Positions 1 to 20,000 of a stretch of 20,000 bases of DNA are shown here, one piece after another. Origin of the DNA: an uncultured virus (IMG/VR IMGVR_UViG_3300025674_000003) (lineage: Duplodnaviria; Heunggongvirae; Uroviricota; Caudoviricetes; Crassvirales); the IMG/VR virus record IMGVR_UViG_3300025674_000003; one strand, 5' to 3'. The notes under the pieces were generated by a model. That model had not been told where the DNA came from. It worked only from the letters and a program-made list of their open reading frames with translations, and searched no databases. How positions within the stretch are numbered: the first letter of the stretch is position 1; the number at the start of each line of letters is the position of its first letter. The position numbers were made by a program, and so were the translations under genes.

Positions 1-2376
1 GTTTTCAGATGTATATAAGACTTCAAACTTTACAACATCACCAACCGGTATCCCTGTTGAAAAAGTTACTTGTACATAATTATTTGAATTAGCTATAGTA
101 TATGAAGTACTATCTTGTAGTATCCAACCATTACCGCTATCAACTAAAACTCTAAAAGTATTATCATTTGAATTAGCATCTGCATACAATATAGTTGTTG
201 AAAAAACTGTTTGATTAGCAGTTGCTATTATACACTCTGTACCTAAACTTCTAAAATAAGCATATAATGCACTTGGTGCACTTGCAGTTTCTGTGTCTAC
301 TTCATAGTAATTACCTTGAGCATATGCTCCTGGATAACCAGATATACCTATATCACCTTCTGGTATTTGTTGTAAGTAATTTAAAGTAAGAGTATCACCC
401 GTCCAAGGTTGAAGTGAATTGCTAAAACTTATTGGTTTGTAATCGTGATAAAAATTAGAACCAGGTTGAGGATCACCATTTGAATCTAAAACACCATCAT
501 AATTAGATAATACAACATCAGTTTGCCTACCATATTTGTCAGACAAAACAATACCGACTTGATAATTTCTATTTTGTTTTACTGAATGCTGAGGATATTC
601 TATAAACTGCTGAGCGCTTTTATCAGCAACACCTACATAGTAATCTAATCCATTTGGAGCACTATGACCTTCTAGGTAATTAGCATACATTATTCTATTG
701 CCGCTTGTTTCTTGAGCTAAAGCTTTAACAGGAACTTTGTCAAATACTCTAGTCGTTTGTATTGCTGGTAAAGTTGTTATAGGTATAGTTGATTGATAAG
801 AGTATTGATAAATGTTAGTATTATTTAATGAGTTTATAAAACTAGAATCTACTTTTACTGTTTCAATAACTTGATATGCTTGAGTATCTGACTGCTTGTA
901 TATTATGTCTATAGCTTTTACCTTATACTTATTTATTATATCAATACATGGTAACTCAATATTTAAAACAGCGTTGTTTATAGAGTTCTGCATAAACTCT
1001 ACAACACTAGTTATAAAAGCTTGATTTTCATCATCATTAACAAACTCACCTTCTTGGTAAGGTATAAATACATCTTGACTAAATGGAGCTATAGTTGAAT
1101 ATTCGTTATCATCAAATTTAAATCTATAAGAAAATCTAACAAATCTTTCTGATAAATAATCAGGATCTCCATTCCAACCAGTGTAATTAGTGTTTCTTAA
1201 AACTCTTACAGAGTAACCATCAACTGTAGCGCTAGTACCTGTCGTAGATATGGCATTTGTAGTATTGAATTTAACAAAAGCATTTGCATTAGGATTTGAA
1301 GAATCATAAGCATCTGATGTCCAAAATCTAGTTTCTGTTGTTAAATTTAAAAAACCTTGAGGATCAGGACTTGTTGTACTGTTTCTATAACCAGCTGGTA
1401 AAACATCTGTACCGAGTTGATCATCACCAGCTCCAGAAGCCCATAAAAATTGACTTTTATAAATACTAGCCGAAGATCCAGCTGTACCTATAATACCATT
1501 CCATTCAGCTAAAGTGGGTATTCTATGACCAACAGGAGCTAAACCTCTAGGATCTATAACAGCCCATTTGTTGTATAATAAACCATATGTTACACCATTA
1601 CCATTATAATTAGCATAATAACACCATCTGCCTTGTTGATTTTGATCAGCTGTGGTCCAGTCTGCTATATTTTGAGCTTCAGGTATTGCATCTCCATTTC
1701 TATATTTTTTTACAGCTAAATTTTCTTGAGATATTTTATATATACCTATTTCTACTACTGGAGGATCAGCAGCATCAGACATTGTTGATGGTTTTAATAC
1801 TTGCTGAAAATTAGCATAATAAGAAGCTCCAGCTCTCATATTTATAAAAGATGGTGGAGAATAAGGAGCAAATTTAGCTACAGATATTTGATCTTCATTA
1901 GTATAATAACCTAATGGTTTATCTACATTTATTTTTCTAGGTTGATTTCTATTGTCTGTAAAAAATAATTGGTTTTCTATTAAACTTATTCCAGACATGA
2001 AAAAATCATTATTACCAGAAAAATTTAAAAAACTACCATTTACTAATTCTGTTCTATTATTTGTTAATATGTTAACATAACCAATACTACACAAAGCGTT
2101 TAAAGGCGCGGGATCAGTTCCAAAATAATTAGTTCTAAAATAATATAATCTATTATTAGCTTCATCTTCGTAAACACCAATTATAATATGACCACTAGCT
2201 GGTGTTACGCCTGTTGTTGAATTACCTAATATAGACTCAACAGCACCAACATCGCTATTTTCTGATCTAGATATAGCTATGTTTAAAGCATCTCTATATT
2301 CGTTATTTGGAATTAGTCTTTCATCTAAGTCTTTATTCATTTTAGACTTAATGAAACTATTTTTAGCTTCTGCCAT
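1..2376 (-). CDS. Tail stabilization / muzzle-type protein (crAss-like, P22 gp10-analogous), partial: runs off the left end of the window
   Basis: Not in the ORF track because it has no stop in the window. ATG at 2376. Hand translation gives MAEAKNSFIKSKMNKDLDERLIPNNEYRDALNIAISRSENSDVGAVE..., VRFSYRFKFDDNEYSTIAPFSQ, RVFDKVPVKALAQETSGNRIMYANY and SVKQNRNYQVGIVLSDKYGRQT, motifs I recognise from crAss-like stabilization proteins. No stop was found in the translated 1800-1 segment. Sits after the ring-protein genes. Confidence 0.85.
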   Translation of the reverse strand, partial: MAEAKNSFIKSKMNKDLDERLIPNNEYRDALNIAISRSENSDVGAVESILGNSTTGVTPASGHIIIGVYEDEANNRLYYFRTNYFGTDPAPLNALCSIGYVNILTNNRTELVNGSFLNFSGNNDFFMSGISLIENQLFFTDNRNQPRKINVDKPLGYYTNEDQISVAKFAPYSPPSFINMRAGASYYANFQQVLKPSTMSDAADPPVVEIGIYKISQENLAVKKYRNGDAIPEAQNIADWTTADQNQQGRWCYYANYNGNGVTYGLLYNKWAVIDPRGLAPVGHRIPTLAEWNGIIGTAGSSASIYKSQFLWASGAGDDQLGTDVLPAGYRNSTTSPDPQGFLNLTTETRFWTSDAYDSSNPNANAFVKFNTTNAISTTGTSATVDGYSVRVLRNTNYTGWNGDPDYLSERFVRFSYRFKFDDNEYSTIAPFSQDVFIPYQEGEFVNDDENQAFITSVVEFMQNSINNAVLNIELPCIDIINKYKVKAIDIIYKQSDTQAYQVIETVKVDSSFINSLNNTNIYQYSYQSTIPITTLPAIQTTRVFDKVPVKALAQETSGNRIMYANYLEGHSAPNGLDYYVGVADKSAQQFIEYPQHSVKQNRNYQVGIVLSDKYGRQTDVVLSNYDGVLDSNGDPQPGSNFYHDYKPISFSNSLQPWTGDTLTLNYLQQIPEGDIGISGYPGAYAQGNYYEVDTETASAPSALYAYFRSLGTECIIATANQTVFSTTILYADANSNDNTFRVLVDSGNGWILQDSTSYTIANSNNYVQVTFSTGIPVGDVVKFEVLYTSEN
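1198..1755 (-). other. FISUMP / Fib_succ_major (Fibrobacter succinogenes major paralogous) domain inserted in the tail stabilization protein
   Basis: Hand translation: VEIGIYKISQENLAVKKYRNGDAIP...WCYY...YGLLYNKWAVIDPRGLAPVGHRIPTLAEW...LPAGYR...TRFWTS...GYSVRVL. This follows the family's motif series (ENL..YRNGD.IP; YG.LYN(W).AV; P.GW.IP..EW; LP.GYR; FWTS; GYSVRC). Confidence 0.85.
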
Positions 2377-2379
2377 GTA

Positions 2380-3642
2380 TTAATTTTTTATCCACTTAGA
2401 CTTATTTCTCATCACTTGAACTATTTCTCCAAGTTTTATGTTAGATAGTCTTATTTTAGCATTTCTTAATTTAGATATTTTATCTTTTCTTAATCTTTGT
2501 ACTATATACTCTGGTTGATTAATTCTACCTGATATTAAAGAATATAATATCGTTGCATACATTGCATCTTCTGCTAGTTTAGGTACTCTACTATCTAAAT
2601 CATAAGCTAAACCATCAGATATGTATTCAAATGATATTAACTTATTCACTAAATTACTTGAAAAAGATAATTTATTTTCTCTTTCATTTATATTAAACCA
2701 ACCATTAGCTTGAGATGCGCTAGGTTCTAAACCGTACATTTGACCATAACCCCATTGGCCAAAACCTCCCCAACCATATCCATATCCATACCAATCTTCT
2801 TCTGTAAATGCATTTTCAACAATACCATCTAACAAATTAGGATCTGCTTTATGCCATCTATGTTGAATAATTGATGTTCCTTCAAGATCGTTACCAAAAT
2901 TATCTTGAGTAGGTATACCTTCTGAATCTTGAGCTTGAGTATAATATGGACTTATAGTAATGTTGTCTGCAGGATATATAATATGTTTTACACCTAAATC
3001 ATCAATCCAAGAGCATCTAACGTAATTAACATAATCTTGAGGTAAAACAAGTGTTAAATTAGAAGGAATTGTTAATTCAGATGATTTAATACTTTTCAAT
3101 GTATCGTAACTGAACTCCTGCATAGCTCTTTTTGCAAAGAAAATAATATCACTTCTTTTAGCATTTGGTAATAATTTATCTTGTCCGACATACCCAACTT
3201 GAAAATTATTTATAATATCATTTAATTTTATGTATTGATAACTGCCGTAATTATCTTCAGTAGCTTCGCCATATGCTTTTTGTGATTCATCTAATCCATA
3301 TTTACCACCTGTTAAAATAGTTAATTGAACTACTATAAAAGCATCGGCACCAGGCGCCGCTGCTAAAACTACTGTTTTATTGTCAGCTTCCACAGACATA
3401 CTAGTATTCCATTCTACATAAGAATTTGGTAAACCTGTTGGACTTGTGTAAACTTTAAAATTATTTAAAGCATAATCTGCGTTATTAGAATCCCAGTCAC
3501 CTAAATACAAGTCGGTGTCAAAAGTAGTTACAAACTTTTGATTCTGATCGTTTGCATTGTTACCTCTAAAACCCTGCGCTCCTTGATAATACTGTTGAGC
3601 TGTTTCGCTTATTAATCCATTGTTTGGTGGTAATATTGCCAT
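2380..3642 (-). CDS. Virion structural protein, tail tubular / ring-type (420 aa)
   Basis: Lies immediately upstream of the stabilization gene. Motifs AKRAMQEFSYD, LPQDYVNYVR and EYISDGL, with a basic C-terminus, as in crAss-like ring proteins. Has an N-terminal beta-rich extra domain. Confidence 0.7.
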   Translation of the reverse strand: MAILPPNNGLISETAQQYYQGAQGFRGNNANDQNQKFVTTFDTDLYLGDWDSNNADYALNNFKVYTSPTGLPNSYVEWNTSMSVEADNKTVVLAAAPGADAFIVVQLTILTGGKYGLDESQKAYGEATEDNYGSYQYIKLNDIINNFQVGYVGQDKLLPNAKRSDIIFFAKRAMQEFSYDTLKSIKSSELTIPSNLTLVLPQDYVNYVRCSWIDDLGVKHIIYPADNITISPYYTQAQDSEGIPTQDNFGNDLEGTSIIQHRWHKADPNLLDGIVENAFTEEDWYGYGYGWGGFGQWGYGQMYGLEPSASQANGWFNINERENKLSFSSNLVNKLISFEYISDGLAYDLDSRVPKLAEDAMYATILYSLISGRINQPEYIVQRLRKDKISKLRNAKIRLSNIKLGEIVQVMRNKSKWIKN

Positions 3643-3648
3643 ATCTTA

Positions 3649-4593
3649 TTAATTTCTTTTGTTTTGTTCTTCTTTTTGAACTTCAGCTGTAGCAGCTTGT
3701 ATAATTAGAGGATCTTTTATAACTATACCAGCATATTGTAATATTTGTAATATAACATTGTTTTGCTCTGTAGGATCTAGTTCGAAATCTACAGAAGTAG
3801 CAGGATCCCAAACATAATAACCAGCTGATGAGTCAAAGTTCCAAACAACATCTGCAGGTTTTTTTATATAAGTAGCTTGTATACTAGAATTTATTGTTTG
3901 AGGATAAACTATTATTTGTTTGTTTTCATAAACAAAAACAGGAAAATAATCTGATGGTTTAGTTATAGGAGATAAATTCATTAAAGCAAGTTCATGTCTT
4001 TCTATCATTTCAACAGCTTTATCTTCTTTATATAAAACAGTTCCTAATCTATAAAAATCTTGAGGATACAATATTATTCTTATAGTGCTTCCAGTTGCAA
4101 TAGCACCAGCGGTTAAATTAAAAGCGCCGCCAGTTATATTAAAATTAGCATATGCTACACCTGGACTGCCTGTAGGTGTTTCTAGTGTTACTTGAACGTT
4201 ACTAGTTTCTACTTGAGCTTGTGTTATTGATGTTAGTGGGTATGATGTTGTGTTGTTTGCAGTGGCAAAAACCTGAGATCCAGTTGCAACACCTGAAGAA
4301 TTTGGTGTTGTAAAGTAACCAGGGTAGGTTGTAGTTGGAGCTGTATAAGTACAGTTGCCTATTCTTTTAAAAGCATCTAGTTTTTCTTGTACATTTTTAT
4401 AGCGATTACCATATTCGCTATCATTTTGTGGCAATCTCATTTGTTGATTTATAGTTTGAAAATAATCATCAACTATGTCTAACTGAACTTGTGTTGCTAG
4501 TTTATTAAACTCGTTAGGCGTTAAATAGCCTCTTTGTTCTTTGTTTATAATTAACAAGACTGTTTTATAGACTTGATCTACGTTTATTGCCAT
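3649..4593 (-). CDS. Virion structural protein, head-tail ring/adaptor type (314 aa)
   Basis: N-terminal INKEQRGYLTPNEFNKLATQVQ and C-terminal YIKKP..V.W...DFEL; position between the capsid and tail genes. Confidence 0.65.
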   Translation of the reverse strand: MAINVDQVYKTVLLIINKEQRGYLTPNEFNKLATQVQLDIVDDYFQTINQQMRLPQNDSEYGNRYKNVQEKLDAFKRIGNCTYTAPTTTYPGYFTTPNSSGVATGSQVFATANNTTSYPLTSITQAQVETSNVQVTLETPTGSPGVAYANFNITGGAFNLTAGAIATGSTIRIILYPQDFYRLGTVLYKEDKAVEMIERHELALMNLSPITKPSDYFPVFVYENKQIIVYPQTINSSIQATYIKKPADVVWNFDSSAGYYVWDPATSVDFELDPTEQNNVILQILQYAGIVIKDPLIIQAATAEVQKEEQNKRN

Positions 4594-4613
4594 TTTTATA
4601 TCTTTATTTTAAC

Positions 4614-4639
4614 ATAAGGCCCGAGTAATCGAGCCCTAT
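4614..4639 (-). terminator. Intergenic stem-loop (weak terminator or processing site)
   Basis: Minus strand TAGGGCTCGA-TTAC-TCGGGCCTTA: 10-bp stem with two G-U pairs, which pair only on the minus-strand RNA. Only a short U run (TGTT) follows. Confidence 0.6.
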
Positions 4640-4646
4640 ATTAGTA

Positions 4647-4659
4647 TTACATGTTATTT
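4647..4659 (-). promoter_or_regulatory. Copy 1 of 13-bp intergenic motif AAATAACATGTAA (candidate phage promoter)
   Basis: Exact match to 15637-15649; both copies lie upstream of a minus-strand gene start. Confidence 0.4.
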
Positions 4660-5409
4660 AAACTTTTTCTCTATAGATTTAAATATTTCTACACCTTCAT
4701 CTGTTTTAAAGAATGCAGCCATTGCAGAGTATGGATTTTCGTCAAATGGAACAGTCATTAGCTTTTTACCGTTTGATGCCCAGGTAAAGAATCTTTGATC
4801 TTGAGATAAGTCTATTATATTGGCTTCAACAGCTTTAATAGCAAAGTTTCTTAACTCTACATTTTCATCATTAACTAGTTCTATAAATAATTCGGGATTA
4901 TTTCTAGCAAATATTAATAAATCTCTTTTAAGTTCTTTAGAACTCATTTCATTTACTCTTGAACCTACTTCAACTCTCATTATTGCTTCTGCCATGTTTA
5001 TATCAACATTTCTAGCGGCATTTAAAGCGTCAACCTGTAAATTTAAAATATCTAATTCATCTACAGCAACCTCAACAGGATCAAATTCGTAATAACTTTT
5101 ATTTCTTAACGGATGATAAAGAGATAATAATTTTTGAAGATTTTGTTTAGATTTTGGAACAGCTAATACACCGTCTCTAAACACAATATGACCTAAAGTA
5201 GCTTCACCTTTTTGTTCATCTACAAATACAGAATTTTGATTTGTAGCATATCTTATTTCTCTTTGTTCTTTTTTATCTTCGTCAAAATATAAAAGAGCGT
5301 GTTTTCTTGTATGTTTTGATGGGATAGTAAAAGTCAATGGTTCTATTCCATTAGAAAGAATGTATCTTCTATCTTTTATTTCCCAAGTTTCTTTTTTTTC
5401 TTTTTTCAT
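4654..5409 (-). CDS. Conserved phage protein following the major capsid gene (251 aa)
   Basis: Uninterrupted ORF with genome-typical codon usage, directly downstream of the MCP as in crAss-like capsid modules. Function unknown. Confidence 0.6.
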   Translation of the reverse strand: MKKEKKETWEIKDRRYILSNGIEPLTFTIPSKHTRKHALLYFDEDKKEQREIRYATNQNSVFVDEQKGEATLGHIVFRDGVLAVPKSKQNLQKLLSLYHPLRNKSYYEFDPVEVAVDELDILNLQVDALNAARNVDINMAEAIMRVEVGSRVNEMSSKELKRDLLIFARNNPELFIELVNDENVELRNFAIKAVEANIIDLSQDQRFFTWASNGKKLMTVPFDENPYSAMAAFFKTDEGVEIFKSIEKKFK

Positions 5410-5442
5410 GATATAATATAATTAAATAGTTTATAATAATTA

Positions 5443-5460
5443 CCCCGCCCGAAGACGGGG
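5443..5460 (-). terminator. Stem-loop after the major capsid gene (probable partial terminator)
   Basis: Minus strand CCCCGTC-TTCG-GGCGGGG, a cUUCGg tetraloop hairpin, followed by an AU-rich but interrupted tail (TAATTATTAT), 20 nt after the MCP stop. Confidence 0.75.
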
Positions 5461-5480
5461 ATAATCATCAGTTTGGATTA

Positions 5481-6920
5481 TTATAATCCTTTAAACAATA
5501 CAAAGTTGTTAGCAGCTTGTGTTACTAAACATCTTTCAGATAGGAAGTTTACTTCCATAGCATCTAGATCAGATGTAAAAGCACCACCAGCAGAACCAGT
5601 TAACCATGATTTCATTCTTCTGTCATCACCTTGAGAAGCTCTATATCTTACGTGTAAGAAAGGTCTTCTAATGTTAGTACCTAAGATTTGATCATATACT
5701 GTTGAAGTTCCAGCAGGAATTAAAACACCTTCGATTGATGAAGGTCCAACCATTCCACCTCTTGTAGAAGCGTCATTTAAGTATTTCCAGTCAGTTTTGT
5801 AGAAATCATAAGATCCTCTACGGAAACCTGAAAATCCAAGGTTAAGAGCCATTTCTTCAGAATTTTCAAACAAACCAAAAGCAGTACCTCCAGCGTATCC
5901 GCCAGAAATGCTAGCTAGCATGTCATCAAAGTCAAGAGCAGTTTGTCTCTGTAAGAAAAGCATGTTTTCTTCAATAGCACCTTGAGTGTCTAAGTTTTTA
6001 AGAATTGCATCAAAAGCATCAATTCCAGCAGCAGCAGTAAAACCAGTTTGTACATTACCTCTATCATTGATAGCAGCAAATAAACCTTGAGTACCACCTA
6101 ATCCAGCAGGAATAGCAGCGTTATTTTTTAATTCTCCTTCAACCATAGCCATTTCTAGGTAATCTTCAAAACGTAGTCTTGTTTCAGACTCTGCTTTTAA
6201 ATACCATAAATAACCAGAAGTTCCGTCTTCAGTTGCAACTTCTACCCAACCGATTTGTGCCATATCAGAACCATTTACAACGTATTTGTTTCTAATAATG
6301 ATTGGTGAGTTAGAATATTGCTTAAATGAAGGATCAACACTAATATAGCCGTCTGTTGAAGTTGCACTATAATTAGGTGTTGAAGAACCTTTAGCGTATT
6401 CAGAACCATATACAAATACTTTTACTTTACCAGTTAAACCAGCAAGAGCTAAAGTATTAGCAGTATAAGGTAGAGCAGTAATTTGTCCTACACCAGCTCC
6501 ACCAGGAACAGTAGCGCTAACATAACATTTTGCTTCTACTCCATTGTCATCTAAAACTACGATAGTAGCTCCTACAGATATAACGTTAGTTACATCAGCA
6601 GCTGTACCTGTAAAATTGATAACATTACTTGCACCGTAAGCAGGTGTAAGACCAGTATAAGCTATATGTAGTCTGTTTTGCTCAGACCAAATTACTTGAT
6701 CAGAGGTCATAGGCATTTCAGCCCCTACCATACGTAAAAATCCGCCTAACGTTCTGTTTCCATAACGCTCTACTTCTTGTTCGTATACCTCAGGTAGGTA
6801 TTGTTGCGCGAAATCTACAAAATCAGCAGCAGCTTTGTCAGTCCACTGTAGATAATTGCTATTTAAGACTTCTTGCTTTTGAGATGGGACAATTGACCCA
6901 AATTGTGGTGTTAAAGCCAT
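5481..6920 (-). CDS. Major capsid protein (479 aa)
   Basis: Follows portal and scaffold and is followed by a hairpin. Motifs QQYLPEVYEQEVERYGNRT, WSEQNRLH, GYLWYLKAESETRLRFEDYLE and LNLGFSGFRRGSYDFYK are typical of Bacteroidota podophage MCPs. Confidence 0.88.
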   Translation of the reverse strand: MALTPQFGSIVPSQKQEVLNSNYLQWTDKAAADFVDFAQQYLPEVYEQEVERYGNRTLGGFLRMVGAEMPMTSDQVIWSEQNRLHIAYTGLTPAYGASNVINFTGTAADVTNVISVGATIVVLDDNGVEAKCYVSATVPGGAGVGQITALPYTANTLALAGLTGKVKVFVYGSEYAKGSSTPNYSATSTDGYISVDPSFKQYSNSPIIIRNKYVVNGSDMAQIGWVEVATEDGTSGYLWYLKAESETRLRFEDYLEMAMVEGELKNNAAIPAGLGGTQGLFAAINDRGNVQTGFTAAAGIDAFDAILKNLDTQGAIEENMLFLQRQTALDFDDMLASISGGYAGGTAFGLFENSEEMALNLGFSGFRRGSYDFYKTDWKYLNDASTRGGMVGPSSIEGVLIPAGTSTVYDQILGTNIRRPFLHVRYRASQGDDRRMKSWLTGSAGGAFTSDLDAMEVNFLSERCLVTQAANNFVLFKGL

Positions 6921-6936
6921 AATCTTTAATTTTTAA

Positions 6937-8136
6937 TTAGTTAAATTTTTTTGTTTTTATCTTTAATTTAGAAGAATCAGCACCACTTATAGCCCTTACT
7001 TTTAGACCATTAACAAAAACACTTCCAGCATTACCTTCTTTTCTAGGTTCTGTAGTTATGTTTTTAGACTTAGCAACAACGTCTTTTACAGCGTCGGCTT
7101 TGCCTTGTTCGTAAAAATGTTTAGCTATTGTATCTGCATTTCTTGCAGCATACATGGCTTTGTGATAACCTTTTGCATCTTCTAGTACACCTTTTTCATT
7201 TAAGAACGTCTTAACAAAATTAGTAATGTCTAGTTGATTGTCAACCACTTCGTTTGGATTTTTAATACCGTATCTAAATTTTTTTTCTCCTAAATCAAAA
7301 TCAAAACCTTCGAATTTATCATTAAAAGTACTTCTTGTTACACGTTCAAAATCTTCTCGTTGTTTGGATAACACTTTTTGTTCCTCATTGTATCTATTAA
7401 AAAAGTCAATTGCTTTTTGTTGATCTTTATTTACGTTTGATTTCAACTTGATTTCATCGTAATATTTACTTTTAAGATCTTCTAAAAAGCTTTTAGCTTT
7501 TCCAATTTCTTCTTTATATGCTAGTTTTTTCTTTCTAACATCTCTTTCGTCGTCTACTTCTTCGTCATATTTAAAGTTATCTTCTAATAAAAAATTAACT
7601 TCTTCATAATCTAAATGTGGACGAGTATTTTTATAATATTCTCTTAGTAAGCTAGTGTCATCTACTTTAGTGTAATCAGCACTTAGTCTTACATAATCTT
7701 GAACCGTTCCACCAGTTTCTTCCATAAAATTAACAAGCTTTTCAATATTTTCAGGTAATGGTTTACCTAAAACTTTTTCATCTCTTATAGCTTCTTCAAC
7801 TTGTTTTTTTATTTCTTTTTCTTCTTTCTTTTCTTCTACTGGTATTTCTTTAATAACAGTCTCAGCGGGCTCTTCGTGTGTTTGTCCCACTTTTTGCAAT
7901 CCCACCTCGGATCCTTCTTCGCGTAACACGCTGCTCTCTGTTTCTTGCTTTTGAACGGCATCTTGTTTTTCTTTTGTTTTTGATAAATCTATTTTTGCAG
8001 GTTCCTCTTTTTTAGCAGAAGCCATATCCATTTTAATTGTTTCTTCTGGTGTTGTAAGTTTTTTAGGAACTCTTTTTTTAGATTTAATTTTAAAATCTCC
8101 TTCCTGTTTTACAGGTTCATTGTTTTTTTCTGACAT
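6937..8136 (-). CDS. Putative capsid scaffolding protein (399 aa)
   Basis: Between portal and MCP; very E/K-rich, disordered N-terminus and helical C-terminal half (HFYEQGKADA). Confidence 0.7.
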   Translation of the reverse strand: MSEKNNEPVKQEGDFKIKSKKRVPKKLTTPEETIKMDMASAKKEEPAKIDLSKTKEKQDAVQKQETESSVLREEGSEVGLQKVGQTHEEPAETVIKEIPVEEKKEEKEIKKQVEEAIRDEKVLGKPLPENIEKLVNFMEETGGTVQDYVRLSADYTKVDDTSLLREYYKNTRPHLDYEEVNFLLEDNFKYDEEVDDERDVRKKKLAYKEEIGKAKSFLEDLKSKYYDEIKLKSNVNKDQQKAIDFFNRYNEEQKVLSKQREDFERVTRSTFNDKFEGFDFDLGEKKFRYGIKNPNEVVDNQLDITNFVKTFLNEKGVLEDAKGYHKAMYAARNADTIAKHFYEQGKADAVKDVVAKSKNITTEPRKEGNAGSVFVNGLKVRAISGADSSKLKIKTKKFN

Positions 8137-8168
8137 AATATAATATAATTAAAAATTTACAATTTTTT

Positions 8169-10583
8169 TTATCTAGGGTCAAATTGTTCTAACCCGAAAC
8201 CACCTAAATTATCAAATCCAGCGGATTCAAAATCTTGAGGTAATGTATTATTTTTTCTTTGATCTATTAGTTTTGACTCTTGAGAACCTTGCATTTTTAT
8301 TCTATTGTCTTTTCTATTCTCTATTTCTTGTTCTTTTTGAGTCTCTGCGTCAGCTTTTATTTTTGCTAACTGCATATTGTATTGAAATTCCTCAGCCATC
8401 AAACCTTTCTTTATTTCTGCCTCTTGTAACATTTTCTTTATTTCTAATTGCATTTTAGAGGTTTCAATTTGTATTTCAGTTTCTGCTAAAGCTTGTTGTT
8501 TTTGCATTTCTGCTGTTATAGCAGCTTCAGAAGCTTGTGCGTTTGCTTGAGCTTGAGCTTGTATATTAGCTCTTTGGTTTTCTTGATCTTTTTTAGCTTT
8601 TTCTTTACGTTTCTGTTTTAATAAAGCATTTGCTAGTTTTATGTTTTTAACTTGTCTAATATCTATAGCATCGTCTAAGTCTATACCACCTGACTGCAAA
8701 GCTATTTGTATATTTTGCTCTAATTGAGCTTTAGCCTCTTCATCTGGTTCTAATTCTAAGAATATACCAAAATCTTGAAGATTTTTTTCTTGTAATTCTT
8801 CTAAAGTTCCTGTGTTATATGAAGATATAGAATCTATTAAAGCAGCTCTTGTTAAAGGGTAATTTAACGCGTCTGCTATTCTAAGAGCTATATTTTCACA
8901 AGATCTTAATGTTAAATATAAACCACCTTGCATAATATGTCTTAATGCAGTATTTGAATTAGCAGCAGCTAATTTTTGTAAACCTACTAACGCATCTTTA
9001 CTAGGTGTGCTAGCGTCGCTTGCTTCATTTAAACCGGTTACATCACGTATCATTTGTAAATAATACTGGTAAGTTTGAATTAGGCTTTGTATTTTAGCAC
9101 CTCCATTGCTTGTTTGAAGCTCTTGAATAGGTACTTTACCTCTATTTAAATCGCCATCTTGCGTCATAGATCTACCAACAATAGAACCTGTTTGAAAATA
9201 CATGTTTAACGCTTCAGACGCATTATAATTTGTTCCATTACCTAAATCAACTTCAGCTAAACCATCTACATCAACAAAAACACCATCAGGAACCATGCGT
9301 GATAATACTTGTTGTAACTTCAAATGTGTTAATTGTATCATATCAGCAAAACCTGTTATTCTGCTAACTGTAGACTCAATAGCGCCTTTGTACATACGTG
9401 GTGCACATATAGAGTAATTCATATTAACTTTTGTTAAATTAGAATTAGGTCTAGTCATATTTTCAGATAACCTCCAATCTAACATCATTTCATGACCAAG
9501 TATTTTTGCTCCTGTATATAAAACTTCTATACTTCTACCTACTCTTTCAAAATTATCATTTGGTTGAGGATTAAAAGTATCTGGTTTTTCTAAAGCTTTT
9601 TCTAAACCTTGATCTGTTTGTTTTATTTTAAATACTTGATTGCTGTATGTTTTATATTCAAAATATAAAACTTGAACTTGATTATATGAATCTTGTTGTG
9701 CATAGAAATTCCTAGTATAATTTGCGTCACCTGGAAATTTTTCTATTTTTTTAAGTTCTTCATCTGTTAAACCAGGAAATTGTTTTTTAAGCTCAACTAA
9801 ACTTATTGATTTAACTTCTCCAGCATAATATATATCATCAAAGTTAGGATCTTCCGTGTATGAATAAACTAAATTAGCAGGGTCAACATAATTAACAGTA
9901 ACACCGTTAGCTAAATTAAAATCTGTTTTAACAGCAGCTATACCTATTATAGTTAAATCTTGTATTAATCTTTTCTTTATTAATTCGTATTTGTTATAAG
10001 ATAAAACATTCTCTATAGCCTCTTCTTCAGCTATTTCAATTGATTGTTTATAGCTTAATTGCATATGAAGATCTAATTCTTGCTGAGATTCTGGTATATT
10101 ATTAGGATCATTGGTATTGAAAAAATTCATACCAGTAGCTTGATTAGTTGCTTCAATAATTTCTTTAGCATACATGTCTCGCATTATCGCATCTGCATAC
10201 TTTGTTCTTTGCTTTAAAGATTCAGGATCTTGAGCAAAAGCTTTAATGTCAAATATTTTTTGAGACATACCATTAACTATTATATCTACAAACTTAGGTA
10301 TAATAGGTACTGGTTTCCAGTCTAAATTTAAATAAGATAAATCGCCATTGACAGCTAATTCATCTTTGTATTTTTGTACAGGTTGTTCACCTCTTGCGTA
10401 AAGTCTTAATCTATGAAAATTTAACCAGCTATTCTGGTATCTATTACCTAAACCCCCTCTATCTCCAGAAAACCACTCTCCTTCAATAGCTCGTCCTACG
10501 GCGTAACCATAATCATAACTTTGCTTTTCTTCATCAGATACTACCTGACTAGGAAACGAACCTGCGTAATTAGTGTAAATCAT
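8169..10583 (-). CDS. Portal protein (804 aa)
   Basis: Abuts the TerL stop. Motifs LNLDWKPVPIIPKFVDIIVNG and MIRDVTGLNEA, with a long Q/A/E coiled-coil C-terminal barrel typical of podophage portals. Confidence 0.9.
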   Translation of the reverse strand: MIYTNYAGSFPSQVVSDEEKQSYDYGYAVGRAIEGEWFSGDRGGLGNRYQNSWLNFHRLRLYARGEQPVQKYKDELAVNGDLSYLNLDWKPVPIIPKFVDIIVNGMSQKIFDIKAFAQDPESLKQRTKYADAIMRDMYAKEIIEATNQATGMNFFNTNDPNNIPESQQELDLHMQLSYKQSIEIAEEEAIENVLSYNKYELIKKRLIQDLTIIGIAAVKTDFNLANGVTVNYVDPANLVYSYTEDPNFDDIYYAGEVKSISLVELKKQFPGLTDEELKKIEKFPGDANYTRNFYAQQDSYNQVQVLYFEYKTYSNQVFKIKQTDQGLEKALEKPDTFNPQPNDNFERVGRSIEVLYTGAKILGHEMMLDWRLSENMTRPNSNLTKVNMNYSICAPRMYKGAIESTVSRITGFADMIQLTHLKLQQVLSRMVPDGVFVDVDGLAEVDLGNGTNYNASEALNMYFQTGSIVGRSMTQDGDLNRGKVPIQELQTSNGGAKIQSLIQTYQYYLQMIRDVTGLNEASDASTPSKDALVGLQKLAAANSNTALRHIMQGGLYLTLRSCENIALRIADALNYPLTRAALIDSISSYNTGTLEELQEKNLQDFGIFLELEPDEEAKAQLEQNIQIALQSGGIDLDDAIDIRQVKNIKLANALLKQKRKEKAKKDQENQRANIQAQAQANAQASEAAITAEMQKQQALAETEIQIETSKMQLEIKKMLQEAEIKKGLMAEEFQYNMQLAKIKADAETQKEQEIENRKDNRIKMQGSQESKLIDQRKNNTLPQDFESAGFDNLGGFGLEQFDPR

Positions 10584-12800
10584 TTATCTTATTATTTTTG
10601 AACTAAATCCTTTATTGTCATATTTTTTAAAACCAAGGTTTTTAACTTCTAATTTTCTTTTAAAAACTGGCGTGTAAAGATTTTTATTACAAGCCATTAT
10701 TGCTAAACCTGAACTAATAGAAGCATCGTGTTTTGTTCTATCATTTATATCAAATCTAGACCAATCTTCTAAAGTTTTTTGAAAATATACGTTTCCATAA
10801 CCTTCGTCTAATTTACCTACATAATTTTCAATATAGGATTCTATAGCAGCCGCGTGAGCTTGTTTTATATCTTGACTTGAATTAGGTATTCCACCTATTT
10901 CTTTTTCTGTTACAGATAATTTCATATATACTTTATCTGGTCTATTCATAGAATAACCTCTATAACCTCTTCTTTTAAAATGATATAAAAGTCTAGGTTT
11001 ATTATTTTCTGCTAATATAGGCATTCCATAAAACACACAAGCCATAAGAACATCTTCGAAAAATATCTCAGCAGTCTGTGGTCTTGCTATGTATTCTAAA
11101 AAAAACATACTATTAGGCACATCTTCCATTGAAAACTTTGTTAATCCGTGAAGTGATCCTTTAGAACCACGCGCGTCAACAGTACCTGATATGTCATATG
11201 GATCACAACCAAAAGAGCCACAATGTTCATTTCCTGGGTATTTTAATCCATTTTTAATTATTACACGATTTTGTAAATTTAAAGGTGGAACCCAAGTTAC
11301 ACTAAATCTACCTGAATCATTAGGAACAAATAAAACCTTAGTATCTTTAACACCATTTTGCCATTGAAACGATCCTTTTGTAACAAAAGTGTTTGTTCTA
11401 AAATCTTCGTTATAATCTATTTGTTCGTATATTTTAGTTAAGTTAAATAAAGATTGTTTAGCTTCGTCTCTAAACGCATGTTGTTCTGTTCTTGGAAACT
11501 GTCTATAAAATTCATTTAAACCTTCTTGATCTTTTTTTAAACCATCAACTTCGTTTTGCCAATATTCTAGTACACCTATTTTTATTTTTCTTCCGTGCGG
11601 ACCCTCTGTATTTTCGATTGGAGTTTCGAAGACAGGTAAGCCATAAGAATCAATGTATCCTTCGTAGTTCCATTCCATAGGTATGAACAAAGAATATAAT
11701 CCTGAGCGAGTCTCTCCATTGGCGTTTCTTTCTTTGACGTTCGAATCATAATATAGTTTTTTAAAGTTATTACCACCTTTGTCAAGTGCATTACTGGTTG
11801 ATCCCATCATACACTTACCTATAATTCTACCACCTAATCTTAGCGTGGTTTTTGTAACCCTCCAGTTGTTGAGGATGTTGTTCGGCTTCTCCCATTTACC
11901 GCTTTCATCATGGACGAGGAGTTTAAGTTTCTCCCCATCGTAGGAGTTGTCACCTGTATTCTTCCAGTCGATTGTGGTGTCCAATCCCTGTAATTCGTCC
12001 TCGGTTTCGTCGTAGGCAGCGGTGAGCTTTCTACGGGTGAACTTTGAGGCTGGTACACGGTAGGCAAGCTCGGTCTTTGGGCGGTCCATACCGTCCTGGG
12101 TCGGCTTGAAAAAGAAGGGGTAATTAACCGATATGGGTACCACCTTGTCTGTGAACATCTTTTTAGCATCAGGACCGGACTTTGATAATATACCATATCT
12201 AGAGTCAGATGATATGGTTGCCAAGTTAACCACCTCTCCTGACGCCATAAAGGAAAACCCAGAACGTCTGTTCTTAAGGTAGCACAGTCCGTAACATCTA
12301 TCATCGGCTTTACAAGCTTCCCAGAAAATGAAGAATAATCTATTTGACTCCCGAAAGTCTGGTGCCCCGACATCAATCTTACTCCACTGCAAGTACATGT
12401 AATGAGTACCAGTAATATAAGTAGGAATGTCTTTGTTATAAAACCAAAAACCTTTCTCCCTACGGGTAAACTCATTATCGATGTAATCATACCACTTTTC
12501 TTTAAAATCTAGTGGATATTGTTTCCAATCAAAAGTAGATTTAATTCTATCTAATTCTTTTGGATATTCAAATTGTGTCCACTTATTGTTATCAAACTTA
12601 TATATATTTTCTTTTTTTGGTAAAGCTATTTTTAGGTTTTGTATCTCATACACTTGACCTATTTTACCAGTTTTACTTATAACTACAACATCGTGTTCTT
12701 CGTTATAACCATATTCCCAACTATTGCTTTTGTTATTTCTTTTTAAAACTTTACTTGGAATATGATCTTCTAGTATTTTATATAAAGTTTGTTTATACAT
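10584..12800 (-). CDS. terL: Terminase large subunit
   Basis: Walker A variant LKNRRSGFS, Walker B LLVHDESGKW, coupling motif GSTSN and nuclease GCDPYD. Start moved from the track's 12830 to the ATG at 12800 (MYKQTLY...), which overlaps the upstream ORF's stop. Confidence 0.93.
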   Translation of the reverse strand: MYKQTLYKILEDHIPSKVLKRNNKSNSWEYGYNEEHDVVVISKTGKIGQVYEIQNLKIALPKKENIYKFDNNKWTQFEYPKELDRIKSTFDWKQYPLDFKEKWYDYIDNEFTRREKGFWFYNKDIPTYITGTHYMYLQWSKIDVGAPDFRESNRLFFIFWEACKADDRCYGLCYLKNRRSGFSFMASGEVVNLATISSDSRYGILSKSGPDAKKMFTDKVVPISVNYPFFFKPTQDGMDRPKTELAYRVPASKFTRRKLTAAYDETEDELQGLDTTIDWKNTGDNSYDGEKLKLLVHDESGKWEKPNNILNNWRVTKTTLRLGGRIIGKCMMGSTSNALDKGGNNFKKLYYDSNVKERNANGETRSGLYSLFIPMEWNYEGYIDSYGLPVFETPIENTEGPHGRKIKIGVLEYWQNEVDGLKKDQEGLNEFYRQFPRTEQHAFRDEAKQSLFNLTKIYEQIDYNEDFRTNTFVTKGSFQWQNGVKDTKVLFVPNDSGRFSVTWVPPLNLQNRVIIKNGLKYPGNEHCGSFGCDPYDISGTVDARGSKGSLHGLTKFSMEDVPNSMFFLEYIARPQTAEIFFEDVLMACVFYGMPILAENNKPRLLYHFKRRGYRGYSMNRPDKVYMKLSVTEKEIGGIPNSSQDIKQAHAAAIESYIENYVGKLDEGYGNVYFQKTLEDWSRFDINDRTKHDASISSGLAIMACNKNLYTPVFKRKLEVKNLGFKKYDNKGFSSKIIR
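11840..12490 (-). CDS. Candidate overprinted gene in the +1 frame of terL; lipoprotein-like N-terminus, S/T/P/R-rich C-terminus
   Basis: 216 stop-free codons from an ATG (alternative ATG at 12475), coinciding with a local GC rise and non-native TerL synonymous codons. N-terminus RKVFGFITKTFLLILLVLITCTC. Confidence 0.6.
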   Translation of the reverse strand: MITSIMSLPVGRKVFGFITKTFLLILLVLITCTCSGVRLMSGHQTFGSQIDYSSFSGKLVKPMIDVTDCATLRTDVLGFPLWRQERWLTWQPYHLTLDMVYYQSPVLMLKRCSQTRWYPYRLITPSFSSRPRTVWTAQRPSLPTVYQPQSSPVESSPLPTTKPRTNYRDWTPQSTGRIQVTTPTMGRNLNSSSMMKAVNGRSRTTSSTTGGLQKPR

Positions 12801-13074
12801 TTTTAGATCTACCTTCAGCAAAACCAGCAAAAGTTCTTTCTTTTTTAACTTCTTTTGGTTTTTCGTTTAACATATCCTCTTCTTCTTGTAAACGTTGTAA
12901 TATTTCAAAAGCATCAAATATTGCTAATTTTTTTGTTGCTGCAGCATTTTTAAGTCTGTCTGCAGATATATCATCGTCTGAATCTACAATAGGTTCTTTA
13001 GCCACCTTTATAAGCTCTTCAACAGCTACGCGCCCAGCTTGGATTATATTCTTCTTCGTTTCCTTTGTGCTCAT
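12793..13074 (-). CDS. Small helical protein immediately upstream of terL, candidate terminase small subunit (93 aa)
   Basis: Overlaps the terL start and is helical and charged. Assignment is by position only. Confidence 0.5.
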   Translation of the reverse strand: MSTKETKKNIIQAGRVAVEELIKVAKEPIVDSDDDISADRLKNAAATKKLAIFDAFEILQRLQEEEDMLNEKPKEVKKERTFAGFAEGRSKNV

Positions 13075-13624
13075 ATTTAATTACAATATCATTTGATTTC
13101 ATACAATAAACTCTTTCATTTTCAATAATAAAATCCCATTCGCTGTTAGGTGTAAAACCCACAACATCACCAGGATTAATATTAAGCGCTTCTAATGAGT
13201 TATTACTATATTTTAGTATACCTATAAGGGCTTGTTCTTTTTTGTTGCTTAATTTATCTTTATTTATTATCGGTTTAACAAAACATCTATCACCAAACGA
13301 GTGATAACCATTATTGTTTTTATAAAGATATATTTGATCTAAGCTACAAAAATACAAATCATTTTTAAAATATGATCTGCTTTTTTTCTTAACACCTTTC
13401 ATACCGTAAAATGTTCTAAACACATTTTGATGTACTATTATTAAATCACCTTTTTTTATAGGTGTTTTAAAAGCTTTAGGTGTTTCTATAACCTCGGCTA
13501 TTCTATTAACAAACTTCCAGTTTTCAACCTTAGTATTTAATACTAATTCTTTATCATCTACTTTTATGCTATTAGAATATTCTTTACCAAATGGTTTTAC
13601 TATAAAATCATATAGACTTTTCAT
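13019..13624 (-). CDS. GroES/Cpn10-like co-chaperonin, apparently two tandem domains (201 aa)
   Basis: Second half FGDRCFVKP...GILKY...INPGDVVGF...FIIENERVYCMKSNDIV mirrors GroES (PLGDRVLVK...VKVGDKVLF...DGEEYLIM.E.DI). First half FIVKP...AEVIETP...IKKGDLIIVH repeats the pattern. Confidence 0.65.
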   Translation of the reverse strand: MKSLYDFIVKPFGKEYSNSIKVDDKELVLNTKVENWKFVNRIAEVIETPKAFKTPIKKGDLIIVHQNVFRTFYGMKGVKKKSRSYFKNDLYFCSLDQIYLYKNNNGYHSFGDRCFVKPIINKDKLSNKKEQALIGILKYSNNSLEALNINPGDVVGFTPNSEWDFIIENERVYCMKSNDIVIKYEHKGNEEEYNPSWARSC

Positions 13625-13851
13625 TAATACTCTAAATCGTACTCAACTGATATAGCCATGTTAGAATTAAACTTCTTCCATGGCAATACCTCGTTGTTTT
13701 TCTTTATGTGAATATTATAGGAATTATCGTTTTCGTCAAGAAGTATATGTGATATTTCGTGACCACCGTAAACTTGTTGTCCTACTGAATAATGCATTGC
13801 GTCGTTTTTATAATCAGATCCAATGCTTATTTTTCTAATATTACTCAACAT
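13624..13851 (-). CDS. Small conserved-looking hypothetical protein (75 aa)
   Basis: ATG start; overlaps both neighbours (translational coupling). Confidence 0.7.
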   Translation of the reverse strand: MLSNIRKISIGSDYKNDAMHYSVGQQVYGGHEISHILLDENDNSYNIHIKKNNEVLPWKKFNSNMAISVEYDLEY

Positions 13852-14089
13852 CTTGTTTAGTAATTTCAGATATTTTACCAGTTTGTAAATCTATGTTAAC
13901 AGAACCATAAGTTTTTTCTAACTGTTCTTTAGTTTCTTGTATTTCATCGCTTAATTTTTTAATAACGCTATGCGTATTTATTTTTTCAACATCTAAAATA
14001 CCTAAATGTTTCAACAATTCATTTAACTTATTTTGTTGTTCATTAACAAGTTCTAATTCTTCTTTTTTTATTTTTTTTGCTTTCGCCAT
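13841..14089 (-). CDS. Small coiled-coil protein (82 aa)
   Basis: ATG preceded by an AT-rich leader; heptad pattern ending in LEKTYGSVNIDLQTG. Confidence 0.7.
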   Translation of the reverse strand: MAKAKKIKKEELELVNEQQNKLNELLKHLGILDVEKINTHSVIKKLSDEIQETKEQLEKTYGSVNIDLQTGKISEITKQDVE

Positions 14090-14122
14090 GATTTAATTAA
14101 ATTTGATTAATATATTTTTTTA

Positions 14123-14683
14123 TTATTTACATACAATTATGTCACCAGCTCCAACAGTGTTTAGAGCAGTAACATAGTCAACAGCCACGGGTAGTATGCT
14201 ACCAGCTGGAACGTTTTTAAAAGTTATAGCTTGTGCAGCTACAGGAACACCATCGTTTACGGCTGTAATTTGTAGAGTAGCATTTCCACCGCCACCACTT
14301 ACTGTTACAATATCATTTACATTGTAACCTGATCCTGCAGCGTTTATTGCTACAGCAGTTATTACGTTAGAAGTTACTGTTGTGTTTACAGTTAAACCTA
14401 ATCCATCACCAGATGTTGTTGTTGCAACACCTGTACCATTACTGTAACCACTGCCTCCATTTGTGATTGAAAGAGCTTTTACAGAACTTAAATTAGTACC
14501 AGGTAATATAACACTAACATCACCGCTTACACCAACGTAAAGTACAGAACTATTTAAAAAAGTTCCTAATGTTCCGGTTTGGTTTTCAAAAACCCAAGCT
14601 GGTAAAGGATTTGGGGCTCCTACTAAACCCGTTAAAGGCATTGCTTTACCTACAATACCATCATTAGTTATAAATTTTGACAT
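14123..14683 (-). CDS. Putative head spike-base / capsid decoration protein with an inserted GSGY-repeat beta domain (186 aa)
   Basis: Flanks LYVGVSGDVSV and ITFKNVPAGSILPVAV..V.A..T..GDII resemble the RcGTA Rcc01079-like spike-base family. The middle has ITNGGSGY...INAAGSGY repeats seen in phage fibre/baseplate proteins. Confidence 0.55.
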   Translation of the reverse strand: MSKFITNDGIVGKAMPLTGLVGAPNPLPAWVFENQTGTLGTFLNSSVLYVGVSGDVSVILPGTNLSSVKALSITNGGSGYSNGTGVATTTSGDGLGLTVNTTVTSNVITAVAINAAGSGYNVNDIVTVSGGGGNATLQITAVNDGVPVAAQAITFKNVPAGSILPVAVDYVTALNTVGAGDIIVCK

Positions 14684-14688
14684 TTTTT

Positions 14689-15153
14689 TTATTTTTTACT
14701 TATTGTTTTAAATTTTTCTGCACCTCGTGAACCAAAATAAGCCACGTAAACTGTAATTAAAAGAGATTTTAATAGATCAACCCAACCGCCATCAACATCA
14801 AACTGTATATTAGAGCTTTCAAGAACTATTAAAATTATTAAAGATATAGTTAAAAATATAAGAGTCATAGGGCGTGTGTTTTTAGACAACCATGAATCTG
14901 ATTTCATATCACTATCCCAACGCTTAGATATTTCTTGCATTTCTACCATGTCTTGCTCTAATAACTTTAAAGCTTTTTCTTTATCTTCTGGTGGTAAAAT
15001 TACAGGATCTTCTTTTTTTATTAAGTTTTTAACTACACCTAATAAGCCTTGATCTGGTAAAACATCAGATATACCATCAACTAGCTTAGGCGCAGTTCCT
15101 AATAAAAACTGACCGACTTTTGTATCTTTAAACTTCTTTTTATTATCTGGCAT
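14689..15153 (-). CDS. Holin, GTA_holin_3TM-like family (154 aa)
   Basis: Motifs RWDSDMKSDSWLSKNTRP, then a TM helix, a second TM helix and YFGSRGAEK, characteristic of this holin family. Confidence 0.75.
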   Translation of the reverse strand: MPDNKKKFKDTKVGQFLLGTAPKLVDGISDVLPDQGLLGVVKNLIKKEDPVILPPEDKEKALKLLEQDMVEMQEISKRWDSDMKSDSWLSKNTRPMTLIFLTISLIILIVLESSNIQFDVDGGWVDLLKSLLITVYVAYFGSRGAEKFKTISKK

Positions 15154-15593
15154 TATTTTTTAATTACCTTTAGTATTGATTGATAAATTTTATTTATATC
15201 GAATGTATTTTTTGCTAAAGATACAGAATTTTTATTTATATCTTCGTAAGCTTTTACAGACGACTTACTAAGTTTTAAATGAGCAGCGTGTGATTTATTT
15301 ATTAAATTAATATTCTCAACAGCTTTCTGTATTTTATTAGCGTATTCTTTTTGAGCTTTAACTATTTCACTAGTGTCATAAGGTTCATAAATTACACGCG
15401 AGTTATCGTTTGTATCTTTAGTTGTCTCGAATGCAGAATAAGCAAAAACAATAGCTTCTGTTATCATACCTATTGTTAATAATAATGAGCCATATGGCCA
15501 GTGTTGAATTTTAGCAAGAGCTCCTAAAATAACGACTGCAGCTCCGAGCCCGTAGAGCATATTAGTAAAGTCTAATTTTAAATTTTTTAACAT
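15153..15593 (-). CDS. gldL: GldL/PorL-like protein (gliding motility / type IX secretion motor stator subunit homologue), 146 aa
   Basis: NMLYGLGAAVVILGALAKIQHW...LLTIGMITEAIVFAYSAFE closely matches the two-TM N-terminus of GldL as recalled (NFAYGMGAAVVIVGALFKITH...IGLLTEALIFALSAFE). A coiled coil follows, then SLAKNTFDINKIYQSIL, resembling the GldL terminal helix (..N..SLN.VYGGML). Confidence 0.9.
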   Translation of the reverse strand: MLKNLKLDFTNMLYGLGAAVVILGALAKIQHWPYGSLLLTIGMITEAIVFAYSAFETTKDTNDNSRVIYEPYDTSEIVKAQKEYANKIQKAVENINLINKSHAAHLKLSKSSVKAYEDINKNSVSLAKNTFDINKIYQSILKVIKK

Positions 15594-15636
15594 AACATTT
15601 AATTTAATTATTTATATATAATCTATATATAAATAG

Positions 15637-15649
15637 TTACATGTTATTT
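15637..15649 (-). promoter_or_regulatory. Copy 2 of 13-bp intergenic motif AAATAACATGTAA (candidate phage promoter), upstream of the gldL-like gene
   Basis: Exact match to 4647-4659, in a 70-bp very AT-rich intergenic gap. Confidence 0.4.
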
Positions 15650-15663
15650 TAATTAATTACGAT

Positions 15664-17625
15664 TTACTTCTTTTTATCTCCACTAAAAACCATTTTACTA
15701 CCAAATAAACCACCTGTAACAGCTGGTAATTTATTCATTGATTTAGCTAAAGAAGAAAAATTACTTTTAGATTTATCCATAAAATCAAAAATTCTAGTAC
15801 CACTTACATTTACATCTTTACCATCGCTTTTTAACACGGCTTGAGTTACTGGATTTTTATCAAAATAATTTTTAGCTTTAGATAAAATCTGTGGAGTTAT
15901 TTTATCATAAGGATTTTTTATAAAACCTTGATCAAGCAAAGATTGTCTTAATTCTCCCGCAAAAGCCCTAGGCTCCATATTTCCACTTCCTCCATATTTA
16001 AAATAATCGTAATCTATGTCTGATGCTGGTTGATTTGCTAAATGATCTTGAAATCGTGAGTCTGCTGCTTTGTGATTTTTAGCAAAATCATCGCTATGAA
16101 CATTTAGATTATCTCTTGCAGATAGCAGATCATCATATTTTTTGTTATAATCTAAAACCTCTTTGCTAGGTTTAATAGCACTAGATAACTCTCTGTCAAG
16201 AGGCGTTGTTCTACCAACTTGAAAACCGTGTTGCTGTTCGTGAGCATAGATTGTTTTTGGTTTAGCTATATTTTTATCTCCTAAAATAAAATTACCTTTA
16301 TTTAATTGAGAGGCATTTTGAACGCCTTGTAATGAAAATCTATCAACATCATTAGTTTTTTTAAAACCACCAAAAGTAGCATTGGAATCTAAATATTCTC
16401 TAGGAACAGAATTATATAATATGTCTTTTGCTTCACTGTAATTTAATTTCCCTCCTTTTATAGCCTCAGCTGCCCTTTCATTTAAATTAGGTTTAGACAT
16501 TTCTTGAATTCTAAAATTAACATTTTTTTGCGCTTGTTCAGCTAAGTCAGCATCAAATAGTTTTTTTGTTTTTGTGCCAAGACCGCCTAAAAAGTTTTGT
16601 TCAATTTCTAAAAATTCATTACCAGGTGTTTGTTTTCTTATAAATGGATGGGCGTGTGCTTCAGGGATTTGCATTGTTTTTCTTAATTTTTCCATTTCAC
16701 CCTGTAAATAACCTAACTCTTGATCATATAATCTTTTTTGACCTTCAGGTGTATTTAATCGCTCCATTGTTTTTAATCTTTCAAATTTACTAACCTCAGC
16801 GTTTTTACTTAAATCTTCAAGAGTATTATACATAGATTCTCTAGTTTTTGGATTAAATCTTCCAAATATACCTGGTGATTCTGGTAATTTACTAGCCGCA
16901 CTAGCAGCTTCGTCTCCTTTTGCAGCCAAACTATAAACTAAATCATCTGATTTGTTTGCTAGTCCTTTTGCTAATTTAGCTCCTTTTGCACCTTTAGTTA
17001 ATAATCCAGCTCCAAAGAGTAAATTGGCTGGATCTGCTACTATATCCATAGCTGTATTTAAAGAACCTCCTAAATCCCATCCAGGTTTATCTTCAAAACC
17101 TATTGTTTCAGATGGTAGTCTTTGTGATCCAGGTGTAAGAGCGTTTGCAAAATTATAAGGATTTCCTCTCAAAGCTTCTATACCTTCAACCGCAAGTGAT
17201 TGAGGAGCTTGAAGTGTTGTCATTACCATGGATGCAGGCTGTTCTGCTAATATACCTGTTACCATATCCATAGCATCACCTGCTAAACCTTCTCTAGTTT
17301 GAGCTCTTCTTCTAACACCTCTACCAATTGCCCCTGAGTCGTTAAAATATTCTTTTTGTTGATCAGAAAGTTCATCAAATAAAGGATATTGATTATAATC
17401 TACATCTGATCTTACTACTACTTCATCAAGATTTGGTCTATGTATCGAACCTTCTCCAAAGTATTTAGCATATTCCGCATCTGACATACCAGAATCGCTT
17501 TGTGTAGTATAAACTAAATCATCAACTATTTGTTGACCATCTTTTTTGCTATGAGGTTTGCCTTCATGCATTTTAACAGGACTAGAACTTCTTAGTTTTC
17601 CGAAATAATTTTTTTTAAGCCCCAT
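15664..17625 (-). CDS. Probable internal virion (cargo/ejection) protein with a C-terminal zincin-like HExxH motif (653 aa)
   Basis: YAHEQQHG (16228-16242) followed by MEPRAF. Also a glycine-rich hydrophobic segment DPANLLFGAGLLTKGAKGAK, an LDEVVV motif and N-terminal SSPVK. Confidence 0.5.
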   Translation of the reverse strand: MGLKKNYFGKLRSSSPVKMHEGKPHSKKDGQQIVDDLVYTTQSDSGMSDAEYAKYFGEGSIHRPNLDEVVVRSDVDYNQYPLFDELSDQQKEYFNDSGAIGRGVRRRAQTREGLAGDAMDMVTGILAEQPASMVMTTLQAPQSLAVEGIEALRGNPYNFANALTPGSQRLPSETIGFEDKPGWDLGGSLNTAMDIVADPANLLFGAGLLTKGAKGAKLAKGLANKSDDLVYSLAAKGDEAASAASKLPESPGIFGRFNPKTRESMYNTLEDLSKNAEVSKFERLKTMERLNTPEGQKRLYDQELGYLQGEMEKLRKTMQIPEAHAHPFIRKQTPGNEFLEIEQNFLGGLGTKTKKLFDADLAEQAQKNVNFRIQEMSKPNLNERAAEAIKGGKLNYSEAKDILYNSVPREYLDSNATFGGFKKTNDVDRFSLQGVQNASQLNKGNFILGDKNIAKPKTIYAHEQQHGFQVGRTTPLDRELSSAIKPSKEVLDYNKKYDDLLSARDNLNVHSDDFAKNHKAADSRFQDHLANQPASDIDYDYFKYGGSGNMEPRAFAGELRQSLLDQGFIKNPYDKITPQILSKAKNYFDKNPVTQAVLKSDGKDVNVSGTRIFDFMDKSKSNFSSLAKSMNKLPAVTGGLFGSKMVFSGDKKK

Positions 17626-17627
17626 AA

Positions 17628-18095
17628 TTAAGAATTTTTAGTTTTTTGATAAGCTTCTTTTTCCCAAGGTAAATTTTTTGCACCTTCATTCATATCGTCT
17701 CTTGAATATGTTTTACCTTCCCAATAAACATTGTCGTCATCATAACTTAGCCTACCATCTTTTATTTGTTTAATATGCACCATTTCATGATCTATGACAT
17801 CTTGCTTTTGTTTTGGATCTTTAATGTCTTTATTTATAAGTATACTACCATTGTTAGTAGCCATACCTAAAGTATCATCACCCATATCTACGTGCATTAT
17901 AGGTGTATTGGAATTTTCTTCATTATATGGTGATCCTTTCATTTTAAAACCCATTTTTAAAGGAGAAGTTCTTTTACTTTTAGCTGCTTTTAAAGAAGCG
18001 TCATTTCCAGTTCCAGCGCCAGATCTTTTTCTTGCTTTGTTCCACTCAGGACTATGCATTAAAGAACTCCAACAGTGTTTTATTGGTGAACCCAT
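17628..18095 (-). CDS. Small zincin-like metalloprotease (155 aa)
   Basis: LGMA...ILIN...VIDHEMVHIKQ (HExxH at 17775-17789) and a downstream LPWEKEAY third-ligand motif. Confidence 0.7.
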   Translation of the reverse strand: MGSPIKHCWSSLMHSPEWNKARKRSGAGTGNDASLKAAKSKRTSPLKMGFKMKGSPYNEENSNTPIMHVDMGDDTLGMATNNGSILINKDIKDPKQKQDVIDHEMVHIKQIKDGRLSYDDDNVYWEGKTYSRDDMNEGAKNLPWEKEAYQKTKNS

Positions 18096-18110
18096 ATATT
18101 AGTTTTTTTA

Positions 18111-18142
18111 TAAATAAACCCCGCGACAGTTAAGCCGCGAGG
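18111..18142 (-). terminator. Rho-independent terminator
   Basis: Minus strand CCTCGCGGC-TTAACT-GTCGCGGGG (9-bp stem, two G-U pairs) followed by TTTATTTA, just downstream of the 129-aa gene. Confidence 0.8.
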
Positions 18143-18166
18143 ATATATTTAATTGATGGTTAGTTT

Positions 18167-18556
18167 TTATACAGTTGTATCAGTTATAACAGACCATGAG
18201 TGCCAGTACATTTGTGCTGGACTAGCAGACTCGTCTTTACCTAATTGAGCTGTAGCAGCAACACCACCTGGATTAGCAGTCATAGCTTTTACAATAGCTT
18301 GATCAGGAGCAGCTGAACCATTAGTGATTGTTGGATTAGTTAGTGCACCTTTAGCTTTAGATACTTCTATTTCTACAACTCTTCCAGCAATACCTGCAGC
18401 AGCTGAATTTCCACCAGCTGGTGATCTTAATACAATACTTACTTTGTTTGTTCCATCGTAAGAAATGTCCCCGATATTGTCAACATCTAGTAAGTGAGCT
18501 TTTTGATTTGCAGGTGTGCTAGTGTCAACAATATTAAATTTAATGAATTTTGCCAT
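18167..18556 (-). CDS. Small probable structural protein (129 aa)
   Basis: A/G/T/S-rich beta-type composition, A-rich leader and its own terminator suggest a highly expressed virion protein. Function unknown. Confidence 0.55.
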   Translation of the reverse strand: MAKFIKFNIVDTSTPANQKAHLLDVDNIGDISYDGTNKVSIVLRSPAGGNSAAAGIAGRVVEIEVSKAKGALTNPTITNGSAAPDQAIVKAMTANPGGVAATAQLGKDESASPAQMYWHSWSVITDTTV

Positions 18557-18619
18557 TTTGTTTTTGTTTTTGTTTTTGTTAATGAATTTGTTTGACTTGG
18601 GTTTTACAGTTCCCTACTG

Positions 18620-19174
18620 TTATCCTTTTAATCCAAATTTAAGTCCTTTATCAACTTTCATTTTTAATGCATGAATCTTTTTAAGCATGATAGGATCTCC
18701 TTTCATCATAGCTGGATCGTTTGCATCACCCATAGCATTATAAGCTCCAGACATATCTTTAATATCGTCTGAATCAGCTAAATTTTTTATAGGCATTGTT
18801 TCACCGTCTACTACCATTGTTTTTGCATTTGGATCTTTCTTTAATGTTTCAGCTTTTATAAAGCCTAAGTTTTTAGGAGCATGCTCCATTTTAGCAGCAG
18901 CTTCAGCTTTGCTAGCCATTACAGCTTTTCTTTGAGCGTCTGGCATGTCTTTTACAGCTACTTTAGGTGCTGGATCTCCATACATTTTAGCAGCTGGCTC
19001 TCCGTACATTTTAGCAACACAGTGCTTTTTTGCTGGATGAGAGTGCTTGTCGTGTTCACTATTTTCTAAATAATGCAGTCTAGCTTTAGCAGTAAGGTCT
19101 TTATTGTAAGCTTCTCTAGCATCATATTTTTGACCCGAAGAATATCTCGGATGATTTCCTGAATAATTTCCCAT
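18620..19174 (-). CDS. Low-complexity K/M/A/P-rich protein with short internal repeats (184 aa)
   Basis: ATG with an A-rich leader; AKMYGEPA-AKMYGDPA repeats. Confidence 0.7.
   Translation of the reverse strand: MGNYSGNHPRYSSGQKYDAREAYNKDLTAKARLHYLENSEHDKHSHPAKKHCVAKMYGEPAAKMYGDPAPKVAVKDMPDAQRKAVMASKAEAAAKMEHAPKNLGFIKAETLKKDPNAKTMVVDGETMPIKNLADSDDIKDMSGAYNAMGDANDPAMMKGDPIMLKKIHALKMKVDKGLKFGLKG
18969..19016. repeat. 24-bp tandem duplication (2 copies, 2 mismatches) encoding AKMYG(E/D)PA
   Basis: gctggatctccatacattttagca / gctggctctccgtacattttagca read directly from the sequence. Confidence 0.9.
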
Positions 19175-19202
19175 TTTGGTTTTGTTTTTGTTATTGTTGT
19201 TG

Positions 19203-19547
19203 TTATTGTTTGAGTTTATCTATTATGCTTTTACCAATGCCAAGTAATCCACCTGTCGCAACATCTGCGATTTTAAATTTGTTTTTATTAACAAACTTTT
19301 TAGCATCACTAGTAAAGTCACTAACTTTTTCTGAAAAAGTTTTTGGTATTGTATTATCATATTTCCAGTCAAGTTTGTCATAAACAGCTCTTCTACCTTT
19401 ACTACCAGGAGGATTGTTTTGTAACATTTGACTTTTAATAGCATCTACTCCTCTTTTTTGTAGATCGCTTGATGATACTTTTATTGAAGACCCATCGTCT
19501 TGCAATATATTTTTTTTATCGTGATGATTTCTAATTGGTGATGGCAT
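19203..19547 (-). CDS. Small basic hypothetical protein (114 aa)
   Basis: ATG start, tightly packed between neighbours; begins MPSPIR and ends in a glycine-rich amphipathic segment (VATGGLLGIG). Confidence 0.65.
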   Translation of the reverse strand: MPSPIRNHHDKKNILQDDGSSIKVSSSDLQKRGVDAIKSQMLQNNPPGSKGRRAVYDKLDWKYDNTIPKTFSEKVSDFTSDAKKFVNKNKFKIADVATGGLLGIGKSIIDKLKQ

Positions 19548-19558
19548 AATTTTTTATT

Positions 19559-19864
19559 TTAACATTTCCAGCGTCTACGCGCTGCTTTACCTCTTTCGCC
19601 TGTCCAACCTTTGGATCTAGCGCAGAATGATTTTCTTCTTTTAGCATCTTTGCTGCCAGGTTTTACTTTACCTGTTACAGCTGTTTTAAGTTTACTACCA
19701 GGGTTTTTCTTTCTATATTCTTTAACGCCTTTTTCTGTCATACCAGCGCCTTCTTTAGTAGTTCTAAAATTTCTACCTTTACCCTTAGTAGTTTTTCTTG
19801 GCTCGTTTTTATGTAACGGTGATTCTATTGATGATGATTCTTTTATTCTTTTTAACCAAGTCAT
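19559..19864 (-). CDS. Very basic small phage protein, DUF6321-like (RRKSFCAR...RRWKC)
   Basis: Motif GMTEKGVKEYRKKNPGSKLKTAVT...RRKSFCAR...ARRRWKC. Start moved from the track's 19930 to ATG 19864 because an upstream ORF ends at 19866. Confidence 0.7.
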   Translation of the reverse strand: MTWLKRIKESSSIESPLHKNEPRKTTKGKGRNFRTTKEGAGMTEKGVKEYRKKNPGSKLKTAVTGKVKPGSKDAKRRKSFCARSKGWTGERGKAARRRWKC

Positions 19865-19865
19865 A

Positions 19866-20000
19866 TTATTCTCCGCATTTTTTTGATGGATCATCAACTC
19901 TTCTCCAGTCTTCTTTTTCAAACCAGTCACGTAATGTAGCGCCTTTTTTACGAGCGCCTTTTACATTAGTCTTTGATGATCTTTTATATTTACCTTTAGC
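19866..20000 (-). CDS. 3' end of a basic phage protein (partial)
   Basis: Hand translation from 20000: AKGKYKRSSKTNVKGARKKGATLRDWFEKEDWRRVDDPSKKCGE*. The stop lies 1 nt before the next ATG. Confidence 0.7.
   Translation of the reverse strand, partial: AKGKYKRSSKTNVKGARKKGATLRDWFEKEDWRRVDDPSKKCGE

Follow-up and report, generated by a model that had tools for sequence, protein, structure and literature searches.

A putative gene overprinting the large terminase gene in a clade of phages and its mutual exclusion with a standalone lipoprotein gene

Introduction

Does the large terminase gene of this uncultured aquatic virus carry a second protein in another reading frame, and what would such a protein do? 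The window, that is, the whole 20,000-nucleotide stretch of DNA analysed here, is part of a 56-kb record and contains terL at 10584–12800 on the minus strand (738 aa from the ATG at 12800; phrog_6681, E 8.5e-163). A first-pass annotation had proposed a 216-codon ORF in the +1 frame of this gene, and its presence was confirmed at 11840–12490 on the minus strand, where it begins with an ATG, lies over TerL codons 104–320 and would encode 216 aa. On one side of terL lies the portal gene (8169–10583, minus strand; phrog_6547, E 1.8e-142) and directly upstream a 93-aa gene (12793–13074, minus strand), a terS candidate by position only, for which family searches including PHROGs gave no match over the cut-off. 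A holin-like gene is located at 14689–15153 (minus strand; phrog_3427, E 1.3e-17), whereas the endolysin cassette lies outside the window in the same 56-kb record (G000:C1:44248-46429).

The TerL protein is 45% identical to the elemovirus TerL and 63.5% identical to that of MW202828. Its nearest cultured relatives, with 32–45% identity, belong to Flavobacterium, Cellulophaga, Maribacter, and Tenacibaculum phages, and the host is therefore probably a flavobacterium.

The window also includes a GldL-like gene, which agrees with a flavobacterial host; no relative of its product was found in the genome contigs searched, and it was rejected as a partner of the hidden protein, as it is present in 1 of 50 records.

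Results

A reading frame open beyond chance

The base composition described in the first-pass annotation was reproduced exactly, with GC counts of 34/60 at 12001–12060 and 35/60 at 12061–12120 against 14/60 at 12541–12600, as were the codons CTT-AAA-CTC-CTC-GTC, the stretch FLLILLVLI, and the residues Cys32 and Cys34. The GC content of the ORF is 44.7%, compared to 31.1% and 24.8% in the remaining parts of terL, and its region is the sole stretch above 42% GC in 400-nt windows along the whole 56-kb record. When TerL is encoded with the codon usage found elsewhere in the gene, 12.2 stops would be expected in the +1 frame of codons 104–319, and the probability of finding none is 4.5e-10; under the region's own codon usage this probability is 2.4e-4. 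Elsewhere in the window, five long genes showed stop-free runs of at most 50 codons in the +1 or +2 frame.

The check proposed for this ORF was a search for +1-frame stops in homologous terL genes. Defining as open those loci with no +1 stop over TerL codons 110–255, 57 of the best 80 IMG/VR loci keep the frame open, 22 are closed, and 1 is partial; the open loci are about 77% identical in DNA (median), both inside and outside the ORF region. Among 85 more distant terL genes from the sister group and cultured relatives (Gundel terL, L166, was left out of this count), the frame was open in none, even though some of them reach a GC3 of 0.63–0.67. In a set of 120 loci chosen solely for missing the Thr-Cys codons described below, the 76 that could be scored were all closed, with stops in codons 146–255 in 72 of them and in codons 110–144 in the other 4.

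Database homologues of the ORF turned out to be +1-frame products of terL, and 93% of the substitutions in the protein-database homologues agree with conservation of the second base of the TerL codon, where 34% would do so by chance. No free-standing homologue was found in database searches, and the range of the ORF is narrower than that of its host gene terL. A gene restricted to one clade and without a free-standing homologue would therefore have arisen by overprinting.

Selection acting on the second frame

After removal of near-copies, residues were counted in 45 open and 20 closed sequences. Cys34 is present in 45/45 open sequences, through two TerL codons, TTG and CTG, but in only 5/20 closed ones, and the preceding Thr33 in 45/45 and 4/20, respectively. 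Leu and Val are fixed across the hydrophobic segment of the open class, while TerL itself varies at the first positions. The choice of T as the ending of NCN codons (Thr, Pro, Ala, and Ser in TerL), which creates Leu in the +1 frame, amounts to 0.91–0.93 in the leader and 0.04–0.07 in the tail, with values of about 0.5 elsewhere; T endings that make Val showed no reduction in the tail. In addition, the tail favours Arg over Lys (G-ending 0.59 vs. 0.12), and conservation in the ORF region shows a three-base periodicity.

The suppression of synonymous variation that the first-pass annotation had suggested looking for was present, although modest, in codons 125–145 (0.149 vs. 0.18–0.23, with pairs chosen on their identity outside the region), and absent in the tail; selecting the pairs by the region itself gives a seemingly strong signal, but that choice is biased. 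Selection on the tail concerns its composition and openness, and not its sequence.

It could be argued that there is no second protein, and that the frame is open merely as a side effect of a segment acquired from a GC-rich donor, or of an RNA or DNA element. The terL block has indeed recombined, the segment of the window over codons 101–325 being closer to loci L003 and L006 (85–93% in most windows) than its flanks are. However, the GC-rich terL genes of the sister group are not open, with 0/85 distant relatives open even at high GC3, and the codon shift follows the +1-frame residue rather than GC. The structural version fares no better, with no signal of RNA structure (folding z-scores of the open class between −0.8 and +0.2) and the three-base periodicity of conservation standing against it, so we consider this reading very improbable. 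The +1 frame is almost certainly a real protein-coding gene, which sequence comparison shows to be kept by selection and restricted to a single clade of podovirus-like phages of flavobacteria. An open frame, protein-level selection, and a narrow range, as expected from an overprinted (de novo) gene, were all found.

Start codon and expression

The most conserved candidate start is the ATG at 12488–12490 (minus strand), inside TerL Trp103-Tyr104-Asp105. It is kept in 41/45 open against 12/20 closed sequences (Fisher p 0.005), and in 90/94 open sequences of a larger set. The first-pass annotation had pointed to the ATG at 12475, which does have an A at −3, but this Met is found in just 12/45 open relatives (7/45 for the previous column). 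The ATG at 12490 has a G at −3 and A at −6, −12, and −13, in an A-rich, unstructured leader. Among 35 starts of this phage genome, G is found at −3 in 2 and A in 24, and A is also favoured at this position in F. johnsoniae (PMC6847099). With G at −3, the overprinted ORF is likely to be weakly expressed. Contigs from RNA libraries match the overprinted region exactly, these being contigs that carry no expression level, strand, or start, and promoter-like sites were at chance level (11 observed vs. 8.5).

Access to the frame through programmed frameshifting, yielding a TerL fusion, was also considered, as some database proteins are chimeras of TerL and the +1 frame, and 4/94 open sequences have no ATG at codon 104. 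Nevertheless, the chimeras have their junctions at differing places, as sequencing errors would give, the upstream stops of the frame vary between codons 58 and 109, and the four ATG-less sequences belong to the seven whose tails are most eroded. We regard frameshifting as extremely improbable.

Anatomy of the predicted protein

The protein would begin with a basic n-region (residues 1–21; 12428–12490, minus strand) under little class-specific selection, its third-position entropy being 0.96 in open and 0.89 in closed sequences. It is followed by the hydrophobic segment (residues 22–31; 12398–12427, minus strand), where third-position entropy is 0.39 in the open class vs. 0.85 in the closed one and the first position is free. 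This segment ends in Cys-Thr-Cys-Ser-Gly, within which Cys32-Thr33-Cys34 occupies 12389–12397 (minus strand); Cys32 is forced by TerL Met135, whereas Cys34 is the selected cysteine and a candidate lipid acceptor. The middle part (residues 35–127; 12110–12388, minus strand) is Trp/Tyr/Pro-rich in residues 89–127 and unstructured in the model, and the basic Ser/Thr/Pro/Arg-rich tail (residues 128–216; 11843–12109, minus strand; net charge +11), predicted to be disordered, forms the core of the GC island. The tail varies in length among relatives, with the first stop at TerL codons 259–322. Past Cys34, the net charge is +15, and AlphaFold2 predicted a single helix (residues 9–40) with disorder after it (mean pLDDT 42.7).

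These features give strong support to the earlier proposal of a nested gene for a membrane-targeted, Cys-bearing protein, with its frame kept open and no RNA-structure signal. Regarding export through Sec and signal peptidase II, the basic n-region, the hydrophobic h-region, and an invariant Cys followed by small residues are all present, but Ser, Gly, or Ala at −1 and a Cys within about 30 residues are lacking. For comparison, we used 155 lipobox candidates from Bacteroidota, a pattern-based sample and not a set of curated lipoproteins. The Ser-Gly that follows Cys34 is among the commonest residues at these positions in the sample, while Ser, Gly, or Ala occupy −1 in 123/155 and Thr in 5/155 (0/35 in Flavobacteriales), the five with Thr reading like signal peptidase I leaders; a Cys at residue 30 or later was found in 6/155. 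At −1, TerL Tyr136 permits Thr or Ile alone. Of the two, Thr is used without exception, as would be expected if a small residue were favoured there. In the Lpp protein of E. coli, Thr at −1 reportedly slows lipidation and blocks cleavage, and a slow lipidation of Cys34 without cleavage is possible. As judged from its sequence, the hidden protein is very probably exported and membrane-anchored.

Mutual exclusion with the lipoprotein LP1

A lipobox scan of 14 records revealed LP1, a standalone lipoprotein of 145 aa, in one closed record and in another whose ORF is truncated; six open genomes scanned in this way had neither LP1 nor any other o-spanin candidate. LP1 has a canonical lipobox, a short leader, a Trp/Tyr/Pro-rich middle, and a basic Ser/Thr/Pro/Asn tail, and it shares with the hidden protein a common layout, a similar size, and a basic charge (net +8 and +15, respectively). 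No homology between ORF and LP was detected beyond the leader (HHalign probability of 3%), and a short beta-like segment conserved in LP has no counterpart in the hidden protein. In 13/15 carriers, the LP1 gene lies between an outer-membrane-barrel-like gene and a gene for a protein with a transmembrane segment and a coiled coil (TM-coiled-coil), upstream of a thioredoxin-like gene and an M15 endolysin, and about 26 kb separate the LP1 locus from the terL ORF. The barrel and coiled-coil genes abut in 39/42 open contigs, and the coiled-coil domain is short (about 60 aa) and acidic (net −6 to −8).

Among 26 LP1-bearing records searched, the 22 that hold the terL region were all closed, two of them keeping the leader of the ORF but with a stop at 87 aa. 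A second set, chosen on neither trait, consisted of 80 contigs anchored on the TM-coiled-coil gene, with a query taken from an LP1 carrier. In the 61 scorable ones, LP1 was present in 0/42 open and 15/19 closed contigs (Fisher 5.5e-11), the region being shown in full by 28 of the open contigs and in part by 14. Whole-record searches for LP1 in the open set gave no match, with positive controls. The thioredoxin-like gene was rejected as an alternative to LP1, as it is present in both classes.

Trees (quick and FastTree) were built with the scorable anchored contigs, eight further LP1 carriers, and the window, with one row dropped due to its short C-terminus. On the C-terminal TerL tree, each trait changes 14 times, and 12 independent pairs gave 10.3 that changed the same way and 0 opposite (sign p about 0.002). 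On a separate tree of C-terminal TerL, open and closed states were likewise scattered (13 changes). The tree of the TM-coiled-coil gene offered 4 independent pairs alone, too few for significance. The most divergent members of the tree (72–75% identity) are closed, and 5/6 carry LP1, which, on this midpoint-rooted tree, suggests that LP1 is the older state. Open ORF and LP1 are anti-correlated across related phages, and the hidden gene probably stands in for LP1.

A closed complete record led to LP2, a distant subfamily related to LP1, whose gene lies on the opposite strand, about 5 kb away from the cassette. Neither family matched Pfam, PHROG, or NCBIfam entries over the cut-off; both are found in viral clusters in Atlas, and no match to LP1, LP2, the TM-coiled-coil, or the barrel was detected among cultured phage records. 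Of 43 LP2 carriers, 12 hold this terL, 9 of them open and 3 truncated, and LP2 breaks strict exclusion for the wider LP family, one or the other of LP1 and LP2 being found in 1/42 open vs. 17/19 closed anchored contigs. The ORF tails of the LP2 carriers are eroded, halfway to the closed state: their GC3 is 0.35, against 0.59 in open and 0.12 in closed sequences, and the share of Ile/Leu/Met/Phe in their tails is 0.28, against 0.14 and 0.36. These carriers are spread over at least four positions in the tree. The erosion is what relaxed selection would produce in the presence of a standalone lipoprotein, with a lineage effect as a possible alternative. No LP was found in five closed records (G110, G157, G051, G052, and G054), four of them incomplete; G110 is 77% complete with its ORF cut at 87 aa, G157 is 53% complete, and the near-complete G051 gave no match to the cassette genes either. 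Neither LP1 nor LP2 was found in the window's own genome.

The gene could also be real with a role of its own, such as anchoring in the inner membrane without cleavage, with an Arg-rich tail that would bind DNA on the cytoplasmic side while it is packaged, and its anti-correlation with LP1 would then reflect host lineage, ecotype, or incompatibility. The atypical Thr at −1, the preference for Arg over Lys, and the co-occurrence of LP2 with open frames agree with this, as do the holin type, partly tied to class (type 2 in 11/13 closed), and the clustering of the traits on the TM-coiled-coil tree. However, the two traits vary together across an intervening stretch that has been reshuffled, no sorting by class is seen in N-terminal TerL (13 changes vs. 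17.3 when shuffled), LP1 and the ORF match in layout, and a plain anchor needs no invariant Cys; we find this explanation unlikely.

Discussion

The first-pass annotation had suggested an o-spanin-like lysis factor, and had noted the lack of a spanin near the holin. The candidate partner genes are not near the holin; they lie beside the endolysin, about 26 kb from the ORF. Through the exclusion with LP1, the link to an envelope or lysis module received indirect support, but by the criteria examined the protein is not an Rz1-type o-spanin. Instead of the o-spanin lipobox [LVI][ASTVI][GAS]C, the protein has T-C-T-C at −3 to +1, with Thr at −1, and its leader is long, with the selected Cys at residue 34; instead of an embedded, overlapping, or adjacent i-spanin gene, there is a TM-coiled-coil gene at G000:C1:44248, with the ORF at 17705; and instead of the C-terminal transmembrane segment of a u-spanin (T1 gp11 type), a single hydrophobic segment is found at the N-terminus. 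Because of this, we do not classify the ORF as a spanin, although its product may work like one.

We propose that the hidden gene would be translated from the terL mRNA at the ATG at 12490, and that the leader would take the protein into the inner membrane in N-in orientation, where Cys34 could be lipidated or used for a disulphide, while the rest of the protein, basic, disordered, and rich in Trp, Tyr, and Pro, would lie in the periplasm. In that compartment it would take the role of LP1 in the module formed with the barrel, TM-coiled-coil, and thioredoxin-like proteins and the endolysin. Its most likely contribution would be to the opening of the outer membrane during lysis, as a long and basic counterpart to the coiled-coil protein, which is short and acidic. 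Such a pair would suit a periplasm-spanning, spanin-like bridge, which would account for a frame kept open and poor in Leu over at least about 155 codons. We lean slightly towards lysis as the job common to both proteins.

Alternatively, the hidden protein and LP1 could be interchangeable in superinfection exclusion, receptor masking, or barrel assembly. Mutual exclusion would be equally expected in that case, and the polymorphism in presence and absence suits a gene facing hosts or competitors. Furthermore, the cassette has an outer-membrane barrel and an exported thioredoxin-like protein that known spanin systems do not need, and the lipoprotein gene is not always in its place, with LP1 after the endolysin in 2/15 carriers and LP2 about 5 kb away on the other strand. 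On the other hand, in 12/15 carriers the LP1 gene shares bases with the beginning of the TM-coiled-coil gene, and LP1 sits with the endolysin, and the scan for lipoboxes in six open genomes left no other o-spanin candidate. We consider such a shared non-lytic function less probable than lysis, but a serious competitor.

In conclusion, we cautiously favour the view that LP1 was replaced, in an envelope module that probably serves lysis, by a membrane-anchored protein born de novo through overprinting. More speculatively, a gene overprinting the ATPase core of the terminase might have taken over the lipoprotein part of an undescribed outer-membrane lysis system made of the barrel, the acidic TM-coiled-coil, the thioredoxin-like protein, and a basic disordered lipoprotein, with the old and new solutions still swapping across the clade and the hidden gene decaying where a standalone lipoprotein is regained. 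De novo genes seldom carry a clue to their function, and here the distribution names a candidate predecessor, LP1. If the replacement is true, a new gene could displace an older one on the strength of its composition and an anchor rather than a fold, even within an enzyme that ranks among the most conserved in phages, and this would point to how Bacteroidota phages without spanins may cross the outer membrane. In addition, codon usage and trees of terL in this clade should be read with caution, as they are distorted by the second gene.

Comparison with known systems

Searches of the ORF against Pfam, PHROGs, and NCBIfam gave no match, and those in Atlas reached 0.80, below the level of a lead. 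The literature listings searched, mainly open-access, contain no description of a nested gene in this terL or of flavobacterial spanins. The closest parallels are lambda Rz1 and T7 gp18.7 (PMC6139136), which are also encoded by out-of-frame genes nested on the same strand, with a leader ending in Cys, a Pro-rich sequence without a C-terminal membrane segment, and a possible role in outer-membrane disruption. In contrast to these, the hidden ORF is embedded in terL and not in an i-spanin gene, and its candidate partner is about 26 kb away, the widest spanin separation given in that paper being about 1 kb (PMC6139136). Its product also differs in the Thr at −1 and in its basic disordered domain of about 180 aa, and the gene is polymorphic and swapped for a standalone lipoprotein. 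Nesting within a large-terminase gene is shared with genes 19.2 and 19.3 of the T7 family, annotated ORFs of 41–56 aa wholly inside terminase gene 19, for which the rows seen in PMC4925675 give no export signal or function, and which belong to an unrelated phage family. The hidden ORF, unlike them, has 216 aa and is under strong selection.

Phage-encoded exclusion lipoproteins of the envelope, such as T5 Llp and phi80/N15 Cor, are patchily distributed too, but they are small, folded, and free-standing, and no similarity of the hidden protein to this type was detected in any family search. Finally, LP1 and LP2 resemble the hidden protein in the layout of leader-Cys, middle, and tail, in size, and in their complementary distribution, but differ from it in their canonical lipobox, short leader, free-standing genes, and lack of sequence homology. 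It is the mutual exclusion of the hidden ORF with the standalone lipoprotein LP1 that is new.

Truncated forms of the hidden gene and a second stop-poor stretch

Shortened versions of the hidden gene, the 216-aa +1-frame ORF nested in terL (11840-12490, minus strand), were detected in six related phages (L060, L061, G081, G110, G147, and G162), with lengths of 87, 116, and about 137 codons, all of them retaining the leader and the Cys. These truncated forms represent either recombinants or stages of decay. In addition, a shorter +1-frame stretch poor in stops was found at TerL codons 339-420 (around 11540-11790 in the window), containing a 69-aa ORF (11582-11791). The GC3 was raised at codons 361-380 in loci with an open +1 frame and in those with a closed one alike, and this stretch may correspond to a constraint on TerL itself or to an RNA element.

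Genes around the holin and lipoproteins with a possible link to lysis

Two holin types, around 37% identical to each other, segregate in the clade at the holin gene (14689-15153, minus strand): the second type was present in 11 of the 13 closed loci, and both types were found among the open ones. Adjoining the holin gene is a GldL-like gene (15153-15593, minus strand), which turned up in just one record among 50 related ones. Its product has the two-helix domain that forms the N-terminal part of GldL (PF22827, E 1.8e-23), followed by a short C-terminus; the gliding/T9SS motor of the host could be a target of interference by this protein. Two genes with HExxH motifs and no family name encode proteins of 653 aa (15664-17625, minus strand), which differs among relatives, and 155 aa (17628-18095, minus strand). 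Sequence reading also revealed GroEL-like and GroES-like genes (G000:C1:6268-8065), and a second GroES-like gene is placed before terL (13019-13624).

Outside the window, the 56-kb record carries a cassette encoding a TM-coiled-coil protein, an exported thioredoxin-like protein, an outer-membrane-barrel-like protein, and an M15 endolysin (G000:C1:44248-46429), the genes of which are kept across the clade, with a gene order that departs from that of its relatives. The same cassette was found in two larger phages (around 115 kb), where longer lipoproteins of 237-249 aa (L625:3279-3989 and L633:2048-2794) are encoded near the barrel gene, with a Trp/Tyr-rich part and a basic tail, a layout like that of LP1, the standalone lipoprotein mutually exclusive with the hidden gene. 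Finally, a sister-group phage encodes a 156-aa lipoprotein (G048:C1:45268, minus strand) with a C-terminal membrane segment, matching the layout of u-spanins.

Follow-up and report, generated by a model that had tools for sequence, protein, structure and literature searches.

A shortened gldL gene and its setting

We analysed a stretch of 20,000 nucleotides, hereafter the window, of the uncultured virus record IMGVR_UViG_3300025674_000003, and the features of the locus are collected in Table 1. The record as a whole is 56 kb long, of the flavobacterial podovirus type, and is classed in IMG/VR as linear and 87% complete. An open reading frame of 146 aa, with an ATG start and a TAA stop, occupies the minus strand at 15153..15593; the plus strand across these bases carries many stops. 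The first-pass annotation, made from the letters of the window alone, had called its product a phage-encoded GldL, and the HMM search bore this out, as two curated cut-offs were exceeded. The protein matched Pfam GldL_N (PF22827) with an E value of 1.8e-23 and 82.9 bits (gathering score 24) over residues 13-68, corresponding to profile positions 1-56 of 62. It also matched NCBIfam TIGR03513, the PorL/GldL equivalog, in two stretches with 88.6 bits (cut-off 68.3), the best stretch covering model positions 3-61 of 247 and most of the model being unmatched. A phmmer search of PDB chains retrieved 6ys8_G, the GldL of Flavobacterium johnsoniae, with an E value of 2.8e-14. Judged by these matches, the 146-aa phage protein, here termed mini-GldL, is a shortened homologue of GldL and belongs to the GldL family, whose cellular members form the stator ring of the proton-driven GldL5-GldM2 motor.

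Table 1. Features of the mini-GldL locus, with positions in the window
Feature	Position	Strand	Evidence
154-aa membrane protein, PHROG family 3427 ('holin')	14689..15153	minus	phrog_3427, E 1.3e-17
mini-GldL gene (P0001)	15153..15593	minus	ORF; GldL_N, TIGR03513 and 6ys8_G matches
Long cytoplasmic helix (residues 74-145)	15159..15374	minus	AlphaFold2; alignments A1 and A5
Linker (residues 56-73, starting with E56 = E59)	15375..15428	minus	low pLDDT; alignment gap
Transmembrane helix 2 (residues 35-55; E46 = F. johnsoniae E49)	15429..15491	minus	AlphaFold2
Transmembrane helix 1 (residues 6-30; N11, Y14, K28)	15504..15578	minus	AlphaFold2; GldL TMH1 of 6ys8_G
AT-rich 70-base spacer upstream of gldL	15594..15663	minus	sequence; transcriptome contig break
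Cassette partner (653 aa, no known family)	15664..17625	minus	no Pfam or PHROG match

The closest known system is the cellular GldL/PorL (F. johnsoniae, PDB 6YS8; also 7SAU, 7SAT, 7SAZ and 7SAX), from which the phage protein differs in its length, the cellular proteins having about 205-220 aa, and in being encoded by a phage gene that lies outside any gldKLMN operon. Matches to the GldM, GldK and GldN families were absent from the whole 56-kb record, which extends the earlier remark that the window holds no gldK, gldM or gldN. The proposed placement in a virion gene cluster holds only loosely: the neighbours are phage genes, and the place of gldL is upstream of the terminase, amid small proteins of unknown function and beside the gene of the PHROG 'holin' family.

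This neighbour raises the possibility that hairpin rings of mini-GldL lacking a matching GldM plug depolarise the membrane and aid the holin-like protein in lysis timing. The stop codon of gldL overlaps the start of the holin-family gene by one base (TAATG), the proton-binding Glu is retained, and mini-GldL weakly resembles the Rz-like spanin family phrog_739 (E 4.1e-4). We nevertheless consider such a proton leak improbable, as the two genes are not always neighbours (3.7 kb separates them in the sister phage lineage described below, unlike in the window), the holin-family gene is found in relatives both with and without gldL, the endolysin of the window phage is about 31 kb distant, and the C-terminal homology to the cytoplasmic part of GldL conflicts with a spanin topology.

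The mini-GldL gene belongs to an accessory two-gene cassette that is absent in most relatives; gldL was found in 4 of 80 loci of relatives and is therefore dispensable for the phage. Its cassette partner is 600-680 aa long across the lineage. An open reading frame of this type precedes gldL in the diverged gldL-carrying relatives wherever upstream sequence is available, and it is missing along with gldL in all 14 long relatives devoid of the latter. We do not call the 653-aa protein a metallopeptidase, a candidate which was dropped because the HExxH motif is lost in the 680-aa counterpart of locus L017. Comparison with the 308-aa protein encoded upstream of gldL in the sister lineage gave no significant similarity (BLASTP E 0.064). 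Its look-alikes in the Atlas, a viral hypothetical cluster (0.96) and LPD23 (0.87), are leads only.

Metatranscriptome contigs from one library (run X4) cover gldL, end at 15633 and resume at 15670, and contigs of two DNA runs continue through the intervening spacer. The spacer is a possible promoter region, but this is a weak hint, as are expression and the transcript start, coming from a single RNA study whose library may contain DNA. A scan for sigma-70-type promoters and terminators gave counts equal to those in shuffled sequence. The habitat labels of the sequencing runs are freshwater, seawater, salt marsh and sponge.

Architecture of the phage protein

The length of 146 aa, the residues N11, Y14, K28, H31, E46 and E56 and the stretch DNSRVIYEPY, all pointed out earlier, are present in the translation of 15153..15593. 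By HMMER alignment to 6ys8_G these residues correspond to N10, Y13, K27, H30, E49 and E59 of F. johnsoniae GldL, so that all residues with a known part in proton coupling and GldM contact are retained. In the AlphaFold2 model (mean pLDDT 69.3), residues 6-30, 35-55 and 74-145 are helical and residues 56-73 form a low-confidence linker, and the first two helices, which align to GldL, agree with the two transmembrane segments that had been proposed. H31 lies in the periplasmic loop immediately preceding transmembrane helix 2, and E46 is invariant, in 21/21 rows of phage-type mini-GldLs (alignment A3) and in 59/59 rows of alignment A5. The hairpin is 57-68% identical to that of cellular GldL of Flavobacteriaceae.

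The linker, with pLDDT below 50 at residues 59-70, is the most variable region among relatives and marks the site of an internal deletion relative to cellular GldL (alignment A1, a gap of about 59 columns); together with a further 7 alignment columns, about 65 cytoplasmic residues are absent. The phage protein is thus without the full cytoplasmic domain of about 150 residues, which comprises the DW.LVYPEL motif and conserved middle helices. The motif had been described as degenerate, and in fact DNSRVIYE matches it at 4 of 8 positions, so that DNSRVIYEPY (residues 63-72) is possibly a vestige of it, at most. The shortening of the cytoplasmic part could also be specified in alignments of 24 and 59 sequences, as a deletion with the C-terminal third kept. 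Residues 74-145 are homologous to this third and end in the conserved terminal helix, and Y84, A91, N99, Q105, Y137, L141, A143 and M144 hardly vary among the 59 phage and cellular rows; this C-terminal region also gives a second HMMER stretch to 6ys8_G, which is weak when taken alone (8.1 bits). The short coiled coil and GldL-like terminal helix noted before are modelled as one long helix, which takes up the whole of residues 74-145. Taken together, mini-GldL resembles cellular GldL in its two-helix hairpin, six motor residues and C-terminal third with the terminal helix, and differs from it in being without the roughly 65 residues after transmembrane helix 2, that is, most of DW.LVYPEL and the next conserved helices.

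Authenticity and selection

One alternative is that there is no working phage gene here, the locus being chimeric through misassembly, contaminating host DNA or a passenger in decay. The record is linear and 87% complete, and most relatives are without the gene, which would suit such an origin. However, the same gene arrangement was found in five near-identical viral contigs of other samples, and both gldL borders are spanned, with 0 differences, by contigs from two further DNA runs, which answers the question of a chimeric assembly posed by the first-pass annotation. Furthermore, 11 diverged viral contigs carry the mini-GldL gene at the same location. All nine distinct alleles are intact, and the whole-gene dN/dS is 0.17-0.40 (pairs with dS 0.33-0.71), far below 1; the decay or neutral evolution considered earlier is thus not what we observed in the relatives. 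We find an artefact or a passenger scarcely credible, and on these sequence comparisons mini-GldL is a real phage gene, conserved and under purifying selection.

The constraint is unevenly distributed, with dN/dS of 0.02-0.15 in codons 1-57, which encode the hairpin, and 0.38-0.81 in the remainder, so part of the cytoplasmic half may be under little constraint. This bears upon another reading, in which the hairpin merely holds at the membrane a terminal helix that sequesters a partner of GldL in the cytoplasm, for instance a PorX-type response regulator, and GldM is not the target. Some version of the terminal helix persists in all phage lineages apart from the shortest, and suitable contacts are known: the target of PorX at the PorL C terminus is a hydrophobic patch, and in F. 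johnsoniae PorX binds to GldL in the cytoplasmic domain of the latter (PMC5005315 and PMC10951265, in excerpt). On the other hand, the hairpin is the most constrained part, motor residues would be needless in a mere anchor, and the PorL patch (residues 279-298) is mostly outside the segment covered by the alignment with the phage protein, which makes a decoy of this kind highly improbable.

Mini-GldLs of a sister lineage and of other viruses

A sister phage lineage (loci L021/L022 and L238-L244), whose large terminase is 73% identical to that of the window phage and which belongs to the same phage group, encodes a 133-aa GldL followed by an intact four-domain GldM in 7/7 loci. The sister mini-GldL is 41% identical to the window protein and, like the window family, is cut at the same place and begins with MLK; unlike the window protein, it has a terminal helix almost identical to the cellular one. 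The GldM, of 530 aa, starts 43 bases after gldL, has R9 and Y17, and exceeds the cut-offs of all four Pfam domains. Both genes have dN/dS of about 0.1 (GldL 0.04-0.15, GldM 0.06-0.15), and by its sequence the pair resembles a full stator unit made by the phage.

Mini-GldLs of 84-112 aa occur in at least four other, unrelated groups of viral contigs, and the design of a hairpin and a terminal helix with the middle lost recurs in them. Each of the 7 phage proteins tested passed GldL_N, with 63-90 bits and ending at profile positions 44-56 of 62. No match was obtained when the whole window (megablast) and the window protein (tblastn) were compared with 50,697 deposited phage records, nor with the 112-aa mini-GldL, and the sister GldM gave two weak partial matches only, in gut phage records. 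The survey of phage genomes for gldL that had been suggested was therefore positive in diverged viral contigs at the same locus and negative in the deposited phage records. Of 201 genomes of Flavobacteriaceae, 197 have GldL_N; the best matches listed lie in frames of 181-278 aa, and among these best matches no shortened, phage-like GldL form occurred in the 201 genomes sampled. In the five multi-copy genomes checked, the extra GldL_N copies (open frames 68-218 aa) are, like the phage protein, small proteins built on the GldL hairpin; they are weak matches of 21-35 bits. The phage protein reaches 83 bits and keeps the C-terminal GldL helix.

The sister pair speaks for a replacement or booster stator, i.e. 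a mini-GldL which forms active motors with GldM and sustains or deregulates type IX secretion (T9SS) or gliding for nutrients or spread. In favour of it, the sister lineage has mini-GldL with an intact GldM of four Pfam domains over their cut-offs, at all its loci and under strong constraint; the accessory nature of the gene is typical of auxiliary genes; and all motor residues are kept, including E56, the counterpart of E59, which is a gliding-specific residue in F. johnsoniae (PMC8986121, in excerpt). Yet the middle cytoplasmic region, universal in cellular GldL, is missing in every phage form, so the exact cellular job would be impossible; GldL is not indicated as limiting in infection; and a search of the phage record for sorting-domain T9SS cargo, which might need the system, found none. 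We regard such a replacement as somewhat unlikely for the window protein.

Host and origin

The closest cellular GldLs are those of Winogradskyella, Bizionia, Lacinutrix and Leeuwenhoekiella, and of 87 deposited phages whose terminase is related, 86 come with a named host genus, which is Flavobacterium, Cellulophaga, Tenacibaculum or Maribacter in each case. Both observations argue for a Flavobacteriaceae host, narrowing the gliding Bacteroidota host proposed before, and the sequence evidence points to a podovirus of lytic type as the carrier, infecting Flavobacteriaceae of marine or brackish water. In a quick tree of 93 GldL sequences the phage proteins were on long branches, the window family grouping with two metagenomic mini-forms (SH-aLRT 89) and the sister-lineage GldL standing separate (SH-aLRT 99). 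In the phylogeny which had been called for, the window family and the sister GldL are thus nested in no genus, so that the tree points to no donor and is compatible with one capture as well as with two.

Proposed action on the host motor

During infection mini-GldL would insert into the host inner membrane, where its hairpin would wrap host GldM dimers, alone or mixed with host GldL; binding of GldL to GldM is reported to need the transmembrane helices only (PMC8986121, in excerpt). The resulting stator units would be without the cytoplasmic middle module of the host, the motor would escape the control of the cell, and movement of adhesins and display of T9SS-dependent surface proteins would cease. 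Competing phages would be excluded thereby, and progeny would be spared adsorption to doomed cells. Two earlier statements behind this scheme agree with excerpts of the literature: E49, Y13, K27 and H30 are functionally important (bioRxiv 10.1101/2020.05.11.089193), the earlier list having named Y13, K27 and E49, and flavobacterial gliding or T9SS mutants resist phages (PMC9804748, bioRxiv 10.1101/2020.10.02.323337 and PMC13288928).

It seems probable to us that mini-GldL acts by way of GldM and the motor, be it to halt the motor or to sustain it. That the net effect is interference, with halted adhesins and surface display, is for us the likeliest single reading, though we stop short of calling it probable. 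Every cellular GldL conserves the middle region, and its loss would be in keeping with a subunit able to assemble but not to do the full job. Against interference, the sister mini-GldL and GldM under strong selection would fit a working stator at least equally, and the proton-carrying Glu, kept in 21/21 phage forms, would be superfluous for a mere plug; given the stator-like pair of the sister lineage, a motor that stays active under altered control is no less possible than a blocked one. The fast evolution of the cytoplasmic half and the lack of gldL in most relatives also count against interference. A complex prediction with two copies of GldM residues 1-225 and four of mini-GldL residues 1-70 scored 0.16, below the mark of 0.32, and speaks neither for nor against a complex, the native 5:2 stoichiometry exceeding these six chains.

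Relation to other phage strategies and significance

Phage proteins that block type IV pili include Tip, Aqs1, Zip and PfsE, and to our knowledge these are not homologues of their targets. Mini-GldL may follow a similar logic, in which a surface motility machine used for phage entry gets disabled, but unlike the pilus blockers it is itself homologous to a motor subunit, and its effect is predicted only. Phage shutdown of type IV pili for superinfection exclusion, acting via the pilus-assembly factors PilB and PilZ, is described in excerpts of PMC11436027, PMC8764522 and bioRxiv 10.1101/2024.03.05.583538. A Bacteroidota phage with T9SS-linked genes is known in 'Cryophage', which encodes T9SS cargo proteins with the C-terminal sorting domain (PMC7468147, in excerpt); in contrast to this cargo, the window gene encodes a motor subunit, and sorting-domain cargo was not found in the record. 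Dependence of phages on the gliding/T9SS machinery for infection has been reported (PMC9804748 and PMC13288928, in excerpt). For phage-encoded GldL or GldM motor parts, we found no report in the literature searched and none in the deposited phage records. The sister pair of mini-GldL and GldM and the occurrence of mini-GldLs in at least four unrelated viral groups are new here.

A broader proposal, which we regard as unlikely, is that unrelated Bacteroidota phages deploy rogue motor units, mini-GldL with or without GldM, which would dock on the host GldKN ring and run or lock it, the mini-GldL of the window cooperating with its cassette partner. If true, this would be the first virus to bring subunits of an ion-driven rotary motor of its host. 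GldLM is among the few known motors of this kind and drives gliding and type IX secretion, and the sequences gathered here suggest that a virus tampers with or replaces part of this host surface motor. Mini-GldL would further represent a naturally minimised and repeatedly selected GldL, in which the hairpin and the terminal helix suffice for the need of the phage, and would offer a ready means of exploring the still unexplained cytoplasmic part of GldL. Bacteroidota are major degraders of polysaccharides in the sea, in soil and in the gut, and the gene may point to a new way of taking over the host or of excluding superinfection, in phages and hosts of ecological importance.

Identity and anatomy of the shortened GldL

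The gene under study (Table) has no open frame opposite it on the plus strand, and the first-pass annotation had read its product, here called mini-GldL, as a phage-encoded GldL, a ring (stator) subunit of the type IX secretion (T9SS) and gliding motor, proposing an HMM search as a check. Mini-GldL matched both Pfam GldL_N (PF22827; E 1.8e-23, 82.9 bits, gathering score 24) and the NCBIfam equivalog TIGR03513, 'type IX secretion system motor protein PorL/GldL' (88.6 bits, cut-off 68.3), that is, above the cut-off in each case. Of the solved structures, F. johnsoniae GldL (6ys8_G, E 2.8e-14) matched best, and the next four were likewise GldL/PorL chains. In the alignment to 6ys8_G, N11, Y14, K28, H31, E46 and E56 of mini-GldL correspond to N10, Y13, K27, H30, E49 and E59 of F. 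johnsoniae, so the six residues named at first reading are present and are the correct ones. The identification of mini-GldL as a shortened GldL carried by a phage is secure, and the observation is confirmed as well above chance. Its sequence places mini-GldL in the GldL family, but its cytoplasmic domain is incomplete and its gene does not lie in a gldKLMN operon, so that two of the family's defining features are missing.

A first alignment combined mini-GldL, 11 relatives of phage type and 12 cellular GldL proteins; a second had 59 rows. The hairpin (residues 1-57) is free of gaps; past it mini-GldL lacks about 59 alignment columns of cellular GldL, which contain the greater part of the DW.LVYPEL motif together with the conserved LS.KLD..L.EAKID..L..SL..SI.NFEGAA, and 7 more columns are lost farther on. 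Over roughly the last 75 residues mini-GldL again follows the C-terminal third of its cellular counterparts, through the terminal helix (SLNGVYGGMLSAM in cellular GldL versus DINKIYQSILKVIKK in mini-GldL), and Y84, A91, N99, Q105, Y137, L141, A143 and M144 are nearly invariant across all 59 rows. As aligned, mini-GldL reads as a GldL bearing an internal deletion. The stretch DNSRVIYEPY, earlier taken as a degenerate form of the motif, does match LDWSLVYPE at four of eight positions, and may at most be a vestige of it; in other members of the phage family this vestige is gone altogether. AlphaFold2, given the 59-row alignment, returned a model of moderate confidence (mean pLDDT 69.3) with predicted helices at 6-30 and 35-55, joined through a linker of low confidence to a single long helix at 74-145.

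Table. Coordinates of the genes and loci discussed (L-numbers, loci on other contigs; G-numbers, genomes, G000 being the phage's own record; other positions are in the window)
Feature	Location	Strand	Description
Mini-GldL	15153..15593	-	146 aa, ATG start, TAA stop
Upstream protein	15664-17625	-	653 aa, no Pfam or PHROG family
155-aa protein	17628-18095
GroES-like protein	13019-13624		201 aa, adjoining terminase
Capsid-like gene	5481-6920		479 aa
Fib_succ_major virion protein	1-2376	-	1644 aa, extending past the window
GroEL	G000:C1:6268-8065		517 aa; phrog_5725, E 3.4e-130
Mini-GldL (group L024/L025)	L024:7060-7398		112 aa, own family of 11 clusters
Mini-GldL	L026:7986-8249		87 aa
Mini-GldL	L112:5968-6270		about 100 aa
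Mini-GldLs	L113:6001-6252 / L114:6001-6273		84 and 90 aa
Sister-lineage GldL and GldM	L022:8001-10037 (also L238-L244)		L022 order upstream of terminase block: M15 peptidase, DUF6321 protein, holin-like protein, 3 genes, 308-aa protein, 133-aa GldL, 43 bases, 530-aa GldM
Weak extra GldL_N matches	G111:C7:31201-31499; G101:C1:2297413-2297511; G036:C1:1725298-1726142

Phage origin, assembly and host

The IMG/VR record containing the window has 56,005 bases (an estimated 87% of the genome). The window also encodes the large terminase, the portal and several virion structural proteins, and elsewhere the record carries GroEL, GroES, ribonucleotide reductase, thymidylate synthase, primase-helicase, Erf, exonuclease and endolysin. 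The GroES has 86 aa, and a second, GroES-like protein is also encoded. One virion protein bears a Fib_succ_major domain (PF09603, E 1.7e-21), which is typical of surface proteins in Fibrobacteres and Bacteroidota.

The mini-GldL gene was found at 99-100% identity, with the same neighbour genes on both sides, in five viral contigs from other samples, and two contigs from further DNA runs, of 1663 bases (spanning 15074-16736) and 880 bases (spanning 15098-15977), showed 0 differences. The assembly here is non-chimeric, which rules out the artefact that the first-pass annotation had itself raised against its reading. The record's genome copy differs from the window at two bases, 6683 and 12555, probably one ambiguous base resolved two ways in each case; the variant at 6683 introduces a stop codon in the capsid-like gene, whose frame is intact in the window. 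One metatranscriptome library has contigs that stop at 15633 and resume at 15670, within the spacer preceding gldL, while contigs of two DNA runs are continuous across this spacer; the break hints weakly at a transcript boundary.

Terminase relatives were present in 87 deposited phage records (best 63% identical), named for Flavobacterium (68), Cellulophaga (15), Tenacibaculum (2) and Maribacter (1), with one unnamed Caudoviricetes. Winogradskyella, Bizionia, Lacinutrix, Leeuwenhoekiella and Psychroserpens have the cellular GldL hairpins nearest to that of mini-GldL, with 57-66% identity across the initial 70-83 residues. From these two lines, a marine or brackish member of Flavobacteriaceae is well supported as the host, in agreement with the gliding Bacteroidota host surmised earlier.

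Conservation, gene context and recurrence

A search of 5.8 billion proteins returned 33 clusters of mini-GldL relatives (P0002-P0034; 135-148 aa, 54-61% identity, 92-99% query coverage), all from metagenomes, many of them ocean surveys; cellular GldL (204-220 aa) matched over the first 41-50% only. Eleven diverged IMG/VR contigs retain gldL in the same position, with a large ORF upstream of it and the holin-like gene on its other side, and the gene evolves faster than the phage core, since its protein is 57-61% identical in these contigs as against 79-86% for terminase and 89-95% for portal. All nine distinct alleles are intact, and dN/dS (Nei-Gojobori, pairs with unsaturated dS of 0.33-0.71) was 0.17-0.40 for the whole gene, contradicting a degraded or neutral gene, another outcome that was to count against the original reading. 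The ratio was 0.02-0.15 for codons 1-57 and 0.38-0.81 for the remainder, which points to a strongly constrained hairpin and a cytoplasmic part under weak or shifting constraint.

The phage group is very common, because relatives of its GroES-like protein, encoded five genes downstream of gldL before the terminase, lie on at least 591 IMG/VR viral contigs. Among the best 80 such loci a GldL match was found in 4, solely the near-identical ones (4 of the 52 with at least 2.5 kb upstream). At 14 long gldL-less loci, a homologue of the 155-aa protein precedes the holin-like gene, directly in 8 and with 0.2-0.8 kb between in 5; one had no holin-like match, and none of the 14 matched the 653-aa protein. 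Diverged gldL-carrying loci have an ORF of the 653-aa kind upstream of gldL wherever sequence extends; at L017, tblastn with the 653-aa protein gave no match, and a 680-aa ORF sharing its N-terminus (MGLKKNFF) is present. From this joint presence and absence, window 15154-17627 is a two-gene accessory cassette of mini-GldL and a highly variable protein of 600-680 aa that belongs to no known family, the latter being 37-46% identical among relatives or alignable at its ends alone. Among the Atlas look-alikes of this protein are viral clusters containing 'large polyvalent protein' domains (LPD23, score 0.87), a lead only. A part for mini-GldL in proton leak or lysis timing is suggested only by the one-base overlap of gldL with the PHROG 'holin' gene and by a weak spanin-family match; the adjacency of the two genes is not conserved.

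At least four further, unrelated viral contig groups carry mini-GldLs, of 84-112 aa (Table). All of these matched GldL_N at 63-75 bits, the profile match ending at position 44-51 of 62, and most retain a short LN..Y..(I/M)L-type terminal helix; their hairpin is of a different type (GAW.KI.H), similar to GldL from outside Flavobacteriaceae, and their gene neighbours vary from case to case. In phage-type rows E46 is kept in 21 of 21, and N11, K28 and H31 each in at least 90%. When 1.84 billion cluster representatives were searched with a profile, 2173 proteins reached E <= 0.001; the best 150 include some two dozen of 87-165 aa, many covering the whole profile, and ten such clusters were found on metagenome contigs only, each of at most 67.7 kb.

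GldL_N was present in 197 of 201 sampled Flavobacteriaceae genomes, with frames of 181-278 aa among the best matches listed, and 21 genomes had more than one match. In the five genomes checked, the extra chromosomal copies are weak, partial matches to GldL_N (21-35 bits, open frames of 68-218 aa) and not phage-like mini-GldLs; some are ORFs of 68-73 aa and others are two to three clustered matches within 181-218-aa frames. Locus L034, from an Aeromicrobium MAG in an Actinomycetota-labelled bin, holds a typical Flavobacteriaceae gldL-gldM pair placed among Winogradskyella and Lacinutrix in the tree, and is probably a mis-binned contig.

A sister lineage with GldM

A search for GldM, the motor partner of GldL, gave no match in the whole record or in three long relatives, extending the earlier remark that the window has no gldM. 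The contig behind L022, whose terminase is 73% identical, matched TIGR03517 at 356.8 bits (cut-off 180), and its GldM retains R9 and Y17, with each of the four Pfam GldM domains scoring above its cut-off. A metagenome scan returned seven loci of this sister type (GldL 87-100% identical), every one with the 133-aa GldL followed by a full GldM. The other 73 loci had full-length GldL (estimated 207-316 aa) or were contig-end fragments, 68 with a GldM match downstream, and on that ground are taken to be cellular. The phage GldM was at best 49% identical (Dokdonia) to the 72 cellular GldM compared. With dN/dS of 0.04-0.15 for GldL and 0.06-0.15 for GldM (pairs with dS of at least 0.06), both genes are under strong purifying selection; from this and the seven intact loci, the sister phages maintain an apparently complete stator unit with a shortened GldL. 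The intact, strongly selected GldM and the proton-carrying Glu retained in all phage forms favour an active unit, and we accordingly place the odds of a replacement free of cellular control nearly level with those of interference with the host motor.

Possible function and significance

Published work reports that E49 of F. johnsoniae GldL is essential and Y13 important, and that K27 and H30 of the periplasmic loop contact GldM (bioRxiv 10.1101/2020.05.11.089193); that E49A abolishes secretion and gliding and E59A adhesin movement alone, GldL binding GldM via transmembrane helices only (PMC8986121); that the GldL/PorL cytoplasmic domain binds the response regulator PorX (PMC10951265; PMC5005315); and that the large cytoplasmic complex of P. 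gingivalis requires both PorL and PorM (PMC9170169). Going by its residues, mini-GldL has everything that this literature links to ring formation, proton coupling and GldM contact, without the middle of the cytoplasmic domain. We infer that it would wrap GldM dimers, giving stator units without the host's cytoplasmic module; such units may interfere with the motor, stopping adhesin movement and the display of T9SS-dependent receptors and hence excluding other phages. We lean to interference as the direction of effect because the conserved middle region is missing from every phage form, and because gliding/T9SS loss is a known flavobacterial route to phage resistance (PMC9804748; bioRxiv 10.1101/2020.10.02.323337; PMC13288928).

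No description of a phage-encoded GldL or GldM was found in the open-access papers and preprints searched, and the deposited phage records searched hold neither a mini-GldL gene nor a phage-borne GldM. The nearest published case is a phage-encoded T9SS cargo (PMC7468147), whereas here the phage gene encodes a motor subunit. Mini-GldL is thus a variant of the known GldL family in a setting, a virus, for which no earlier description was found. The phage-borne shortened GldL recurs over several phage lineages, and the sister lineage adds to it the partner subunit GldM.
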